Assembly (NCBI GenBank): GCA_041665405.1 | Contig: JBAYIZ010000006.1 | Span: 407 to 64,406, forward strand | DNA length: 64,000 nucleotides | Reading direction: 5' to 3' | Source: Candidatus Magasanikiibacteriota bacterium | GTDB lineage: Bacteria > Patescibacteriota > Patescibacteriia > Magasanikbacterales > GWA2-37-8 | Part shown: one piece after another, positions 1 to 64,000 of the stretch | How the letters are laid out: the number at the start of each line of letters is the position of its first letter | How positions within the stretch are numbered: the first letter of the stretch is position 1 | The notes under the pieces: model-generated | Databases searched by the model: none | Told to the model about the DNA's origin: nothing | The model's input: the letters and a program-made list of their open reading frames with translations, nothing else | Made by a program: the position numbers and the translations under genes

Positions 1-630
1 TTTATAAACCAGCTCTCGTAATGGCACACCATCAGTAGCCTCCCCGTCTTCCCAAGAATATTTAAATAAACCAGAAAGCTCATCGCGACGAGCCACAAAC
101 ATTTCTCCGTGCTTTTTTACATCATGAGTACCATCCGCTACCACACCTTGACCTCCACTACTAATTTCTGCCAGAATTCTTCCTTTTGGGTCTACTATAA
201 TATTTCCACCATATTTTTGTGGGCGCATTTCAACGATTGAAACATCATAATCTCCTACGTTTAATTCGTGCTGATTTATTGTGCTCTTAACAAATTCCAA
301 TATTTCTTCACGTTTCAGAGGTGTCTTTCTATATCTCATACCATCTTTCTTTTTGGGTTCTAAAAGCACAAACCAATCACTATCTCCAACTTCCGGTAAA
401 ATCTCTTCTGGACTGTTTAATAAATGTTCCAAAGAGCAAATTCTAGGCACGTCATTTGGAAGGCCTAATTTTTGGATCCTGTCCCATCCTGAAAATCTCG
501 AAGCCCCCAATGCGTTTGATAATTCTCTGACATTATCAACTCTATTTTTATCTGGTGTATCCACAGACCCCAAAGCTTTACCCCAAGCGTACATATTAGT
601 TTCGAGTTTTTTGCCAGCGTTTTCATCCAT
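1..630 (-). CDS. hypothetical protein; the C-terminal part runs off the window start
   Basis: My own minus-strand translation starts at ATG 630-628 (MDENAGKKLETNMYAWGK...) and stays open for 210 codons to position 1. It is absent from the supplied track because it is truncated. I recognise no family. Confidence 0.55.
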   Translation of the reverse strand, partial: MDENAGKKLETNMYAWGKALGSVDTPDKNRVDNVRELSNALGASRFSGWDRIQKLGLPNDVPRICSLEHLLNSPEEILPEVGDSDWFVLLEPKKKDGMRYRKTPLKREEILEFVKSTINQHELNVGDYDVSIVEMRPQKYGGNIIVDPKGRILAEISSGGQGVVADGTHDVKKHGEMFVARRDELSGLFKYSWEDGEATDGVPLRELVYK

Positions 631-713
631 ATATATAATATTAAAACTAATTTTAGTATAAACTTTTTAAACACCCTGGTCAACAAGGTAATTCAAATCA
701 AACATTTAAATAA

Positions 714-740
714 GCAAAAAGTGAGCGTTTAAACTCACTT
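714..740 (-). terminator. intrinsic terminator downstream of tRNA-Ser
   Basis: Hairpin AGTGAG-N8-CTCACT (720-739) is followed on the minus strand by a T-run (A-run 716-720 on plus). Confidence 0.55.
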
Positions 741-752
741 CGTTGCGAACTG

Positions 753-838
753 CGGAAGGGGCGGGATTCGAACTCGCGGTGCCTTTCGACACGACAGTTT
801 TCAAGACTGTTGCCGTAAACCACTTGGCTACCCTTCCA
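753..838 (-). tRNA. tRNA-Ser (anticodon UGA)
   Basis: Reverse complement is GGAAGGGTAGCCAAGTGGT...CAGTCTTGAAAACTG...GTTCGAATCCCGCCCCTTCCG. It has a 7-bp acceptor stem GGAAGGG/CCCTTCC, an anticodon loop CU-UGA-AA, a long variable arm typical of Ser, and a TTCGAAT T-loop. Confidence 0.9.
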
Positions 839-878
839 CTGATTACAAGACATAAACTATCACATATATTAATCTAAA

Positions 879-3386
879 TCAACCCCTCTTTATAATTCCT
901 GTCGCCAAACTGGCTACTTTTTTAATTCCCGCCATTAACAACGCCCCACGTGCTTTGGCTACAAAGCCCAACAGTAACGCCGTCAAACCACCAGCTGTAG
1001 TTGTAAAATACATTTTGGATGTTTCGGTTTGTTTATTTTGATCATTCGCTATGCGACTGGCCAGCACTTCATCGCTATAACCAACTACTTTGATATCAGA
1101 CAACGCTCGTGGCAAAATCTGCCAACCGTCTTTACCTTGATTTAATATCCCAATTATTTCCACCTTGTCTCCTTCTTTCAACTCCTGTTTATTAATTTGC
1201 GCTCCTTTTTTGAAATAAACCGCGACCTCGGTCACACCGTCATCTACGTACATCAGCGTGCTTTTTATTTCCGTTATATCACCAGATATTTTTACCAATC
1301 CGCCTAACATTTCCTCTGAGATATCTTCAATTTTCAAATCAATCGGTTCAATAATTTTATTTGTTGATAAAACATTGATTGCATATTTATTTTTTATCCT
1401 GATTCTTTTTACGCCGCCAACGATAGCAGCCTCTCCCCCGACAGAAATGTAATCACCAATTTTTAATTCTGGAAAATCTTTTTTATATTGATAAATTTGA
1501 AAACCGTTTTGATCATCATCGCTAACATAAAAAAATTGTTGACCAAAAGTCTTTGGCTCTACGGTTACTGATCCGCGTACGGACAACCAATTTACTGTCG
1601 TCTTGGCAGAAGTTGTTTTTGTTTCTTTGGTTGCACTTTTTTCTGTTTTTAATACAACTTTATATACTTCTTTATCATTGGGTGATATTAAAATTATTTC
1701 ATCACCATCTTTATCAAAACTAAGATGGTGAACTGCTCTAAAAAATTTTAAAGTTCCTGAAGCCACTATAGTGGTGTTTACTGGTATCTCATATTCCTTG
1801 CCACTTTTATTTTTTATTTTCCAACCAGATATATTTTGTGACTTATCCAAATAATTGGTGAGTTCAATATACTCTTCCATATCTTCTGTACTGGTAGTAT
1901 ACCAACCACTAATTTTCATATTGGCATTAGCCACAGAAAAGTTTGGCCCAACATAAACTTTAAATTCTTTTTTACCAGTTGTACCAGCGCTACTAGAAGC
2001 CGTCACTGAAACCAAATATATTCCTGAAGTGGCAAATGAATGCCCAGATAAATATCCTGTACTACTAAAGTTATCACCAAAATTCCAAAAATAATTTACT
2101 TCGCCACCGCGTGGATCGGCACTACCTTTGACACTAAAGATTCCTATCTCACCCACATCCAAACCATATGGGAAATCATATTTCCAACTAATGTTGACTG
2201 GGTCTTTTGTTTCAACAATATTAGTTTTTGTAGTGGTCGATGTTTTTGTTGTTTTTGTTGTTTTGGTTGATGTGGTTGAAGTAATTATATGTCCGTTGGT
2301 GTTATCATTCGCTGAGCTACCACCACTATTACCGCCAGTATTCAGATTGACGATAGGAACCACTAACTCGTTGGCAGTTCCTAGAGTTATCTTGTTGGTG
2401 ACCGCCCAATCACTATCCGTGCCAGTATCAAAACCGTCTATTTTTCTAATTAACGACTGTCCTTTATCAGTAATAAGTGAGTTGCTTTCACTATAATCAA
2501 TTCTATCCACGACAGCACCATTGTCATCCTTTAATATCACCGAATCACCACCATTATTAAGATAGCCTCCAGTCAACAAATCAACTATTAGCCAGTCATA
2601 ACCACCGATTCTGCCATTTGCTGGTTTACAATTACTATCCGAAGAATCACAAATCAAACCACTAGATAAATCTACTGTACTTGAACTATTATTATATAGC
2701 TCAATCTGTTCGTTTCCCTCAACTGGATCTGATACAATTTCATTTAATTTTATAAAACTCCAATCAAAAATACTGTCAGAAGAGGTAGACATGTCCATAG
2801 TAGAAGACGACTCTGCTGTAGTAGTAGCGGTGGTAGTAGTGAAATTAATATCAACTATTGAATAATTGCTATTTTGTGCACCCACAGTATTGCCAACAGA
2901 ATTTTCCTGCCAATTATCCAAACTATAATTATCTAAAAATGGATTTCTTCTTTCTAATGAAAAATTTGTGGTAGATACATAACTAAACTTTTCTACAAAA
3001 TTATCCATTTCATCCTTTAAACCAATCTCTTCGCTGTTTTCACTCAAACTTGTCCAAGAAGAATCAAATACTGAACCGATAAAATTGGGATGATCTAACA
3101 TAAATATATCGGCGTCCTGACAAATCACCCCATATTCACCAGACAATATCATACTATCAGTTGAAGTCGTCGCCTTGAGATTGTGTTTGGTACTATTTTC
3201 CCAAAATTTCCAATCTTTAATATCAATCGAGTCTGCTCCCCGATTCCAAATCTCAATCCATTCATGAGTGCTCGTTGGATAGGCACCAATCTCATTTATG
3301 ATAATATCCGTATTGGCCGCCAATAATTTTTGCCCAATAAAAAAACTGCCAAATATAAAGACAGCAACCAAAATAAAATATTTCAT
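879..3386 (-). CDS. large secreted surface protein: 3 lamin-tail-like domains, a PKD domain, 2 OB-fold-like domains and a C-terminal membrane anchor
   Basis: N-terminal signal/TM segment is present. LTD-like motifs: IINEI...EWIEIWN...IKDWKF, LNEIVSDP...EQIELYN, EEYIELTN...ISGWKI. PKD-like motif: NYFWNFGDN...GIYLVSVTASS. Thr/Ser-rich linkers are present, and the C-terminus is hydrophobic (GGLTALLLGFVA). Confidence 0.7.
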   Translation of the reverse strand: MKYFILVAVFIFGSFFIGQKLLAANTDIIINEIGAYPTSTHEWIEIWNRGADSIDIKDWKFWENSTKHNLKATTSTDSMILSGEYGVICQDADIFMLDHPNFIGSVFDSSWTSLSENSEEIGLKDEMDNFVEKFSYVSTTNFSLERRNPFLDNYSLDNWQENSVGNTVGAQNSNYSIVDINFTTTTATTTAESSSTMDMSTSSDSIFDWSFIKLNEIVSDPVEGNEQIELYNNSSSTVDLSSGLICDSSDSNCKPANGRIGGYDWLIVDLLTGGYLNNGGDSVILKDDNGAVVDRIDYSESNSLITDKGQSLIRKIDGFDTGTDSDWAVTNKITLGTANELVVPIVNLNTGGNSGGSSANDNTNGHIITSTTSTKTTKTTKTSTTTKTNIVETKDPVNISWKYDFPYGLDVGEIGIFSVKGSADPRGGEVNYFWNFGDNFSSTGYLSGHSFATSGIYLVSVTASSSAGTTGKKEFKVYVGPNFSVANANMKISGWYTTSTEDMEEYIELTNYLDKSQNISGWKIKNKSGKEYEIPVNTTIVASGTLKFFRAVHHLSFDKDGDEIILISPNDKEVYKVVLKTEKSATKETKTTSAKTTVNWLSVRGSVTVEPKTFGQQFFYVSDDDQNGFQIYQYKKDFPELKIGDYISVGGEAAIVGGVKRIRIKNKYAINVLSTNKIIEPIDLKIEDISEEMLGGLVKISGDITEIKSTLMYVDDGVTEVAVYFKKGAQINKQELKEGDKVEIIGILNQGKDGWQILPRALSDIKVVGYSDEVLASRIANDQNKQTETSKMYFTTTAGGLTALLLGFVAKARGALLMAGIKKVASLATGIIKRG

Positions 3387-3435
3387 ACCCCCAATAAAAA
3401 ATATATTAATGGTTTTAATTATATCAAATTTTAAT

Positions 3436-3469
3436 AAAAAAGAAAGCCTCTTATTTAAGAGGCTTTTTC
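3436..3469. terminator. bidirectional hairpin terminator
   Basis: GCCTCTT-attt-AAGAGGC is flanked by an A-run and a T-run. It overlaps the stop codon of the 3451..3900 ORF. Confidence 0.6.
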
Positions 3470-3900
3470 TTTAATTTTTTTAATATGTCCATCGGTTTTT
3501 CTTTGTGCAAATTTCCCAAATAAACACACTTTATTTTTTTAACAAGCACAGCTGGTAATGTTTTTTTAATATCCAACATGATTTCGGTTGGAGCAAACAA
3601 ATACACCGCACTAAATTTTTGTTCACCAGATATTTGTTTCACAAAGTCTTTAACCAAAACTAGAAAATCGCTATGTTTTGATCTCTTCATTTTTTCTATC
3701 TTTGAGCCAGATTCAAACACCAATGATCCACGTCTGCCAAAGTTTTCACGATCAGAATAATGGCTTTTTAATAAAGTGACCTGCCCCGCTTGCGCAATCT
3801 CTCCTTCGCTGGCGATATAAAAATTTGCCGCTTGAGTACCTGATACTACCAATAAGGCACTTTCATTTATAAACTGATGTAATTGTGCTGAAATTTTCAT
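3451..3900 (-). CDS. host-attachment-protein-like (eRF1-fold/Host_attach-like) small protein
   Basis: The 149-aa length and the C-terminal pattern VYLFAPTEIMLDIKKTLPAVLVKKIK...LHKEKPMDILKKL resemble my recollection of the Host_attach family (LVVVAPPRTLGELRK...DLTKHPVDEI). This is from memory only. Confidence 0.4.
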   Translation of the reverse strand: MKISAQLHQFINESALLVVSGTQAANFYIASEGEIAQAGQVTLLKSHYSDRENFGRRGSLVFESGSKIEKMKRSKHSDFLVLVKDFVKQISGEQKFSAVYLFAPTEIMLDIKKTLPAVLVKKIKCVYLGNLHKEKPMDILKKLKKKPLK

Positions 3901-3921
3901 ATAATCAATTCGAGATATGAA

Positions 3922-4905
3922 TTAATTTAATGGTTCAACTAATGGCATATCAGTATTGGCTGGTTTTGGTTTGTATAATTCCGGATCAATTTTGCGGTTA
4001 AAACAAGTACGTTCTGCTTGATGGCTCCAATTCTGGTTGAAGGAATCAAATGGCTTAGGATAGGCCGGAAGAGTGTTGAAATTATTATCACTCACTGTTA
4101 CAAAGTTAGCACACAACTCAAAATTATATTGATTAATAATGCGATATTCATAATCTAGTTTAGTTTGAGGATCGGTCGGTACCACAAAACCAGAGATGCT
4201 GTCGTTTAGCTGTATTACCTCTCCAGGCAATTCAGACTTTTGAGTCCAATAATTTAAAATCTGATTTTGTATTGTCTGCAAATCCTGTATGCGTTGTTCA
4301 TCAAAGCGGCGATTGCGTTGTTCAAATGGAGTGCCTACAACAAAAAATCCGGCCACTACACTTCCCAGCGCCAAAACCAATAAAATCCCTGCCAAAAGTT
4401 TTGGAACACGAGAAATTAATTCTTTGCGTTTCAAATCCCACATATAATATCCAAAGACTGCTCCCGCTACCAACAACACTATCAAAATCTTTAAAAAGAA
4501 ACGGGTAGTAATCTCACCGCTTAAGAAATTATAAACCAGAATAATCAAATCAACAATTATAGTAACTGCGGAAACAAAAAGTGTAAAATACACTAACCAT
4601 TTTCTTAATTTGAATTCGCGCTTTTCTGGATTAGCATATAAATCTTTGGCCAACAACCAGGCTGTTATCAAATATGCCGGCACCGCAATCAATAAAATAG
4701 ATGACGCCACCCGTACCGACTCGGCAATACCAGTATAATAATAATTCAATGCATCAGGAAATAGCGCATTGATATACTGAAGATACAATGTAATAAAACC
4801 AATAACACTCAAATAAAAAGTCAAAATGTTAAATAGGTGCAAAAACACATCTTTTGGTGTACTGCTCGCTTTTACGACACTCGGTTGCATGTTTGAGTTT
4901 TCCAT
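3922..4905 (-). CDS. polytopic membrane protein (DUF5671-like) with a C-terminal extracytoplasmic domain
   Basis: About 6 hydrophobic helices in the first 200 aa are followed by a soluble tail. This architecture is common in CPR genomes. Confidence 0.5.
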   Translation of the reverse strand: MENSNMQPSVVKASSTPKDVFLHLFNILTFYLSVIGFITLYLQYINALFPDALNYYYTGIAESVRVASSILLIAVPAYLITAWLLAKDLYANPEKREFKLRKWLVYFTLFVSAVTIIVDLIILVYNFLSGEITTRFFLKILIVLLVAGAVFGYYMWDLKRKELISRVPKLLAGILLVLALGSVVAGFFVVGTPFEQRNRRFDEQRIQDLQTIQNQILNYWTQKSELPGEVIQLNDSISGFVVPTDPQTKLDYEYRIINQYNFELCANFVTVSDNNFNTLPAYPKPFDSFNQNWSHQAERTCFNRKIDPELYKPKPANTDMPLVEPLN

Positions 4906-5046
4906 AAATTTATTTAATTATATTATAAGTTTATTATACCACAAATATAACTAGCCCACATCATGCTTGTGTGGGATAAATGGCTAACCATTGACAAAAG
5001 ACCGTTTTTATGCTATTATGGCAAGTTAATTTTAATCGTTATAACT

Positions 5047-6873
5047 ATGCGTTTTTCCTCTGTTTTAGTGACAATTTTGCTCTGTTTGGCCATAACATCT
5101 CCAGTAGAAGCAAAAATTGCTCTACCTGTTACACCAACTGGTTTTACCTATCAAGCTGTACCTACAGGCACTCTTTTGAAGTGGAGCAACCAAAAGTCCT
5201 CGATTGGATATTCTTGTCTTGTTTACAGATCAACATCGCCAAAAACCAAAGGAACCATGATAAAAAAACTTTCCTGTAAGAATGGCAACATGCTTGATAT
5301 TAGCGCGAAAAAGAACAAAGTATATTATTATTCAATTCAGGTACAAAATCTAAAATCATTTTCAAAGCTAACCAAAGCGACGAAGTTTGTTCCTAAAAAA
5401 ATATCCACAACAATTTTAAAAAAGGAATTACCAACGCCTAGTGATGTAAAAATATCAGCAACTCCAATTCCAACTACTACTGTTTTAATAAAGACGGCTG
5501 ACATAATCACTCCTCAACCGACAATCAGTGGTGGTGGCGGAGGCGGTGGTGGCGGATCATCTCAACCGGTTGCTACTCCAGAACCAGTTGTGGTTTCGGC
5601 CCCAGTCTCAAAACAGATTCCGCAAACTAATACCACCGTTATATTGGAGGTACCTAGCTCTACAATTGAAACTATAATTCCTTCCTCCACAACATCTACC
5701 ATTGTTGAGACAACATCGACACCTCCAGCACCAATCGTAGATACATCCGAAAAAACAATTTGCTCTTCTGCAAGCCAGAGAGTCGTTTTAATTGTTGATC
5801 CAAATTTAAGCACACAAATTCAATCAAATCTAACACAATTCGAAACTGATTTGTGTAAAGAATATAGTGTAATAGAAAAAACAAAAAAATTTAATAGCCC
5901 TCAGGAGCTGCGTTCCTATTTGAAGGACATTTATGACAAATCTTCTCTTGTTGGAACTATCTTAATTGGTGATTTTCCTCGCGTCTATCAAAATGTTTCA
6001 TTAAGTTTAGATTCACCAGAAGAAGCGCTAAGTCTTCAATATTACGAAGATTTGGATGGAAATTTTAGTACTTCCACAAACTATCAATCTCCAGGAAACC
6101 GTACATATTCTTATGATATTCATGACGGTGATGTTGATTGGGAAATATGGGTTGGTGTTTTGCCGTATTATAATGGTGACATCGATGCGACAGCTGACGC
6201 AATTAATCGCTTCCTTGTAAAAAACCATAATTATCGAACAAACGGGTCTCTCATACCAAGAGCATATGCTGAAATCGACGAACTTTCAGGGGCGAACCCG
6301 AAGGATTTGGCAGAATATGAACAAGCAAGAACATATCTACGTTCTGGCCAATACTCTTGGTCTCCATTCAGTCTCGCTACCACATCCAAAATATATTTTA
6401 ACGGAGATGGTGTCCCTGAGGAATTTTCAATCAGTAACGCCTACAAAGATTTGTCACTAGGTGTGGCTGATTTCACCGAGGTAGGTGCTCATGGTTATTG
6501 GGGTGGGAGCGGAAAAACTGATATCAGCTGGATAAACAATAATCCTATCAAAACAATATTTTATTGGAATGATGCGTGCTCTGTTGGAAATTTAGATTAT
6601 CAAGAAAACTTTTTGTCTTCCGTATTATATAATCAAAACAGCGAGGTTTTGGTAGCCAGAGGTTCGACTAATAGTTCCGGTGGTATGGGTAGTAATACTA
6701 ATGGTTATTTTGGCCACAACATTGCTACATCATTAACAAACGGAGAAAGCATCGGTCAGGCTATAGTCAACCATGTGAATGTTCCTTTGGTATCTCCATA
6801 TAATAAATCAAGAGAATTCCACTTTGCCCTATCTATCATTCTAGGCGACCCAACACTAAAACTAAGACAATAA
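5047..6873 (+). CDS. secreted FN3-like plus gingipain/C25-like cysteine peptidase domain protein
   Basis: An internal ATG at 5047 gives the signal peptide MRFSSVLVTILLCLAITSPVEA. A Gly10 and Thr/Ser/Pro linker follows. A His-Cys dyad context is present (EVGAHGYWGG ... about 30 aa ... NDACSVGNL), as in C25/clostripain-fold proteases. Confidence 0.55.
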   Translation: MRFSSVLVTILLCLAITSPVEAKIALPVTPTGFTYQAVPTGTLLKWSNQKSSIGYSCLVYRSTSPKTKGTMIKKLSCKNGNMLDISAKKNKVYYYSIQVQNLKSFSKLTKATKFVPKKISTTILKKELPTPSDVKISATPIPTTTVLIKTADIITPQPTISGGGGGGGGGSSQPVATPEPVVVSAPVSKQIPQTNTTVILEVPSSTIETIIPSSTTSTIVETTSTPPAPIVDTSEKTICSSASQRVVLIVDPNLSTQIQSNLTQFETDLCKEYSVIEKTKKFNSPQELRSYLKDIYDKSSLVGTILIGDFPRVYQNVSLSLDSPEEALSLQYYEDLDGNFSTSTNYQSPGNRTYSYDIHDGDVDWEIWVGVLPYYNGDIDATADAINRFLVKNHNYRTNGSLIPRAYAEIDELSGANPKDLAEYEQARTYLRSGQYSWSPFSLATTSKIYFNGDGVPEEFSISNAYKDLSLGVADFTEVGAHGYWGGSGKTDISWINNNPIKTIFYWNDACSVGNLDYQENFLSSVLYNQNSEVLVARGSTNSSGGMGSNTNGYFGHNIATSLTNGESIGQAIVNHVNVPLVSPYNKSREFHFALSIILGDPTLKLRQ

Positions 6874-6891
6874 ATTCATAAACTGCAGACT

Positions 6892-6917
6892 TAAAAAGCA
6901 CCTTGATGGTGCTTTTT
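6892..6917. terminator. bidirectional intrinsic terminator between convergent genes
   Basis: AAAAAGCACC-ttgat-GGTGCTTTTTT. Confidence 0.75.
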
Positions 6918-6984
6918 TGTCCGCTCATGATCTTGATCCACTTTTACAACATGGTGTTGTACCGCTCATCTCCCCAGGAAATAA

Positions 6985-7965
6985 TCACCGAATACCAACC
7001 ATTTTTCGCACTGCTTTCATGTTGGTCATAGCTACCTTTTGAGCTTTTTTAGAACCACCAACTAAAATTTTATCCAATTTTTTAGTATCCTTTAATAGTT
7101 TGGCACGTTTTGTCCTAAACGATTCAAAATGGTCAGCAATCGCTTCACCAAGTACTTTTTTCAGGTCACCATAGCGAATGTTTCCTTGTTTTTCGGCTTG
7201 CAAAAATTGGTCATAAATTTTTTTATCACCAAATTCTTTTAGTAATCCAAGCAGATTGGCAACACCTGGAGTAATAGCTCCACCAACCGTGGCTGTAACT
7301 GCCTTTTTTAACTTGTTTTCTATTTCTTCTGGTGTTTCACAGAGTTGAATTACATGCCCAAACCCCAAACTCTTGCTCATCTTCTTTTCTGGTTCCAACA
7401 AACTCATTACTTTTGGAACATTGGTCAACAAGTGTTTAGTCTCAGGGAAAAATTCACCGTATTTATTATTAAACCAACGAGCAATGTCGCGAGTCAACTC
7501 AACATGTTGAACCTGATCCTGTCCAACCGGCACCATGTCGCCTTTATATATCAAAATGTCGGCGGCTTGCAAAATCGGATAAGTAAACAATCCGGCGGTA
7601 GCCGAAATGTGTTGGGCGGTCTTATCTTTGTACTGCGTCATGCGATCCAATTCACCCATTGGTGTCACACAATTAAATACCCAAGCCAATTCAGCATGTT
7701 CTTGCACATGAGATTGTACAAAAAAGGTGGTTTTCTTTGGGTCTATGCCAGCGGCCAATAGTTCGGCAACTGTAATTCGAGTTTGTTCCCTCAATTGATC
7801 GGCTGTTTGTTTGCCAGTCAAAGAATGTAGGTCCGCAACAAAAATATAAAGTTGATATCTACCATAATTTTGCAATTCCACCCAATTTTTTACCGCTCCT
7901 AGATAATTACCAATATGGAGATTGCCGGTCGGCTGAATACCAGAAACGATTACAGGTTTAGACAT
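6985..7965 (-). CDS. trpS: tryptophan--tRNA ligase
   Basis: Class I aaRS motifs are present: a HIGH-like motif (TGNLHIGNYLGA) and KMSKS. The 326-aa length is typical of TrpRS. Confidence 0.93.
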   Translation of the reverse strand: MSKPVIVSGIQPTGNLHIGNYLGAVKNWVELQNYGRYQLYIFVADLHSLTGKQTADQLREQTRITVAELLAAGIDPKKTTFFVQSHVQEHAELAWVFNCVTPMGELDRMTQYKDKTAQHISATAGLFTYPILQAADILIYKGDMVPVGQDQVQHVELTRDIARWFNNKYGEFFPETKHLLTNVPKVMSLLEPEKKMSKSLGFGHVIQLCETPEEIENKLKKAVTATVGGAITPGVANLLGLLKEFGDKKIYDQFLQAEKQGNIRYGDLKKVLGEAIADHFESFRTKRAKLLKDTKKLDKILVGGSKKAQKVAMTNMKAVRKMVGIR

Positions 7966-8033
7966 AAAAAAACAAATATTATTACCTTAGTATTTTAAAC
8001 TACTTTACCTAGACTGTAAATGGCGACAAAAAA

Positions 8034-8513
8034 TTAATAATGATACTGTCGTCCACCAGATATCATAAAGGCTCGGTAAATCTGTTCCCACAAAAACACT
8101 CTCATCATTTGGTGGGTAAAAGTAAAAGCAGAAAAAGATAATTTTAAATTGGCCAATTGCAAAATCGATTGATCTAATCCACGCGGTCCGCCAATAATAA
8201 AAATAATTTCGCTAATCCCTTCATTGGATAGGCCAGATAATTTTTTAGAAAAGTCCACAGACGAAAATTGCTTACCATGCTCGTCCAACACGATAACATA
8301 CGCGCCCTTAGTTTTTTCTAGGGCGTTTTTTATTTTCTCTGCCTCTTTTGTTTTTATAATATCAGACGAGGTTTTTTCATCAAAACTTTCTTCTTTCAAT
8401 TCCAAAATTTCTACTTTTGCAAAAGCCTGTAAGCGTTTTAAATATTCTTCCTCTGCTTCACGCCAAAAACTTTCTTTCAATTTTCCCAAACAAATTAATT
8501 TCAAATGCAACAT
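8034..8513 (-). CDS. rlmH: 23S rRNA (pseudouridine1915-N3)-methyltransferase RlmH (SPOUT)
   Basis: 159 aa. The N-terminus (KLICLGKLKE...) and C-terminus (FTHQMMRVFLWEQIYRA) are typical of RlmH. Confidence 0.85.
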   Translation of the reverse strand: MLHLKLICLGKLKESFWREAEEEYLKRLQAFAKVEILELKEESFDEKTSSDIIKTKEAEKIKNALEKTKGAYVIVLDEHGKQFSSVDFSKKLSGLSNEGISEIIFIIGGPRGLDQSILQLANLKLSFSAFTFTHQMMRVFLWEQIYRAFMISGGRQYHY

Positions 8514-8514
8514 A

Positions 8515-9525
8515 CTATTTCTTAACCAAGTTATTTATAAAACTCTTGCCAGATTCTTCCCAAGAAAATTGTAATGCTTTTTCGCGGCATTTTTCACGTG
8601 ATAAATTCAAACAAGCCATAGCTGCTGTCTTCAAATCATCGTCAATAAATCCGTCTACACCAGGAGTAATAATGTCGCGCGGCCCCATCACATTGTGAGC
8701 TGCCACTGGCACACCACAGGCCAAAGCTTCCAGTATCACCAAACCAAATGTTTCCGTTAAAGAAGGAAAAACAAAAACATCGCAAATGGATAATAAATTT
8801 ACCAAATCCTCACCTTTTTTATATCCAACAAATTTTACTCTGTCTCCATATTCTTTCTCCAGTTCGTGGCGTTGTGGGCCATCGCCTATAACAAGTTTGG
8901 TGCCTGGTAAATCACATTCCAAAAATTCTTTGATGTTTTTTTCAATCGCTACGCGTCCACAAAAAACAAATACCGGAGATGGATAAGAAGCCGTGTCTGT
9001 AACTAAATTGTCTCTGCGTTTAAAAAATTCTGCATCTACTCCCAAAGGGCATATCGTAATATTTTTGAAGCCACGTAACTCCAATTCGCTTTTTAAGCTT
9101 TGAGTACTCACCATTAATGATTCTGACACACTATGAAACCAACGCAAATAGGCGTAGGTGGTATCAAAAAGAAAGCCCGTTCTAATTTTTAAATATAATG
9201 GTACATTGGTGTGATAAGAAGTTGAAAATTTATATTTTTTATGTAGACAAACCAATCTGGCGGCCAGACCTAGTGTCCCCTCAGAAGTAATATGGATAAA
9301 ATCTGGTTTTTCTTCTTCAAGGATCTTCTCAATCTTTTTTTGCGCAAAAACCGCCAGCTTTACCTCTGGATAAAAAAATACTGGAATGCTATGAAACATG
9401 CCTGGATGTATCAGAACTACCTCAAAACCATTTTTTTTGAGAAGTTCGATAGTTCTTTCTAAGGAAACAATCACCCCACTAACCCATGGATGCCAACCAT
9501 CCGTAAAAATAACTATTTTTTTCAT
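8515..9525 (-). CDS. glycosyltransferase family 4 (GT-B, retaining)
   Basis: A C-terminal EX7E-type region is present (FVFPSLTETFGLVILEALACGVPV). Confidence 0.8.
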   Translation of the reverse strand: MKKIVIFTDGWHPWVSGVIVSLERTIELLKKNGFEVVLIHPGMFHSIPVFFYPEVKLAVFAQKKIEKILEEEKPDFIHITSEGTLGLAARLVCLHKKYKFSTSYHTNVPLYLKIRTGFLFDTTYAYLRWFHSVSESLMVSTQSLKSELELRGFKNITICPLGVDAEFFKRRDNLVTDTASYPSPVFVFCGRVAIEKNIKEFLECDLPGTKLVIGDGPQRHELEKEYGDRVKFVGYKKGEDLVNLLSICDVFVFPSLTETFGLVILEALACGVPVAAHNVMGPRDIITPGVDGFIDDDLKTAAMACLNLSREKCREKALQFSWEESGKSFINNLVKK

Positions 9526-9554
9526 ACCAGGTAATTATATATTACTTTGGGGTT

Positions 9555-10769
9555 TTAAAAATTTATAAATTCTTTAAACCTATCTTCAAAAATAGCTTGC
9601 CGTGCCTGACGCATAAGCTCCAACATAAAATGCACATTATGGATGGTAGCCAAACGCAAACCAGTAATTTCTTGTGCTACAAATAAATGGTGTAAATAAG
9701 CGCGAGAATAATTTTTGCAAGTTGAACAAGCGCAGTCTTTACTAATTGGAGAAAAATCTTTGATAAACGCGGAGTTTTTTATATTCAAACGACGTTTCGG
9801 GTCCTCGGCAGTCGTAACAAACAACATACCGTGTCGAGCCAAACGAGTTGGTGCTACACAATCAAACATATCCGCACCACCAGCTACCACTTTGAGCAAA
9901 TCCTCTGGATCCAAACCGACACCCATAGTGTATCGTGGCTTATCTTTTGGTAATAATGGAGTAATCCAATCCAAAATATTTTTGGTAGCTTCCATGTTGT
10001 AGCCAATGCTTTCACCGCCAATTGCGATACCATCAAAATCTAAACTGGCAATATATTTAGCCGATTCTTTGCGCAGATCTTCATGATTGGCACCCTGAAT
10101 AATACCAAATAAAAATTGTTTGTATTCTTTCGGCACTGTCATCCCCGACTTGATCGGGGATCTATCATCACTAGATTCCCGCTTCTGCGGGAATGACAAA
10201 CGCTTATGTTCGTCCACACATCTTTTTGCCCAGCGATGAGTGCGATCCATAGCTTCCTTTGTATATTTATAATCTGCATCATCAGGGGTACATTCATCAA
10301 AAGCCATAATAATATCCGCACCAATCTTGTGTTGGCACAAAGTAGCGGACTCTGGTGTAAAACGATGAGTAGAGCCGTCAATATGAGATTGAAATGTCAC
10401 GCCGTCTTCATCTATTTTTACCAATTTACCTTGATCTTTGGTGTCGCTTTTTTCTTTTTGCAATCCTAATGAAAAAACCTGAAAACCACCAGAATCAGTC
10501 AAAATCGCCCGGTCCCAATTCATAAATTTGTGCAAACCACCAGATTGAGCAACCAAATCTTCACCCGGTCTCAAATGCAAATGATAGTTATTGGCCAAGA
10601 TAATTTTTGGGTCCAAAATAGCTAGGTCGTTTTGATCTAGGGTTTTAACTGTGGCCTGTGTGCCAACTGGCATAAAGACCGGAGTTTCAATATCTCCATG
10701 GTCGGTATGCAAAATACCGGCTCTGGCACCAGTTTTTTTATCTTCGTGGATTAGTTCAAAAAATGACAT
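9555..10769 (-). CDS. tgt: tRNA-guanine transglycosylase (queuine tRNA-ribosyltransferase) carrying a 20-aa in-frame repeat-derived insert
   Basis: Tgt hallmarks are present: TPVFMPVGT, LTDSGGFQV, and the zinc site CxCxxC...H (CACSTCKNYSRAYLHH). Confidence 0.93.
   Translation of the reverse strand: MSFFELIHEDKKTGARAGILHTDHGDIETPVFMPVGTQATVKTLDQNDLAILDPKIILANNYHLHLRPGEDLVAQSGGLHKFMNWDRAILTDSGGFQVFSLGLQKEKSDTKDQGKLVKIDEDGVTFQSHIDGSTHRFTPESATLCQHKIGADIIMAFDECTPDDADYKYTKEAMDRTHRWAKRCVDEHKRLSFPQKRESSDDRSPIKSGMTVPKEYKQFLFGIIQGANHEDLRKESAKYIASLDFDGIAIGGESIGYNMEATKNILDWITPLLPKDKPRYTMGVGLDPEDLLKVVAGGADMFDCVAPTRLARHGMLFVTTAEDPKRRLNIKNSAFIKDFSPISKDCACSTCKNYSRAYLHHLFVAQEITGLRLATIHNVHFMLELMRQARQAIFEDRFKEFINF
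10138..10197. repeat. double-hairpin palindromic mini-element (ATTCCCG family) inside tgt
   Basis: Sequence GTCATCCCCGActtgATCGGGGAT...ATTCCCGCttctGCGGGAATGAC is exactly 60 nt. On the minus strand it is translated as SFPQKRESSDDRSPIKSGMT. Confidence 0.8.
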
Positions 10770-11006
10770 ACTAATTATATTTAAGCCAATACTACGCTAT
10801 TTTGCACAAAAAATCAAGACAAACAAAAAACTTCCTATAAGAAGAAGTTTTTTCTATTCTCATGTCGTTAACAACAACAGGAAAATGGATGCCTGCTTTT
10901 TTGTACCGTGAGCGCAGGCGAATCTCACATATTTTCCTTGCGGCGACTAGCCACGCATTAATCACATGCGCAACTTATCAAGCCGAATTGTGTTGGTACG
11001 GCGCGA

Positions 11007-11420
11007 TCAGCGCGCCTTGGGGGCGGCTGCTTCTCGCAGTTCGGCCAGCTTCCTGTCTACCTTTGGGGTGCCGAGGTGTTGCTTGGCCGCGAACACGAGC
11101 TTTGCGCGGGCAGATTGCACCGCCCTGTTCGAAGGACGACGGCCGGGTGGAGTCAAAGCCACCACCGCCTGCAACATTGCCTCCGTCGTCTGCTCGTCAC
11201 CCTGCTTGTACTCCCTGAGCGTGAACAGGACCTTCTCCACCTTCTCGTGGAGATCCCAGGACTCGCGCCAATACGGCCTGTCTTCGCCGGAATGGAACTT
11301 GTCGAGCATGGAGTGAGCCCTCCTCGACCTGAAGTAGCAAAGGACCAACACAAGCATCGACACGATGTTCACCGCAACACTGATACTGTGCCACATAGAA
11401 ATCCCCACTTCCTTCACCAT
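11007..11420 (-). CDS. small single-pass membrane protein encoded in G+C-rich islet 1
   Basis: The frame has G/C-rich third positions. It has an N-terminal TM segment (ISMWHSISVAVNIVSMLVLVLCYF) and a helical charged tail. The start could be ATG 11420, or ATG 11396 (preceded by AAGGAAGTGG). The track start at 11486 is probably an over-extension. Confidence 0.5.
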   Translation of the reverse strand: MVKEVGISMWHSISVAVNIVSMLVLVLCYFRSRRAHSMLDKFHSGEDRPYWRESWDLHEKVEKVLFTLREYKQGDEQTTEAMLQAVVALTPPGRRPSNRAVQSARAKLVFAAKQHLGTPKVDRKLAELREAAAPKAR

Positions 11421-11571
11421 TGCTGACGAAGATGTTAGCTCTCTAGTTGGCGCGGGATGACACATCCACGCCCTTGCGACAAGCAAGCGGCAGCCCAGCT
11501 ACCTCTACTTTTTCCTTACCAAAAGAAAAACTAGCCGTAGCTTGGCCAAAATATATTTCAAAGAACGTGTA

Positions 11572-11600
11572 AATATAGCACAAAACAACAATTTTGTCAA
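11572..11600 (-). promoter_or_regulatory. sigma70-type promoter reading into G+C-rich islet 1
   Basis: Minus strand reads TTGACA-17 nt-TATATT (TTGACAaaattgttgttttgtgcTATATT). Confidence 0.6.
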
Positions 11601-11678
11601 CAATACTGAAATAATGCACCGCAAACATCCAGCGGCTTTTGATTTTCTCTTACAGGCATGTTAAAATGAAAACTCAAT

Positions 11679-13715
11679 ATGATAAATTTTGAACAAGAAC
11701 TCAACCCGCAACAGCTGGACGTCGTGAAAAATGGCGACGGGCCTTGTTTGGTTTTAGCTGGGGCGGGATCGGGGAAAACTCGCACTATTACTTATCGGGT
11801 TGCCTATTTGTTGGAACAAGGTGTTGGCCCAGAAAATATTTTGTTGGTAACTTTTACCAATCGAGCGGCGAATGAAATGATTGAACGGGTAAGAAATTTG
11901 ATGAGTGGGGATTCCCGTTTGCACGGGAATGACATGCCGTGGTCAGGAACATTTCACCACATTGCCAATAAAATTTTACGACACTACGCACCACATTTAG
12001 GATACAAAAATAATTTTACTGTTTTGGATTCCGACGACAGCCAGGCGTTGATAAAATTGTGTATCAAAGAATTTAAAACCACCGAAAAATTTCCTTCGGC
12101 GAAAGTTGTGGGCGCAATTATTAGTTTTGCTCGTAATTCTCAAAAAAGTATTGAAGAAGTAATTGAAGATAAATTTAATAGCTGGTGGCACCTGTCTAGA
12201 ACTATTGGCGATGTCAGCTCACGATACGAACAAAAGAAAAAAGAATCCAACGCAATGGATTTTGATGATCTACTAATTAATTTTGCATTGTTATTAAACA
12301 CCCCAGCAATTCAAGAAAAGTTTTCCAATCAATTCAAATATATTTTGGTAGATGAGTATCAAGACACCAACAAACTACAAGCGAATATTATTGATAAATT
12401 AGCCAAAATACACCGTAATTTGTTGGTAGTTGGTGATGACGCCCAAAGTATTTATTCTTTCCGTGCGGCTGATATAAAAAATATTTTAAATTTTGAAGAA
12501 AAATATTCTGATGCGAAAATTTTTCGTTTGGAAATAAATTATCGTTCTCACCAAGAAATTTTGTCTTTGGCCAATAATGTTATCGCCAACAATCGTCATC
12601 AATATCCAAAAAAATTAAAAGCAGTAAAAGAAAATGGCATAAAACCAAATTTATATCCAAAAAATGATCAATCCGACGAAGCGAGTTTTATTGTAAAAAA
12701 AATAAATGAACTGATTGAACAAGGAACTCCAGAACACAAAATCGCTGTGCTGTTTCGTGCCGCTCATCATTCTCAAATGCTCGAAATGGAATTAGCCAAA
12801 GCAGGAATCGCTTATGATTATCGTGGCGGTTTGCGATTTTTTGAACGCGCTCACATCAAAGATGTTTTGAGTTATCTCAGAATATTAAATAATTTATCTG
12901 ACACCTCTGCGTGGTTGCGTATTCTCCAACACGAAGAAGGAATCGGACCGTCGGCTGCCAATAAAATTATTTCTGCCGTGCAAAAACTAGAAAAAATTGA
13001 TGACATAAAAAATCTTGGGGAAGTTTTAGGTGGAAAAACCCAAACCGGTTTTAATAATTTCTTAAAAATTTTTAATGCTCTCTTGGAATCGTATATTCCA
13101 GAAAGCAGCCCTGGTGATTTAATCCAATCCATTATCAGTTCGAATTATAGCGACTATTTGGAAGCAGAATTCATAGATAGTGATGACCGAAAAAAGGATT
13201 TGGAACAAATGGCCACCTTTGCCACCAAACACAAAAATTTATCTGATTTTTTGGCCGAATCTAGTTTGCAAGAGTCGTTTGCCCACCCGACATCCAACCA
13301 AACACAGACAAACAACCAAAAAAGGTTGGTGCTTTCCACTATTCATCAGGCCAAAGGACTGGAGTGGGAAGCGGTTTTTATAATCAATGTAGCCAACGAC
13401 GCCTTTCCCAACAGTCGTGCTTTGGCCGAAAGTGAAGGTCTGGAAGAAGAACGCCGTTTGTTTTATGTCGCTATTACTCGTGCCAAAAAACACTTAATTT
13501 TGACTTATCCAATGTCAAATGAGGGTTGGGGCTCCTCGCTGGGCGGTCCAAGCTTGTTTTTGTCTGAAATTAGCCAAGATTTGATTGATGACCACTCATT
13601 ATTATCCTATAAAAGCACTGTTTTTGATAAAAATGAAGAAATTCAATATATTAACGAAGATGAACCAATAAATATCCAACCTGGTAGTTTTTTGCGCAGT
13701 ATTGATGACTTATAA
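11679..13715 (+). CDS. UvrD/PcrA/Rep-family ATP-dependent DNA helicase
   Basis: Walker A motif (AGAGSGKTRT), motif Ia (TFTNRAANEM), DEYQDT, motif VI (VAITRAKK). Confidence 0.92.
   Translation: MINFEQELNPQQLDVVKNGDGPCLVLAGAGSGKTRTITYRVAYLLEQGVGPENILLVTFTNRAANEMIERVRNLMSGDSRLHGNDMPWSGTFHHIANKILRHYAPHLGYKNNFTVLDSDDSQALIKLCIKEFKTTEKFPSAKVVGAIISFARNSQKSIEEVIEDKFNSWWHLSRTIGDVSSRYEQKKKESNAMDFDDLLINFALLLNTPAIQEKFSNQFKYILVDEYQDTNKLQANIIDKLAKIHRNLLVVGDDAQSIYSFRAADIKNILNFEEKYSDAKIFRLEINYRSHQEILSLANNVIANNRHQYPKKLKAVKENGIKPNLYPKNDQSDEASFIVKKINELIEQGTPEHKIAVLFRAAHHSQMLEMELAKAGIAYDYRGGLRFFERAHIKDVLSYLRILNNLSDTSAWLRILQHEEGIGPSAANKIISAVQKLEKIDDIKNLGEVLGGKTQTGFNNFLKIFNALLESYIPESSPGDLIQSIISSNYSDYLEAEFIDSDDRKKDLEQMATFATKHKNLSDFLAESSLQESFAHPTSNQTQTNNQKRLVLSTIHQAKGLEWEAVFIINVANDAFPNSRALAESEGLEEERRLFYVAITRAKKHLILTYPMSNEGWGSSLGGPSLFLSEISQDLIDDHSLLSYKSTVFDKNEEIQYINEDEPINIQPGSFLRSIDDL
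11911..11933. repeat. ATTCCCG palindromic mini-element inside the helicase gene
   Basis: ATTCCCGTttgcACGGGAATGAC, translated as (G)DSRLHGND between helicase motifs Ia and Ib. Confidence 0.7.
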
Positions 13716-13823
13716 AAAAACATAAATACCAACAATAAAACAAAAGGACTTCACTGAGGTCTTTTTTTATTCTAGTTTTCACATTTTTGTGGTATAATAT
13801 ATTCGTAATTAATTTATAATCAT

Positions 13824-14198
13824 GTGGCTGAAATTAAAAAACACATTTTGATTGTGGAGGATGAAAAACCGATGGCCAGAGCGCTCGAATTAAAGCTAAA
13901 TAAGTCCGGATATAATGCTATTGCTGTCTTTGATGGAGAGCAGGCATTGAATGCGCTCAAAAAAGAAAAGTTTGATTTGGTTTTGCTTGATTTAATTATT
14001 CCAAAAATTGACGGGTTCGGTGTTTTAGAAAAATTAAAAGACAATAATAACAAAACACCGGTAATTGTTTCTTCAAATCTTGGTCAGGAGGACGATATTA
14101 CTCGTGCCAAAGGACTTGGCGCCAAAGGATATTATGTAAAATCAAACACTTCTATCGCCGAAGTCATAGTACAAATCAAAAAAATATTAAACGCGTAA
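13824..14198 (+). CDS. single-domain response regulator (CheY/PilH-like receiver)
   Basis: GTG start. Motifs ILIVEDE...DLVLLDLIIP...K are typical of REC domains. It lies directly upstream of pilB. Confidence 0.85.
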   Translation: MAEIKKHILIVEDEKPMARALELKLNKSGYNAIAVFDGEQALNALKKEKFDLVLLDLIIPKIDGFGVLEKLKDNNNKTPVIVSSNLGQEDDITRAKGLGAKGYYVKSNTSIAEVIVQIKKILNA

Positions 14199-14210
14199 AC
14201 AACAAAAAAT

Positions 14211-15863
14211 ATGCAACTCGACGACAACAAAATTGAGAAAATTTTGCTTGACGGCAGTTATATTTCGGCGGATGACCTGAAAAAAGCACAACAATACGCC
14301 AAAGAGCATCATGCTACTTCATTGGTTTATTTACAAAACGAAGGGCTTATTAATCGCAATCTTTTGGGACAAGCAATTGCTGAATCACTTAATGTTGATT
14401 ACGCATCACTACCCGCACAACAACCAACCAAAGAACAAGTTTTGAAAATTCCCGAAGATATTGCCAACAAATATCATATTGTTTTATTTAAAGAAACACC
14501 AAAAGAAGTAGTTGTTGCTACCGACGATCCTGCGGCCACAGATTTATCCAAAGCATTAAAACAAATTTTCAAAACTCAAAAAATTTCTCTGGCTTATTCA
14601 TTGCCCGAAGATATTGATACTGCTTTTATTGCTTACCGCAAAACTTTGGAAACTCGTTTTGGTGATATTATAAAAAAACAAGAACACATTGCTCCGGAAA
14701 TTATTGATGAAATTATTGAAGATGCGATTGCCTACCACGCCTCGGATATTCACTTTGAACCACAAAGTAAAGAAGTGGTAATTCGTTTTCGTGTAGACGG
14801 CGTACTCAACGAAGCCGGCCGTATTCCCAAGGAATATTTTGGCAATGTTTTGAATCGTATCAAGGTACAATCACATTTACCGATCGATGAACATTATTCT
14901 GCTCAAGATGGGGCGATGCGTTTTGTCAAAGAAAACATGACGGCTGATTTGCGCGTGTCTATTTTGCCAACCTTGGACGGAGAAAAAGTGGTAATGCGTT
15001 TGTTGTCTCAATATGTGCGTGGTTTCAATTTACCGGATTTAGGATTATCGCCAGAAAATGAAATACTGTTAGAAAAAGCATACAAAAAACCGTTTGGGAT
15101 GATACTCATTACTGGCCCAACTGGCTCTGGAAAGACCACTTCTCTGTATGCACTACTTCGCATTTTGAATACTCCCAATGTAAACATCACCACCATTGAA
15201 GACCCGGTAGAATATCGAGTAGAAGGTATAAACCAAATTCAGGTTAACCCCAAAACCAATCTCACTTTTGCTGGCGGACTGCGTTCGATTGTACGCCAAG
15301 ATCCAGATATTATTTTGGTTGGTGAAATCCGCGACAATGAAACCGCTGAAATTGCCATCAATGCTTCACTCACAGGTCATTTATTATTATCCACTTTCCA
15401 TGCCAATGATTCTGCTACCGCTGTCCCGCGTTTACTCGACATGAAAATTGAACCATTCTTGTTGGCTTCAACTTTAGAATTACTTATCGCCCAGCGTTTG
15501 GTAAGAAAAATTTGTGAACAATGCAAAGTAAGTTCGGTGATAAAACAAATTGATATCAAAAAAACCGTGCCGGAATTAGCGAGAAAATATTTTACCGGCA
15601 AATCATATACTTTTTATAAAGGTAAAGGTTGTAGCGCGTGTGGCAATACTGGTTACAAAGGACGCCAAGCAATTTTTGAATTTATTCCCATCTCTCCGGA
15701 AATGAAAGAATTAATCTTAAAAAATCCTTCCACTCAAGAAATTTGGAAGGTTGCTCGCAAACAAGGATCAAAAACTTTGTTTGAAGATGGTTTAGAAAAA
15801 GTAAAAAACGGCATCACCACATTACAAGAATTATTACGCGTTGCAGAACCACCAAAATTTTAA
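14211..15863 (+). CDS. pilB: type IV pilus assembly ATPase (GspE/PilB family)
   Basis: Walker A (GPTGSGKTT), Asp box, His box, and a tetracysteine motif (CEQC...CSAC). Confidence 0.92.
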   Translation: MQLDDNKIEKILLDGSYISADDLKKAQQYAKEHHATSLVYLQNEGLINRNLLGQAIAESLNVDYASLPAQQPTKEQVLKIPEDIANKYHIVLFKETPKEVVVATDDPAATDLSKALKQIFKTQKISLAYSLPEDIDTAFIAYRKTLETRFGDIIKKQEHIAPEIIDEIIEDAIAYHASDIHFEPQSKEVVIRFRVDGVLNEAGRIPKEYFGNVLNRIKVQSHLPIDEHYSAQDGAMRFVKENMTADLRVSILPTLDGEKVVMRLLSQYVRGFNLPDLGLSPENEILLEKAYKKPFGMILITGPTGSGKTTSLYALLRILNTPNVNITTIEDPVEYRVEGINQIQVNPKTNLTFAGGLRSIVRQDPDIILVGEIRDNETAEIAINASLTGHLLLSTFHANDSATAVPRLLDMKIEPFLLASTLELLIAQRLVRKICEQCKVSSVIKQIDIKKTVPELARKYFTGKSYTFYKGKGCSACGNTGYKGRQAIFEFIPISPEMKELILKNPSTQEIWKVARKQGSKTLFEDGLEKVKNGITTLQELLRVAEPPKF

Positions 15864-15872
15864 AATACGACC

Positions 15873-17336
15873 ATGGCCAAAATAAAGGAGCCAAAAATTA
15901 TCAAGAAAAAAGATAGTCGGGTATCACGATTTGATACTTTTGGTTTGGGTGAAGAAAAAGAATATTTGGTAGAAAATCTTGGTGTGCTTTTGGCCTCGGG
16001 CATGGATATTATCGACGCTTTGGAATCAATAAAAATTGAAATCCGTTCTAAAATCCTAAAAAAAATAATTACCAACATCCAGGATGATATCAATGGTGGG
16101 TCTAGCTTGTGGGAAGCGTTGGAGAAATCATATCTTCTACCAAAGCATATTATTTCGCTGATAAAAATCGGCGAGTCCAGCGGACAACTCCAAGAAAGTT
16201 TGGCCGTCATTGTCGTTCAACAACAAAAAAACCGTTCGTTCCGTTCCAAAATTCGTTCGGCCATGATGTATCCCGTGTTTGTGATGGCGCTAGCACTGAT
16301 TGTCGGAATTGGAATTTCCTGGTTTATTTTACCGCGTCTAGCGACAGTGTTTTCACAATTAAATTTAGAGCTTCCATTGGTCACGCGAATTCTTATCGGC
16401 TTTGGGTCATTTTTATCTGCTGAGGGTGTTTGGGCCGTTCCCTCTTCTATCGCTACATTGCTAGTAATAATATATTTTATTTTTATTTTCAAACCGACAA
16501 AATTTTTAGGCCAAAAAATATTATTTCATTTACCAGGAATTAAAAAATTGATTTTAGAAATTGAGTTGTCGCGCATGGGGTATATTGTTGGGACATTATT
16601 ACAAGCCGGATTGCCAATAGTGGACACCATCGAATCCCTAAGCGACGCTTCGCCGTTGCATAATTATAAAAAACTATACTCGCAATTAGCTTTGTTTTTG
16701 AAAGATGGAAAATCATTTCAAGAATTTTTTGCCGCTAACAAAAAAATTAAAAAGATGATTCCAATTCCAGTACAAGGATTAATTGTGGTGGGTGAACGCT
16801 CTGGCAGATTGTCAGAAATTTTTCTAAATGTTGGAAAAACCTACGAGGAACGAACCGATTTAACTACGAAAAATTTGAGTGTGATTTTGGAACCAATTTT
16901 ATTGATAGTAGTTTGGCTCGGAGTAGTGGCTGTCGCTCTAGCGGTTATCCTTCCTATATATAGCTTGGTTGGAGGGCTAAACAAAAAACCGGCTGCCCGC
17001 CCACCAAGACCGGTGTCTACTATAATAACAGAAACAAACACCTCTACGATTGCCGTTGTGGATTTTTCTACCTCGACCACCAGCACAATCAAATTACCAA
17101 CCACCCCACCAGAAATAATGGCGGTGCCTGGTACACAAATGGTAACAATTTTGGATACTGGCATCGGCTATCTCAATGTCCGTAGCGAACCATCCACCCA
17201 AGCCAAAATTTTACAAAAGGTAAATGTTGGAACATCTTATCCATATTTAGATAAACAAAATGGTTGGTATAACATCATATTACCAGACGGCCAAATCGGT
17301 TGGGTCAGCGAACGCTACACCAAGCTCGTGCCGTAA
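15873..17336 (+). CDS. pilC: type IV pilus platform protein PilC/GspF fused to a C-terminal bacterial SH3 domain
   Basis: Two T2SSF-like repeats with TM helices, then a Thr/Pro linker and the SH3b-like sequence GYLNVRSEPS...GWYNIILPDGQIGWVSERY. Confidence 0.85.
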   Translation: MAKIKEPKIIKKKDSRVSRFDTFGLGEEKEYLVENLGVLLASGMDIIDALESIKIEIRSKILKKIITNIQDDINGGSSLWEALEKSYLLPKHIISLIKIGESSGQLQESLAVIVVQQQKNRSFRSKIRSAMMYPVFVMALALIVGIGISWFILPRLATVFSQLNLELPLVTRILIGFGSFLSAEGVWAVPSSIATLLVIIYFIFIFKPTKFLGQKILFHLPGIKKLILEIELSRMGYIVGTLLQAGLPIVDTIESLSDASPLHNYKKLYSQLALFLKDGKSFQEFFAANKKIKKMIPIPVQGLIVVGERSGRLSEIFLNVGKTYEERTDLTTKNLSVILEPILLIVVWLGVVAVALAVILPIYSLVGGLNKKPAARPPRPVSTIITETNTSTIAVVDFSTSTTSTIKLPTTPPEIMAVPGTQMVTILDTGIGYLNVRSEPSTQAKILQKVNVGTSYPYLDKQNGWYNIILPDGQIGWVSERYTKLVP

Positions 17337-17760
17337 AGGTTTCACTCTGCTTGAAGTGATGCTGGTGCTCGCTTTTTTTGCCTTGCTCACTAGTATGTCG
17401 GTCCCGATTATAAATTCTTTTCAGGCGGAAAATAGTGTGAATTTAACGACAGCAACGATCACCCAGTCTATTCACCGTGCTATTTTACTATCACAAGGAT
17501 TAATGTTCGATTCAGCTTGGGGGGTGAATTTAACCACTGGAAAAATTACTATTTTCAAAGGCACTTCTTTTGCGGCACGCGATATTTCGTTTGATGAATA
17601 TTATGAAACGCCTGCCAATATTACTATCGCCGGATTAACTGAGATTACTTTTGCTCCGCTCACTGGGCAGCCACAAAACATTGGTACCATCACCATTACT
17701 GCTCCAGACAACGATCCAAGAGAAATAAATATCAACGCCCGGGGAATGGTCGACTACTAA
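17260..17760 (+). CDS. pseudopilin with a prepilin-type N-terminal methylation motif (start uncertain)
   Basis: Motif KG|FTLLEVMLVLAFFALL is present. The only in-frame start upstream is ATG 17260. That gives a 26-aa leader and a 77-nt overlap with pilC. Confidence 0.65.
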   Translation: MVGITSYYQTAKSVGSANATPSSCRKGFTLLEVMLVLAFFALLTSMSVPIINSFQAENSVNLTTATITQSIHRAILLSQGLMFDSAWGVNLTTGKITIFKGTSFAARDISFDEYYETPANITIAGLTEITFAPLTGQPQNIGTITITAPDNDPREININARGMVDY

Positions 17761-17763
17761 TTT

Positions 17764-18234
17764 ATGCAAATATTAAAACAACAAAATAACCGTGGATTTT
17801 CTTTAATCGAAGTTATTCTAGCTAGCTCGGTTTTTGTTTTGTTGGGATTTATGTTGGTGGGTGGAATTGTATATGGCCAAGAAAGCTCGCTCAAAGGAGC
17901 TTTGCGATCCCGAGCGGCCATGTTGGCTGAGGAAGGGCTCGAGGCAGTGCGCAGTATTCGCAACCAAAATTTTTCTGATTTGAACGTTGGTACATTTGGT
18001 CTTTCTACTTCTACTGGACAATGGTCTCTGGTTGTAGCGGCGGAATATTCAGATAATTTTTTACGTGAAATCACTATCACAGACATAGATGTTCACCAAA
18101 AAAAAATTATTTCCAAAGTAATTTGGCTATCAGAAAATAATCTAGAAAATTCTGTTTCATTAACAACTTTTTTGACCGATTGGTCGTTTGTCACTCCTGA
18201 AAATTTGGATTCTGGTGTTTGTTCTACTTCATAA
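17764..18234 (+). CDS. pseudopilin (prepilin-type N-terminal cleavage/methylation domain)
   Basis: MQILKQQNNRG|FSLIEVILASSVFVLL. Confidence 0.8.
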   Translation: MQILKQQNNRGFSLIEVILASSVFVLLGFMLVGGIVYGQESSLKGALRSRAAMLAEEGLEAVRSIRNQNFSDLNVGTFGLSTSTGQWSLVVAAEYSDNFLREITITDIDVHQKKIISKVIWLSENNLENSVSLTTFLTDWSFVTPENLDSGVCSTS

Positions 18235-18236
18235 AT

Positions 18237-18731
18237 ATGAAAAATATTTACAATAAAAAATCTGGTTTTACACTTATCGAAGTTCTGCTATATGTGGGCA
18301 TTACTTCGTTTATGTTGTTAACTATAAACATTTTTATTGCCACTGTTTTACAATCACGGATAAAAAACCAAACTGTTTTGGTAGTTGAAAACAGCGGTGT
18401 TGCTATAATGCAAACTATCATACAGACATTGAGAAATGCGACACAAATAAATATTTCAAATCCACAAACAATTTCCGCCACTATGCCAGACGGCCAACAA
18501 ATAGTTTTTGGCCTAGAAAATCAAGTAATAAATTCAACTCAAAGTGGCACCATTTATCCACTAATACCAAGCGATGTTTCCGCCACCTCGCTACAGTTTA
18601 CTAATCTTGCACCCGCCGAAAAACCCGCTTCAATACAAATAATTTTTAATCTTGAGAACCTTAGTCCCGAAGGCAGAAACGAAACTACTTACTCACAAAC
18701 TTTTTATGATACTGCCACATTACGAAAATAA
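18237..18731 (+). CDS. pseudopilin (prepilin-type N-terminal cleavage/methylation domain)
   Basis: An internal ATG at 18237 gives MKNIYNKKSG|FTLIEVLLYVGITSFML. Confidence 0.8.
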   Translation: MKNIYNKKSGFTLIEVLLYVGITSFMLLTINIFIATVLQSRIKNQTVLVVENSGVAIMQTIIQTLRNATQINISNPQTISATMPDGQQIVFGLENQVINSTQSGTIYPLIPSDVSATSLQFTNLAPAEKPASIQIIFNLENLSPEGRNETTYSQTFYDTATLRK

Positions 18732-19125
18732 TCCAACCGAAAAAAACGGCTTTGTAATATTACTGAGCGTGCTTATCATGGGCTCGGTTGGTTTGGCTGT
18801 GGCATTGTATTTATTATCTGCCGGCCTTACTTCCTCTCAAAACGGCTCAGTTTTAGAATTATCTAATCAGGCGAAAGCTCTCTCGAATGCATGTGCAGAA
18901 ATTGGTTTAGCAAAAATCGCCAACTGTACATCTACTGTTGGAACTTTTGAGACAATCATCGATGAAAGTAAATGTTCATATTCTATAATCCAAACCGGTG
19001 ACAATGGCCGAACTTTGACCAGCCAAGCGACTCAAAATGATTTAACTAGAAAAATTAAGATTGAAGTTGGACAAGTCAGCCCGATAATAACTATTAATTC
19101 ATGGCAAGAAGTCGCTGGTTTTTAA
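18706..19125 (+). CDS. PilX/GspK-like minor pilin candidate (hydrophobic N-terminus, no G|FxxxE site)
   Basis: N-terminus NGFVILLSVLIMGSVGLAVALYLL. It sits within the pilin gene run. The start is uncertain (18652 or 18706). Confidence 0.5.
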   Translation: MILPHYENNPTEKNGFVILLSVLIMGSVGLAVALYLLSAGLTSSQNGSVLELSNQAKALSNACAEIGLAKIANCTSTVGTFETIIDESKCSYSIIQTGDNGRTLTSQATQNDLTRKIKIEVGQVSPIITINSWQEVAGF

Positions 19126-19175
19126 AATAAATACAAACTCTCCAAATTATGATATAATTTGTATGAGAAAATTTT

Positions 19176-20888
19176 ATGAAAAATAAGTTTGGTTTTACAT
19201 TGTTAGAAATTTTATTGGTTGTAGCTACTATGAGTGTGCTGGCAGGTATTGTGATTGTCGCTGTTAATCCCAGCAGACAGCTTGGAGCCGCCCGCAACGC
19301 TACACGCCAAGCGGATATGGGTTCAATTTTGGGTGCGCTTTATCAATATTCACTTGATCATGATAATTTCTTCCCTACCTCTACTGACAACACTTTGAGA
19401 ATGTTGGGCACGAACACGGCTGGATGCGCGATAGATTGTAGTGGGGCGTCCGACCAGGGAGTAGGAGAAACTCCTGCTGTTACCATCACTGACCAGACTC
19501 AAGCAGATTTTCTTCTTGGACCAAAGGCCTCTACATACTATGATTCAACTGGGGGTTATCTAAAACTATCTGCCAATGCTATTTCTGGCACATACACATC
19601 CAATATAAAAAATTCAAATGAATCTTTGGCGATTTGGAATACTCTAGGATGGACAACCAATCGCCCTATTCAAAAAGAACTACCAAATAATGGCCAAACT
19701 GAAACTGGATATCCATCTGGCAACGCCAACATGTCTGACAATGTTTTATTACTACATTTCAACGAACCAAGCGGTGCGGCTAGCTTCACTGATAGCTCAG
19801 GTAATGGTAACGATGCAAGTTGTGGTGGAGTTTGCCCAAACACTATTAACAATGGACTATTTAATAATTCCATAAATTTTTCTGACACCGCAGATGATTA
19901 TTTAGTTGTTGCCGATAGTGATAGTTTAGATCTTACTAATAAGGCGACAATTGAATTTTGGATAAAACCTAGTAAATTAACAATACCTGTTGTTAATGGT
20001 AATCAGTATGCCATAATACTTTATAAAGGCGCTCTTTATGCAAACAGGTCTCTTAATTTTGATAAAATAGCTTTTTGGTTAACAAGTTTTGGACAACATT
20101 ATCTGCGTATATATGTTGGCAATCCTGCGGGAGGGACAAAAATTTTCGACATTAAATATATATCTCCAACCAAGTGGAATCATGTAGTATTTACTTTTGA
20201 TAATGGTACAGCAAAAGCTTATGTTAATGGCATAAAGGGACCTTCCAATTTGGTCGGCACACCAGTTCCTGAGGAAAATAATTTTGGTTTTCCAGCAATG
20301 CAAGCAAATAACCATAATTTATACATAGCTGGAATAATAAGTGATAGATTAGATGCGGCTCTCGATGATGTTGCGATGTATAAACGAGCATTAACTCAAA
20401 CAGAAATTACGGATCATTATATTCGTGGTGCCGCCAGATTAAAATTCCAAACACGATTCTGCCAAGACGAAATTTGTTCCTCCAACCCTGGTTTTATCGG
20501 CCCAGATGGTACATCCAATAGTTATTTTTCTAATTCGCTTAATCCCGCTACACTTAGCGGAATGAATGGACAATATTTTCAATATAAAGCAACCTTGGAA
20601 AGCGATAAAGCTGGAGTTTCCCCAGAATTAAAGACTGTTTCTGCGTCCTACAAAATAGGCAGTGCTGAACCACAAGTAATAGGCACTTTTAGCTCTTCCT
20701 CCACGGCCGAATCCTGTTTAGATCTTTCGCCAGAATTGGTCAGCGACTATTTAAGCGCCATTCCGTTTGATCCAAAATTTGGTAGTCCAGCCAAAACTTA
20801 TTATGCAGTCCAAAAAGGCGCTGGCGGGAGAATGATGATGCAGGCTTGTGGATCGGAAAACGGAGAGAGTATAATAGTGTCACGCTAA
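19176..20888 (+). CDS. large pilin with a LamG/concanavalin-A-like lectin domain (candidate tip adhesin)
   Basis: N-terminus MKNKFG|FTLLEILLVVATMSVLAGIVIVAVNP. The central region is LamG-like (LDLTNKATIEFWIKP...WNHVVFTFDNGTAKAYVNG...LDDVAMYKRALTQTEI). Confidence 0.75.
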   Translation: MKNKFGFTLLEILLVVATMSVLAGIVIVAVNPSRQLGAARNATRQADMGSILGALYQYSLDHDNFFPTSTDNTLRMLGTNTAGCAIDCSGASDQGVGETPAVTITDQTQADFLLGPKASTYYDSTGGYLKLSANAISGTYTSNIKNSNESLAIWNTLGWTTNRPIQKELPNNGQTETGYPSGNANMSDNVLLLHFNEPSGAASFTDSSGNGNDASCGGVCPNTINNGLFNNSINFSDTADDYLVVADSDSLDLTNKATIEFWIKPSKLTIPVVNGNQYAIILYKGALYANRSLNFDKIAFWLTSFGQHYLRIYVGNPAGGTKIFDIKYISPTKWNHVVFTFDNGTAKAYVNGIKGPSNLVGTPVPEENNFGFPAMQANNHNLYIAGIISDRLDAALDDVAMYKRALTQTEITDHYIRGAARLKFQTRFCQDEICSSNPGFIGPDGTSNSYFSNSLNPATLSGMNGQYFQYKATLESDKAGVSPELKTVSASYKIGSAEPQVIGTFSSSSTAESCLDLSPELVSDYLSAIPFDPKFGSPAKTYYAVQKGAGGRMMMQACGSENGESIIVSR

Positions 20889-20920
20889 TAATTCAATTTA
20901 TAAATTAATAATTTTTATAT

Positions 20921-21367
20921 ATGCAAAATCAAAGAGGTTTTACGCTGTTGGAAATTTTGTTGGTGGTAGCGGCGATTGCCATCTTGGCAGGTATCGTCAT
21001 TGTGGCCATCAATCCAGCAAAACAATTGGCAGACACACGCAATGCGCAACGACGAGTGGATGTTAATACTATATTAAACGCCATTTACCAATATGCAATA
21101 GACAATAGAGGAAATATGCCTCCTGACATCACCACTACAAAAACTGAAATTTGTAAAAGTCAAAATGGTAGTGCGTGTGCAGACGCCGCCTTGGTTGATT
21201 TGTCTCCTGTAACTGTCAACGAGGTTTATATTACAGCCATCCCAAGCGATCCTAGCATTGCCACCACAAATGGCACCGGATATTTTATTTCTAAAACTGC
21301 CAATAATCGCATTACTGTTGAAGCAACCGGCGAACCAGCCAGTCAAATTATCTCCGTAACTAGATAA
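20921..21367 (+). CDS. pilA: type IV major pilin (PilA-like)
   Basis: MQNQRG|FTLLEILLVVAAIAILAGIVIVAINP, 148 aa, with a C-terminal Cys pair. Confidence 0.85.
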   Translation: MQNQRGFTLLEILLVVAAIAILAGIVIVAINPAKQLADTRNAQRRVDVNTILNAIYQYAIDNRGNMPPDITTTKTEICKSQNGSACADAALVDLSPVTVNEVYITAIPSDPSIATTNGTGYFISKTANNRITVEATGEPASQIISVTR

Positions 21368-21369
21368 TT

Positions 21370-22734
21370 ATGCCCTCTCCGGCACAAAAAAGAATTGACG
21401 GCGACATCCACATCACCCTATTAATATTAGGGTGGGTGTTTTTGTTAATCAATTTGATGCTGGCCTATTCATTCAAAAATATTTTAGACAGACAATTATC
21501 AATGTTGGTCGGTGGCGCCTTTTTGATGCAGGGACTTTTTCTTTTATTAACTGCCACATACTTTTCTCACACCATAAAAGCGGCCAAAAAAGTTACTGAA
21601 GAATTGGAATTGGCAAAAATAAAAATAGAAACCGAAAAAGCCAAAGATGAGGCACTATTAAACAGCATTGGCGATGGTGTGGTAGCGACTGATAATACTG
21701 GGGCAATTATTTTTATTAACAAAGTCGCCGAAGAAATGTTGTCTTGGACGGGTGCAGTAATAGGAGAAAAATTGGGTGAGATTTCCTTGTTGACTAACGC
21801 CAATGGAGAACATATTTCAATAGAAAAACACCCACTACACCTGAGTTTAGAAACAAAAAAACAAGTAGTTACCAAGGACTATCGATTTGTGCGTGAAGGC
21901 AAAGTGGATCTGGCAGTATACATCAGTGCCACACCAGTAATTCTCAAAGACGAGGTTGTCGGGGCTATCGAAGTTTTCCGTGATATTACCAAAGAAAAAG
22001 AAATAGACCAAGCCAAAAGTGAATTCGTCTCGTTGGCCTCACACCAATTACGCACTCCCCTATCTACTGTAAATTGGTATACAGAAATGTTGTTGGCCGG
22101 TGATGCAGGAAAAATGAATGCTGAACAAAAAAAATATTTGCGCGAAATCTATGATAGTAACAATCGCATGATTGATTTGGTAAACACGTTGCTAAATGTA
22201 TCGCGTATTGAAATGGGGACCTTCAAAGTAAAACCAGAACCAATAAAAATCAGCGAAGTAATAGAATCGCTTTTAAGTGAATTGTCCGTACAAACTTCCC
22301 AACATAAATTAAAAGTGGAAAAAAAGTTTGGCAAGGATGTTCCAACTATCAATGCCGACCCTAGCTTGATTAGAATTATTATACAAAATCTTTTATCCAA
22401 TGCGGTGAAATATACACCCGATGGTGGAAAAATATCCGCCGAAGTGATGCGTCGTCCACACGATGTCATGATTGAAATAAAAGATAGCGGTTATGGTATT
22501 CCAAAAAACCAGCAAGATAAAATTTTTAATAAAATGTTTCGCGCCGAAAATGTGAAGGATAAAATTACGGATGGCAACGGGCTAGGGCTTTATTCCACTA
22601 AAGCAATAGTGGAACAATCCGGTGGAAAAATTTGGTTTGAATCAGAAGAAAACAAAGGCACTTCGTTTTTTGTTACTATTCCGCTAACAGATCCAAAGAA
22701 AAAAATCGGCAAGAAAAATTTATCGGCCTTTTAA
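21370..22734 (+). CDS. membrane sensor histidine kinase with a PAS domain
   Basis: Two TM segments, a PAS-like region, H-box SEFVSLASHQLRTPL, and N/G boxes (NLLSNAVKYT, DSGYGI, GLGLY). Confidence 0.9.
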   Translation: MPSPAQKRIDGDIHITLLILGWVFLLINLMLAYSFKNILDRQLSMLVGGAFLMQGLFLLLTATYFSHTIKAAKKVTEELELAKIKIETEKAKDEALLNSIGDGVVATDNTGAIIFINKVAEEMLSWTGAVIGEKLGEISLLTNANGEHISIEKHPLHLSLETKKQVVTKDYRFVREGKVDLAVYISATPVILKDEVVGAIEVFRDITKEKEIDQAKSEFVSLASHQLRTPLSTVNWYTEMLLAGDAGKMNAEQKKYLREIYDSNNRMIDLVNTLLNVSRIEMGTFKVKPEPIKISEVIESLLSELSVQTSQHKLKVEKKFGKDVPTINADPSLIRIIIQNLLSNAVKYTPDGGKISAEVMRRPHDVMIEIKDSGYGIPKNQQDKIFNKMFRAENVKDKITDGNGLGLYSTKAIVEQSGGKIWFESEENKGTSFFVTIPLTDPKKKIGKKNLSAF

Positions 22735-22772
22735 TTTATTAAAAACTCCTACGGAGCTCGACCCTAGAAATT

Positions 22773-23159
22773 ATGAAAAATACCAAAAAAATTTTAATAG
22801 TGGAAGACGAAAAACCAATCGTCGAAGCTCTCACTATTAAACTTACTAAAGAAGGCTACGAGCCACATTTTGCCACAACTGGAGAAGCTGGGTTGGCTTT
22901 GACAAAAGATCTTCACCCAGACTTAATTTTGTTAGATTTCATTCTGCCAGATATGGACGGCTTGTCATTCCTCAAAACCCTGCGGCTGGATAAATGGGGC
23001 AAATCTGCTCAAGTGCTAATATTGACCAACCTCAGTGATGGCAAAATAGCCGACGAAGTGGCTGAATATGGGGTTTTTGACTATCTGATCAAAGCCGACT
23101 GGCGCCTAGACGATGTGGTGAAGAAGGTGAAAGAAAAAGTAGGCAGAGGAAACAAATAA
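22773..23159 (+). CDS. single-domain response regulator
   Basis: REC motifs ILIVEDE, DLILLDFILPDMDG, and K near the C-terminus. There is no output domain. Confidence 0.88.
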   Translation: MKNTKKILIVEDEKPIVEALTIKLTKEGYEPHFATTGEAGLALTKDLHPDLILLDFILPDMDGLSFLKTLRLDKWGKSAQVLILTNLSDGKIADEVAEYGVFDYLIKADWRLDDVVKKVKEKVGRGNK

Positions 23160-23348
23160 CTCCACAAACAAAAACATCCCGACTAAATCGAGATGTTTTA
23201 TTTTTAAAGCGTTTATATCACTCGCACAATCTGAAAACAAATTTTATTTTCAAATTGCGCGGCGAGTGACATCTACCGCGTCTGCCCCACCGCCCGCTTG
23301 TAGCGAGTGGGGCTACGATGGCTAGTCTCTACAAATTAGCCCTTCCAT

Positions 23349-23822
23349 CTAGAAGGTGCCCGCCCCCAAGGCGAGTTGGACCTCCCATCCGAAGGAGTTC
23401 TTCTCCACGACGTCCTGTTGCCAGCCGACAGGGGCTTTCAGGAAAACGCGGGCACGCCACAGCTTCATACTGACCATCGGACCAGCCCCGTACAACAGCC
23501 CGTCGTTGCCCTTCTGTCCAGAAAGGACCCCGCCGAAGTTGAACGTGAGCCCATCAACGATCACGTCATAGGTGACGCCGTAGGCCATGCCGTAGCCCGA
23601 TACTTGGGTCGGAACCCAGAACTGGGCGAAGTGGGTCGTGTGACCATCCGGCTGGACCAAGTAGAGGCCCATGCCGATGTCGGTGCCGTCCTCAAACCCG
23701 GCGTGTTGCACGAACAGGCCGGCCCCACCAGTCTCCGGACCAGGACCCTCAGCCAGGGCGACTGAAGGAACTGCGAAAAGGACGACGCTCACGATGACGA
23801 AAAACCACGCGATGTGCTTCAT
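23349..23822 (-). CDS. secreted small beta-barrel-like (OMP-like) protein encoded in G+C-rich islet 2
   Basis: ATG 23822 is preceded by GGAG at 7 nt. Signal peptide is MKHIAWFFVIVSVVLFAVPSVALA|EG. It has Gly/aromatic-rich alternating strands and a C-terminal ...LALGAGTF. Third codon positions are G/C-rich. The track start at 23957 lies in the AT-rich leader and is probably spurious. Confidence 0.6.
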   Translation of the reverse strand: MKHIAWFFVIVSVVLFAVPSVALAEGPGPETGGAGLFVQHAGFEDGTDIGMGLYLVQPDGHTTHFAQFWVPTQVSGYGMAYGVTYDVIVDGLTFNFGGVLSGQKGNDGLLYGAGPMVSMKLWRARVFLKAPVGWQQDVVEKNSFGWEVQLALGAGTF

Positions 23823-23994
23823 GGATTTACTCCGAAAACTAGAGTTCATCGGTACCCAGCCGACACACCACGCGACAATCATTGTCGAGAGGTAAGGGTG
23901 ATTATTTATTCCTATATACATTAGAAATACATAATTTCCTTTACCTCTTTGAGACATTATTTATCCATTATAATTTAAAAAGAACTAACTGAAC

Positions 23995-24023
23995 AGTATC
24001 ACACAAAACAATCAAATTGTCAA
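23995..24023 (-). promoter_or_regulatory. sigma70-type promoter reading into G+C-rich islet 2
   Basis: Minus strand reads TTGACAatttgattgttttgtgtGATACT (17-nt spacer). It sits back-to-back with the rpsL promoter. Confidence 0.55.
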
Positions 24024-24031
24024 CATCTCTA

Positions 24032-24060
24032 TTGACAAACCCGCCTAAATATTATATTAT
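24032..24060 (+). promoter_or_regulatory. sigma70-type promoter of the rpsL-rpsG-fusA operon
   Basis: TTGACA-17 nt-TATTAT, about 150 nt upstream of rpsL. Confidence 0.65.
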
Positions 24061-24207
24061 CTACACAGAACTAGTCCTAAACCATCGTATGTATCTGATA
24101 CTTTGGCTAGGGGCGGACCAAAAGAATCGTGGCTGATTATATATGGTCAGTTTTTTTGTTATATTAAATCCGGCAAATCATCTAAGATTAGCCAAATTAA
24201 TTAAATT

Positions 24208-24636
24208 ATGCCTACAGTAAACCAATTGGTTAAAAAGGGTCGCATTAGCAAAGCCCGCAAGACCAAAGTACCGGCATTGCAATTTACCATTGATAACTTG
24301 CACCGCCGAAAAACCGTATTCGCCAAAGGCTGCGCCTTCAAAAGAGGTGTTTGCACTAAGGTATATACAACAACTCCTAAAAAACCTAACTCTGCTTTGC
24401 GTAAAGTCGCCAAAGTTCGTATGAGCAATGGATCAGAAGTTATCGCATATATCCCAGGTGAAGGTCACAATCTACAGGAACACTCTATCGTGCTTTTGCG
24501 CGGTGGTCGTGTAAAAGATCTTCCAGGTGTACGTTACCATATTGTTCGTGGTGTTTATGATGCTCAAGGTATCGAAAAACGCCGCCGCAGTCGCAGTATT
24601 TATGGTACAAAACGTCCAAAAGCAGCAAAGAAATAA
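24208..24636 (+). CDS. rpsL: 30S ribosomal protein S12
   Basis: [12 protein letters not shown]...[18 protein letters not shown]... is canonical S12. Confidence 0.97.
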
Positions 24637-24669
24637 TTTAGTCACCTAAAAATTTGAATTTATTAAAAT

Positions 24670-25146
24670 ATGAGAGGAAAGCAATCAAAACAACGAGTTA
24701 TTGCTCCGGATCCAAAATATGGAAGCGTATTGGTGGCTAAATTCACCAACTTCTTGATGGAACGAGGCAAGAAATCAGTGGCTCAAGATATTTTTTATTC
24801 TGCTATGGATAAAATCGCTACTGATACAAAGAAAGATCCAATCAAAATTTTTGAAGAGGCAATCAATGTCATCCGCCCACAGGTAGAGGTTCGTTCTCGC
24901 CGTGTTGGTGGTGCCAACTACCAAGTACCACTTCCAGTTCGTGGTGAACGTCAAAATGCTTTGGCTTTCCGCTGGATTATCGGTGCTGCTCGCAACAAAA
25001 AAGGCCAACCAATGTTCCAAAAGCTTGCAACTGTATTAATGGATGCTCAACAAAATACTGGTGATGCCGTAAAGAAACGCGATGACGTACATCGCATGGC
25101 CGAAGCCAACAAGGCTTTTGCGCATTTCGCACGCTTTGCTAAATAA
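24670..25146 (+). CDS. rpsG: 30S ribosomal protein S7
   Basis: ...PDPKYGS...VEVRSRRVGGANYQVP... is canonical S7. Confidence 0.97.
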   Translation: MRGKQSKQRVIAPDPKYGSVLVAKFTNFLMERGKKSVAQDIFYSAMDKIATDTKKDPIKIFEEAINVIRPQVEVRSRRVGGANYQVPLPVRGERQNALAFRWIIGAARNKKGQPMFQKLATVLMDAQQNTGDAVKKRDDVHRMAEANKAFAHFARFAK

Positions 25147-25154
25147 AAATTCCG

Positions 25155-25240
25155 CAAAGGGTAACTTTTTCGCTTTTTTTGCCCGCGAGGGCAAAAGGAT
25201 GAGCCTCGGCTCATAACCCGCTCAAAAGTAACCCTTTGCT
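25155..25240 (+). ncRNA. candidate structured RNA / terminator-embedded repeat, copy 1
   Basis: Outer stem is GCAAAGGGT.../...ACCCTTTGC. It encloses the conserved core TTTTTCGCTTTTTTTGCCCGCGAGGGCAAAAGGATGAGCCTCGGCTCATAACCCGCTCAAAAG. Related copies are at 38645 and 48340. Confidence 0.5.
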
Positions 25241-25266
25241 CCATTTTAAATTAACATAACAAACTT

Positions 25267-27342
25267 ATGCCTCGTGAATATTCACTAGACAAAACACGTA
25301 ACATTGGTATTGCAGCTCACATCGACGCTGGTAAAACAACCACCACAGAACGTGTGCTTTTTTATACCGGTAAAAAACACAAAATTGGTGAGGTGCACGA
25401 AGGTGCCGCTGAAATGGACTGGATGGAACAAGAAAAAGAACGTGGTATTACTATTACTTCTGCCGCCACTACTTGTTTCTGGAAAGATCACCGCATCAAC
25501 ATCATCGACACTCCTGGACACGTAGACTTTACCGTAGAAGTAGAGCGCTCTTTGCGCGTGCTTGACGGTGCTGTCGCTGTGTTTGATGGATCTCAAGGTG
25601 TAGAACCACAGTCTGAAACTGTGTGGCACCAAGCTGACAAATATAATGTACCTCGCGTTCCTTTTATTAATAAAATGGATAAGTTGGGTGCAGATTTTTA
25701 TATGTGCATGGACTCAATCCATGAGCGTTTATCAAAAAACGCCTACGCCATTCAGTTACCACTTGGCGCTGATAGTACTTTTGAAGGTTTGATTGATGTG
25801 ATCGAAAGCAAAGCTTACCATTTCGAAGGAAAAAATGGTGAAATTGTTGTTGAGATTCCAATTCCAGCCGACATGGTAGAAAAAGTAAAAGAATATCGCA
25901 CAAAGTTGGTAGAAAAAGTTTCAGAGGCTAGTGACGAATTGATGGAAAAGTATTTGAATGGTCAAGAACTATCTGTCGACGAAATCAAAAAAGCTATCCG
26001 CACTTTAACTTTGAAAAATTTATTGTACCCAGTTATCTGTGGTTCTGCTTTGGCAAACATCGGCGTCCAATTTATGTTGGATGCAGTTGTAAGTTATTTG
26101 CCAGCCCCAACAGATTTGCCTCCAACCAAAGGTATTAATCCTGACACTGATGCTGAAGAAGTTCGCAATCCATCTGATGACGAGCCTTTCTCCGCTTTGG
26201 CTTTCAAGATCATGACCGATCCTTTTGTTGGTAAGTTGGTTTTCTTCCGCGTATACTCAGGACATGTTTCTGCTGGCAGTTATTTGCACAACGCTACAAC
26301 TGGCGAACGCAGTCGTTTGGGTCGCATTGTTCGTATGCATGCCAATCACCGTGAAGATGTGACTGACGTTTACTCTGGTGAAATTGCAGCTGCCATCGGT
26401 CTCAAGGATGTCACTACTGGCGATACTCTTTGTGACGAAGAACATCCAATCGTCTTAGAAAAAATTATCTTCCCAGAACCAGTTATTTCTGTGGCTATCG
26501 AACCAAAAACAAAACAGGACCAAGAGCGTATTGGTATGGCTATGCAGAAATTGGCTGAAGAAGACCCAACCTTCCGCATCAAGACTGATGAAGAAACTTT
26601 GCAAACCATTATTTCCGGCATGGGCGAGTTGCATTTGGACATTATCGTGGATCGCATGAAACGCGAGTTCAAGGTAGAAGCCAATGTTGGTGCCCCTCAG
26701 GTTGCCTACAAAGAAACTATCCGCACTACTGCCGAAGCTGAAGGAAAATACATCAAACAGTCTGGTGGTAAGGGTCAATTTGGCCATTGTTATCTCACTG
26801 TTGAGCCCCAAGAAGCTGGCAAAGGATTCGAGTTTGTCGATGAAATCAAAGGCGGAACAATTCCTCGTGAATTTATCCCTGCCATTGAAAAAGGTGTTAA
26901 AGAATCCCTAACTCGCGGTATTCAAGCTGGTTACCCGGTAGTAGACATCAAAGTAACTGTTACTGATGGCTCATACCATGAGGTGGATTCCTCTGAAATG
27001 GCTTTCAAAATGGCCGGATCGATGGCTTTCCAGACAGCTTGTAAAAAGGCCAACCCGGTGATTATGGAGCCTATTATGAAAGTCGAGGTAGTTACCCCAG
27101 AACAATATATGGGTGACTGCATCGGCGACTTAAACAGTAAACGTGGCCAAATACAAGAAATGTTTGACCGTGGCCAGATGAAGGTTGTGAAGGCAATGGT
27201 GCCTCTTGCGTCCATGTTTGGCTATGTCACCTCTTTGCGCTCTATGTCACAAGGTCGCGCTAGTTCCTCTATGGAATTCGATCACTATGCAGATGTTCCA
27301 GGTAATGTGGCTCAAAACATTGTCGCTGGAAAACAGAAATAA
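25267..27342 (+). CDS. fusA: elongation factor G
   Basis: G-domain motifs [18 protein letters not shown]. 691 aa. Confidence 0.97.
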
Positions 27343-27364
27343 TACACAAATTCAACTAAACAAT

Positions 27365-27394
27365 ACCCACTTTCTAGACGAGGTGGGTTTTTGT
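27365..27394 (+). terminator. intrinsic terminator after fusA
   Basis: ACCCAC-N12-GTGGGT followed by TTTTTG. Confidence 0.7.
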
Positions 27395-27419
27395 TTATCA
27401 AACAATGATAATTACTAAA

Positions 27420-27567
27420 TTTGTATACACTAGTCTATACAAAAGTGGATAAGTGTGTGCACAACTCCACTCTTGTGTGTATAACTTTTAACTGTTCGCC
27501 TTCTTAGCCACCCTTTTCTTGGCTAACCACAAAAGAAACTCTGTTTGTATAGACTAGTGTATACAAA
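27420..27567. repeat. 148-bp unit bounded by perfect 24-nt inverted repeats (MITE-like element or paired operators)
   Basis: TTTGTATACACTAGTCTATACAAA (27420-27443) has its exact reverse complement TTTGTATAGACTAGTGTATACAAA at 27544-27567. Each copy is itself quasi-palindromic around ACTAGT. Confidence 0.6.
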
Positions 27568-27570
27568 TGG

Positions 27571-27599
27571 TTGACAAAACTCCGTTTGTGTGCTATACT
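27571..27599 (+). promoter_or_regulatory. strong sigma70-type promoter of the unassigned transcript
   Basis: TTGACA-17 nt-TATACT, starting 3 nt after the right inverted repeat. Confidence 0.65.
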
Positions 27600-27605
27600 T
27601 AAATT

Positions 27606-27937
27606 GTAGTTCTTTACTACAATTTATATGTCCACTTATCAGTGGACCAAACCCATCGAACTGCTAAATAGAGAAGGGGATTCACAACTGCTGTACAAAT
27701 ATATTGAAGCGGTAGTGGCGAATCCAAACTTCTTGTCCGGTAACCTCAATCTTTGCGTCAATCTGACCTTTTGTGTCAGAATTACGCCTGAGGTATTACC
27801 TTCAAGCGGTCGGGGGTATCACTGTCTTGGTCTATGACAGCTCATCTATATGGTGACTGCTCTGATCATGTACAGCGCCTATAAGGGCAAGAGCCTTAAA
27901 ACTATGTTTATCGGGTTACTATGCCCTTATTTTTTTA
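27606..27937 (+). ncRNA. candidate about 330-nt noncoding RNA (class not recognised)
   Basis: It is bounded by a consensus promoter and a hairpin (AAGGGCA...TGCCCTT) plus T-run. Local hairpins: AAATTGTAG/CTACAATTT, GTCCAC/GTGGAC, CTGAC/GTCAG. Long-range pairing is possible between GCTGTACA (27690-97) and TGTACAGC (27869-76). The only ORF (69 aa) has no SD. Confidence 0.4.
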
Positions 27938-28004
27938 TAAATATTTTTACTTGACTACATCCGCTAATCTGTTATAATTATCCCATTGAAAATAATTAAT
28001 ATAT

Positions 28005-28391
28005 ATGGCCAAAACGACTTTTAGCAAAGAATTTGTTACAAAAATAAAAACCTTACTACTAAAGGAAAAAGAGACCTTGGAAAAAGAACTAGGTAAATTT
28101 TCTCAAAAAAATAGTCGTGTAGCTGGAGATTATAATAGTAATTTCCCAGAATACGGTGACAAAGACGATGAGAATGCCGCTGAAGTTGCAGAATATGCCA
28201 CTGAACTTCCTTTAGAAGAAAGCTTTGAAAAAACTTTGCGCGATAACATCCAAGCCTTAACGCGCTTGGAAAATGATACTTACGGAATTTGCAAGTATTG
28301 CAAAAAACCAATCGATGAAAAACGATTGCTGGCTCGTCCAACTTCCAACGCTTGTATTACTTGTAAAAAAGCCATCACTCAAGAAATCTAA
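28005..28391 (+). CDS. DksA/TraR-family C4 zinc-finger protein
   Basis: C-terminal CKYCKKPI...CITCK. It has its own TTGACT-16-TATAAT promoter at about 27950-27977. Confidence 0.8.
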   Translation: MAKTTFSKEFVTKIKTLLLKEKETLEKELGKFSQKNSRVAGDYNSNFPEYGDKDDENAAEVAEYATELPLEESFEKTLRDNIQALTRLENDTYGICKYCKKPIDEKRLLARPTSNACITCKKAITQEI

Positions 28392-28392
28392 T

Positions 28393-28839
28393 ATGCAAAC
28401 AAAAGCCCGTCAGTTAATTATTTTTATTGGCGGCTTTTTTTTATTTTGTTTTGACCAAATATTAAAGTATTTTTCTTTACATACTCTCTCTGATGGTCAT
28501 GTGTTCTTCAACTTTTTTGGTTGGGGACCTTTTCAAAACCACGGGGTGGCTTTTAGTTTGCCGCTACCAAATACCCTTACTATAATATTCACTGCACCTA
28601 TAATTATAATTTTGTTGTGGTTTTTGATTAAATATTATTTTATTCCATCAAAACTAAATTTTTTTACAGGTCTGACATTAATTTTTTGGGGGGCTTTATC
28701 AAACCTAATCGACCGTGTTGTTTATCATGCGACCATTGATTATTTTGTGTTTGGAAGAGGGGTTATTAATTTGGCTGACATTCTAATCATTTTGGGTTTC
28801 CTTTTTTATTTATTACCATATAAATTTTTTAAACAATAA
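28393..28839 (+). CDS. lspA: lipoprotein signal peptidase (signal peptidase II)
   Basis: An internal ATG at 28393 gives a 148-aa, 4-TM protein with motifs NHGVAFS and NLIDRVVYHATIDYF. The track start at 28273 overlaps the upstream gene. Confidence 0.85.
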   Translation: MQTKARQLIIFIGGFFLFCFDQILKYFSLHTLSDGHVFFNFFGWGPFQNHGVAFSLPLPNTLTIIFTAPIIIILLWFLIKYYFIPSKLNFFTGLTLIFWGALSNLIDRVVYHATIDYFVFGRGVINLADILIILGFLFYLLPYKFFKQ

Positions 28840-28841
28840 CT

Positions 28842-30350
28842 ATGTTCGTCAAACTTCGGTCGGCGGCTCCAGTGGGGTTGAGCTGTTTGCCGGTGGAGGT
28901 GGAGGTTGACATCAACAAGGGACAAACAAATTTTGGAATAATCGGACTCACAGACACTTCAATCCAAGAGGCAAAAGATAGAATTCATTCGGCTATAAAA
29001 AACTCTGGGTATAAATTCCCTTTTAATTTTCGAATTTTAATTAATCTTGCTCCAGCAAATTTGAACAAAGAGGGGTCGGCTTATGATTTGCCGATGGCCG
29101 TAGGAATTGTGATGGCCAGTATTGGGTCTGAAAAAAATATTTCTGACACACTGATGATTGGTGAACTGGCGCTGGATGGTTCTTTGCGTCCTGTAAATGG
29201 GATTTTACCTATTGCTTTATTTGCCAAAGAAAAAAATATTAAAAACTTAATTGTTCCTTTGGAAAATGCGGATGAGGCTGTGTTGATAGAGGGAGTTTGT
29301 GTTTTGCCAGCAAAAAATTTGAAAGAGGTGGCGCAACATATTTTAGACGAATCTTTGATCGCTCCATATACAAAAACACCGGAAACAGCCAACGAAGAAA
29401 TTTTTAGTCTAGACATGTCACAAGTAAAAGGACAGGAATTCACCAAACGAGCGCTGGAAATAGCGGCCAGTGGGGGACATAATATTTTACTTTCTGGTCC
29501 ACCTGGTTCGGGAAAAACATTGTTAGCTCGCACTCTTCCAACAATTTTGCCCCCTCTTATTGAAAAAGAAATACTAGAAATTACTAAAATATATTCTATC
29601 GCCGGACTGCTTCGTGGTGGATTAATTAAAAAGCGCCCCTTTCGTTCGCCCCATCATTCTATTTCAAACGTGGCTCTGGTGGGTGGCGGAAAATATCCGC
29701 GTCCTGGAGAAATTTCTTTAGCCCATCGTGGGGTTTTGTTTTTGGATGAATTTCCAGAATTTAGCAGAAGTGTTTTGGAGGCCTTGAGACAACCGCTCGA
29801 AGATGGAACTATTTCGATTTCACGTGCACGTGGTAGCCTGCAATTTCCCGCTCAATTTATTTTGGTCGCCAGCCAAAATCCTTGTCCGTGTGGATATGCC
29901 AGCGACCCCGATCAGTTTTGCAATTGTTCTGCATCTACACTTTTAAAATATCAAAAGAAAATTAGCGGACCAATATTGGATCGCATTGATTTACATGTAG
30001 AAGTTCCAAGATTAAAATTTGAAAAACTTTCTTCTAATGAAAGTGGGGAGTTGTCTAGCGACATTCGAAAACGAGTAGAGTCGGCTAGGAAAATTCAGGC
30101 GACTCGTTTTTCAAATTTAAATATTATCACCAACGCAGAAATGGGAAATAATGAAATAAAAAAATTCTGTCAGCTAAATTCTGAATCTATAAATTTATTA
30201 GGTGAAGCGGTAGAAAAAATGCATTTGTCTGCTCGCGCTTATAATAGAATTTTGAAAATCTCGCGAACCATCGCAGACCTAGCAGGTGAACAAAATATTT
30301 CTTTAAACCATCTGGCTGAAGCTCTACAGTTTCGGGTGAAAACTCAATAA
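28842..30350 (+). CDS. comM: YifB/ComM-family Mg-chelatase-like AAA+ ATPase
   Basis: Lon-like N-terminal domain, Walker A GPPGSGKT, FLDEFPEF, and the C-terminal ChlI-C region. Confidence 0.9.
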   Translation: MFVKLRSAAPVGLSCLPVEVEVDINKGQTNFGIIGLTDTSIQEAKDRIHSAIKNSGYKFPFNFRILINLAPANLNKEGSAYDLPMAVGIVMASIGSEKNISDTLMIGELALDGSLRPVNGILPIALFAKEKNIKNLIVPLENADEAVLIEGVCVLPAKNLKEVAQHILDESLIAPYTKTPETANEEIFSLDMSQVKGQEFTKRALEIAASGGHNILLSGPPGSGKTLLARTLPTILPPLIEKEILEITKIYSIAGLLRGGLIKKRPFRSPHHSISNVALVGGGKYPRPGEISLAHRGVLFLDEFPEFSRSVLEALRQPLEDGTISISRARGSLQFPAQFILVASQNPCPCGYASDPDQFCNCSASTLLKYQKKISGPILDRIDLHVEVPRLKFEKLSSNESGELSSDIRKRVESARKIQATRFSNLNIITNAEMGNNEIKKFCQLNSESINLLGEAVEKMHLSARAYNRILKISRTIADLAGEQNISLNHLAEALQFRVKTQ

Positions 30351-30427
30351 CTATTATATTGTTTATTTATAAATACAGAGCGGCCTAAACAAAAAGACAC
30401 TCTCACAAAGGTGTCTTTTTAAATTTA

Positions 30428-30949
30428 TTATATACGATCAATCTTGGCCACCTTTATAGACTTTTCCACAAAATATATTTCTACTGGGGCACGTTTTACT
30501 CCAAACTTTTTTACCTGCGCTATCGGGGCATCCATCCAAATATCCATGCGGCCATAACCATAGCGAGGATTCATACGGTCATCTACCGTGAATACTTTAT
30601 CTCCATAAAGAGCCGGGATTTTAATTTTTGTTCCCAACGGCAACCAGTTGGCCGCCACCATACCGTCATAAACATGTTTCCCAGAAGCGGCTATAAACGG
30701 ATCGCTGTCTGTTTGGTCGGGGGTGCTAGAATAAGCAGTTAAAACGGTCATTACAGTTTTACTTGGAAGTTTGACAATTTGGGCTGGTTGAAATAGTTTA
30801 CCTCCTGAGCTTTCTGTGAACAAAAGCTCTGCCCCGCTATTTTTAGCCAAACTATCAGTTTCTGCAGCAATTACTATTACGGGAAAGACGTTTTGTAAAA
30901 GCAAAGAGGCCAAAACAAGTGTAATTTTGATTGTCTGAATTCTTTTCAT
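30428..30949 (-). CDS. secreted 3D-domain (MltA/RlpA-like double-psi barrel) cell-wall protein
   Basis: Signal peptide, then TPDQTDSDPFIAASGKHV...GTKIKIP...FTVDDRMNPRY...MDIWMD (3D domain aspartates). Confidence 0.75.
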   Translation of the reverse strand: MKRIQTIKITLVLASLLLQNVFPVIVIAAETDSLAKNSGAELLFTESSGGKLFQPAQIVKLPSKTVMTVLTAYSSTPDQTDSDPFIAASGKHVYDGMVAANWLPLGTKIKIPALYGDKVFTVDDRMNPRYGYGRMDIWMDAPIAQVKKFGVKRAPVEIYFVEKSIKVAKIDRI

Positions 30950-31105
30950 CTTGCTTTTTGGCTAACCAAAGCCAGTTTTATGAATAAAAAAAGATACCTT
31001 CGTTGGGTACCCCTCCCTTAATACCGCATTATTGTAGGCCAAAAAGGCAAGTTTGTCAACAACGAAGGGGCGTAGTATAATGTAAGATATAATAATCAAA
31101 AATTC

Positions 31106-33946
31106 ATGCCTATCCAATTCTTAAAAATTAAACACCCATTCAATCGCCGTTTAGACGAAGGCAGAGAACCGGAGAACGGTCGTAAACAAAAACTGGGTGG
31201 CAAAAAACTGTTCTCCTTAATTGGAATAATTGTTCTGGCTAGTTTTATATTAGGGACGATAGCGGTCGTCTGGATTAGCAAAGACCTACCAGACCCAAAC
31301 CGCCTCAGCGACCGCCAGGTTGCTCAAAGCACCAAAATATACGATCGCACTGGCGAACATTTGTTATACGAAGTTTATCAAAACCAAAAAAGAACCTTGG
31401 TTGAACTCGACCAAATGTCTTCGTTTTTGCCAAAGGCGGTGGTATCGGTGGAAGATAAAAAATTTTATGAACACAGTGGTATCCGTGTAGTCAGTATTAT
31501 ACGTGCTGGTTTTAACAATTTGATTGGACGAAAGTCTGGGTCTGGGGGGGCATCCACTCTCACTCAACAGTTGATAAAAATAACTATGGTGGGTGATGAA
31601 CGTTCTATTTTTAGAAAAATCAAAGAAGCGGTTTTGGCTTTGCGTTTAGAAAAAAAATATACCAAAGACGAAATCATCAAAATGTATTTAAACGAAATAC
31701 CTTTTGGGTCAACTAATTATGGTGTTGAATCGGCCAGCCAGAGTTATTTTCATAAAAAAGCAAAAGATATCAGTTTGTCCGAATCGGCCACACTGGCGGC
31801 TCTGATTCAAGCCCCCAGTAGATATTTAAACGACATCAACACTTTGCGCAACCGCCGTGACACTATTTTACGTTTAATGAATGAACAAGGATATATTACA
31901 CTAGAAGAAAAAACCCAAGCCCAAAATGAAGCGTTAAGAATATACCGAAGTGGAGGAATTATGGATGCTCCTCATTTTGTATTATATGTAAAACAACTTT
32001 TGGCCGATCAGTTTGGAGAAAAAATAGTTGATGACGGCGGTTTAAAAGTTATTACCACAATTGATTATGAAAAACAAAAGGCGGCTGAAAAAATAGTAAA
32101 AGAAAATGGAGACAAGTTTGCCAAACAATATAATGCCAACAATGCTGCATTGGTAGCTCTCGATCCTAAAACAGGACAAATTTTGGCCATGGTCGGTTCT
32201 CGTGATTTTGAAAACGAAGAAATCGATGGGCAGTTTAATGTGGCCATACTAGGAAAACGCCAGCCGGGCTCATCCTTTAAACCATTTGTTTATGCCGCCG
32301 CTTTTGAAAAAGGATTTACTCCAGACACAGTTGTCTATGACACGGTGACTAATTTTGATCTTGGTGTCGGTGGTAATTACACACCAAAAAACTATGACGG
32401 CAAAGAACACGGGCTAGTTACTTTCCGAAAATCTCTACAAGGTTCTCTAAACATTCCTGCCGTAAAAGCATTATATTTGGTTGGAACAAATGAAACAATA
32501 GAATTTGCCAAACGGTTTGGTTACACAACCTTTACCGGCAACCCAGGACTAACTTTGGTTTTGGGTGGTGCTGAGGTGAATTTGCTTGAACACACCAATG
32601 CTTATGCCACTTTGGCTGACAATGGAGTCTACCACACTCCTGTAAGTATCCTGAAAGTTACCGATCCAAAAGAAAATGTCCTAGTAGAATGGAAAGAAAA
32701 TTCTGGTTCGGAAGCGATAAAACCAGAGCTCGCTGCCACTGTTTCAAACATACTTTCAGATGATCTGGCTCGTGCCTATATGTTTGGTAGAAATGGTTCG
32801 CTCACTTTGCCTGGCAGACCAGTCGCGGCCAAAACTGGTACTACCAATGATTATAAAGATGCCTGGACACTGGGGTATACTCCTTCGCTTGCCGCGGGTG
32901 TTTGGGTGGGAAATACTACTCCCTCAACAATGAAGGGCGGTGGAAATACTTTGGCTGGCCTTATTTGGAATCAATTTATGCGTGAGTCCACAAAAAATAC
33001 TCCTGTAGAAACTTTTCCAATTCCACCAGCAAACGATGCCACCAAACCAGTTCTACGCGGCGCCGATGGTGGAATTAAATTAAAAATAAATACTGTCAGC
33101 GGACGCATTGCTACCCCTTCTACTCCTTCTGCTTTGATTGTCGAAAAAACATATTTGCCACCGCATGACATTTTATATTATGTAAATAAAGACGATCCTC
33201 GTGGACCCGCGCTTATAAATCCTTTCTCAGACCCTCAATATCAAAACTGGGAAAATTCCTTAGCCGACTGGGTACAAAGAGAAAATAATGCTGGGCGCGA
33301 AGTGTCTTTTGAAGAACCTCCGACTGAATACGACGATGTAAATTATAGCCCTGAACTAATACCCCAAGTACAAATTATTTCACCCACTTCTAATGAAATC
33401 ATAAATGGCCGACAAATTGATATTGAAATAAAAGCCACTGCCCCCCGGGGAATAAAGCAGGTGTTTTACACCATAGACAAAGAACAGATTGGATCTAGTG
33501 AACAATTTCCTTTTAGCTTTTCCTATACACTTACAAAACTTTATTCTGAGCAACATGTTTTAAAGGTGTCCGCCATAGACGACCAGGGTAATGCCGGTCA
33601 AGCACAGGTGGTTTTTTTGACTAACACCCCTTATGACCCAGCTACTTTTAGTTGGACAGAAGAAGCTGGTATCAAGTTGGTAAAAGAAGATTTTCCACGA
33701 ACAATCCAAATCAAGCCGGTTCGTTGGGATGATATTAAAAATATCAAAATTCAACTTATCAACTCCAAAGGGGTGACAAAAAATATTTTTGATTTTAACC
33801 ACAAAGAAGATTCTTTGACCGACACTGGATTGCTCGAGTTTGTCTGGAAAACCTATCCTGGTGTCGGACAATACACACTCAAAGCAACCTTGTTAAACAA
33901 TGGGGGACAGACTGAAGAAAAAAGCATTATGGTTGAAATAAAATAA
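31106..33946 (+). CDS. bifunctional class A penicillin-binding protein (glycosyltransferase/transpeptidase) with C-terminal Ig-like domains
   Basis: GT51 motifs EDKKFYEHSG and GASTLTQQL. Transpeptidase motifs SSFKP, SLN, KTGT. Confidence 0.93.
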   Translation: MPIQFLKIKHPFNRRLDEGREPENGRKQKLGGKKLFSLIGIIVLASFILGTIAVVWISKDLPDPNRLSDRQVAQSTKIYDRTGEHLLYEVYQNQKRTLVELDQMSSFLPKAVVSVEDKKFYEHSGIRVVSIIRAGFNNLIGRKSGSGGASTLTQQLIKITMVGDERSIFRKIKEAVLALRLEKKYTKDEIIKMYLNEIPFGSTNYGVESASQSYFHKKAKDISLSESATLAALIQAPSRYLNDINTLRNRRDTILRLMNEQGYITLEEKTQAQNEALRIYRSGGIMDAPHFVLYVKQLLADQFGEKIVDDGGLKVITTIDYEKQKAAEKIVKENGDKFAKQYNANNAALVALDPKTGQILAMVGSRDFENEEIDGQFNVAILGKRQPGSSFKPFVYAAAFEKGFTPDTVVYDTVTNFDLGVGGNYTPKNYDGKEHGLVTFRKSLQGSLNIPAVKALYLVGTNETIEFAKRFGYTTFTGNPGLTLVLGGAEVNLLEHTNAYATLADNGVYHTPVSILKVTDPKENVLVEWKENSGSEAIKPELAATVSNILSDDLARAYMFGRNGSLTLPGRPVAAKTGTTNDYKDAWTLGYTPSLAAGVWVGNTTPSTMKGGGNTLAGLIWNQFMRESTKNTPVETFPIPPANDATKPVLRGADGGIKLKINTVSGRIATPSTPSALIVEKTYLPPHDILYYVNKDDPRGPALINPFSDPQYQNWENSLADWVQRENNAGREVSFEEPPTEYDDVNYSPELIPQVQIISPTSNEIINGRQIDIEIKATAPRGIKQVFYTIDKEQIGSSEQFPFSFSYTLTKLYSEQHVLKVSAIDDQGNAGQAQVVFLTNTPYDPATFSWTEEAGIKLVKEDFPRTIQIKPVRWDDIKNIKIQLINSKGVTKNIFDFNHKEDSLTDTGLLEFVWKTYPGVGQYTLKATLLNNGGQTEEKSIMVEIK

Positions 33947-33950
33947 AAAT

Positions 33951-33987
33951 AAAAAAAACGCCGCATTTATTCTTGCGGCGTTTTTTT
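33951..33987. terminator. bidirectional intrinsic terminator
   Basis: AAAAAAAACGCCGCA-N8-TGCGGCGTTTTTTT lies between convergent genes. Confidence 0.8.
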
Positions 33988-33990
33988 ATA

Positions 33991-34440
33991 TTATTTTTTT
34001 ATATTATCCAGCACAGTAATCATGGCCAGTGCGGTGTTGGCCGCTTCAACACCACGATTGTCTTTCACTTGAGTAGATCTGTCTATGGCGTCCTGGATAT
34101 CATATACCGCTAATACTTCAAAAATTACAGGAACCTCAAATTCCAAAGACAAATTCATACACGCTCGCGCGCACTCGTTGGCAACTAACTCGAAATGATA
34201 GGTTTTGCCTTTGTGTATAGCCCCAAAGGTGATTATCACATCATAGATGTTTTTCTCGGCCAGCTTTTTTACGGCCAATGGTATTTCAAATGAGCCTGGA
34301 ACTCGAAATATTTCTATTTGGGAAGCTTCCACCCCTTTACGCAACAGGGTTTCAACACAGTGTTTTTCCAAGTTTCCGACAATTTCTTCCCAGAAAGCCC
34401 CACTCACTATTACAATTTTTAGTTCTTTTTCTGCCTTCAT
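33991..34440 (-). CDS. ribH: 6,7-dimethyl-8-ribityllumazine synthase
   Basis: 149 aa. VPGSFEIPLAVKKL and G...HFE...V patterns are typical of RibH. Confidence 0.85.
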   Translation of the reverse strand: MKAEKELKIVIVSGAFWEEIVGNLEKHCVETLLRKGVEASQIEIFRVPGSFEIPLAVKKLAEKNIYDVIITFGAIHKGKTYHFELVANECARACMNLSLEFEVPVIFEVLAVYDIQDAIDRSTQVKDNRGVEAANTALAMITVLDNIKK

Positions 34441-34452
34441 AAAAGATAAAAA

Positions 34453-35034
34453 TTATTTTTCTAAAAACTTTTTTAAATATTTACCCAAAATGTCTGTTTC
34501 AATGTTTATTGAATCGCCAATTTTAATATCATGTAACATTGTCTTTTCCCATGTGAAGGGAATAATTCCAACCGTAAAAAACTTTGTATCTACGGAAATT
34601 ACTGTAAAAGAAATCCCGTTGATTGCGACTGATCCTTTTTTTACCACAAACTCTAAAACGTCACCAGGTGCTTTTATTTTTAACAAATGACTGTTGCCAT
34701 CACTTTCGATGGTTTGAACTGTCCCAACCCCATCCACGTGTCCTTGAACCACATGCCCAGACAAAAACGTGTTTACAGTTGCTGGTAGTTCGAAATTTAC
34801 CGTGTCTTTTATTTTTAATTTACCCAACATGGTTTTTTTCTGAGTTTCTGGCATTATTTCAACCAAAAAACTTTTTTTGCTTGGTTTTTTTACTATCGTC
34901 AAACAAACACCATTGATTGAAACGCTAGTTCCTTTTTTTAGTTTGTTACAAAAACTTTGGTCAGCAGAAAAAACAAACGACACGCCGTTCGTTTTTTCCA
35001 ACTTTCCCAAATTTTCTATAATTCCTGTAAACAT
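34453..35034 (-). CDS. ribE: riboflavin synthase alpha chain
   Basis: MFTGIIE N-terminus, with duplicated lumazine-binding repeats (SINGVCLT / AINGISFT). Confidence 0.9.
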   Translation of the reverse strand: MFTGIIENLGKLEKTNGVSFVFSADQSFCNKLKKGTSVSINGVCLTIVKKPSKKSFLVEIMPETQKKTMLGKLKIKDTVNFELPATVNTFLSGHVVQGHVDGVGTVQTIESDGNSHLLKIKAPGDVLEFVVKKGSVAINGISFTVISVDTKFFTVGIIPFTWEKTMLHDIKIGDSINIETDILGKYLKKFLEK

Positions 35035-35047
35035 AAAGAAAAAAACA

Positions 35048-36172
35048 TTATTGTCTTATCGGCATCACTATATAAACAAAACTGTCGTCGTTGGTTGGTA
35101 CAAAGAGACACGGGCTGTCTGCGTTTATCATTTTCAGCATACTGGTTTCTGATTTAATATTATTTAAACCATCCAAAACATATCGGTGGTTCAACATAAT
35201 AGCATTGTCGTCGCCGTTTGTTTCCGCACTTATTTCAGAACTATATTCACCCGTCTGGGAAGAAGTGGAGGAAAGTTTTACGACGCCTTCTTTACTACTA
35301 ATTATACAAGATATAGCGTTTACACCTATTGTGGTAAACAAACTGGCCATTTTAATTTCTTTACTCATCTTTCCAGTATCAAACATCGCAGATGTTTTGA
35401 ATTCTTTTGGTATAATTTGTGCATAGTCTGGATAATTTCCTTCTACTAAGCGAGAAACTAGTTGAATATTACCGTAGTGCATAGCAATTTGATTCTCTCC
35501 AACTAATATTCTAACGTTTTTTTCTTTTTCTTCATTATCCGCTAACGACAGTATGTGGATTATTTCTTGAGCAGTTCTACCCGGAACAATAATTTTAAAA
35601 TCTCCTTCTCCTTGTTGAATTTTAATTTTCTTTTCAGCCAATCTATAACTATCTGTAGCCGCCAATATTAAACCGGCATAATATGAAGTATTAAATCCAA
35701 AATACATTCCTGATAATTCCGGTCTTATTTCTGATTTAGCCAAAGAGGAAACAGTTTGTCCTAGTCCGCTCTTTAGTTGTTCTGCATCAAACAAAAATCC
35801 ATTTCCATCACTTACAGAAGGAATAACTGGAAATTCGTCAGCTGGTATTCCTTTTATTTTCGTTGATGATTTTCCACAGGTTATAACTAGCTCATTTTCT
35901 TTTAATTCCATTTCAATCTTTTCGTCAGAAAGTAAACTAACAAATTCACTAAGTGTTTTGGAAGGAACTGTAAACGAACCAGATTCATCCACTTTTGATC
36001 TCACGTGAGCAACTATTGCCAATTCTAGATTGGTTGCAATTATTTCTGTTTTTTGATCATCTGCTTTAATCAATATATTTCCCAGTATTGGAAGATTCAC
36101 ATTTTTATTTGCTATCCCTCCTACTATAGAAAGTGCTTTCGATAAATTATCTTTTGTACAAGTTATTTTCAT
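35048..36172 (-). CDS. dnaN: DNA polymerase III beta sliding clamp
   Basis: 374 aa, three-domain clamp pattern, located downstream of dnaA. Confidence 0.92.
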   Translation of the reverse strand: MKITCTKDNLSKALSIVGGIANKNVNLPILGNILIKADDQKTEIIATNLELAIVAHVRSKVDESGSFTVPSKTLSEFVSLLSDEKIEMELKENELVITCGKSSTKIKGIPADEFPVIPSVSDGNGFLFDAEQLKSGLGQTVSSLAKSEIRPELSGMYFGFNTSYYAGLILAATDSYRLAEKKIKIQQGEGDFKIIVPGRTAQEIIHILSLADNEEKEKNVRILVGENQIAMHYGNIQLVSRLVEGNYPDYAQIIPKEFKTSAMFDTGKMSKEIKMASLFTTIGVNAISCIISSKEGVVKLSSTSSQTGEYSSEISAETNGDDNAIMLNHRYVLDGLNNIKSETSMLKMINADSPCLFVPTNDDSFVYIVMPIRQ

Positions 36173-36447
36173 AAAGGATGGTGCGGGTTACATTATTTAA
36201 TTAAGTATATATATAAAATAATAATAGTAATAAGGCTGTGGAAAGGGTTAATAAGTCGTTTTTTGTTTTCAAATTAGCCAAGTTTAAGGTGAATAATTTT
36301 TTAACAGTTTGGTATAAAAGTGTGTGTGAAAAACGATTTATTTAAGTTTATTTATTTTCTGTTGATAAGTGGTTGACTTGTTCTTTTTATATTAACAACT
36401 TATTAACATTCTTTGCACACCATTTAGCGAAGAAAAAAAACCATGTT
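36173..36447. other. oriC candidate, part 1 (dnaA-dnaN spacer): AT-rich unwinding region plus degenerate DnaA boxes
   Basis: 275-nt noncoding spacer. AT-only tract at 36205-36232. TGTTGATAA (36360-68, 8/9 match to TGTGGATAA) and TGTGGAAAG (36237-45). Confidence 0.55.
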
Positions 36448-37842
36448 TTAGATATTATTGATATATAAACGCTGTCTTATTAATTCTAGTTCTTGTTTTA
36501 GTTTTAAATCATTATCTATTTCTTTGGTAATTTTTTCGTTGGCATGCATCGCTGTGGTGTGATCGCGTCCGCCCAGCTCATCGCCAATGGAAGGGAAAGA
36601 CATTTTAAGATCATTACGCAAAATATACATAATAATCTGGCGAGGATAAGAGAGCTTCTTTTCTCGGCTTTTACCACAAACATTTTCGGTGGAAACATTG
36701 AAAAAGGTGCAAACAGTCTCTATGGTCTGTTGTGATGTGACTGAACGTCTAGCCGAAGCAGAATCAAAACTAGAAAGAATTGATTTTACTGATTCGGCTG
36801 TCGGGGCCATATTTTTTAATTGATGATAAGCAATAATTTTATTTAGGGCGCCTTCAAGCTCACGAATGTTGCTCTGAACAATAGTAGCAACTGTATTTAG
36901 GGTTTTGTCGTCCAAAACAAAATTCTTTTCTTGGCACTTTTTGCCCAAAATAGCGACACGTGTTTCAAAATCAGGGGCAGAAACATCCACAATCATTCCC
37001 CACTCGAAGCGAGATTTGAGGCGATCCTCAAGGGCAGGGATGGCTTTTGGTGGGCGGTCAGAAGTTAAAATTACCTGCTTGTTTGCCTGGTGGAGCTCGT
37101 TAAAAGTATGAAAAAACGATTCTTGGCTGGCATCTTTGCCAGCGATGAACTGAATATCATCAATTAACAAAGCGTCGATAGTACGATAGCGGTTTTGGAA
37201 GTCTCTCGCTCCACCACTACGCAAAGAAGTAATAAAATCGTTGGTAAATTTCTCAGCACTAACATACAAGATATTGGTTTGAGGGTTTTTTTTCAACAAT
37301 TCATTGCCAACCGCCTGTAAAAGATGGGTTTTCCCCAAACCTACACCACCGTAGATAAACAGTGGATTGTAGGCCTCACCAGGACGGTCTGCCACTGCCT
37401 TGGCGGCGGTGAAAGCCAATTCGGAGCCTTTGCCAACCACAAAACTATCAAAATTGTATTTTGGGTTAATGGTAAATCCATGAGAAGCGACAGATTGGTG
37501 ACTAGTTTGTTGAGAGTATGAAGGTGTTTTTTCGTTTTCATGAGATACCGACGGGGAAGGAGGGGTGTTTATTGGTTGTTCCACAACATTTTTGATATTT
37601 TCGATCTTGTATTCCATCCTTCTAATAGGAAGGGCGGTGACCCTCTCTAAAGATTGGATGATTTGGTGGTGGTGTTTTTTTTCAATCCACGCCTGATTAA
37701 AGGTGTTTGGGACGCAGACAATAACATGGCCTTCTTGAAAACTAACAATACCAGTATTTTTGAACCAGGTGTTAAAATTCGCTTTGGAAATGGTTAATTC
37801 TAATTCAGATAAAACAGCCTGCCAAATTTCATTATTAGTCAT
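36448..37842 (-). CDS. dnaA: chromosomal replication initiator DnaA
   Basis: AAA+ Walker A GGVGLGKTHL, a sensor region, and the C-terminal DnaA signature (GGRDHTTAMHA). Confidence 0.96.
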   Translation of the reverse strand: MTNNEIWQAVLSELELTISKANFNTWFKNTGIVSFQEGHVIVCVPNTFNQAWIEKKHHHQIIQSLERVTALPIRRMEYKIENIKNVVEQPINTPPSPSVSHENEKTPSYSQQTSHQSVASHGFTINPKYNFDSFVVGKGSELAFTAAKAVADRPGEAYNPLFIYGGVGLGKTHLLQAVGNELLKKNPQTNILYVSAEKFTNDFITSLRSGGARDFQNRYRTIDALLIDDIQFIAGKDASQESFFHTFNELHQANKQVILTSDRPPKAIPALEDRLKSRFEWGMIVDVSAPDFETRVAILGKKCQEKNFVLDDKTLNTVATIVQSNIRELEGALNKIIAYHQLKNMAPTAESVKSILSSFDSASARRSVTSQQTIETVCTFFNVSTENVCGKSREKKLSYPRQIIMYILRNDLKMSFPSIGDELGGRDHTTAMHANEKITKEIDNDLKLKQELELIRQRLYINNI

Positions 37843-38017
37843 AGATTGATAGTTTTATAAAACTTTTATGTTATTTTAGCACAGAAACACATCTATTAAA
37901 ACGTCGGAAATTAGCTAAAAGTGCAAAATATGTGGATAAACTGGGGATACTGTGGATTGTTGACTAAAAGCCGTTTATATGGTAATATATTCAACATAAT
38001 ACATTAAATAAAAAGGT
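37843..38017. other. oriC candidate, part 2 / dnaA promoter region with DnaA boxes
   Basis: Perfect TGTGGATAA at 37931-37939 and TGTGGATTG at 37951-37959. Confidence 0.6.
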
Positions 38018-38197
38018 ATGGCAACTAAACGAACTTATCAACCAAGTAAAAAACATCGTGCAAAAGCACACGGATTCATGGAAAGAATGTCCACAAAGAA
38101 TGGACGGACAGTACTTTCTAGACGTCGTGCCAAGGGGCGCAAGAAGCTAACAGTGTCAGATGAAAAATCTGGAAAATTGTTAAGAAAAGCCAAATAA
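38018..38197 (+). CDS. rpmH: 50S ribosomal protein L34 with a C-terminal extension
   Basis: My own translation: [59 protein letters not shown] (59 aa). It is below the track cutoff. A hairpin terminator follows at 38202-38227. Confidence 0.9.
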
Positions 38198-38245
38198 TCT
38201 TAAACCCCCGATTGAATCGGGGTTTTTATTTGGTATAATATTGTT

Positions 38246-38641
38246 ATGTATAGAAAAGAAAACCATTTGACCAAGGTGCGAGATTTCAATCTCGTTTTAA
38301 AACAAGGATATTGGATAAATGATCTGTTTTTTAGTTTAAAAGTATTAGACTTAGCCAAAAAAGAGGCTTATTTTCCACCCAAAGAAGATAAGGATAAGTT
38401 CAAAAAACAGCTTAAGTTAGCGGTGAATGTTGGGTTAAAGGTGTCTAAAAGTGCTGTTGTGCGCAATCGGGCAAAAAGGCAGGTTGTGGAGGTGTTGAGG
38501 GCGATGATGGCCAAAGATGAAATATTGGAAGGGTATTATTTGTTTTTTGTGGCGAAGCCGAATATCAAGGAGAAAAGTTTTGCTGAGATAAGCGATGAAG
38601 TGAAACTATTATTGCAAAAGGCAAACGTGCTAAAGAGGTAA
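38246..38641 (+). CDS. rnpA: ribonuclease P protein component
   Basis: Position after rpmH. The RNR motif context is present (VVRNRAKRQVVEVLR). Confidence 0.85.
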   Translation: MYRKENHLTKVRDFNLVLKQGYWINDLFFSLKVLDLAKKEAYFPPKEDKDKFKKQLKLAVNVGLKVSKSAVVRNRAKRQVVEVLRAMMAKDEILEGYYLFFVAKPNIKEKSFAEISDEVKLLLQKANVLKR

Positions 38642-38644
38642 TTT

Positions 38645-38739
38645 AAAAAACTTTTATTTTATTTCGCTTTTTTTGCCCGCGAGGGCAAAAGGATGAAGCC
38701 GCGGCTTCATAACCCGCTCAATTAAAATAAAAGTTTTTT
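38645..38739 (+). ncRNA. candidate structured RNA / terminator-embedded repeat, copy 2
   Basis: A 17-bp outer stem (AAAAAACTTTTATTTTA/TAAAATAAAAGTTTTTT) encloses the core TTTCGCTTTTTTTGCCCGCGAGGGCAAAAGGATGAAGCCGCGGCTTCATAACCCGCTCAA. Confidence 0.5.
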
Positions 38740-38744
38740 AAATT

Positions 38745-39020
38745 ATGCCTAAAAACCTTCTTTATTACATTAAACAAGCAACTATATTTTTGGGAATGCC
38801 GATTGTTTTTTTGATTTGGGTTTATCAAAAAACATTTTCGCCGGATCATGGGCCGTTGAAAAGATTTTTTCCTTATGGGTATTGTCGGTTTTATCCTAGT
38901 TGTAGTGAATATGGAAAACAATCTATAAAAAAACACGGCCTGTTTGTTGGAACAATCAAGGCCGGGTGGAGATTGCTAAGATGTAATCCATGGAATAAAG
39001 GGGGGATGGATTTGCCGTGA
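38745..39020 (+). CDS. yidD: membrane protein insertion efficiency factor YidD
   Basis: YQKTFSP...CRFYPSCSEYGKQSIKKHG...G...RLLRCNPW is the canonical YidD pattern. Confidence 0.9.
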   Translation: MPKNLLYYIKQATIFLGMPIVFLIWVYQKTFSPDHGPLKRFFPYGYCRFYPSCSEYGKQSIKKHGLFVGTIKAGWRLLRCNPWNKGGMDLP

Positions 39021-39022
39021 TT

Positions 39023-39069
39023 GTCATTCCCGTGAAAGCTTGTCCCCACGAAAGTGGGGACGGGAATCC
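39023..39069. repeat. nested-hairpin palindromic mini-element (ATTCCCG family), intergenic
   Basis: GTCATTCCCGtgaaagcttGTCCCCACgaaaGTGGGGACGGGAATCC lies between the convergent stops of yidD and the DUF167 gene. Confidence 0.75.
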
Positions 39070-39073
39070 GTTC

Positions 39074-39301
39074 CTAATTTTCAATCTCAATCATTTTATT
39101 TTTGCTCGTGTTGCCGGACACGATTTTTATTTTGCTTTTTGAAATATTAAAATAATCGGCGAGTAATTTTATTAAGGCGTCGTTCGCTTTTCCATCGACG
39201 GGTGGAGCGGTGAGTTTTATTTTTAAAGTGCCATCGGACATTTTTCCGATGACTTCATTTTTTGAAGAGCGGGGGAGGACGCGGATTTTTAATTTTGGCA
39301 T
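39074..39301 (-). CDS. DUF167/YggU-family protein
   Basis: 75 aa. ...LKIKLTAPPVDGKANDALIKLLADYF...I..G..S..K is typical of UPF0235. Confidence 0.8.
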   Translation of the reverse strand: MPKLKIRVLPRSSKNEVIGKMSDGTLKIKLTAPPVDGKANDALIKLLADYFNISKSKIKIVSGNTSKNKMIEIEN

Positions 39302-39431
39302 ATGTTTTACGCTTTTGTAATATGAATTTTCTTGCGCTCAGACTTGCACCGAATTTATATTACTACAGACAGCCTAGTTTGGTTCTCGGTGCTTCAGACA
39401 ATTCGCGCGGCGAAAATTAATATTAAAAAAG

Positions 39432-40280
39432 CTATTTGTTATTCCTGATGTCTTTTAAAATTTGCAAATCTTCGCGGACTTTGTCGTGTTCGGTTTCTAA
39501 GTAGTAATTTATTTTTTGAAGTCGTTTGTTTGTCAACAGAGCCTCAAAACCCGTCTTGCCAATTAGGCCTTCGCCTAAATGTTCATGACGATCTTTGTGT
39601 CCGCCTAGCTCTATTTTGCTGTCGTTGCAGTGAGACATTTTTAGCTTGTCTATACCGATTAGTTGATCAAATTTTTTGAATGTTTCTTCAACTGCTTTTG
39701 GGGTGCGAATGTCATATCCTGAGGCAAAACCATGTTGGGTATCATAGCAGACACCGATATCATATTTTTTTAATTTTTTATGATTTATAATTTCGGCAAT
39801 TTCTTCAAAAGTGTCACCAATAATTGCGCCGGCACCAGCAGAAATTTCTATTAAAAATTGGGCGCTGCCTTTGTAGCCATTTAGCATTTTTTCTAAACCG
39901 TCTACGAGCTGTGTCAGTCCTTCTTTTTCGCCAAGGTCTTTGTAACTACCTAGATGAGCCATAACATACGCCGCGCCAAGTAGAGAAGCGCGTTCGAGCT
40001 CTTCACGAACAACAGTGATTGACCCATGTTTGATTCGTGGGTTGGCACTGGCGAAGTTTATAAAATATGGGGCGTGAACCACCCATTCTTTTTGGTTATA
40101 TTCCTTGCACAAACCTCTGAATTCGTCGGCAAGTTTCTTGTTTAACGGTGCGACAAAACCACCCTGTGGAGAACGGGTAAATATTTGAAAAACTTCACAG
40201 CCAAGAGCGGCCGAGTTTTTTGGGGCGTTGGTTAGTCCGCCAGCGATAGAGACGTGGGCGCCAAAATACATAGACAACAA
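39432..40280 (-). CDS. nfo: deoxyribonuclease IV (AP endonuclease family 2)
   Basis: TIM-barrel Nfo motifs: HAPYFINFAS, HLGSY, and H..D/E metal ligands through the C-terminus. Confidence 0.88.
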   Translation of the reverse strand: MLSMYFGAHVSIAGGLTNAPKNSAALGCEVFQIFTRSPQGGFVAPLNKKLADEFRGLCKEYNQKEWVVHAPYFINFASANPRIKHGSITVVREELERASLLGAAYVMAHLGSYKDLGEKEGLTQLVDGLEKMLNGYKGSAQFLIEISAGAGAIIGDTFEEIAEIINHKKLKKYDIGVCYDTQHGFASGYDIRTPKAVEETFKKFDQLIGIDKLKMSHCNDSKIELGGHKDRHEHLGEGLIGKTGFEALLTNKRLQKINYYLETEHDKVREDLQILKDIRNNK

Positions 40281-40394
40281 GTTAAAACAGTGTTAAAATT
40301 AATCTACTTGTTTGTGAAACATGAAGTCAAACAGATATTGATATAATAACACAATATTCGAAATAATAAAAAATTAATTATTAATAATGAACAT

Positions 40395-40841
40395 ATGGAA
40401 GACACCTGCAAAGTGTGTGGTGGAAGGCATAAAACCGGCGAGTGTACCGAAAAATCGTCCAAAAAAGAAGGAAACAAAAAACGCGAACTATTTAAAGACG
40501 CCATCTGCAAAAAAATAGAAGAAAAGCTTGCCAAAATAAACTTTGGAAGTTATGATGCCGCCGAAAATTATGGTGGTGGTGATAGCGTAGACCTGTACGA
40601 TGAAGCCGACAACATAGAAGAGGTGTTAGACGAAGCAGAAGAGACTATTGATTTAGCATACAAAGAAGACTGGTCAACAGACAAGCTAATAGCAGAATTA
40701 AACAAAATAATAGTAAAGATAGACACCGAGCCCCAGGAAAAACACCTTAGCTTTGTTTCATATGGTATGGAAGAAAAACCGCTTTCGTATTATGTAGACA
40801 TAAGTGAAGAAGTGGAAAGTCACTACGGGAAACGCGGCTAG
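40395..40841 (+). CDS. hypothetical acidic protein with an N-terminal CxxC...H....C knuckle-like motif
   Basis: The motif is CKVCGGRHKTGEC. No family recognised. Confidence 0.4.
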   Translation: MEDTCKVCGGRHKTGECTEKSSKKEGNKKRELFKDAICKKIEEKLAKINFGSYDAAENYGGGDSVDLYDEADNIEEVLDEAEETIDLAYKEDWSTDKLIAELNKIIVKIDTEPQEKHLSFVSYGMEEKPLSYYVDISEEVESHYGKRG

Positions 40842-40845
40842 TTTT

Positions 40846-42840
40846 ATGAATCTTTTTTCAGGAATTAAAATTTTAGATCTCACGCGCGTTTTTAGCGGGC
40901 CTTTTGCGACCAGGCATTTTTCTGATTTTGGGGCAGAGGTGATCAAGATAGAGCCATCACAAGGAGATGACAGCCGAAAATTTCCGCCACACATTGGCAA
41001 TTGGAGCGGATATTTTGAGATTTTAAATAGGAACAAAAAATCTATTATATTGGATTTAAAAAACGACAAAGACTTGGAGAAGTTTTATAAGCTTTGCAAA
41101 AACTGCGATGTAGTGGTTGAAAATTTTTCGCCCGATGTTGCCAAAAGATTGAAAATCGATTATCAAACAATCGCAAAAATAAACTCGAACGTTATTTACG
41201 CCTCTATTTCTGGTGTCAGCGAAAATATTGTAAAAAAATATTATGATGTTATCGCGCAGGCTGAGTCTGGGTTGATATCGCTCAACGGAGAATGTGAGGA
41301 CATGAAAAATGCAACATCAGTCGTAGATGCATTTTCTGGCATGAAGTTGGCCTTTGCCATTTCATCGGCCTTGTATGGTAGAGAAAAAACAAAAAGAGGC
41401 TGTAAAATTAATGTTTCTATGAAAGGGACGGCTTTTGATCTGCTCGAACAAAACCTCATCAACACTTCAGTAACAAATATAAATCCAAAAAAAGTAGGAA
41501 ATATGGATAGTGCCATTGCACCATTTGGCGTGTTCAAAACAAAGAACGGGGCGGTAGTGGTTGCGATCGGGAACAATGATCAATGGGAAAGATTTGAAGC
41601 ATTTTTGTTAAAGCACGGACCCAAAAGAATTTTTAAACACTTTGCAACAAATATTCTTAGACTTAAAAATATTCAAAATTTAAAAACAGAAATAGAGCAG
41701 GTATTTTCTCTATATTTATCAAAAAATATAATAAAAATACTTGAAGAAAAAAATATACCATGCGGACAAGTAAAAACCATGCGCGACGTAATTAATGATG
41801 AGGAAAACTACGAGGAAAATTTGTTGGAAAAAATAAAGCACCCTATAGTGGGAGATATTGTGGTTCCAACTGGAGGTATATTTTTCTCAAAATTTAAAAA
41901 AGAAAAATATCGAATAGCCCCAGCTCTAAACATGGAATATAAGGAATATAAACAGGAACACACGAGCCAAGTGGTTGAATTACTTAACAAGTGTTTTCCT
42001 AATAAAAAAGTTACTGAAAAATCTTTCTTGTGGAAACACTTTGATAAATTTTTTAATAATAAATCAGTCGGCATAGTCGCACTCGAAGAGGGTGTGGTAT
42101 GTGCGTTTGTGTGTTTTACTCCAATTGCTATTGTAAATGGAGAAAATATTTATAATCATTTTTATTCTTGCGCGATTCAAGCCACTCACCCAGATTTCAG
42201 GCGCCAGGGGATTGTTTCCAAACTTACATTGATGGTTGAAGACAAACTTGGCCCCGCCGTTGAATATATAGGATTTTCCAATAGCGAAGGGGTTAAAATC
42301 GATAAATTTTCAAAAAAAATTAACTACGAAATTTTAGGACAAATGGCCACTAAATATGTTGTTTCGTTGCCATATTTTTCAAATTTTCATATAAAACAAA
42401 TAGACGAAATTAATTTCCAACCGAAATCTCAACACAACACAAGTGGGTTTCTTATATTGAAGAATAATGAATACTTAAAATGGAGATACAAAAATAACCC
42501 CAAAAATATATACGAATATTTTGAAATATCTAAAGAAGACGTTGTCGCCGGTTATATTATTTGTAAAAACAGCAAGTTGAAATACGAAGTTAACGAAGTG
42601 GCATTGTTTGAAAACAAAGAAAAGACATACAAAGAGGCTATTAAAGCATTTTCAAAATTTTCAATTAACAGGGGAAAGTTTTTTGTTTCTTATTCATATT
42701 TACAAAATAAATTTTGGAAGCAATGTTTTCCATTACTATCGTTTACAAAAAAAATCAACATTTATTTCACTATAAAGACCGCGGACACCAACCTAGAAGA
42801 TGTTGATAAGTGGAGAATTCAAGGCGGAGATGTCCAATAA
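40846..42840 (+). CDS. family III CoA-transferase (CaiB/BaiF-like) fused to a GNAT/FemAB-like acyltransferase domain
   Basis: An internal ATG at 40846 gives MNLFSGIKILDLTRVFSGPFATRHFSDFGAEVIKIEP, the CoA_transf_3 N-terminus. The C-terminal half has a GNAT-like FRRQGIVSKL motif. Confidence 0.65.
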   Translation: MNLFSGIKILDLTRVFSGPFATRHFSDFGAEVIKIEPSQGDDSRKFPPHIGNWSGYFEILNRNKKSIILDLKNDKDLEKFYKLCKNCDVVVENFSPDVAKRLKIDYQTIAKINSNVIYASISGVSENIVKKYYDVIAQAESGLISLNGECEDMKNATSVVDAFSGMKLAFAISSALYGREKTKRGCKINVSMKGTAFDLLEQNLINTSVTNINPKKVGNMDSAIAPFGVFKTKNGAVVVAIGNNDQWERFEAFLLKHGPKRIFKHFATNILRLKNIQNLKTEIEQVFSLYLSKNIIKILEEKNIPCGQVKTMRDVINDEENYEENLLEKIKHPIVGDIVVPTGGIFFSKFKKEKYRIAPALNMEYKEYKQEHTSQVVELLNKCFPNKKVTEKSFLWKHFDKFFNNKSVGIVALEEGVVCAFVCFTPIAIVNGENIYNHFYSCAIQATHPDFRRQGIVSKLTLMVEDKLGPAVEYIGFSNSEGVKIDKFSKKINYEILGQMATKYVVSLPYFSNFHIKQIDEINFQPKSQHNTSGFLILKNNEYLKWRYKNNPKNIYEYFEISKEDVVAGYIICKNSKLKYEVNEVALFENKEKTYKEAIKAFSKFSINRGKFFVSYSYLQNKFWKQCFPLLSFTKKINIYFTIKTADTNLEDVDKWRIQGGDVQ

Positions 42841-42876
42841 AAAAACCACCGACTAAGCGGTGGTTTTTTGATATTA

Positions 42877-44157
42877 TTATTTCAATATTTTTTCTTTCAG
42901 CCAGGCGACCACTTTTTTGTTTTGAATAGTGGCGGCTAGAGTGTCTAGGACTTCTTGGCGCTTGAGAGCCTCTTCTACTTTTGGATCGTTCTTGTATGTT
43001 ACTTTGATAAGTTCGATTTCTTTGTTGAGTTCTTCTTTTTCTACTTTGATATTGTTTTCTTTGGCGATCTGACGAGAAATAATGGCGGCCTTCACGCGAG
43101 TGAGAGCACGCTCGGCAAAATCATTGGCAATTTCTTCCTCAGTCTTTTTTACATCCTTCAAATATTTTTCAAATTCTATTCCTTGTTCCTGCAAACTGTT
43201 TTTTAATTCATAAAACATTTTTTGTTTTTCTGAAGTTATCAAAACATCTGGCACCTCACTAAACTCACTGGCCAAAATTACTTTTTCCAAAAGTTCCGCT
43301 TCGATGCGTTGGTCTTCTTTGCTCTCCGCTTCTTGTTTTAGGTTGGTCATCAAAATGTCTTTCAAAGCCTCAACGCTTTTTTGTCCAAGCTTGGCGGCAA
43401 GCTCGTCGTTGATTTCTGGGTATTCGATTGAATATACTTCGTTTACCTTGATATTGAAATCAACATTTTTTCCAGCCAAATGTTTTTGGTAATGTTCGTC
43501 TGGAAATTTTAGAGAAAATTCTTTAACTTCATCTTTTTTCAAACCAACCAATTGTTCAGCAAATCCTGGAATATAGTGTGGTTCGTTCAAATATACTTGA
43601 TGTTTTGGAGCTTGACCACCCTCAACACCCACTTTGTCGATAGACATGTTCATCGCTACTTCTACCTTATCTTCTTTGGTAGCGGAGCCTTCCTTGATCA
43701 CTTCTATCGCTTGCATTTTGCGCAAGTTGTCCAACACGTCATTAATTTCTTTGTCTCCAACCACCACTTCTTTTTTCTTGGCATTAATTTTTGTTAAGTC
43801 AGCCAATTTTACAGAAGGCAAAAGTGCGGCCACAGCTTTGAAAACAAAATCATTGTTTGGAGCCATTTTTTCAATAGTAATTTCTGGCATACCAACAGTT
43901 TCTAACTTTTCTGCCTTTACTGCTTCAAAAAAATTCTTTTCAACAATGGACTGTAACGCTTCTTCCAAAATTTTAATCTCACCAAGAGATTGTTTCACAA
44001 TATCATAAGGAGCTTTGCCTGGACGGAAACCGTGAATGGCGGCGCGCTGGGAAAGACGACCGGCGGCATCCTCCATGTTTTTTTGGTAATCGGTAGGAGT
44101 GACAGTGATCACCAGTTCTACTTGTGATTTTGGTAGTTGTTTTAAAACGTGAGCCAT
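42877..44157 (-). CDS. tig: trigger factor
   Basis: The internal start MAHVLKQLPKSQVELVITV... and GFRPGKAP (ribosome-binding signature) are present. The track start at 44202 is probably an extension. Confidence 0.9.
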   Translation of the reverse strand: MAHVLKQLPKSQVELVITVTPTDYQKNMEDAAGRLSQRAAIHGFRPGKAPYDIVKQSLGEIKILEEALQSIVEKNFFEAVKAEKLETVGMPEITIEKMAPNNDFVFKAVAALLPSVKLADLTKINAKKKEVVVGDKEINDVLDNLRKMQAIEVIKEGSATKEDKVEVAMNMSIDKVGVEGGQAPKHQVYLNEPHYIPGFAEQLVGLKKDEVKEFSLKFPDEHYQKHLAGKNVDFNIKVNEVYSIEYPEINDELAAKLGQKSVEALKDILMTNLKQEAESKEDQRIEAELLEKVILASEFSEVPDVLITSEKQKMFYELKNSLQEQGIEFEKYLKDVKKTEEEIANDFAERALTRVKAAIISRQIAKENNIKVEKEELNKEIELIKVTYKNDPKVEEALKRQEVLDTLAATIQNKKVVAWLKEKILK

Positions 44158-44271
44158 ATATGTATGATTAAAAATACTTCGCAATATTATCTTAAAACAC
44201 AAAAAAAGTCAATTTTATGGCTGTGGTATTGCTTTTTTGAGGATGTTGGTGTATATTTTTTAAATCCACCC

Positions 44272-44529
44272 GTGGCCAGGTCGTGTTATATAGACACAGC
44301 CTCGGCGACTATAGCGAAAGAGGGGAAACCATGGCGCGAGCCAAACCGGCAACGGACACGTGTTGAGGTACATGTTCGATTCCAGTTCAACCTCAGGCCG
44401 CAACAACGGGCTGAGGAGGCCACGCAGAAGGCCAAGAAGTGGCAGAGGGACAACCCGGGCTGGGGCTGTGATCCCAACCCCACGACGATCGGCAACGGCT
44501 ACGCTACCTTCAGGGCTCGTCGCACCTGA
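44272..44529 (+). pseudogene. G+C-rich islet 3 ORF with unresolved start (possibly frameshifted or a gene fragment)
   Basis: G/C-rich third positions mark this frame from about 44380 to TGA 44527-29 (...QQRAEEATQKAKKWQRDNPGWGCDPNPTTIGNGYATFRARRT). The only SD+ATG (GAGGGG-N6-ATG 44331) is in another frame and stops after 11 codons. The in-frame candidates are GTG 44272, or the AT-rich extension at 44149. Confidence 0.3.
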
Positions 44530-44660
44530 CGACGATCAACCTCTTCGACGCACACCCCCAGTCGAGCACAAGTTGCTCCTGGGGGCGGGGCTTAGATGAA
44601 ATTATCCTTCCTGTCCTAAGTAGAAAAAATATTTTCTTTTTAGGACAAGGATAATTTCTT

Positions 44661-44698
44661 AAAATAAAAAATCTCGACGTTATGGTCGAGATTTTTTT
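44661..44698. terminator. bidirectional intrinsic terminator
   Basis: AAAAAATCTCGAC-gttatg-GTCGAGATTTTTTT. Confidence 0.75.
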
Positions 44699-44707
44699 GT
44701 GTTTGAG

Positions 44708-44731
44708 GATTCCCGCTTTCGCGGGAATGAC
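44708..44731. repeat. ATTCCCG palindromic mini-element, intergenic
   Basis: GATTCCCGCtttcGCGGGAATGAC, about 20 nt from the hppA stop. Confidence 0.75.
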
Positions 44732-44752
44732 AACACACGAAGAATGGTGTTT

Positions 44753-46747
44753 TTATTTTAGTAATAACCCTACAATTAACAGTGCTACGATATTAGCCAC
44801 CTTTATCATCGGATTGATAGATGGACCAGCAGTGTCTTTATATGGATCACCAACAGTGTCACCAGTGACAGCGGCTTGATGTGCAAAAGAACCCTTGCCA
44901 CCATAATTTCCAAGTTCAATATATTTTTTTGCATTATCCCAAGCGGCACCACCAGTAGTCATAGAAATAGCTACGAAAATACCAGTGACAATTGTTCCTA
45001 CCAACAAACCACCCAACGCTTCGATACCCAAGAAGTAACCAACCAAAATTGGCACGACCACAGGAATCAAAGATGGCACAATCATTTGTCCGATAGCTCC
45101 TTTGGTAACAATATCTACAGCTTTGCCGTAGTCTGGTTTTCCAGTGCCCTCCATAATTCCAGCGATTTCACGGAACTGACGACGAACTTCTTCAACTACT
45201 TGTCCGGCAACTTTACCAACAGATTCCATCAACATAGCACCAAACAAATATGGCAACAAACCACCAATAAATAATCCAACTAAAACTTTTGGATCATTAA
45301 TTAAAAATTGATATGAATCAGGAAGCTTGTGAGTGAAGTCAGCAAACAAAACTAGTGAAGCCAAACCAGCAGAGGCAATCGCATATCCTTTGGTCACAGC
45401 TTTGGTAGTATTACCAACTGCGTCTAGAGGATCAGTAACATTGCGTACGTCTTGAGACAGCTCAGCCATCTCTGCGATACCACCAGCATTATCAGTGATA
45501 GGTCCAAAAGCATCAATAGTAACGATAATACCAGCCAAAGACAACATACTAACTGCGGCCACAGCCACGCCGTACAAACCAGCTAAATAGTGAGAACCCA
45601 TCATGGCGGCCATAATCAAAAGTACTGGCAAAGCAGTGGACTTCATGGAAACAGCCAAACCAGCAATCACATTGGTACCATGACCAGTAGTACTAGCTTT
45701 GGCAATATGTTGAACTGGAGAATATTTTGTTGAAGTATAATAATCTGTCAAAGCTACCATCAAAGCAGTGAGTACCAAACCGATAATAGCACAATAAAAA
45801 ATGTTCATTACACTATATCCAACCAAACCACTCATCAACCATTTTGTAGCTGGATAAAAACCAATCAAAGCAATTACGCCAGCGGCAATTAATCCCTTGT
45901 ACAATGCTTTCATTACATTTTTGTCTTCACCTAATCGGATGAAGAATGTTCCTAATATAGAAGCGACGATAGAAATACCACCAAGCACAATTGGATAAAC
46001 TGCAACTTTATCATTGCTTGGGAAAAGTAATCCGCCCAAAATCATTGCGGCGATAGTAGTGATAGCATAAGTTTCAAAAAGATCGGCGGCCATACCAGCA
46101 CAGTCACCAACATTGTCCCCGACGTTGTCGGCAATCACAGCTGGATTGCGTGGATCATCTTCTGGAATTCCTTTTTCTACTTTGCCAACCAAGTCTGCAC
46201 CCACATCAGCGGCTTTGGTAAAGATACCACCACCGATACGAGCAAAAATTGAAATTAAACTTCCGCCAAAACCTAAACCAATCAAAGCGGACAAATCATG
46301 TGTTAAATAATAAAAACCAGAAACACCGAGTAGCCCCAAACCAGAAACTAACAAGCCAGTAACCGAACCACCTTTTACAGCCACATCAAGCGCTGGTTTG
46401 AAACCTTTTTTTGCGGCCTCAGCAGTACGCACGTTGGCTTTGACCGAAACCAACATACCAATAGTACCTGCCAAGCCAGAAAATACTGCACCCACTACGA
46501 AACCAAAAGCAGTAATCCAATCGATAGATAGTCCTAATAAAATAAAAACGATTACAGCGACATAAGCGATTGTCTTGTATTGTCGAGAAAGATAAGCTTT
46601 GGCACCATCTTGGATGGCACGAGCGATTGCCTGCATGCGATCATCGCCAGCTGGCTGTTTGAGAACCCAACGAATAAGCACACCGCCGTAAATGATGGCG
46701 ATAAGTGCTGGTAAAATTCCGCCTAACACTATAATCATAAGTGTCAA
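44753..46747 (-). CDS. hppA: membrane-bound proton/sodium-translocating pyrophosphatase
   Basis: 664 aa and polytopic. Signature motifs GGG(I/L)(F/Y)[24 protein letters not shown] and AAWDNAKK are present. Confidence 0.95.
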
Positions 46748-46843
46748 AGTTAAGATTTAAAAATTAAATTAAGAAGCAACGATGATTGGCTACAAGGTTG
46801 CCTCAGCCGATATCTTATGATAAAATAGCCCAATCGTCAAGGT

Positions 46844-48190
46844 ATGAAATATAACCTTTTATTAAAAATTTTGCGCTTTTTAGTGCATATTAAGCGATTC
46901 TCCTGGTGGATAGGTTCCGGCCTGTTTTTTGTGTCATCCGAGTTTATTGGGAAAACTTACCGGTTTTTTGCTTATTTTGGATTTAAAATCAATTTCTATT
47001 TAAAAAAAATAGGAATCGGTGGTGAGGCGGGATTGATAGCTCGCGACATTATTCAGCCCATAATTTTTATTTTATTGTTTATAGTAGCTATCCCACAAAC
47101 CAAACTTTTTACCCAAAAGAACGTTTTTTTGCCAGGCCAAAAAACACTAGCATTTAATTTGTTTGGTGGAACAGAAGAATATGAATTCGAGGAAGTGTCT
47201 GCCGAAGCCCCCCAGAGCAACATTACCCCTACTTACAATTGGAGAGCAGGTATAATTAGTGCAGATAATATTTCGAACCAATCCGAGCCAATAATTTTTG
47301 ATCAGGATTTGGCGGGGACATATGCTGGCGGTATGGCAATAAACAAACCACATATCATGACCGGAAGTATCACAACTGGTGGTTCTGGTAGAAAACAGAC
47401 GGTGGATTATGTGGTAGTGGCCGGCGATTCTCTCAGTGGTATTGCTAGTCGGTTTGGAGTGAACGTTGCCACTATTTTATGGGAAAATGGTCTGACATCA
47501 AAGGCTACATTAAAATTGGGACAAAAAATTAGTATTCCTCCTGCTAGTGGCGTGATGCATGTGGTGAAAAAGGGAGATACGCTTTTGAGAATTGCGAAAG
47601 TATACGGTGCCAAAGTTGAAGACATTGTTCAATTTAATAATTTGGATGAAGGCGGAAAAGATTTGCGTATTGGAGAAAAAATAATGGTGCCAGGTGGTGT
47701 GAAGGCAGAAGCAAAAGTGGCAGTGACGACGGTGAAGAATGGGAAAACTTATGTGACCGAACAAACAAGTTATAGTGCGGTGATTCGTCCGCCGGCTTCT
47801 TCACGTTCGGCTAGTGCGTCTGGTTTTGTGTGGCCGTCTGGAGTGAAAACTATTACTCAGTATTTTGGTTGGAAACACAATGGCCTAGATATTGCCGGTC
47901 CTTTTGAAACACCAAACTATGCCGCCAAAGCGGGCACGGTAGAATTTGCACAGTGTGGATGGAATCGCGGCTATGGTTGTTATGTGCAGATTAATCATGG
48001 CAATGGCGTGAAGACTTTGTATGGACACCACTCTCGTTTGTTAGTGTCGGCAGGTGAATATGTTGAGGCTGGACAGGTGATTGGTTTGATGGGCAATACT
48101 GGAAATGTACGCGGACGCACGGGTATTCATTTGCATTTTGAGGTGCAGGTGAATGGTGTGAGAGTGAATCCACTGGGGTATGTGAGATAG
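46844..48190 (+). CDS. LysM-domain M23 peptidoglycan metalloendopeptidase
   Basis: Two LysM repeats (YVVVAGDSLSGIA, HVVKKGDTLLRIA). M23 motifs HNGLDIA and GNTGNVRGRTGIHLHFEV. Confidence 0.9.
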   Translation: MKYNLLLKILRFLVHIKRFSWWIGSGLFFVSSEFIGKTYRFFAYFGFKINFYLKKIGIGGEAGLIARDIIQPIIFILLFIVAIPQTKLFTQKNVFLPGQKTLAFNLFGGTEEYEFEEVSAEAPQSNITPTYNWRAGIISADNISNQSEPIIFDQDLAGTYAGGMAINKPHIMTGSITTGGSGRKQTVDYVVVAGDSLSGIASRFGVNVATILWENGLTSKATLKLGQKISIPPASGVMHVVKKGDTLLRIAKVYGAKVEDIVQFNNLDEGGKDLRIGEKIMVPGGVKAEAKVAVTTVKNGKTYVTEQTSYSAVIRPPASSRSASASGFVWPSGVKTITQYFGWKHNGLDIAGPFETPNYAAKAGTVEFAQCGWNRGYGCYVQINHGNGVKTLYGHHSRLLVSAGEYVEAGQVIGLMGNTGNVRGRTGIHLHFEVQVNGVRVNPLGYVR

Positions 48191-48241
48191 TAAAAACTTT
48201 GACTTTTTATTTAAAAGTGGTATTATTTGAATACAAAATTT

Positions 48242-48312
48242 GGTACCGTTGCCAAGCAGTAAGGCAGAGCTCTGCAAAAGCTCTATGCGTGGGTGCAATT
48301 CCCACCGGTACC
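48242..48312 (+). tRNA. tRNA-Cys (anticodon GCA)
   Basis: Acceptor stem GGTACCG/CGGTACC, anticodon stem GAGCT/AGCTC with loop CU-GCA-AA, T-arm GTGGG-TGCAATT-CCCAC. A TTGACT-16-TATTAT promoter lies upstream. Confidence 0.85.
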
Positions 48313-48339
48313 TCGAAATAGCAGTAGTGCTGTAGAACA

Positions 48340-48437
48340 AACATCCCAGACAATGACTTTTTCGCTTTTTTCGACCGCGAGGTCGAAAGGATGAGCCTCG
48401 GCTCATAACCCGCTCAAAAGTAATTGTCTGGGATGTT
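48340..48437 (+). ncRNA. candidate structured RNA / terminator-embedded repeat, copy 3
   Basis: A 15-bp perfect outer stem (AACATCCCAGACAAT/ATTGTCTGGGATGTT) is followed by a T7 run. It encloses the core TTTTTCGCTTTTTTCGACCGCGAGGTCGAAAGGATGAGCCTCGGCTCATAACCCGCTCAAAAG. Confidence 0.55.
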
Positions 48438-48453
48438 TTTTTGTACCATAAAA

Positions 48454-48482
48454 TTGACTTTGTGTTTTTTATCAAGTAAAAT
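48454..48482 (+). promoter_or_regulatory. sigma70-type promoter reading into G+C-rich islet 4
   Basis: TTGACT-17 nt-TAAAAT. The composition switches to G+C-rich about 6 nt downstream. Confidence 0.6.
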
Positions 48483-48576
48483 ATTTTTGTGTCCCAAACG
48501 ACCGACGGTTCGCCGTTCGGTCACAACGACCACTTGCACCGCTCATCGGTGGTGGTCTCGAAAAGGAGAGAGAGCC

Positions 48577-48798
48577 ATGCGTGTGCTTCCCTCGATCCTG
48601 AACCAGAGCCGGAGACGGAGCGACAATTCCGCCGATTGCGGGCAGGTCGCGAGCTCCGAGGCCGACTTCATCCACAGGCAACTGCTCGAGCATGGCTTCT
48701 GCTCGGACATGAAGGAGGGCGCCGTCGGCACCGCCAACATGGTCGGCATCGTCTGTTCGACCGCGGCCGGCCGCGGAGCAGTAGTCCTCCTGGTGTAG
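48577..48798 (+). CDS. 73-aa protein of unknown function encoded in G+C-rich islet 4
   Basis: AAGGAG sits 8 nt before the ATG. By my codon-by-codon read, G/C at codon position 3 is very high in this frame only. Sequence: MRVLPSILNQSRRRSDNSADCGQVASSEADFIHRQLLEHGFCSDMKEGAVGTANMVGIVCSTAAGRGAVVLLV. Confidence 0.55.
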   Translation: MRVLPSILNQSRRRSDNSADCGQVASSEADFIHRQLLEHGFCSDMKEGAVGTANMVGIVCSTAAGRGAVVLLV

Positions 48799-48827
48799 GG
48801 CTCAGCTTCGTACGAGACAACCAGTGC

Positions 48828-48881
48828 GGCCGGACCGGGAGCTCCTTCGGGGGTTTCTGGTCCGGCCGTCGTTTCCTTTTT
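48828..48881 (+). terminator. GC-rich hairpin terminator after the islet 4 ORF
   Basis: GGCCGGACC...GGTCCGGCC (9 bp), followed by gtcgTTTCCTTTTTATT. Confidence 0.55.
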
Positions 48882-48962
48882 ATTATATTTAATACTCAAA
48901 GCGGGTATTTTTTTATTGCTCAAAAAAGGGTTTGCGTGTAAAATAAGAACGAATAATATTTT

Positions 48963-51638
48963 ATGTCAAAATTTGTAATTATTGATGGGAACGCTATTGT
49001 GCATCGTGCTTATCACGCTTTGCCTCCGATGAACACCAAAGACGGGGTGATGGTGAATGCGGTGTATGGATTTACTTCCATGTTGCTCAAGGTTTGGAAA
49101 GATTTGAGGCCCACGCATTTGTGTGTGAGTTTTGATGTGGCCGGTGGGACTTTTCGTCATGAGAAATTTGAGCAATACAAAGGTACGCGCGTGAAGGCGG
49201 ATCAGGAATTGTATGATCAGATGCCTTTGGTGCATGAAGTGGTGGAGGCGTTTAGTATTCCGATTTATGAAATGAAAGGGTATGAGGCGGATGATGTGAT
49301 TGGAACTGTGGTGCGTAGGATTGAAAACGAAGTGGACGAGGTGTATATTGTGACGGGTGATATGGACACCCTGCAATTGGTGGATGAAAAAATAAAAGTT
49401 TATACTTTGCGCAAAGGCATGAGCGATATTGTGATATATAATCCAGAAGAAGTAAAAAAGCGTTTTGGTTTTGGACCGGAATTGGTAATAGATTACAAAG
49501 CTTTGCGCGGAGATCCTTCGGATAATATTCCGGGGGTGCCTGGAATTGGTGAAAAAACAGCGACGGATTTGATTTTGAAATTTGGTGATTTGAAAGAAAT
49601 ATATAAAGTGGTAAACGCAGAAAAAGATAAAAAGAAAAGTGATTTATTTAGTTCGTCGGTTTTGAATAAATTATCGCAGGGTGAAAAAAGTGCACAGATG
49701 AGTTATGAATTGGCGACGATAGATTGTGCCGTACCGGGTTTGAATTTTAGTTTGGAAAATTGTGCGATGAGTGAATTTGATCATGATAAAATTTTGAAAT
49801 TATTTCAGAAATTTGAGTTTGTGTCTTTGATGAAACGGATTCCTGGGTTTGATAAGTATGATGTGGTGGAACCAGAAAAAACTACGACAGTAAAAAGCAA
49901 GAAAATGGCTGAATTAAATTTTAAAGAACTAGGGAATAAAAGCGAGGCAAAAGAATTGGTGGAGAAAATAAAAAAGAACGGGCAGTTTGCCTGTCGGGCG
50001 GCGATGAGTGGGAAAGATGTTTTGACCAGTGACTTTTTTGGGTTGGTGGTGATTGTGGAAAGTGAAGGGTATTTTGTTAAAAATAATTTGGTGGAAGAAT
50101 TTTTGCCGATTTTTGACGATGAAAAAATTGAATTGGTGGGGCATGATTTGAAACAATTGGTGAAGGTTTTATTATTGCAAAAACAGGAAATAAAAAACTC
50201 TTTGTTTGATGTAATGGTGGGGTCGTATCTGCTCAACCCAGGCAGTCGTGCTCATGATAGTGCCAGTGTGGTGTTGAAAATATTGGATAAAGAATTAAAG
50301 GTGGGTAGTGGGCAAGAAAGTTTATTCGGGGTAGATGCAAAAGCGTTGGCGGCGGAGTTATATTTAATATTACAAACTGTTGAAAAAATTAAAACTGAAT
50401 TGAACAAGACAGATAATTTGGGTTTGTTACAAAAAATAGAAATGCCGTTACTTTTGGTGTTGGCACAGATGGAATTAAATGGGATTGCGGTGGATTTGGA
50501 GATGCTCCAAAAATTATCGGTAGAAGTAAATGATAGTATTAAAAAAGTTTCCAAAAAGATTTTTGATTTAGCCGGAATGGAATTTAATATTTCTTCACCG
50601 TTGCAATTGAGGGAAGTATTATTTGAAAAACTGGATATTCCTGTCGAGGGAATAAAAAAAGGCAAGACCGGTTTATCTACTTCGGCTGAACAATTGGAAA
50701 AAATGCACGGGCTACATCCGATTATTAAAGAAATTGAAATTTATCGTGAGTTGGCTAAATTGCAAAATACTTATGTGGACGTATTACCGACTTTGATTAA
50801 TAAAAAAACAGGACGAATTCACACCACCTTTAATCAGGCGGTGACGGCCACCGGCAGGCTGTCTAGTTCTGAACCGAATTTACAGAACATTCCAATTCGT
50901 ACCGAGATCGGTCGTGAAGTGCGCAAGGCGTTTGTGTCTGAAAAGGGTAACGTGTTGATTAGTGCAGATTACTCACAGATTGAATTGCGAATTGTGGCTT
51001 CGATGGCGCAAGACAAACGGATGATGGAAATTTTTGAAAAAGATTTAGATATTCATAGAGCCACAGCGGCGGCGATCAATGGAGTTCCGCTAGAAGAAGT
51101 CACCAAAGAAATGCGTCGCGCGGCCAAAGAAATTAATTTTGGTGTGTTGTATGGTATGGGAACATACGGTCTAAGTTGGCGCGCGGAAATTTCTCATGCT
51201 CAGGCGAAAGAATTTATCCAAAAATATTTTGAACAATTTAGCGGGGTAAAGCAGTATATAGATCAGACATTGGAATTCACTAAGACAGAAGGATATTGTG
51301 AAACGCTATTTGGGCGCCGAAGATATTTGCCAGAATTGAGATCACAAAATTTTCAGATGCGCAGTGCGGCCGAACGCATGGCGATTAACCACCCTATCCA
51401 AGGCACAGCTGCCGATCTGATCAAGATGGCGATGATTGAAGTGGGAAAAAAATTGAAAGAATATCCAGAGGTAAGAATGCTTTTGCAAGTACACGACGAA
51501 TTGGTGTTAGAAGTGAAAAAAGGTGAAGAAGAAAAGATCGGCAAGATTCTCAAAGAGACGATGGAAAATGTGGTGAAGCTGAGGGTGCCGGTAAAGGTAG
51601 AGGTGAACATCGGACATAGTTGGGGGGAGATGAAATAA
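48963..51638 (+). CDS. polA: DNA polymerase I
   Basis: 5'-nuclease domain, central domain, and family A polymerase motifs (DYSQIELR, RRAAKEINFGVLYG, QVHDELV). Confidence 0.95.
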   Translation: MSKFVIIDGNAIVHRAYHALPPMNTKDGVMVNAVYGFTSMLLKVWKDLRPTHLCVSFDVAGGTFRHEKFEQYKGTRVKADQELYDQMPLVHEVVEAFSIPIYEMKGYEADDVIGTVVRRIENEVDEVYIVTGDMDTLQLVDEKIKVYTLRKGMSDIVIYNPEEVKKRFGFGPELVIDYKALRGDPSDNIPGVPGIGEKTATDLILKFGDLKEIYKVVNAEKDKKKSDLFSSSVLNKLSQGEKSAQMSYELATIDCAVPGLNFSLENCAMSEFDHDKILKLFQKFEFVSLMKRIPGFDKYDVVEPEKTTTVKSKKMAELNFKELGNKSEAKELVEKIKKNGQFACRAAMSGKDVLTSDFFGLVVIVESEGYFVKNNLVEEFLPIFDDEKIELVGHDLKQLVKVLLLQKQEIKNSLFDVMVGSYLLNPGSRAHDSASVVLKILDKELKVGSGQESLFGVDAKALAAELYLILQTVEKIKTELNKTDNLGLLQKIEMPLLLVLAQMELNGIAVDLEMLQKLSVEVNDSIKKVSKKIFDLAGMEFNISSPLQLREVLFEKLDIPVEGIKKGKTGLSTSAEQLEKMHGLHPIIKEIEIYRELAKLQNTYVDVLPTLINKKTGRIHTTFNQAVTATGRLSSSEPNLQNIPIRTEIGREVRKAFVSEKGNVLISADYSQIELRIVASMAQDKRMMEIFEKDLDIHRATAAAINGVPLEEVTKEMRRAAKEINFGVLYGMGTYGLSWRAEISHAQAKEFIQKYFEQFSGVKQYIDQTLEFTKTEGYCETLFGRRRYLPELRSQNFQMRSAAERMAINHPIQGTAADLIKMAMIEVGKKLKEYPEVRMLLQVHDELVLEVKKGEEEKIGKILKETMENVVKLRVPVKVEVNIGHSWGEMK

Positions 51639-51683
51639 AATTAAAAAAATCGACCACACAAAGTAGTCGGTTTTTTTGTTTGT

Positions 51684-53282
51684 TTATTTTTTTATACTTC
51701 TCAACATTATTCTTTTAAAATCTTGCGCAATTTCATAACGCAAGCCTTTTCTATTTAAGTTAACCTTGTTTCTAAGAGTTTCTAAGTATGTTTTATGTTC
51801 TGAACTTGTTAAGTATTCTCGCATGATTTCATCCCTTAATTTTGCCCAATCCTCAGAGTTTTTAAGCCATTGTTTTTCTAGAGGGACACCTAATGTTTTG
51901 TACATTTTTGCTGGATCCATTACGCTATGCATAGTATCATGTTTTCTAAAAAGTTTTGGATTCTCTCGGGCGTTTTTTTCTTTTTCAAACATGTTACTAT
52001 ACATACCAAAATCGATAGTTCCAACGATAGGTGTCCAAATATTTATACGGTAGTTGGTTTGAGGATTTTTTTTCATAAATGTAAGCATGGTCTTCTTTAT
52101 TTCATCTTTTGTATATCGAAAATGTTCGGGTAACCCTAAGATTAGCAAGGTTCTCACCATGAGAAATTTTTTTGCAGAATTAATAAACTCTGTAGCCACT
52201 TCAAGACTATCGCCTTTTGCTAAATCTTTTCTATTGCCGATAACATCTTCTACACCAACGGCAATTTCAATACAGCCAGCTTCAGCCATTTCTTTAAATT
52301 TTCTTAAACCCTCAAACTGCTTGACGCTCATAAAAGCAACCCACCCCATCTTATTTTTATGTTGCTGATTGAAGTGTTTCATAAAATTTATAAAATCTTC
52401 AAAGTGTTTCGGGTTGGCATTTAGTAAGGCATCACGTACAAAAACAAAATCCTTACCTTGTTTATAAAGTTTTTTTATTTCATTTTTGGCTGTGTCAAGA
52501 CAAGACACATATCCACCATAAAAAGAATCACTAGTGCAGAAAGTGCATTTATGAATACATCCGGCGCTAGTAGCTGTCGAACCGGCATTTTTGAAGTGTT
52601 TGTCTAATTCTAAAAAAGGCATTTTATTTATTTGAGAGCCATCGGTAGAAGCCGCTACAGGTATCAATATCTCAAGAGCATTGTTTTCTGTTAGCCGAGG
52701 AAAATTTTTACCAGTTTTTTTAGTGTTTTCAACAATACATAAATTTGTGTTTGTATCCTTTGTTGTATACGCAATTGAGCCTATTTTTTTCAAAGGAACC
52801 CCTAACGATAGAGCCAACATTGGCAATTCTCCTTGTCCGGTACAACAAATATCTATCCCAGTAATTTCTGGGTGTTGTAAAATCCATTTATAATCAAGCG
52901 CAAAATGTTCAGCCCCTCCGATTACTGTTTTTTGAGGATACTTGTTTTTTATTTTACGACACAACTCAAAGGATTCATTTATACTAGTAGACTGACTACT
53001 AATGCCAATAATTTCGGATTGTTGAATAAGATTTTCCATTGCGGACGTTTTTTGGTCTTGAAGATATGCTATGTCCACCGATATGCCAAATTTTTTTAAG
53101 TATCCAGCTATTCTTTTGATGCCGAGATTTTCTAATCTTAAATGATATTCGTCGGCTTCATATTTGGATTCGGTTATGTTGCCGTCAATAAGTAGAACCC
53201 TTTTTCTGGGTAGTTTTTTGTTGAAAGCCATTTTTTGCAGAGCATTCAATGAAATAATTTGTGTTGTTGTCGAAGTTTCCAT
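51684..53282 (-). CDS. B12-binding-domain radical SAM enzyme (class B rSAM)
   Basis: N-terminal Rossmann-like B12-binding region, then CIHKCTFC (CX3CX2C). 532 aa. Confidence 0.75.
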   Translation of the reverse strand: METSTTTQIISLNALQKMAFNKKLPRKRVLLIDGNITESKYEADEYHLRLENLGIKRIAGYLKKFGISVDIAYLQDQKTSAMENLIQQSEIIGISSQSTSINESFELCRKIKNKYPQKTVIGGAEHFALDYKWILQHPEITGIDICCTGQGELPMLALSLGVPLKKIGSIAYTTKDTNTNLCIVENTKKTGKNFPRLTENNALEILIPVAASTDGSQINKMPFLELDKHFKNAGSTATSAGCIHKCTFCTSDSFYGGYVSCLDTAKNEIKKLYKQGKDFVFVRDALLNANPKHFEDFINFMKHFNQQHKNKMGWVAFMSVKQFEGLRKFKEMAEAGCIEIAVGVEDVIGNRKDLAKGDSLEVATEFINSAKKFLMVRTLLILGLPEHFRYTKDEIKKTMLTFMKKNPQTNYRINIWTPIVGTIDFGMYSNMFEKEKNARENPKLFRKHDTMHSVMDPAKMYKTLGVPLEKQWLKNSEDWAKLRDEIMREYLTSSEHKTYLETLRNKVNLNRKGLRYEIAQDFKRIMLRSIKK

Positions 53283-53288
53283 AGTATT

Positions 53289-53978
53289 TTATTTTTTACA
53301 CACAATCAAAGCGGTGTTGGTGCGCAAGAATTTGAGTTCGACTTTGAATCCGACATTCTTTAACCATTTAATCTGATCTTCAATTGGAGCAAGATCGTTT
53401 AAGAACATGTGGTGGTATGCCCACTCGGTCAAAGTTTTTTTGTCTGTCGCATTTTCCACCAAGTGATGAAAGTGCAAAGCGTTATTAAGCGCGGCGGTAT
53501 GTTTGTCTTGGTAAGTCACCAAATCTCCAAAAATAAATACGCCGCCTGATTTAAGCAAAGAATATATTTTTTTGAATAATTTCTTTTTACCGGCTGTGTT
53601 TTGGTGATGAATGCCGATTACTGAAACTATTAAATCATATTTAATATCAAATTTAATTTTGGAGTAATCACCATAAACATATTTTACATTTTTGCCAAGT
53701 TTTTTCTTGGCACTGTTTATCATTTGTCTGGAGAAATCCACCACCGTTAGTTTGCTATTTGGTAGAACATCTTTTATTAATTTGCTAGTAAGACCAGTAC
53801 CAACTCCAAGATCCAACATTTTAATATTTTTGTTCACAAAAGCTTTTTTTGCGTAATTCAAAATATTATAATGAATTTCTAAGTGGTGCGGAATGGAATT
53901 TACAATATCTCGGTCATATTTGTTTAATGAATAATGGTCGTAATTCAACTGAGACGGTTTTACATTGGTTGTTTTCAT
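53289..53978 (-). CDS. class I SAM-dependent methyltransferase
   Basis: Motif I MLDLGVGTGLTS, followed by post-I/II acidic residues. Confidence 0.8.
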   Translation of the reverse strand: MKTTNVKPSQLNYDHYSLNKYDRDIVNSIPHHLEIHYNILNYAKKAFVNKNIKMLDLGVGTGLTSKLIKDVLPNSKLTVVDFSRQMINSAKKKLGKNVKYVYGDYSKIKFDIKYDLIVSVIGIHHQNTAGKKKLFKKIYSLLKSGGVFIFGDLVTYQDKHTAALNNALHFHHLVENATDKKTLTEWAYHHMFLNDLAPIEDQIKWLKNVGFKVELKFLRTNTALIVCKK

Positions 53979-53980
53979 AT

Positions 53981-55336
53981 TTATGAGGTTATTTTATTTA
54001 TAGCGACGATCAACCGTTCGATATCATTGTTTGTATTGCATAGAGCGATAGAGGCGCGAATTAGGGCTGGAATGGTTTTGACGTTGCCATGTTTAACTGA
54101 ATCGACAATGGCATTATCGTTCTTTATTCCTAAAAGTTTTCGTATTACGTGATAGGTACAGAAACTTCCCGCTCTTACACCGATTCCGTATTCGCTATTA
54201 AGTCTTTCGGCCACTTCGTTGGAATCCATATTTTTTATACGAAACGGTATAACGGTTCCTAATTTTTCTTTTTTAACAAACATTTCTACGTTGGGGTTTT
54301 TCTTTAGTGCATCAAACAGTTTGTTTGTTAAAGTTGATTCATACTGACAAATTTTATCTATGCCAATTTTTTTGAGTTGCTCAAGTGCAATAGCCATGGT
54401 AACCGCACCGATAGCATTAGGCGTGCCTGGATCGTGTGCGAGTTGATTTCTGTATCGCAAGAACTCGCCAGTTTTTGTTATGTAAGGAAGATTACCGCCA
54501 CCAATTTGATAAGGTAAAAAAGAATCAAGAAAGTTTTTTGGTCCGATTAAGAAACCTCCGCCATATGGGGCGTAAAACTTATGACCAGAAGCGGCCAAAA
54601 AATCTATTCCCATTTCTTTCATATCCAATTTGTGATGTTGTAAAAATTGGCAGGCGTCAACCAGAAAATATGCGCCATATCGGTGAGCAAGCATTCCAAT
54701 TTTTTTAATATCAGGACAATATCCCGTAACATTTGAAGAAGCAGTAAGAACTAATACTTTGATATGATTTTTTTTGAGTAAATTTTCTATTATGTCTAAA
54801 TCAAATTCAAAATTTTCATTAACATCATATTGTAATACTTGGCGACGTCCTAAGTATTGAATTTGTTCGTTGACGCTATCCATTTCTCCAAAAGTATTTT
54901 GTTGTCCACCCAAAGCTTTGATACCTTCAGATTTTATCCAAGGCAACCAAGATGAACTATGCTCAATAGACGACACAGCGATTTTTCCTTTTAGGAAAGA
55001 AAAAAAGTGGGCGGCTGTATTGATTGCCCCAGTAGTATTATTGGTAAACAAAACATATGAATCAGACGGAGCATTAACAAAGGATTTGATTATCTCGCGA
55101 CTGTTTTCATATACATCGGTGGAGATTTTTGATTTTTTCCCCGCGCCACGATGTACCGATCCGTAGCTAGTTATGTATTTTGATAGTCCGCGTTCGACTG
55201 TTTTAAGGGGAGGAGTGGTGGCAGCATTGTCCAAGTTCACATAATCAACTTTTCCTAAAATTGAGGTTGTGACTGCGTATTTTAGGATTTTGGTTGAAAA
55301 CAGTTTGGTAGGGTCAATTTGGCTTGGTTTGTTCAT
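53981..55336 (-). CDS. class V aminotransferase / cysteine desulfurase-like PLP enzyme
   Basis: The PLP-lysine context ASGHKFYAPYGGGFLIG is present. The fold-type I pattern runs throughout. Confidence 0.8.
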   Translation of the reverse strand: MNKPSQIDPTKLFSTKILKYAVTTSILGKVDYVNLDNAATTPPLKTVERGLSKYITSYGSVHRGAGKKSKISTDVYENSREIIKSFVNAPSDSYVLFTNNTTGAINTAAHFFSFLKGKIAVSSIEHSSSWLPWIKSEGIKALGGQQNTFGEMDSVNEQIQYLGRRQVLQYDVNENFEFDLDIIENLLKKNHIKVLVLTASSNVTGYCPDIKKIGMLAHRYGAYFLVDACQFLQHHKLDMKEMGIDFLAASGHKFYAPYGGGFLIGPKNFLDSFLPYQIGGGNLPYITKTGEFLRYRNQLAHDPGTPNAIGAVTMAIALEQLKKIGIDKICQYESTLTNKLFDALKKNPNVEMFVKKEKLGTVIPFRIKNMDSNEVAERLNSEYGIGVRAGSFCTYHVIRKLLGIKNDNAIVDSVKHGNVKTIPALIRASIALCNTNNDIERLIVAINKITS

Positions 55337-55485
55337 ATATGCTATTTGTTATTAAATAACGCGTTATAATAGCATTTTTTACACATTCCGTCAATCATTT
55401 GGGACACACAAACTTGACAAAAGATAGTAAATAAGCTAAAATACAGAATATATTATTCCGTGTCGTAAATTATTGACAACTAAAT

Positions 55486-56220
55486 ATGGAAAATTTGAAT
55501 ATTCTAAAAGAACTCGGTTTAGACGACCAAGAAGCGAGTGTATATATGGCTTTATTAAAATTGGGTGGATCTCAAGCCAGTGTTGTAGCCAAAGATGTTG
55601 GCATTAAACGGACAACAGTTTACCCTGTTTTGCAGGCGTTGGCGGCCAAAGGGATGGTAAATGTTTATTTTCGAAAAAACCGCCATTTCTATTATGCTCA
55701 AAAACCAAATAGAGTGGTGGGTATTTTCAAAAAGAAAATAGAATCATTTGAAAGTATTATTCCAATGTTGGAACTAGTTGAAAAAAAACAAGTGATGGCC
55801 ACGGGTTTGCGCTTTATTGAAACAGTTGAAGAATTAAAACAATTTTATAACGGAATTTTAGATGAGTATAAAGGGAAGCAATATCTGGCAATTGGAAATA
55901 CGGCGGCATGGGAGGGATTGGAACCAGAATTTTTTGTAAACTTTCGTAGACAAAGAGCAGAAAATAAAATTAAAACGAAATTACTATTAACATTTAATTC
56001 TGTCGAAATAAATCCAATAGAAACCTCGCTATTAAGAGAGTGGAAATATCTTCCTGAAAAATATAAATTTCAAAGTACGATAGATATTTTTAATGATAAA
56101 ATTTTGATTGTGAGTCCGGAGCTAAGTTCGTTGGCGGTGGTGATCGCGGTGCCGGCGATGACGGATATTTTTAAATCTGTTTTTGAGATGTTGTGGCAGA
56201 TGTTGCCGGAGGTGAAATAA
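55486..56220 (+). CDS. TrmB-family winged-HTH transcriptional regulator (paralog 1, short form)
   Basis: N-terminus LKELGLDDQEASVYMALLKLGGSQASVVAKDVGIKRTTVYPVLQALAAKGMV. A TTGACA-17-TAAAAT promoter lies at about 55413-55441. Confidence 0.8.
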   Translation: MENLNILKELGLDDQEASVYMALLKLGGSQASVVAKDVGIKRTTVYPVLQALAAKGMVNVYFRKNRHFYYAQKPNRVVGIFKKKIESFESIIPMLELVEKKQVMATGLRFIETVEELKQFYNGILDEYKGKQYLAIGNTAAWEGLEPEFFVNFRRQRAENKIKTKLLLTFNSVEINPIETSLLREWKYLPEKYKFQSTIDIFNDKILIVSPELSSLAVVIAVPAMTDIFKSVFEMLWQMLPEVK

Positions 56221-56226
56221 TTAAAA

Positions 56227-56261
56227 CAAAAAACCGATTGCAATATGCAGTCGGTTTTTTT
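56227..56261 (+). terminator. conserved terminator shared by the TrmB-like modules (copy 1)
   Basis: AAAAAACCGATTGCaataTGCAGTCGGTTTTTTT. Near-identical copies are at 61129 and 63042. Confidence 0.8.
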
Positions 56262-56269
56262 AGTTTATT

Positions 56270-57910
56270 TTACTCAATAAAAAGATTTTCCGTAGAATAA
56301 TTATTTTTTATTAATTTATCATTTATTAAAACTTTTATAATTTCATCAACCACTGAATTAAAATCATCTGGAATTGTATCAAAGAATTCTATCTTTTTTA
56401 ATGATTCGGTTAATTCGCGCTCAGGTATCCCAACATGAGATGAGGCAATATTTATTACCTCTTTTTCTTGTTTTTTCCATATCGCGACGGATTGATTCCA
56501 CACCTTCTTAATTTTTTCAATCTCTTTGGTTTTTTGTTGTAGTAATTTATTGTTTACAATCAATACATCATATAGGATAGGATAATCGTTTGTGGTTTTT
56601 AAAATATTTATATTTGAAAGTTCAAGCGCTTTTTCAAGCCATGGCTCCCAAATAATTCCAGCTTCAATATTACCCGCGATAATTCCAGCTCCAATTTCAG
56701 AGCATTGCATATCTTTAATTTTTACATCTTTAGAGGTCATCCCTTCTTTTTGGAGAATATATGAGAGAAAAAATTCCGCCACCGATCCTTTTTCGAGTCC
56801 TATGGTTTTACCTTTTAATTCAATTACGGATTTTATATTTGACTGTGCAACTAACGCATCGCCACCGACGGAGCGATTCAATACCTTTACTATTCTAAGA
56901 TCTGTTATTTTTGAGTGTAATTCGATGGCTTTATCTAGGGTAACATTTATTGCGTCTAGCTTTCCTTGCTCCCACAGCTCAACTTTTTTCTTGTTATCTT
57001 CAAAATTGATTTGTTCCACATCAAGCGACTCGTCGATAAACAGACCGCTATCTTTTGCATAGTAAAGGGGGGTGTTTCCAGACCAAATATATAATCCCAT
57101 TTTGAAAACATCAGTATCAGTAACAATCCCTTCTTCCAAGCTCGCCTTGATTGATTCTGAACGAATAATGTAACTGATGAACTTTTTTAGTTTTATAAAA
57201 TCTTCATGGAATCTGATTTCAGGTTTTCGTGGTCGTTTGATATTTACTTTTACTACCTGTTTGACAGTTCCTGGATTTAGTCCTAAGACAATAATTCTAT
57301 CCGCTAAGTATATTGCTTCATCAATGTCATGGGTGACTAAAATCATTGTTTTTTGTTCTTCTTCCCATAGTCTTGCTAAAAATTCTTGCATTTGAGATCT
57401 CGTTTGTACATCAAGAGCGCCAAAAGGTTCGTCAAATGCAATTAGGTCAGTCTGTTGTGCTATTGCTCTGGCAATAGCGATTCTTTGTTGCATGCCTCCT
57501 GAAAGCTTGTTGGGGAAATAATCTTTGACCTTGTAAAGGCCAACTCGTTTAAGTAATTTGTTAGTTTCAGTACGTACTTCAGTCTCAGACATATTTTTAC
57601 CGTAAAATCCAATGGCAATATTTTCGAAAACATTCAACCAAGGAAAATTAGAGTATTGCTGAGAAACTAATGCAATTCTATTATTTTCTAAATATTTGGA
57701 GCTGTCTAAACCATTGATTTTTATATTTCCTTCGAATACAGTGTCCAAACCTGTTACGCATTTTAAAATAGTGCTTTTACCTGAGCCGCTTGGGCCAACT
57801 ATACACACTATCTCCCCCTTTTTTATATCAAAAGAGATATCATTTATTGCGATAAAAGATTTATTTTCGCGATCATAATAATGTTTAGTTAGTTTGTGGA
57901 CTTCAATCAT
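56270..57910 (-). CDS. ABC transporter ATPase (NitT/TauT-type) fused to a C-terminal periplasmic-binding-protein-like domain
   Basis: An internal ATG at 57910 gives MIEVHKLTKHY... Walker A GPSGSGKST, signature LSGGMQQR, Walker B LIAFDEP. About 300 further aa resemble an NMT1/SsuA-like fold. Confidence 0.8.
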   Translation of the reverse strand: MIEVHKLTKHYYDRENKSFIAINDISFDIKKGEIVCIVGPSGSGKSTILKCVTGLDTVFEGNIKINGLDSSKYLENNRIALVSQQYSNFPWLNVFENIAIGFYGKNMSETEVRTETNKLLKRVGLYKVKDYFPNKLSGGMQQRIAIARAIAQQTDLIAFDEPFGALDVQTRSQMQEFLARLWEEEQKTMILVTHDIDEAIYLADRIIVLGLNPGTVKQVVKVNIKRPRKPEIRFHEDFIKLKKFISYIIRSESIKASLEEGIVTDTDVFKMGLYIWSGNTPLYYAKDSGLFIDESLDVEQINFEDNKKKVELWEQGKLDAINVTLDKAIELHSKITDLRIVKVLNRSVGGDALVAQSNIKSVIELKGKTIGLEKGSVAEFFLSYILQKEGMTSKDVKIKDMQCSEIGAGIIAGNIEAGIIWEPWLEKALELSNINILKTTNDYPILYDVLIVNNKLLQQKTKEIEKIKKVWNQSVAIWKKQEKEVINIASSHVGIPERELTESLKKIEFFDTIPDDFNSVVDEIIKVLINDKLIKNNYSTENLFIE

Positions 57911-57914
57911 AATT

Positions 57915-58664
57915 TTAAATTTTGTATTTGAAGATGTGTGGGTATAGTTTTTTGAAAATATAATCTGAGAAAAAACCAATTATTCCAATGACAACGATTC
58001 CGACATATAAATCCGGTATATTAGAAAACCTTTGTGCTTCCTTGATCATGTGACCAATACCAGAATTTGCGGCAACCAACTCTGCAATTACGAGATAAGT
58101 CCAACACCACCCCAATGTTATTCGGGAATTATTAAATAATTGCGGAGCGATACTCGATAGTTTTATCTTTAGCACTTTATATTTACTAAAATTTAAGGTA
58201 TGAGATAAATCTAGATATTCTTTAGGAACATTATTTAAATCATCTATTACTAATAAGATAAGTTGAAAAAAAGTGCCAATGAATAAAAGTGATATTTTAG
58301 CACCTTCTCCTATACCAAAAAATAAAATTGTTAATGGGATTAAGGCTGGCACGGGTAAATATCTAATAAAGTCTATATATGGCGAAAGTAAATCGTGTAG
58401 TTTTTTCCACGAACTCATCAATAGCGCGAGCGAAAGAGCAATAACAAAAGCTAACAAGAACGCTACTAAAACTCGAAAAATAGAAATACCAATATCTAAC
58501 ACAAAGGATTTTTCTAAAAACAATTTTTGTGTCGCTGTTAAAAAATCCTGTATTGTCGGAAAGAATATGGGGTTTATAAGTTTAATCCATGAACCCAAAA
58601 TCCACAGTGATAATAAAATCACTATGGAAATTGGGAAGATATAATTTCCTCTAAACAGTTTCAT
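57915..58664 (-). CDS. ABC transporter permease (NitT/TauT family)
   Basis: 6-TM BPD_transp_1-type protein with an EAA-like loop. It lies between the SBP and ATPase genes. Confidence 0.85.
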   Translation of the reverse strand: MKLFRGNYIFPISIVILLSLWILGSWIKLINPIFFPTIQDFLTATQKLFLEKSFVLDIGISIFRVLVAFLLAFVIALSLALLMSSWKKLHDLLSPYIDFIRYLPVPALIPLTILFFGIGEGAKISLLFIGTFFQLILLVIDDLNNVPKEYLDLSHTLNFSKYKVLKIKLSSIAPQLFNNSRITLGWCWTYLVIAELVAANSGIGHMIKEAQRFSNIPDLYVGIVVIGIIGFFSDYIFKKLYPHIFKYKI

Positions 58665-58676
58665 GGAGATATTAAT

Positions 58677-59678
58677 TTACTTATAACTTGTAATTGTCTT
58701 GTCTGATAATTTATCGCTTGATTTTACCCTTACTCCTGCCGAGTTGTTGCTTTCTAAAATATTACCCACAAGATCAAAAGTTAAATAAGCATTGTTGACT
58801 TGTTTCTTGTCAAACAATTTTTGATTATCTTCTAGCGTCAGCCAACTAACTCCTGATTTGATATCATTCATTTCAGCCTTATCTACACCAAAGGCGTCAG
58901 CCATAATTTGCATTGATTCATCTGGATTCTTTTGCCAATAATCGACAGCTGAAAACCAACCATCCGAAATCTTTTTAAGAACTTCTTGGTCGTTTTTAAC
59001 TAAATTTTCTGAGGCAAATAATAAATCGACAATTAAACCTGGTGTATCTGCACTTGAAACCAATATCTTTGCTCCGGCTCTTTTATCTGCGCTAATAGAT
59101 AAATAAGGTTCATAAGTAGCAGCAACATCTACCTGGCTCGCAACAAATGCATTTCCTGCGTCTGCTGAAGGAAGGTCTTTGAAGCTTACATCTGCCAAGC
59201 TTAATCCTTCTTTATTTAACAAATATTGTAAGATGAAATAAGGAGGAAAACCAGGTTCAGCGGCGACTGTTTTACCTTTTAAGTCTTTCAGTTCTGAAAT
59301 GTTACTAGAAACAACCACGCCATCGCCACCATGTGATTCGTCTATAGCAAGGAATCCAACCCCTGGAGGTTCATTACCTTCTACAGCTTGAAAAATATCA
59401 TACGTTGCAGCGTACATGTCGATCTGTCCGCTGTTCATAGCGGCCCTAAGATCACCGATTGATTCAATTCGAACCAAATTTACATCTACATCATTAAAAA
59501 AATTTTTTTCTTTTGCTAAGTATAGCGGTGCATATCCAGGAAATGTAACCATCCCGATAGTAACTGATTTTTTAGATTGTAGATTTTTTGTGTCATTCTT
59601 GTTACTTTGTGTAAAAACAATTACTAACACAACCACGACGAATAGGGCAACGATTGTCCTGATGATTTTCTTATTCAT
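58677..59678 (-). CDS. ABC transporter substrate-binding protein (NMT1/THI5/SsuA-like)
   Basis: N-terminal anchor or signal sequence, type 2 PBP pattern, first gene of the operon. Confidence 0.8.
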   Translation of the reverse strand: MNKKIIRTIVALFVVVVLVIVFTQSNKNDTKNLQSKKSVTIGMVTFPGYAPLYLAKEKNFFNDVDVNLVRIESIGDLRAAMNSGQIDMYAATYDIFQAVEGNEPPGVGFLAIDESHGGDGVVVSSNISELKDLKGKTVAAEPGFPPYFILQYLLNKEGLSLADVSFKDLPSADAGNAFVASQVDVAATYEPYLSISADKRAGAKILVSSADTPGLIVDLLFASENLVKNDQEVLKKISDGWFSAVDYWQKNPDESMQIMADAFGVDKAEMNDIKSGVSWLTLEDNQKLFDKKQVNNAYLTFDLVGNILESNNSAGVRVKSSDKLSDKTITSYK

Positions 59679-59809
59679 ACTTTTTATGTTAATTAAGGAA
59701 TTATTTGATTATGTGTTTATTGTAGCATTTTTTTTGGCAGTTGAAAAACAGCGGTAGACGTTAACATTGTTAACAGAACATAATATCACAAAACTAAGGT
59801 TTTGTCAAT

Positions 59810-59909
59810 GGTGTCACTTGACTTATGGTGACACTTATGATATGATAGTATTGCCTCTGTAAAGAGCAAAAACAACACAGTGTGTCACTGGTATGGTGAC
59901 AAATGTGAC
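59810..59909. promoter_or_regulatory. GTGTCAC/GTGACA(C) operator cluster overlapping the promoter of TrmB-like paralog 2
   Basis: GGTGTCACttgacttatGGTGACAC (IR, 59810-59833) overlaps TTGACT-17-TATGAT. A second set is GTGTCACtggtatgGTGACAaatGTGACA (59882-59909). Confidence 0.55.
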
Positions 59910-59948
59910 AAAAACCATGTTATTCTATAATTTTTATCCACACCATTT

Positions 59949-61118
59949 ATGCTGATAAAAGACCTCCAATCTATCGGTTTTACCAAGAATCTATCTGAGG
60001 TTTATTTGTCTTTAGCCCAATTGGGAGGCCAGGCCAAAGCTGGGGAAATCATCAAAAAGACAGGTTTACACCGAAATATCGTTTATATTTGTTTAGACAA
60101 ACTAATAGAAAAGCAATTATTAACTAAAACCGAAGAACGCGGTGTTACTATTTATAAAACACTAGATCCAGCCCGACTAATGAATGAAATTCGAGAAAAA
60201 GAACAATTAACAACAAATATTATTGAAGAAATTGAAGCATTAAAAAAGCATCCAGACACTCAAGAAATAATTGTCCACGAAGGTTTGGAAGGTTTTAGAA
60301 ATTTCAATCTCTATACTTTGAAAAAAATCGAAGAAGGTGGCACATTGCAAGTGCTTGGTTCCATTGGAGATAAATGGTTTGAATACATGGGTGAAGAAAA
60401 GTACAAAGAATATATAAAAATACAAAACAAGAAAAAAATTAAGTGGGAGATGATTACTTATTTTGATTCAAAACGCGACAAACAATTTATTAATGACTAT
60501 CCAGAATTATGCGAGGTAAAATTATTACCGCAGACATATGATAATCCGGCCAGCATTTATATTTTTGGAGATACAATTTCAATAAATATTTTTACCGAAC
60601 CATTTTCGGTGATTGAAATAAAAAATCGCGCGGTGGCGGATGTATATAGAAATTATTTTAGTTTGTTGTGGAACCAAGAAGTGTTTACCTATCGCGGTTG
60701 GGATGCGATTGATAAAATTTTGTGTGCGAATTTGGAAGATGGATTTACTTATGATGTTTTTGGGGCAACATATGGTGTGGGTACAAAAGAGGAACAAGAT
60801 CGCGTGTTGGAATTTTTTATGGAGAACCACAGAAAGACCGCACACTTTAAACCAAATAGACGATTGATATTTTTTGAACAAGATCGTGAGCAGGCGGCTA
60901 AAGAAGTTTCTCCGTTGGATGCAGACACTCGTAAAAATGTTCGTTTGCGTTTTCTGTCAGACAAATATTTTTCGCCGATGGAGACACATTTGTTTAAAGA
61001 TAAAGTAATTTTAATTTTTTCTTTTGGCGAACCAATCGCGACAGTTTATACCAATCCAAAAATAATTGAAGTTTACAAAAAACAATTTGAGTTGTGGTGG
61101 GGGATGTCGGTGGAATAA
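59949..61118 (+). CDS. TrmB-like wHTH regulator with a large C-terminal domain (paralog 2)
   Basis: N-terminus LQSIGFTKNLSEVYLSLAQLGGQAKAGEIIKKTGLHRNIVYICLDKLIEKQLL. It shares GLHRN(I/L)VY and (L/F)WNQE with paralog 3. Confidence 0.75.
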   Translation: MLIKDLQSIGFTKNLSEVYLSLAQLGGQAKAGEIIKKTGLHRNIVYICLDKLIEKQLLTKTEERGVTIYKTLDPARLMNEIREKEQLTTNIIEEIEALKKHPDTQEIIVHEGLEGFRNFNLYTLKKIEEGGTLQVLGSIGDKWFEYMGEEKYKEYIKIQNKKKIKWEMITYFDSKRDKQFINDYPELCEVKLLPQTYDNPASIYIFGDTISINIFTEPFSVIEIKNRAVADVYRNYFSLLWNQEVFTYRGWDAIDKILCANLEDGFTYDVFGATYGVGTKEEQDRVLEFFMENHRKTAHFKPNRRLIFFEQDREQAAKEVSPLDADTRKNVRLRFLSDKYFSPMETHLFKDKVILIFSFGEPIATVYTNPKIIEVYKKQFELWWGMSVE

Positions 61119-61128
61119 AATTTAAAAA

Positions 61129-61162
61129 CAAAAAACCGATTGCAGATTGCAGTCGGTTTTTT
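61129..61162 (+). terminator. conserved TrmB-module terminator (copy 2)
   Basis: AAAAAACCGATTGCagatTGCAGTCGGTTTTTTG. Confidence 0.8.
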
Positions 61163-61308
61163 GATAACTTCTTGAGCTCAACAAGATGTTGGAGTGAATG
61201 AGCGGTCACTACCAGCCGCGTGACTTTTTGTTTTACCGGTAGTCACAAACCGGATGATCCCAGACCCCTCATCAGCGGACCATTGAATTGTCCTGAAACT
61301 TTGCACCT

Positions 61309-61707
61309 CTACGCCTGTTCGCGACAGGGCAGGCATTCGTAGCCCACCCAAAGGCCGTTGGCAAAGGTGAAGTCGAAGTCCCAGCGGTTGTCACCACCGT
61401 ACCAGCAGAGGCTGGCAGTGTATTTGAATCCATTGGGGGCGAGAAGAGTGGTGCCAGTGAGCACGATCTTCTTCTTACGCATTTTCATCGGAATCTGGTC
61501 TTGGTGGTCAAGCAGTTGCTGGCCGTCACGCACTCCAAGGACGCCATTCCGACGACGTGCGCGTTCGCGCAATTCGGAGCCCTTGATGCATTCCTCGCCA
61601 CGCTTGAGGCACGACTCGATCCGGAGCTTGTTGATGTGAAGATCTGCAATTGGATCACAGTCTTCCACAACCTTAAACTCCACCCTGTTCCAAACGAATG
61701 TATTCAC
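61309..61707 (-). CDS. 132-aa cytoplasmic protein of unknown function encoded in G+C-rich islet 5
   Basis: The GTG start is preceded by AAGGAGG at 6 nt. The frame is open across the whole G+C-rich segment. No signal peptide and no family recognised. Confidence 0.6.
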   Translation of the reverse strand: MNTFVWNRVEFKVVEDCDPIADLHINKLRIESCLKRGEECIKGSELRERARRRNGVLGVRDGQQLLDHQDQIPMKMRKKKIVLTGTTLLAPNGFKYTASLCWYGGDNRWDFDFTFANGLWVGYECLPCREQA

Positions 61708-61775
61708 CTTTCACCTCCTTGCGGTTCTGACAGGTTGGTTGCTCTGAAGAGAGCAATTGTTGTTAACAACTCAAT

Positions 61776-61804
61776 AAAATATCATATTTCACTTTATTGG
61801 TCAA
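61776..61804 (-). promoter_or_regulatory. sigma70-type promoter reading into G+C-rich islet 5
   Basis: Minus strand reads TTGACC-17 nt-TATTTT. It is homologous to the islet 6 promoter. Confidence 0.5.
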
Positions 61805-61865
61805 TCATTTTATCCCTAAAATTAGCAAAAAAATCAGATAAAAGCTGACAAAATTATGTTGGGGG

Positions 61866-61894
61866 TTGACTTTTTGGCTAAATTCATATAAAAT
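61866..61894 (+). promoter_or_regulatory. promoter of TrmB-like paralog 3
   Basis: TTGACT-17 nt-TAAAAT, followed by the shared TCATAAATAATATGAcAAT-ATG leader. Confidence 0.6.
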
Positions 61895-61918
61895 AATCAT
61901 CATAAATAATATGACAAT

Positions 61919-63031
61919 ATGTTAGAACAAAAACTAGAAAAACTTGGTTTTGGAAAAAACGAAGTGAAAGTATATCTAGCTCTTTTTGATTTGGGTAAAT
62001 GTAAAGCCAAACAAATCATTGATAACACAGGTCTTCATCGTAATCTTGTCTACACGGCACTTGATGATTTGATTGGAAAGAAATTAATTTCAAAAGTCGA
62101 GAGTAATGGAATTTTTTTATTTTGGGTTAATAGCCCTGAACTTTTGAACGAAATAATAGAAGAAAAAGCTATAACGGCAAAAGAAGTGATTGAACAATTA
62201 AAAAAGAAAAGCGCCAGTCAACCTCGTGAGATATTAATTTATGAAGGTGAAGAGGGTGTGAAGAAAAGTCGCACCAAAGTTTTAACATATGGAAAAGGAG
62301 ATACATTTTATATGTTAGGAACAAAAGCGAGTTTCTCGCCTTCGATGGAAAAATTTTCAAAGGAGTTTGATTCGCTAAGAATTAAAAAGGGAATTTATTC
62401 AAAAATTTTAGTCGAACATGATGTGAATAAAGATGAACTTAAACATCTTAATAAAATGCCACTTAGTGAAGCCAAGCACCTTCCTCTTGATTTGGAAATG
62501 CCTATTTGGTTTTCAGTTATTCAAGATTATTTGGAAATTGGCATCCCAGGCGTTGATCCACTGATTTTTTCGATAAAAAATAAAGCGGTGGCTGGGGCAA
62601 TAAAAAAATTTATAGATTTTTTCTGGAATCAAGAATCCGAAGTTGTTACAGGCGCAAAGGCTTTACAAGAGATTATGTTGGAATCCATTGATTATGGTGA
62701 GTTGAAAGGTATCGGCGCAAAAGGCAATTTTTTTGAAAATTATCCGGGATTTTTTAATGATATAAAAAAGCGAGCAGTAATGAAACAAGGACTGGTCTGG
62801 AGAAACATTGTTGATCCAAGTATGAAAGGGCATGAGATTACAAAATTTTTGTGGACTAAAACAAAATATAATTTATCCGATACAAAAAATCCCAATGTTG
62901 TTTGGTTGTATGGCCCGAAAGCTGTGATTATAAATTGGGCGGATAAAGAACCTGTGATGTTTGTTTCTACAAATAAGGCGCTAGTGCAAAGTTATAATGA
63001 TTATTTTGAGGAGATGTGGGGTAAAGATTAA
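61919..63031 (+). CDS. TrmB-like wHTH regulator with a large C-terminal domain (paralog 3)
   Basis: N-terminus MLEQKLEKLGFGKNEVKVYLALFDLGKCKAKQIIDNTGLHRNLVYTALDDLIGKKLI. Confidence 0.75.
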   Translation: MLEQKLEKLGFGKNEVKVYLALFDLGKCKAKQIIDNTGLHRNLVYTALDDLIGKKLISKVESNGIFLFWVNSPELLNEIIEEKAITAKEVIEQLKKKSASQPREILIYEGEEGVKKSRTKVLTYGKGDTFYMLGTKASFSPSMEKFSKEFDSLRIKKGIYSKILVEHDVNKDELKHLNKMPLSEAKHLPLDLEMPIWFSVIQDYLEIGIPGVDPLIFSIKNKAVAGAIKKFIDFFWNQESEVVTGAKALQEIMLESIDYGELKGIGAKGNFFENYPGFFNDIKKRAVMKQGLVWRNIVDPSMKGHEITKFLWTKTKYNLSDTKNPNVVWLYGPKAVIINWADKEPVMFVSTNKALVQSYNDYFEEMWGKD

Positions 63032-63041
63032 CACTAAGAAC

Positions 63042-63075
63042 AAAAAACCGATTGCGATATGCAGTCGGTTTTTTA
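63042..63075 (+). terminator. conserved TrmB-module terminator (copy 3)
   Basis: AAAAAACCGATTGCgataTGCAGTCGGTTTTTTA. Confidence 0.8.
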
Positions 63076-63168
63076 ATTACTTCTTGAACCAAAATGATTT
63101 AGTTCGAAAAGTAGCTGCGCGTCTTTTTGACCGGGACGCGCAACCGGGTGAGAGGGTGGAACCGGACG

Positions 63169-63660
63169 TCACAGGAATGCGATTCCCAGTGACGGCTGGA
63201 ACAGCAACGAGTAATCGCCGCCATCCAGGGTCTTCGCCAGTCCAAATGCCATGGACAGCGACAGACCGTTTCCGATTCCGTAGGCCAGGCCGGTGCCCAG
63301 ACCAACCAAGTCGGAAGACGGCTTGCCGCCGTAACCGACATTGCGCTGGTAGAGCACGCTGGCCTGGGTGGACCAACGATCAGTCAGTCCCAGCGACACA
63401 CCTGCAGAGAGGCGTGGGCTGGGCTTGCAACTGTCGTTGGGGGTGGCCAGCCCGATTCCGCCCGCGATGGACACCTTGTTGGAGACCTTCTCCGACAGCG
63501 AGATGTCGTAGCGGGTGGAGGCCGAGGCGGGGGTGAGCCCGTCCTTCAGGAGGACGACGTAGCCCTCCCGGATGTTGAAGACCGGGGTCAGGGCGCTGGC
63601 CGAAGCCGAGACACCGCTCAGAACCACGGCCACCAGGACGATCAGGGTGGAGATCTTCAT
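63169..63660 (-). CDS. secreted small beta-barrel-like (OMP-like) protein encoded in G+C-rich islet 6
   Basis: GAGGTG lies 4 nt before the ATG. Signal peptide is MKISTLIVLVAVVLSGVSASASA|L. The protein has Gly-rich alternating strands and a C-terminal ...QPSLGIAFL. Confidence 0.6.
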   Translation of the reverse strand: MKISTLIVLVAVVLSGVSASASALTPVFNIREGYVVLLKDGLTPASASTRYDISLSEKVSNKVSIAGGIGLATPNDSCKPSPRLSAGVSLGLTDRWSTQASVLYQRNVGYGGKPSSDLVGLGTGLAYGIGNGLSLSMAFGLAKTLDGGDYSLLFQPSLGIAFL

Positions 63661-63736
63661 GGGACACCTCTGCAGACCAGAAGGCCTGCCATCTGCATTA
63701 GTCAGTCAGGTTGCATTTGCGAACCCATACTGCTTT

Positions 63737-63786
63737 TGCCAGACGAAATAGTTCACAATAGATCTTATGGACTATTTCGTCTGGCA
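63737..63786 (-). promoter_or_regulatory. 16-bp perfect hairpin in the 5' leader of the islet 6 gene
   Basis: TGCCAGACGAAATAGT-N18-ACTATTTCGTCTGGCA lies between the promoter (63829-57) and the ATG (63660). No T-run follows it. Confidence 0.5.
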
Positions 63787-63828
63787 GTTGTAAAGAACAG
63801 TGTTACGGGTTATTGATCGTAACAAGCC

Positions 63829-63857
63829 AGTATATCATATATTTGTATACTTGTCAA
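63829..63857 (-). promoter_or_regulatory. sigma70-type promoter reading into G+C-rich islet 6
   Basis: Minus strand reads TTGACA-17 nt-TATACT. Confidence 0.6.
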
Positions 63858-63920
63858 GGGTTTTTTGGCTAAAACTAGCTAAAAACAAGCATAAATAAGG
63901 ATGACAAAAAAATCATAAAC

Positions 63921-63949
63921 TTGACAAATTTGGCTAATCATAGTATAAT
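63921..63949 (+). promoter_or_regulatory. promoter of TrmB-like paralog 4
   Basis: TTGACA-17 nt-TATAAT, followed by the shared TCATAAATAATATGAtAAT-ATG leader. Confidence 0.6.
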
Positions 63950-63975
63950 AATATTGTCATAAATAATATGATAAT

Positions 63976-64000
63976 ATGTTAGAAAACGAGCTTTTAAAAC
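63976..64000 (+). CDS. start of a fourth TrmB-like paralog (truncated by the window end)
   Basis: ATG TTA GAA AAC GAG CTT TTA AAA gives MLENELLK, compared with MLEQKLEK in paralog 3. The upstream region is homologous. Confidence 0.5.

Follow-up and report, generated by a model that had tools for sequence, protein, structure and literature searches.

The window analyzed here, a 64,000-nucleotide stretch of a Candidatus Magasanikiibacteriota contig, is AT-rich (about 0.30-0.45 GC) and contains several short islets of 0.50-0.64 GC. One islet, at about 61200-61700, holds a 132-aa gene on the minus strand with a TrmB-like regulator on either side. The features of this locus, in window coordinates, are the following.

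59949-61118, plus strand: TrmB1, a TrmB-like regulator (Pfam PF01978, E 2.6e-8), convergent with the 132-aa gene.
61129-61163, either direction: bidirectional intrinsic terminator formed by inverted repeat I1, whose 16-nt arms are 94% complementary, with A and T runs on its flanks.
61176-61308, minus strand: GC-rich 3′ UTR, more structured than shuffled sequence (fold z -2.5).
61205-61234, plus strand: GTCAC (61205-61209), ten nucleotides, GTGAC (61220-61224), then TTTTTGTTTT (61225-61234).
61309-61707, minus strand: coding sequence, 132 aa plus stop; its product is a C-type-lectin-like domain standing alone, with homology to the DGR variable proteins of Patescibacteria.
61312-61455, minus strand: residues 85-132, GTTLLAPNGFKYTASLCWYGGDNRWDFDFTFANGLWVGYECLPCREQA, placed by an alignment with TR/VR flags opposite the adenine-mutagenized variable repeat (VR) of homologs.
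61720-61711, minus strand: Shine-Dalgarno sequence AAGGAGGTGA, read directly from the sequence, 3 nt (AAG) before GTG 61707.
61739-61756, minus strand: leader hairpin TTGCTCT-cttc-AGAGCAA, present in the sequence.
61759-61770, minus strand: palindrome GTTGTTAACAAC in the 5′ leader, present in the sequence.
61804-61776, minus strand: sigma-70-like promoter TTGACC-17-TATTTT with a TG extended -10 box, from a promoter scan.
61779-61959, no strand assigned: divergent promoter region and first TrmB2 codons, homologous to 63832-64016 upstream of TrmB3.
61919-63031, plus strand: TrmB2, a TrmB-like regulator (Pfam PF01978, E 2.7e-10), divergent from the 132-aa gene.

Long ORFs easily arise in GC-rich DNA, and the islet contains three overlapping ORFs of more than 90 codons. 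The frame of the 132-aa ORF is settled by its codon-position GC pattern (GC1/GC2/GC3 = 0.59/0.39/0.67) and by 364 relatives of its product, and the call of a real protein-coding gene is strongly supported. The codon-position pattern and the homologs likewise show the islet to be coding rather than a non-coding RNA. A structured RNA was considered separately and rejected, as Rfam identified two tRNAs in the window and nothing in the islet. Annotations of the gene differ: one ENA gene call omits it altogether, and three start codons are in circulation, yielding proteins of 132 aa (an earlier sequence-only reading of this DNA), 124 aa (JGI) and 119 aa (NCBI). The first of these is GTG at 61707-61705, preceded on the minus strand by AAGGAGGTGAAAG; the ORF cannot extend further, because an in-frame TGA lies two codons 5′ of this GTG. 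Two features favor the 132-aa start, namely its Shine-Dalgarno sequence and the family motif (G)W/F-x-V-V-E-D, which aligns to residues 10-16, and we regard GTG 61707 as the best-supported candidate. The translation from it, 132 aa with six Cys, agrees with the peptide given in the sequence-only reading. A signal peptide is absent, which makes plausible the cytoplasmic location proposed in that reading, and the protein is probably cytoplasmic.

The features listed in the sequence-only reading (Shine-Dalgarno sequence, palindrome, hairpin, promoter, 3′ flank, peptide and six Cys) all lie where it had placed them, and its case for a real gene with this start, Shine-Dalgarno sequence and promoter is borne out. 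The small motifs near the gene are individually unremarkable. Allowing up to two mismatches, the palindrome GTTGTTAACAAC occurs 5 times against 5.07 expected, and we rejected it as a recurring operator on the grounds of this chance-level frequency. For the 5′ leader, predicted folding is no stronger than in shuffled controls (z -0.69); elements within this leader might serve as a TrmB operator. Downstream of the gene, the 3′ UTR contains a hairpin formed by GTGAC (61220-61224) and GTCAC (61242-61246), followed in the direction of transcription by the terminator at 61129-61163, which is common to TrmB1 on the plus strand and the 132-aa gene on the minus strand. The sequence-only reading did not include this terminator, and it is where the transcript of the 132-aa gene most plausibly ends. 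A search around the islet for terminal repeats or target-site duplications returned only short repeats at chance level.

To the sequence-only reading, the protein matched no recognizable family. This holds for curated libraries: Pfam, NCBIfam and PHROGs return nothing for the 132-aa ORF or for 58 relatives, and a PDB sequence search with the ORF was likewise empty. It does not hold for metagenomic sequence space, where the protein belongs, by sequence similarity, to a large family of Patescibacteria DGR variable proteins. A word-indexed protein search recovered only the gene itself and its profile version 11 proteins; a HMMER scan of 1.84 billion cluster representatives found 364 relatives at E<=1e-3, 34 of them at E<=1e-10, with a best phmmer E-value to the family of 2.5e-24. 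No relatives were found among viral contigs. The similarity spans the whole domain and extends to proteins with proven TR/VR pairs (tblastn to L001, L002, L003 and L005, 1e-11 to 1e-20). Identity to DGR variable proteins is 30-42%, and the closest homolog (P0003, on L025) is 40% identical. The near-invariant residues of the family are all retained in the 132-aa protein, and its reading frame is intact. The six Cys counted in the sequence-only reading are not conserved across the family. Tandem copies of the domain, two to four in number, occur in some members (L004 5482-6303, P0002, P0005 and P0039); L004 encodes a two-domain protein without a TR, on a 231-kb contig labeled Gammaproteobacteria with a local GC of 0.40.

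AlphaFold and Foldseek had both been proposed as checks on the protein. The AF2 model is very confident (pLDDT 95.5, pTM 0.87) and predicts a C-type-lectin-like fold, with strands, two helices and C-terminal beta strands carrying the binding surface, and with structural similarity to CTLDs; many animal CTLDs, FGE/SUMF2 and EgtB were recorded in connection with its family. Foldseek gave no significant match in the PDB or BFVD, and it does not recover the structures of Mtd (Bordetella phage BPP-1, 1yu0) or TvpA (Treponema denticola, 2y3c) with this protein. Relative to Mtd and TvpA, the window protein has no detectable sequence similarity and low structural scores, is much smaller, and lacks trimerization or FGE-type elaborations.

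We collected 30 family loci with DNA context (L001-L020 and L025-L034) from species-representative genomes, JGI metagenomes and exact look-ups. Four species-representative genomes carry the family, and three of the four are Patescibacteria: a Giovannonibacteria genome, a Saccharibacteria genome and an unclassified Patescibacteria bacterium. In the Patescibacteria homologs, the last ~42 codons are a DGR VR. The corresponding TR, which repeats the final 110-135 nt of the gene, lies 240-530 nt downstream, and in about nine independent loci, usually with bAvd and reverse transcriptase, it differs from the VR almost only at adenines. Mismatches between VR and TR fall at TR adenines in 18/20 cases in L001, 10/14 in L002, 20/26 in L003, 17/17 in L005, 23/24 in L017, 13/14 in L018, 15/15 in L019 and 17/19 in L031. 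The next genes in these cassettes encode a bAvd-family protein on the opposite strand (PF22296) and a reverse transcriptase (PF00078, RVT_1) with LGNLTSQ and YADD motifs, which together constitute canonical DGR architecture. Three loci (L001, L007 and L010) share a 100% identical reverse transcriptase and an identical N-terminal 130 aa, with VRs that differ at TR-adenine positions, indicating that the DGR element is active in natural populations.

It is already established that DGRs, with targets that are small and poor in domains, are abundant in CPR. Passages of Roux et al. (2021, PMC8144416) assign Patescibacteria their own DGR clade (RT clade 2), whose targets, by that account, have neither TM nor known domains and are probably new variants of C-Lec, and passages of Wu et al. 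(2018, PMC5758913) leave CPR VR classes as "unknown." The 132-aa protein is directly homologous (30-42% identity, E down to 1e-24) to variable proteins with demonstrably TR-templated C-termini, and it has in common with them a ~115-aa domain, the lack of Pfam domains and a GC-rich composition. Our results do not overturn current understanding, the DGR family and mechanism being already known. They place an apparent ORFan within a CPR DGR-target family, and they provide a family of the "unknown VR" class with a confident C-type-lectin-like model.

The 3′ ends of the family are conserved, reading ...CGCAAGTAG or ...GCAGCGAGTAG, and in the relatives an array of CT[TC]GG pentamers, often with 8-nt spacing, lies directly 3′ of the stop (for example L005 4051-4110, L013 6283-6340, L019 534-600 and L025 1340-1430). 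Within 90 nt after the stop, 26 of 27 loci carry 1-7 copies against 0.1-0.6 expected, the only relative with none being the two-domain, TR-less L004. Downstream of nine VRs we counted 29 copies in all, and downstream of the cognate TRs we counted none. One possibility is that in CPR DGRs the array labels the VR as the recipient, and as such might act as a recognition element for retrohoming; it did not turn up in the passages of the DGR literature consulted. Among independent loci with enough flank, about half have no adjacent TR (L004, L008, L013, L014, L016, L020, L025 and L033), so solitary copies are common in the family.

The window copy is such a solitary copy, and it differs from the cassette-borne variable proteins in lacking an adjacent TR, bAvd, reverse transcriptase, an N-terminal module and the CTYGG array, as well as in its C-terminal tail, which is divergent and has two inserted residues. 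With blastn, the ORF has no second copy in the window that could serve as TR, and with only ~190 nt between its stop codon and TrmB1 there is no room for one downstream. CPR reverse transcriptase and Avd queries gave no tblastn match in the window, and a six-frame search of the window with the family HMM found no copy besides the 132-aa ORF. A longer ENA assembly from the same population extends the window by 4.4 kb upstream and 9 kb downstream; the two loci drawn from it, L021 and L023, together cover positions 1-77450 of the 97.6-kb parent contig, ENA ERZ27249449:k141_170678. Reverse transcriptase and Avd were not detected by tblastn in L021, and no gene called in L021 or L023 is an RVT_1. 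No CT[TC]GG motif occurs 3′ of the stop (window 61219-61308), and the gene ends in ...CGCGAACAGGCGTAG rather than in either family sequence. Across positions 1-77450 of the contig, the gene is thus without a cognate TR, RT/bAvd or target-recognition cis-elements. Its 3′ UTR shows no convincing homology to the VR-TR spacers of relatives. At the N-terminus the relatives are longer by 40-90 residues, which include lipoprotein signals or either of two conserved helical modules; the 132-aa protein has no such N-terminal module.

The base composition of the VR-equivalent segment was compared with that of live elements. Its adenine fraction is 0.184, against 0.07-0.14 in live VRs and 0.18-0.28 in TRs. 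At ten family columns in which at least three independent TRs read AAY, the window copy has NNY codons in 9/10 cases, at residues 92, 94, 96, 101, 103, 112, 114, 118 and 123, vs 73/122 (60%) in the remainder of the ORF (Fisher p 0.054). This excess could be a weak trace left by adenine mutagenesis. The segment is identical in three assemblies, all from one sample or study, an identity that says nothing on population variation.

On balance we favor, as a probable though by no means secure reading, that the gene encodes a fixed-specificity, probably cytoplasmic C-type-lectin-like binding domain from DGR variable proteins, which does not diversify, has its own promoter and is probably controlled by TrmB2. 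The 132-aa protein would correspond to only the ligand-binding, C-type-lectin-like domain of CPR DGR variable proteins. In relatives, adenine-specific mutagenic retrohoming from the downstream TR rewrites the last ~42 codons, using bAvd and reverse transcriptase. The window copy lacks, through loss or from the outset, both this machinery and the 3′ cis-elements of the family, and in their absence it would act as a binding module of fixed specificity. Its expression would depend on its own sigma-70-type promoter and strong Shine-Dalgarno sequence, probably under the control of the divergent TrmB2. Such a gene would offer a natural example of a DGR target domain living without a retroelement, and a comparison with live targets may reveal the cis-elements on which retrohoming depends, the post-stop CTYGG array being the main candidate.

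A different account of the same observations has residues ~92-123 diversified in trans by a cassette elsewhere in the Magasanikbacteria genome, which would make the gene a live remote target. The gene belongs to the family and its C-terminus aligns with genuine VRs, both in keeping with this, and the NNY codons at AAY columns would fit adenine mutagenesis, whether past or ongoing. The roughly half of family loci without an adjacent TR, most of which keep the CTYGG array, suggest that trans targets exist, and non-adjacent targets are documented for other DGRs in passages of Wu et al. (2018, PMC5758913). We nevertheless consider a remote target rather unlikely here, given that 77 kb of contig yielded no RT, Avd or TR, that the array and conserved 3′ end missing from this copy are present in every TR-linked relative, and that its adenine content is above that of live VRs. 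The same losses, extending to TR, Avd, RT, N-terminal module and 3′ cis-elements, might instead mean that the gene is what remains of a former DGR cassette, now without function and decaying in the manner of a pseudogene, a view to which the failure of one gene caller to report it also lends itself. This seems to us very improbable for a gene that keeps its frame and every near-invariant family residue, is predicted to fold with very high confidence, and has a strong Shine-Dalgarno sequence, an extended -10 promoter and a proper terminator.

The composition of the islet invites yet another explanation, namely recent transfer from a GC-rich donor, with the islet as cargo of a TrmB module and no specific relation to DGRs; the sequence-only reading had looked to a donor clade in this way. 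The gene stands at 0.55 GC against ~0.35 for the genome, with sharp boundaries, several other GC-rich islets contain unrelated ORFs, and the next islet has homologous flanks, as might be expected of a replaceable slot. The family as a whole, however, behaves similarly. Homologs have a GC of 0.45-0.64, with 29/30 at >=0.52, in loci of 0.37-0.58, and L015 is the only one that is not clearly GC-rich relative to its own locus. In four complete cassettes (L001, L003, L005 and L019), the variable-protein gene upstream of the VR has a GC of 0.50-0.60 and a GC3 of 0.54-0.84, whereas the reverse transcriptase has 0.35-0.39, like the host genome. GC-rich homologs alongside AT-rich cassette reverse transcriptases make GC-richness a family trait rather than a donor signature; it is typical of the variable-protein family and does not in itself point to a GC-rich donor. 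Transfer from such a donor is further at odds with the Patescibacteria origin of three of the four species-representative genomes carrying the family, and with the absence of a TrmB neighbor from all 28 other loci searched, and we judge it improbable. More generally, a GC-rich islet in an AT-rich CPR genome is not necessarily a sign of foreign DNA.

Returning to the reading of a fixed-specificity binding domain, its regulatory component concerns the flanking TrmB genes. The islet lies between two TrmB-like paralogs: TrmB1 and TrmB2 score 34.0 and 40.4 bits for PF01978 against a cutoff of 25.6, which places both in the TrmB family, and are 31% identical to each other. From its divergent arrangement, we infer that TrmB2 is a local regulator of the 132-aa gene. 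Like known TrmB-family local regulators, it is a PF01978 winged-helix regulator divergent from a gene across a 211-bp intergenic region, and neighboring paralogs are likewise divergent from ABC transporter and radical-SAM/methyltransferase operons. It differs from them in that no operator motif is established here and no sugar-metabolism target is evident, and the association with the variable-protein family is unique to this genome. Co-occurrence with TrmB-like neighbors in other genomes, which the sequence-only reading had proposed as a check, was not observed: a TrmB-like gene is near the family in 0/28 other loci (L001-L020, L025 and L028-L034; tblastn E<1e-3). There is thus no general TrmB/variable-protein module.

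Locally, the idea of a module fared better, as the arrangement is duplicated. The divergent promoter region with the first TrmB2 codons (61779-61959) matches 63832-64016 with 72% identity over 188 nt (blastn E 1e-16; also repeat D5). A homologous promoter, TTGACA-17-TATACT with TG (63857-63829), precedes the next GC-rich ORF at 63169-63660. At the same distance from this promoter lies GTGAACTATTTCGTCTGG (MNYFVW), which opens a 16-codon uORF and corresponds to GTGAATACATTCGTTTGG (MNTFVW) of the 132-aa gene, with 13/18 nt identical. The 3′ hairpin recurs with two compensatory pairs, GTGAC/GTCAC here vs GCGTC/GACGC at 63088-63170 in the islet after TrmB2, and the same terminator element lies 3′ of TrmB0, TrmB1, TrmB2 and TrmB3. 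The cargo ORFs of the two slots are unrelated. These similarities, seen in two copies only, suggest a conserved regulatory slot with exchangeable content. Family homology of the 132-aa protein begins only at about residue 10, which suggests that the lectin-like domain is fused to the first codons resident in the slot. A speculative extension, which we think doubtful, is that tandem TrmB paralogs form expression slots, each with a shared divergent promoter, leader, MN(T/Y)FVW start, 3′ hairpin and terminator, that take up swapped, unrelated GC-rich genes; the 132-aa gene would then be a DGR domain, stripped of its retroelement and N-terminal module, that became fused in frame to the resident start. 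If true, TrmB slots would amount to a cassette-like gene-capture system in a CPR genome.

Several further features of the region were recorded. At least six TrmB-family genes lie within about 20 kb (window 55486-56220, 59949-61118, 61919-63031 and 63969 onward; L021 12058-14010, 15370-16188 and 18743-19489), four of which share the terminator element described above. Several genes of this cluster are divergent from different operons, one encoding radical-SAM, methyltransferase and aminotransferase proteins and another an NMT1-type ABC transporter.

The slot equivalent to that of the 132-aa gene, after TrmB2, is occupied by a second GC-rich islet (window 63088-63968). It contains a 163-aa ORF (63169-63660, minus strand) whose product has a signal peptide and matches OMP_b-brl weakly (E 0.0013); one gene caller chose an overlapping plus-strand ORF in its place. 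The 163-aa ORF is preceded by the 16-codon uORF MNYFVWQKQYGFANAT (63756 downward), and a 14-bp perfect inverted repeat, CCAGACGAAATAGT/ACTATTTCGTCTGG, overlaps the uORF start.

Further GC-rich islets (0.50-0.63 GC), with ORFs that lack Pfam matches, lie at window 10860-11490, 23349-23957 and 48424-48941 and at L021 17348-18565 and 19767-20321. Paralogy among the GC-rich islet ORFs was considered and rejected, as BLASTP found none, and when two GC-rich ORFs farther down the contig were compared with the family profile by hhalign, the results were weak (L021 17348-17932, 194 aa, E 0.034, hhalign probability 1.5%). The 202-aa ORF at 23349-23957 has an internal signal/TM segment, and the islet at 48.4 kb holds three overlapping ORFs. 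A 68-nt repeat comprising two GC-rich hairpins (…TTTGCCCGCGAGGGCAAA…GATGAGCCTCGGCTCATAACCCGCTC…) occurs at 25164-25231, 38658-38725 and 48356-48423 with 69-94% identity, one copy lying between tRNA-Cys and the 48.4-kb islet. Upstream of the window, L023 13725-14720 contains a LAGLIDADG-type ORF (weak Pfam match) and two DUF2975 genes adjoining an HTH gene.

Follow-up and report, generated by a model that had tools for sequence, protein, structure and literature searches.

Near the end of the 64,000-nucleotide stretch of DNA analysed here (the window), from a member of Candidatus Magasanikbacteria (Patescibacteria/CPR), a GC-rich segment designated islet 6 carries a single gene for a small beta-barrel protein. 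Judged from its predicted promoter, this islet appears to comprise a complete gene unit with its own transcription, flanked on one side by a convergent gene and on the other by a divergent gene, both of the TrmB family. The elements of the locus are as follows.

63042 to 63074, both directions: bidirectional intrinsic terminator (A-run, stem, T-run), shared with the convergent TrmB2 gene
63093 to 63135, minus strand: terminator-like hairpin of the barrel gene, GUUGCGCGUC...GACGCGCAGC, followed by UACUUUUCG
63169 to 63660, minus strand: coding sequence of the barrel protein, 163 aa, with a 140-aa mature chain modelled as eight strands
63592 to 63660, minus strand: signal peptide of the barrel protein, residues 1-23, cleavage predicted between ASA and L
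63665 to 63670, minus strand: Shine-Dalgarno sequence GAGGTG, 4 nt before the ATG
63703 to 63732, minus strand: leader helix H3, an irregular 12-bp hairpin (GCAGUAUGGGUUCGCAAAUGCAACCUGACUGC) and the most sequence-conserved part of the leader
63737 to 63786, minus strand: leader helix H2, a perfect 16-bp stem with a further 5 bp in the window genome
63801 to 63824, minus strand: leader helix H1, a 7-bp hairpin at the predicted mRNA 5' end, containing GTTAC-N12-GTAAC
63829 to 63857, minus strand: sigma-70-type promoter of the barrel gene (TTGACA, 17 nt with a TG extension, TATACT), 11 of 12 consensus positions
63864 to 63872, minus strand: TTAGCCAAA box, 6 nt upstream of the barrel -35, a candidate regulator site
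63921 to 64000, plus strand: TTGACA-17-TATAAT promoter, 5' UTR and start of the divergent TrmB-family gene, TrmB3
63929 to 63937: second copy of TTAGCCAAA, in the spacer of the TrmB3 promoter

The sequence-only reading had described the open reading frame (ORF) at 63169-63660 as a secreted, beta-barrel-like protein, and the features it cited are present: the N-terminus, MKISTLIVLVAVVLSGVSASASA, reads as a signal peptide, and both the quoted Gly-rich strands and the C-terminal ...SLGIAFL occur in the 163-aa product. The ORF is a real gene, because it is under purifying selection (dN/dS 0.23, with changes falling mostly at third positions) and because the same sequence, including its junctions, is found in three independent assemblies (an NCBI MAG, a JGI contig and a Logan contig). 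The first of these observations rules out a spurious ORF in GC-rich DNA, and the second a chimera or other assembly artefact. The barrel promoter, whose -35 and -10 elements are kept in loci L001, L010, L131, L132, L133, L134 and L007, places the predicted transcription start near 63822. The Shine-Dalgarno sequence, as read from the DNA, has a purine-rich equivalent in the orthologs. At the other end of the gene, the stem of the terminator-like hairpin is kept in L001 and L010 by compensatory changes, and the bidirectional terminator beyond it recurs after two other TrmB paralogs of the window (56222-56260 and 61123-61175).

A divergent, orthologous TrmB-family gene of the helix-turn-helix (HTH) type invariably accompanies the barrel gene, with conserved promoter boxes between the two. 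This adjacency was found in 11/11 loci, and the barrel-adjacent partners, 36-88% identical to TrmB3, constitute a single orthologous group that is distinct from the paralogs TrmB0, TrmB1 and TrmB2. In the window, TrmB3 has a perfect promoter (63921-63949) and a near-palindromic 5' UTR, ATTGTCATAAATAATATGATAAT (63953-63975), the palindrome being conserved across loci; its 650-aa coding sequence starts at 63976 and runs past the window end, with the full gene present in L002. The window contains 10 copies of the TTAGCCAAA motif, where 1.45 would be expected, and the motif is found at the same two intergenic positions in L010, L132, L134, L006 and L007. We propose that the TrmB partner would control both divergent promoters.

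TrmB3 scores 42.8 bits against PF01978, above the cut-off of 25.6, and all partner genes score similarly, which identifies a TrmB winged helix. The partners thus share this N-terminal domain (E 1e-10 to 1e-12) with the archaeal sugar-responsive regulators TrmB and TrmBL1, as well as conserved palindromic boxes in their own promoter regions. They differ from these regulators in their C-terminal domains, which match nothing in Pfam or the PDB and occur in duplicate in the forms of 515-650 aa; in NCBIfam equivalog scores far below cut-off; and in being bacterial (CPR), with a putative target gene that encodes an envelope protein instead of functioning in sugar metabolism.

The base composition of the barrel gene departs sharply from that of its surroundings. 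The tract from 63061 to 63780 is 58% GC, compared with 38% over the whole window, and GC at third codon positions (GC3) is 0.82 in the barrel gene, compared with 0.27-0.31 in the flanking genes. Its codon usage follows suit: CTG accounts for 75% of Leu codons (native genes, 6%), and use of AAG, ATC and TAC is 100% in each case. The same excess is seen in eight AT-rich genomes, where barrel GC3 is 0.47-0.82 and that of the partner 0.20-0.42, and it persists where the barrel proteins are only 33-53% identical. When changes were polarised with L010, an outgroup too distant to be relied upon, the counts suggested decay toward AT in L001 (24 versus 10) and maintenance in the window (16 versus 9). 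Synonymous divergence (dS) of the barrel gene is 0.60 compared with 0.88 for TrmB1, and 1.29 compared with 0.96 for the L010/L131 pair; as these values are not clearly above those of its neighbours, the barrel gene appears neither younger nor older than its flanks. The GC-rich tract also takes in untranslated sequence, namely the 3' hairpin and the leader from H2 onward, and because it spans the transcribed region and not the promoter, we conjecture that selection for a stable and structured transcript may also underlie the GC-rich codon usage.

Two processes in which transcript stability plays no part could also raise GC here, namely GC-biased gene conversion at a recombination-prone surface-protein locus, or selection for rare codons that slow translation and so aid Sec export. 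Both find some encouragement in the comparison of L010 with L131, where nucleotide identity is 57-70% in the barrel ORF and 82-95% in the flanks, in a barrel omega 5-6 times that of the neighbours, and in the rarity of G- and C-ending codons in the genome. However, dS is not elevated over the neighbours and so does not point to allele replacement, it is the signal peptide and lipid-facing residues, not the loops, that hold the excess divergence, and the GC-rich tract covers untranslated sequence at both ends of the gene. We therefore consider an explanation of this kind unlikely. Allelic replacement of the hyper-diverged ORF between L010 and L131 was specifically rejected, as dS is not clearly elevated.

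Given the position of the predicted promoter, H1, H2 and H3 would lie in the 5' UTR. The perfect 16-bp stem reported from the sequence, TGCCAGACGAAATAGT/ACTATTTCGTCTGGCA, is found at 63737-63752 and 63771-63786, and GTTAC-N12-GTAAC at 63802-63823, where 7 bp form if TGTTACG and CGTAACA are counted. H2 extends to 22-nt arms with 91% complementarity and has a fold energy of -31.4 kcal/mol (z = -8.8 relative to shuffles). Covariation was assessed on four sequences (the window, L010, L131 and L001), which are also those from which the structure was derived; the analysis rests on these four because no further close relatives emerged from a third search for homologs, made with the narrow alignment A5. 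In this set, H2 has changes on both sides in 6/16 pairs and carries three mismatches in L001, while H3, with hardly any difference between the window and L001, has 3/12 compensatory pairs and 97.9% of cells paired. The distance between the predicted start site and H1 is 0-2 nt; L010 and L131 retain this helix with G-U changes, and a deletion removes it from L001. RNAalifold predicted 38 pairs for the leader, 10 of them with double changes, and 94.7% of cells were paired, compared with 26-43% in slid controls; none of 500 shuffles matched the observed values. On this comparative sequence evidence, H1-H3 are maintained by compensatory changes in the leader of the window's subclade. The more distant members L132, L133, L004 and L006 have no H2, making it a feature of the subclade that is not essential to the family. 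Two further candidates were discarded: a fourth hairpin just upstream of the ribosome-binding site differs in sequence in each ortholog and is no more stable than shuffles (z -0.2 to -0.6), and a short upstream ORF (AUGGGUUCG...) that could encode a leader peptide is not conserved, lacking an AUG in L131 and being frame-shifted in L001.

H2 does not resemble an intrinsic terminator or attenuator. In the mRNA sense it is followed by AAAAGCAG and not by a T-run, the other strand continues with GTTGTAAAG, and the terminator scan was silent on it; together with its position in the leader, this bears out the earlier opinion that the stem is not an attenuator. The arms of H2 are unique in the window even when 3 mismatches are allowed, and in L010, L131 and L001 the element occupies the orthologous leader position. 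A dispersed repeat (REP or MITE) or an integron attC site is excluded by this single occurrence in the window and fixed position across loci. A metagenome scan for TGCCAGACG-N24-54-CGTCTGGCA returned at least 120 loci, and among the matches listed there was no barrel homolog and no similarity to the leader, identifying these as chance matches. At Rfam gathering thresholds the leader had no match, and with E values up to 10 only generic hairpins far below cut-off were returned.

We propose that H1-H3 would act on the RNA without terminating transcription, with H1 at the 5' end and H2 as a duplex of ~21 bp, and that they may protect the transcript from decay dependent on its 5' end, provide a processing site of the RNase III type, or both. 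The leader position and the compensatory changes fit the earlier suggestion of a processing, stability or protein-binding element, whose action at the level of RNA is what we propose. The proposal is modelled on the 5' untranslated region of Escherichia coli ompA, a stem-loop mRNA stabiliser. That leader and the one predicted here are both long (~130-160 nt), precede a gene for a small outer membrane (OM) barrel, and have a hairpin at or near the 5' end and further hairpins before the ribosome-binding site, with no terminator function. With respect to a possible stabiliser or RNase III substrate, H1 lies near the predicted start site, H2 comprises 16+5 bp and the pairing is kept with covariation, the place of these hairpins in the transcript following from the predicted promoter. 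The two leaders have no relationship in sequence or through Rfam, and the window's element is restricted to one subclade of Magasanikbacteria. H2 is also a far longer and near-perfect duplex, nearer to an RNase III substrate, and any stabilising role here is putative.

The 16-bp inverted repeat could instead work as DNA, as an operator for the divergent TrmB protein or another dimeric protein, in which case a site at +37 to +86 would block elongation. In each arm, the outer 9 bp (TGCCAGACG/CGTCTGGCA) do not differ between the window and L010, suggesting sequence-specific recognition; a regulator gene is found at a distance of 190 bp; and the A-C mismatches of the sense strand are G-U pairs in the antisense strand, so that the pairing does not settle which strand is involved. 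Yet the half-site centres are ~34-36 bp apart and the spacer varies in both sequence and length (18 nt versus 20 nt), an arrangement unusual for a dimeric HTH operator, and pairing is kept through G-U intermediates and double changes. Moreover, what is found near the TrmB gene throughout the family is another set of elements, the TTAGCCAAA boxes and a TGTCATA-N-TATGACA palindrome, whereas H2 is confined to a single subclade. An operator function is for these reasons improbable, and we favour hairpins that act in the transcript.

The family to which the barrel protein belongs is uncurated, and every named member comes from Patescibacteria. An exhaustive HMMER search of 1.84 billion representatives returned only 35 cluster representatives at E < 1e-3, and the named members are, with no exception, from Magasanikbacteria or other Patescibacteria MAGs; a search of the genome collection with A5 returned a single locus, L010. 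Two UniProt entries from Magasanikbacteria, A0A1F6NVF7 and A0A1F6PDY4, belong to the same family; they cluster with P0006, which shares ~40% identity with the window's protein. Their label, 'Outer membrane protein beta-barrel domain-containing protein', is automatic only, and our literature search for the family found no definition, structure, genomic-context analysis or discussion. The protein of islet 2, which had been noted as the other barrel-like product, of dissimilar sequence, indeed has no similarity to it by BLASTP or profile comparison, nor did we find any relationship to the GC-rich 220-aa ORF of L010.

These data also bear on whether the gene is recent horizontal cargo, a cassette from a GC-rich diderm, possibly the host, with the hairpin marking the cassette boundary. 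Horizontal transfer has been reported to be common in Patescibacteria (PMC12455944), and the codon usage described above is that of a high-GC organism, the GC3 of 0.82 stands apart from the flanks, the GC-rich tract has sharp edges, and the window contains five further GC-rich islets. Against this, the 35 relatives are, where named, all patescibacterial, the synteny with an orthologous TrmB partner holds in 11/11 loci, dS is no higher than that of the neighbours, and the promoter and leader are contiguous with a native, conserved intergenic architecture. The GC3 excess in eight AT-rich genomes whose barrels are 33-53% identical also disfavours a single old transfer, as amelioration should have erased it. 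Recent transfer is thus very improbable, and the description of the gene as 'islet cargo', in the sense of a recently acquired foreign gene, is not supported, given its co-inheritance with the TrmB gene, its homologs, dS and the persistence of the GC excess. Overall, the sequence-only reading was right on the non-attenuator stem and on the lack of sequence relationship to islet 2, and its cargo idea found no support.

The signal peptide, called by eye, opens with a basic MK and has a hydrophobic core of 15 residues, and the predicted cleavage falls after ASA; nearly all full-length family members have an equivalent N-terminus. AlphaFold (33 sequences) returned a closed barrel with eight antiparallel strands of 11-15 residues, a length suited to crossing a membrane (pLDDT 93.5, pTM 0.80), in agreement with the barrel-like character anticipated from the sequence. 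The mature 140 aa are thus confidently modelled as an eight-stranded up-and-down beta-barrel of the OmpA/OmpX/NspA/PagL type. In each strand, a hydrophobic face (mean hydropathy 1.1-2.2, with aromatics and almost uncharged) alternates with a face that is 48-80% Gly/Ala/Ser/Thr, with charge on only ~14% of residues. Composition and substitution patterns together suggest that the hydrophobic face points outward, toward lipid, and the small face toward the lumen. Among close orthologs, replacement is 26-57% on the hydrophobic face, 8-37% on the small face and 11-21% in the loops; the hydrophobic face is therefore the fastest-evolving class of site, with the small face and loops the least changed, the reverse of what is expected for a soluble barrel with a hydrophobic core.

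Sequence similarity to known barrels is slight. The score against Pfam PF13505 (OMP_b-brl) is 19.4 bits, below the gathering cut-off of 28.7; matches across the family are likewise sub-threshold (7/33 members, best E 6.8e-5) and are all to membrane-barrel families (OMP_b-brl, DUF2490 and Autotransporter), and a profile search of PDB sequences gave no significant match. Compared with the small eight-stranded OM barrels NspA (1p4t), OmpX, the N-terminal domains of OmpA and OprF, PagL, OmpW and Thermus TtoA, the protein shares a signal peptide, a mature chain of ~140 aa, eight antiparallel strands of 11-15 residues, the alternation of a hydrophobic with a small or polar face, and aromatics at strand ends. 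It is only 9-14% identical to these proteins, its family has short loops, which vary less than any other part of the protein, in place of long, variable ones, is paired with a TrmB-family regulator, and occurs in a phylum described as monoderm. The C-terminal residue is F or W in 20/33 members, many ending in ..YTF, while the window protein ends in ..IAFL and its ortholog in ..ITFP. A soluble secreted barrel of the lipocalin, avidin or YceI type, which would bind a hydrophobic ligand, for example in scavenging host lipids, would suit bacteria described as monoderm and lacking lipid synthesis (PMC11665869), but we hold it to be highly unlikely, as the eight best natural matches are membrane barrels (8/8), the strands are 11-15 residues long, charge is scarce with Gly/Ala/Ser/Thr in place of charged residues on the non-hydrophobic face, the pattern of replacement is opposite to that predicted by a hydrophobic core, and every sub-threshold Pfam match is to a membrane-barrel family.

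An OM-type barrel is odd in this setting, as ultra-small CPR bacteria are described as having no outer membrane. Since Patescibacteria are described as monoderm (PMC11665869, PMC8871954), there is no obvious membrane or BAM machinery for the barrel, and the 64-kb window yielded no genes for Omp85, Lpt or Lol. After export and cleavage of the signal peptide, the membrane-type barrel would insert into a lipid layer, leaving the conserved loops L1-L3 exposed, and the monoderm description leaves two candidates for that layer: the outer membrane of the host where the symbiont attaches, or an outer layer of the symbiont itself that has gone unrecognised.

Collectively, we consider it probable that the locus is a gene unit for an exported barrel that is controlled by its TrmB partner and carries leader hairpins acting at the level of RNA. 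A broader reading, which we offer tentatively and regard as possible at best, is that Magasanikbacteria and related Patescibacteria possess a lineage-specific, vertically inherited OM-type barrel with a dedicated TrmB-like regulator, sited in the host outer membrane where symbiont and host meet or revealing an unrecognised outer lipid layer, and that its transcript, comprising leader, coding region and terminator, is kept GC-rich by selection on RNA against AT mutation pressure.

Patescibacteria constitute a large share of bacterial diversity and are attached to host cells, yet this host contact is largely unexplained. A conserved and putatively regulated barrel offers a concrete molecule with which to ask what place such a protein has without an outer membrane or BAM. 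Its leader is a candidate cis-acting RNA element in a group in which, to our knowledge, almost no RNA regulation has been described. With GC3 held at 0.65-0.82 across saturated synonymous divergence, compared with ~0.3 in other genes of these genomes, the barrel gene is a clean natural case of a force that opposes mutational bias at synonymous sites; if the broader reading is true, the same RNA-level force would explain the other GC-rich islets in these genomes.

The window has a GC content of 38% and holds six short GC-rich tracts of 55-58% GC each, the last of which, islet 6 (63061-63780), carries an ORF identical to a hypothetical protein from a Candidatus Magasanikbacteria MAG. Elsewhere in the window we identified typical CPR core genes (dnaA/dnaN, tgt, uvrD, rpsL/fusA, type IV pilus genes, PBP1, polA, trigger factor and H+-PPase); dnaN and dnaA are located at 35048-37842, with the cumulative GC skew minimum nearby, and the origin of replication probably lies here. 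An assembly chimera was ruled out as the source of islet 6 because a JGI contig and a Logan contig carry the identical sequence, including the junctions to its AT-rich flanks. As long ORFs arise in several frames of GC-rich DNA here, we tested the islet 6 ORF by comparison with the ortholog carried by Logan contig L001; identity between the two is 78% at the protein as well as the DNA level. Differences at codon positions 1, 2 and 3 numbered 27, 17 and 54, with a dN/dS of 0.23, and on this substitution pattern we take the ORF to be a real gene, hereafter the barrel gene. Its transcription unit comprises the following features, the pairing of the 3' hairpin being preserved by compensatory changes in L001 and in a further locus, L010:

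63857-63829, minus strand: strong predicted sigma-70-type promoter (TTGACA, 17 nt with a TG extension, TATACT), with ATGTGATATACT as the -10 region
63801-63824, 63737-63786 and 63703-63732: leader helices H1, H2 and H3
4 nt ahead of the ATG: GAGGTG
63169-63660, minus strand: the 163-aa ORF, with the signal-peptide-like N-terminus that had been recognized from the sequence alone
3' of the stop codon: GC-rich hairpin and short U-run, then a bidirectional terminator common to the convergent gene

Word-indexed searches returned a single homolog of the barrel protein, and searching 1.84 billion representatives exhaustively with HMMER recovered 35 clusters at E < 1e-3. Members are mostly 156-230 aa in length, two being fragments of 93-100 aa, and the full-length proteins begin with a signal-peptide-like segment; conserved motifs are EGY..FKDG..PG..STR, PNDxFKPxPR, LYQxNPxYxGKPxSH and QP....YTF. 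AlphaFold gave a pLDDT of 63 from two sequences and, from a 33-sequence alignment, an eight-stranded model (11-15 residues per strand; pLDDT 93.5, pTM 0.80), so that the beta-barrel proposed in the sequence-only reading stands. In every strand one hydrophobic face is nearly uncharged and the opposite face is 48-80% Gly/Ala/Ser/Thr, and charged residues make up only about 14% of the mature protein. Among close orthologs most change falls in the hydrophobic face and signal peptide and least in the small-residue face and loops, as expected of a hydrophobic face in contact with lipid and a small-residue face packed into the lumen; the reverse would be predicted for a soluble barrel built around a hydrophobic core. 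This pattern is evidence that the predicted barrel is membrane-embedded.

Sequence-level ties to curated families are weak. The window's protein scored 19.4 bits against OMP_b-brl, below the cut-off of 28.7, sub-threshold matches among 33 members were to OMP_b-brl (7/33), DUF2490 (3/33) and Autotransporter (1/33), and PDB sequences yielded no significant match in a profile search. Two members already carry the automatic UniProt label "OMP beta-barrel domain-containing", and all named members come from MAGs of Magasanikbacteria or other Patescibacteria. We conclude that the protein represents a variant of the small outer-membrane-barrel fold that is new, uncurated and restricted to Patescibacteria. 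If the topology follows that of outer-membrane proteins, L1-L3, which are the three best-conserved connections, share one end of the barrel, opposite the variable turns, and this exposed end may carry a binding or active site. In a broad family alignment (A3), a Ser/Thr-His pair in L3 (..KPxSH..; residues 115-117 of the window's protein) is conserved in most members, and the His is lost in the window's subclade (..KPSSD..). If the family has a PagL-like enzymatic site, this subclade may differ.

We retrieved 11 distinct barrel loci. In all 11, a TrmB-family gene is directly upstream of, and divergent from, the barrel gene, with one small ORF between them in locus L007. Identity of these partners to that of the window (TrmB3) is 88% in L001, 51-54% in L010, L131, L132 and L134, and 36-44% in the remaining loci, and they form one orthologous group separate from the window's three other TrmB paralogs. 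The intergenic design, made up of TTAGCCAAA boxes beside the two -35 elements, the TGTCATA-N-TATGACA palindrome and the -10 region of the barrel gene, is conserved across AT-rich and GC-rich genomes alike; coordinates below are those in the window:

63864-63872, 63929-63937, 61873-61881, 24188-24196, 30957-30965 and five others: TTAGCCAAA boxes, one adjoining the -35 of each divergent promoter
63953-63975: near-palindrome ATTGTCATA-N5-7-TATGACAAT, filling the partner gene's short 5' UTR
between the -10 and ATG of the partner gene: TGTCATA-N-TATGACA palindrome
63976: start of TrmB3, which runs past the window end

The near-palindrome is present in most loci (L001, L010, L131, L132, L133, L134 and L006) and is likely an autoregulatory operator. 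We infer that the TrmB partner probably controls both its own gene and the barrel gene. The ten copies of TTAGCCAAA compare with 1.45 expected; besides flanking the -35 elements of the TrmB3 and barrel promoters, the box is found upstream of the paralog TrmB2 and, in one copy, 12 nt ahead of the rpsL start, and could serve as a regulator box or else be an element that accompanies promoters in this lineage. The final 9 kb of the window contain the starts of four TrmB-family genes (55486, 59949, 61919 and 63976), and a near-identical 40-50-bp bidirectional terminator (AAAAAACCGATTGC..GCAGTCGGTTTTTT) follows three of these paralogs (56222-56260, 61123-61175 and 63036-63079).

The perfect 16-bp stem (in H2) and the GTTAC-N12-GTAAC element (in H1) first noticed from the sequence alone were both recovered, at 63737-63752/63771-63786 and 63802-63823. 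The stem widens to 22-nt arms, folds with z = -8.8 versus shuffles and is unique within the window; transcription is predicted to start near 63822, so that the leader would be roughly 160 nt long (z = -7.1). The same promoter, H1 (GTTACG...CGTAAC), spacer UUCUUUACAAC, H2 and H3 (GCAGUAUGGGUUCGCAAAUGCAACCUGACUGC) recur in L010 and L131, orthologs at a greater distance (52-53% identical in protein); in L001, H1 is missing and H2 is weakened. RNAalifold predicted 38 pairs from these four sequences, and in the same four, from which the structure was itself derived, two-sided changes occur in 10 pairs (H2 six, H3 three, H1 one), paired cells amount to 94.7% versus 26-43% with partners slid by 1-3 columns, and 0/500 shuffles reached the observed values. 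The leader matched no Rfam family, and in more distant members of the family the leader is short, its 5' hairpins are unrelated and H2 is lacking.

Our reading is that the leader would act as RNA, stabilizing the transcript and/or undergoing processing of the RNase III type; the E. coli ompA 5' UTR is presumably an analogue. That the big stem is instead a DNA operator is less likely because spacer length varies and the boxes conserved across the family sit elsewhere. A dispersed repeat was ruled out, the stem being single in the window and a metagenome scan for its core giving only chance matches among the at least 120 loci listed, as was a terminator, because no U-run follows the stem.

The codon usage of the barrel gene looks foreign: CTG makes up 75% of Leu codons (6% in native genes), AAG, ATC and TAC are used exclusively (100% each), and GC3 is 0.82 versus about 0.3 in the flanking genes. 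Four observations nevertheless argue against recent transfer. The barrel gene and its TrmB partner are co-inherited as a pair. The dS of the barrel gene versus its neighbours (0.60 versus 0.88 for the window and L001; 1.29 versus 0.96 for L010 and L131) is not clearly higher, and only dN is elevated (omega 0.23-0.27 versus 0.035-0.057). Between L010 and L131, flanks, leader and terminator are 82-95% identical and the barrel ORF 57-70%, its excess divergence being concentrated in the signal peptide and lipid-facing residues. Lastly, a GC3 excess is found in 8/8 AT-rich genomes (barrel 0.47-0.82 versus partner 0.20-0.42), with proteins down to 33-41% identical, and is lacking only in genomes that are themselves GC-rich. 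Given the shared inheritance, dS and GC3, the sequence-only reading fails where it called the gene cargo; what it observed, the barrel and the leader element without a terminator role have held up.

One old transfer would have ameliorated, and therefore some force keeps GC at synonymous sites. The GC-rich tract spans the transcribed region from H2 through the terminator, with the promoter outside, and we favour selection on the transcript; GC-biased gene conversion, translation-speed selection and repeated transfer among Patescibacteria are possible alternatives.

The five other islets (53-57% GC; 10861-11520, 23221-23920, 44241-44640, 48461-48940 and 61181-61740) are intergenic among housekeeping genes (tgt/uvrD, response regulator/rpsL, upstream of tig, tRNA-Cys/polA and TrmB1/TrmB2). 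ORFs measured in islets 1, 2 and 5 have a GC3 of 0.67-0.72, and the related genome of L010 has at least one GC-rich islet (901-1500), with a 220-aa ORF of GC3 0.68; these islets may share with islet 6 whatever keeps GC high. The islet 2 ORF (23349-23957, minus strand; probable start 23819) has a signal peptide (MKHIAWFFVIVSVVLFAVPSVALA), alternating strands and a C-terminus ...GAGTF, with a hairpin of 27-nt arms and 81% complementarity upstream (23888-23948); its product is, as previously remarked, not similar in sequence to the islet 6 protein, and a profile comparison likewise detected no relationship. The putative islet 5 ORF (61309-61707, minus strand; 132 aa, GTG start, GC3 0.67, no signal peptide) has no Pfam match and is divergent from TrmB2, mirroring the barrel/TrmB3 layout. 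In L001, compared with window 61119-63035, the barrel gene directly follows the TrmB1 ortholog; the islet 5 and TrmB2 segment is therefore present in the window and absent from L001, through either an insertion or a deletion.

Patescibacteria are described as monoderm (PMC11665869), as is the wall of the few CPR organisms described (PMC8871954). We found no discussion of barrel proteins in Patescibacteria in the literature searched, and no Omp85, Lpt or Lol genes within the 64-kb window. Candidate destinations for the barrel are the outer membrane of the host, an outer layer of the symbiont that has gone unrecognised, and the outward side of the symbiont's own membrane. In the same literature we found no prior description of obligate pairing of a barrel gene with a TrmB-family regulator, of a persistently GC-rich barrel coding sequence, or of the covarying three-hairpin leader of one subclade. 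An outer-membrane-type fold in a monoderm phylum and a maintained synonymous GC content are both surprising, and both are testable.
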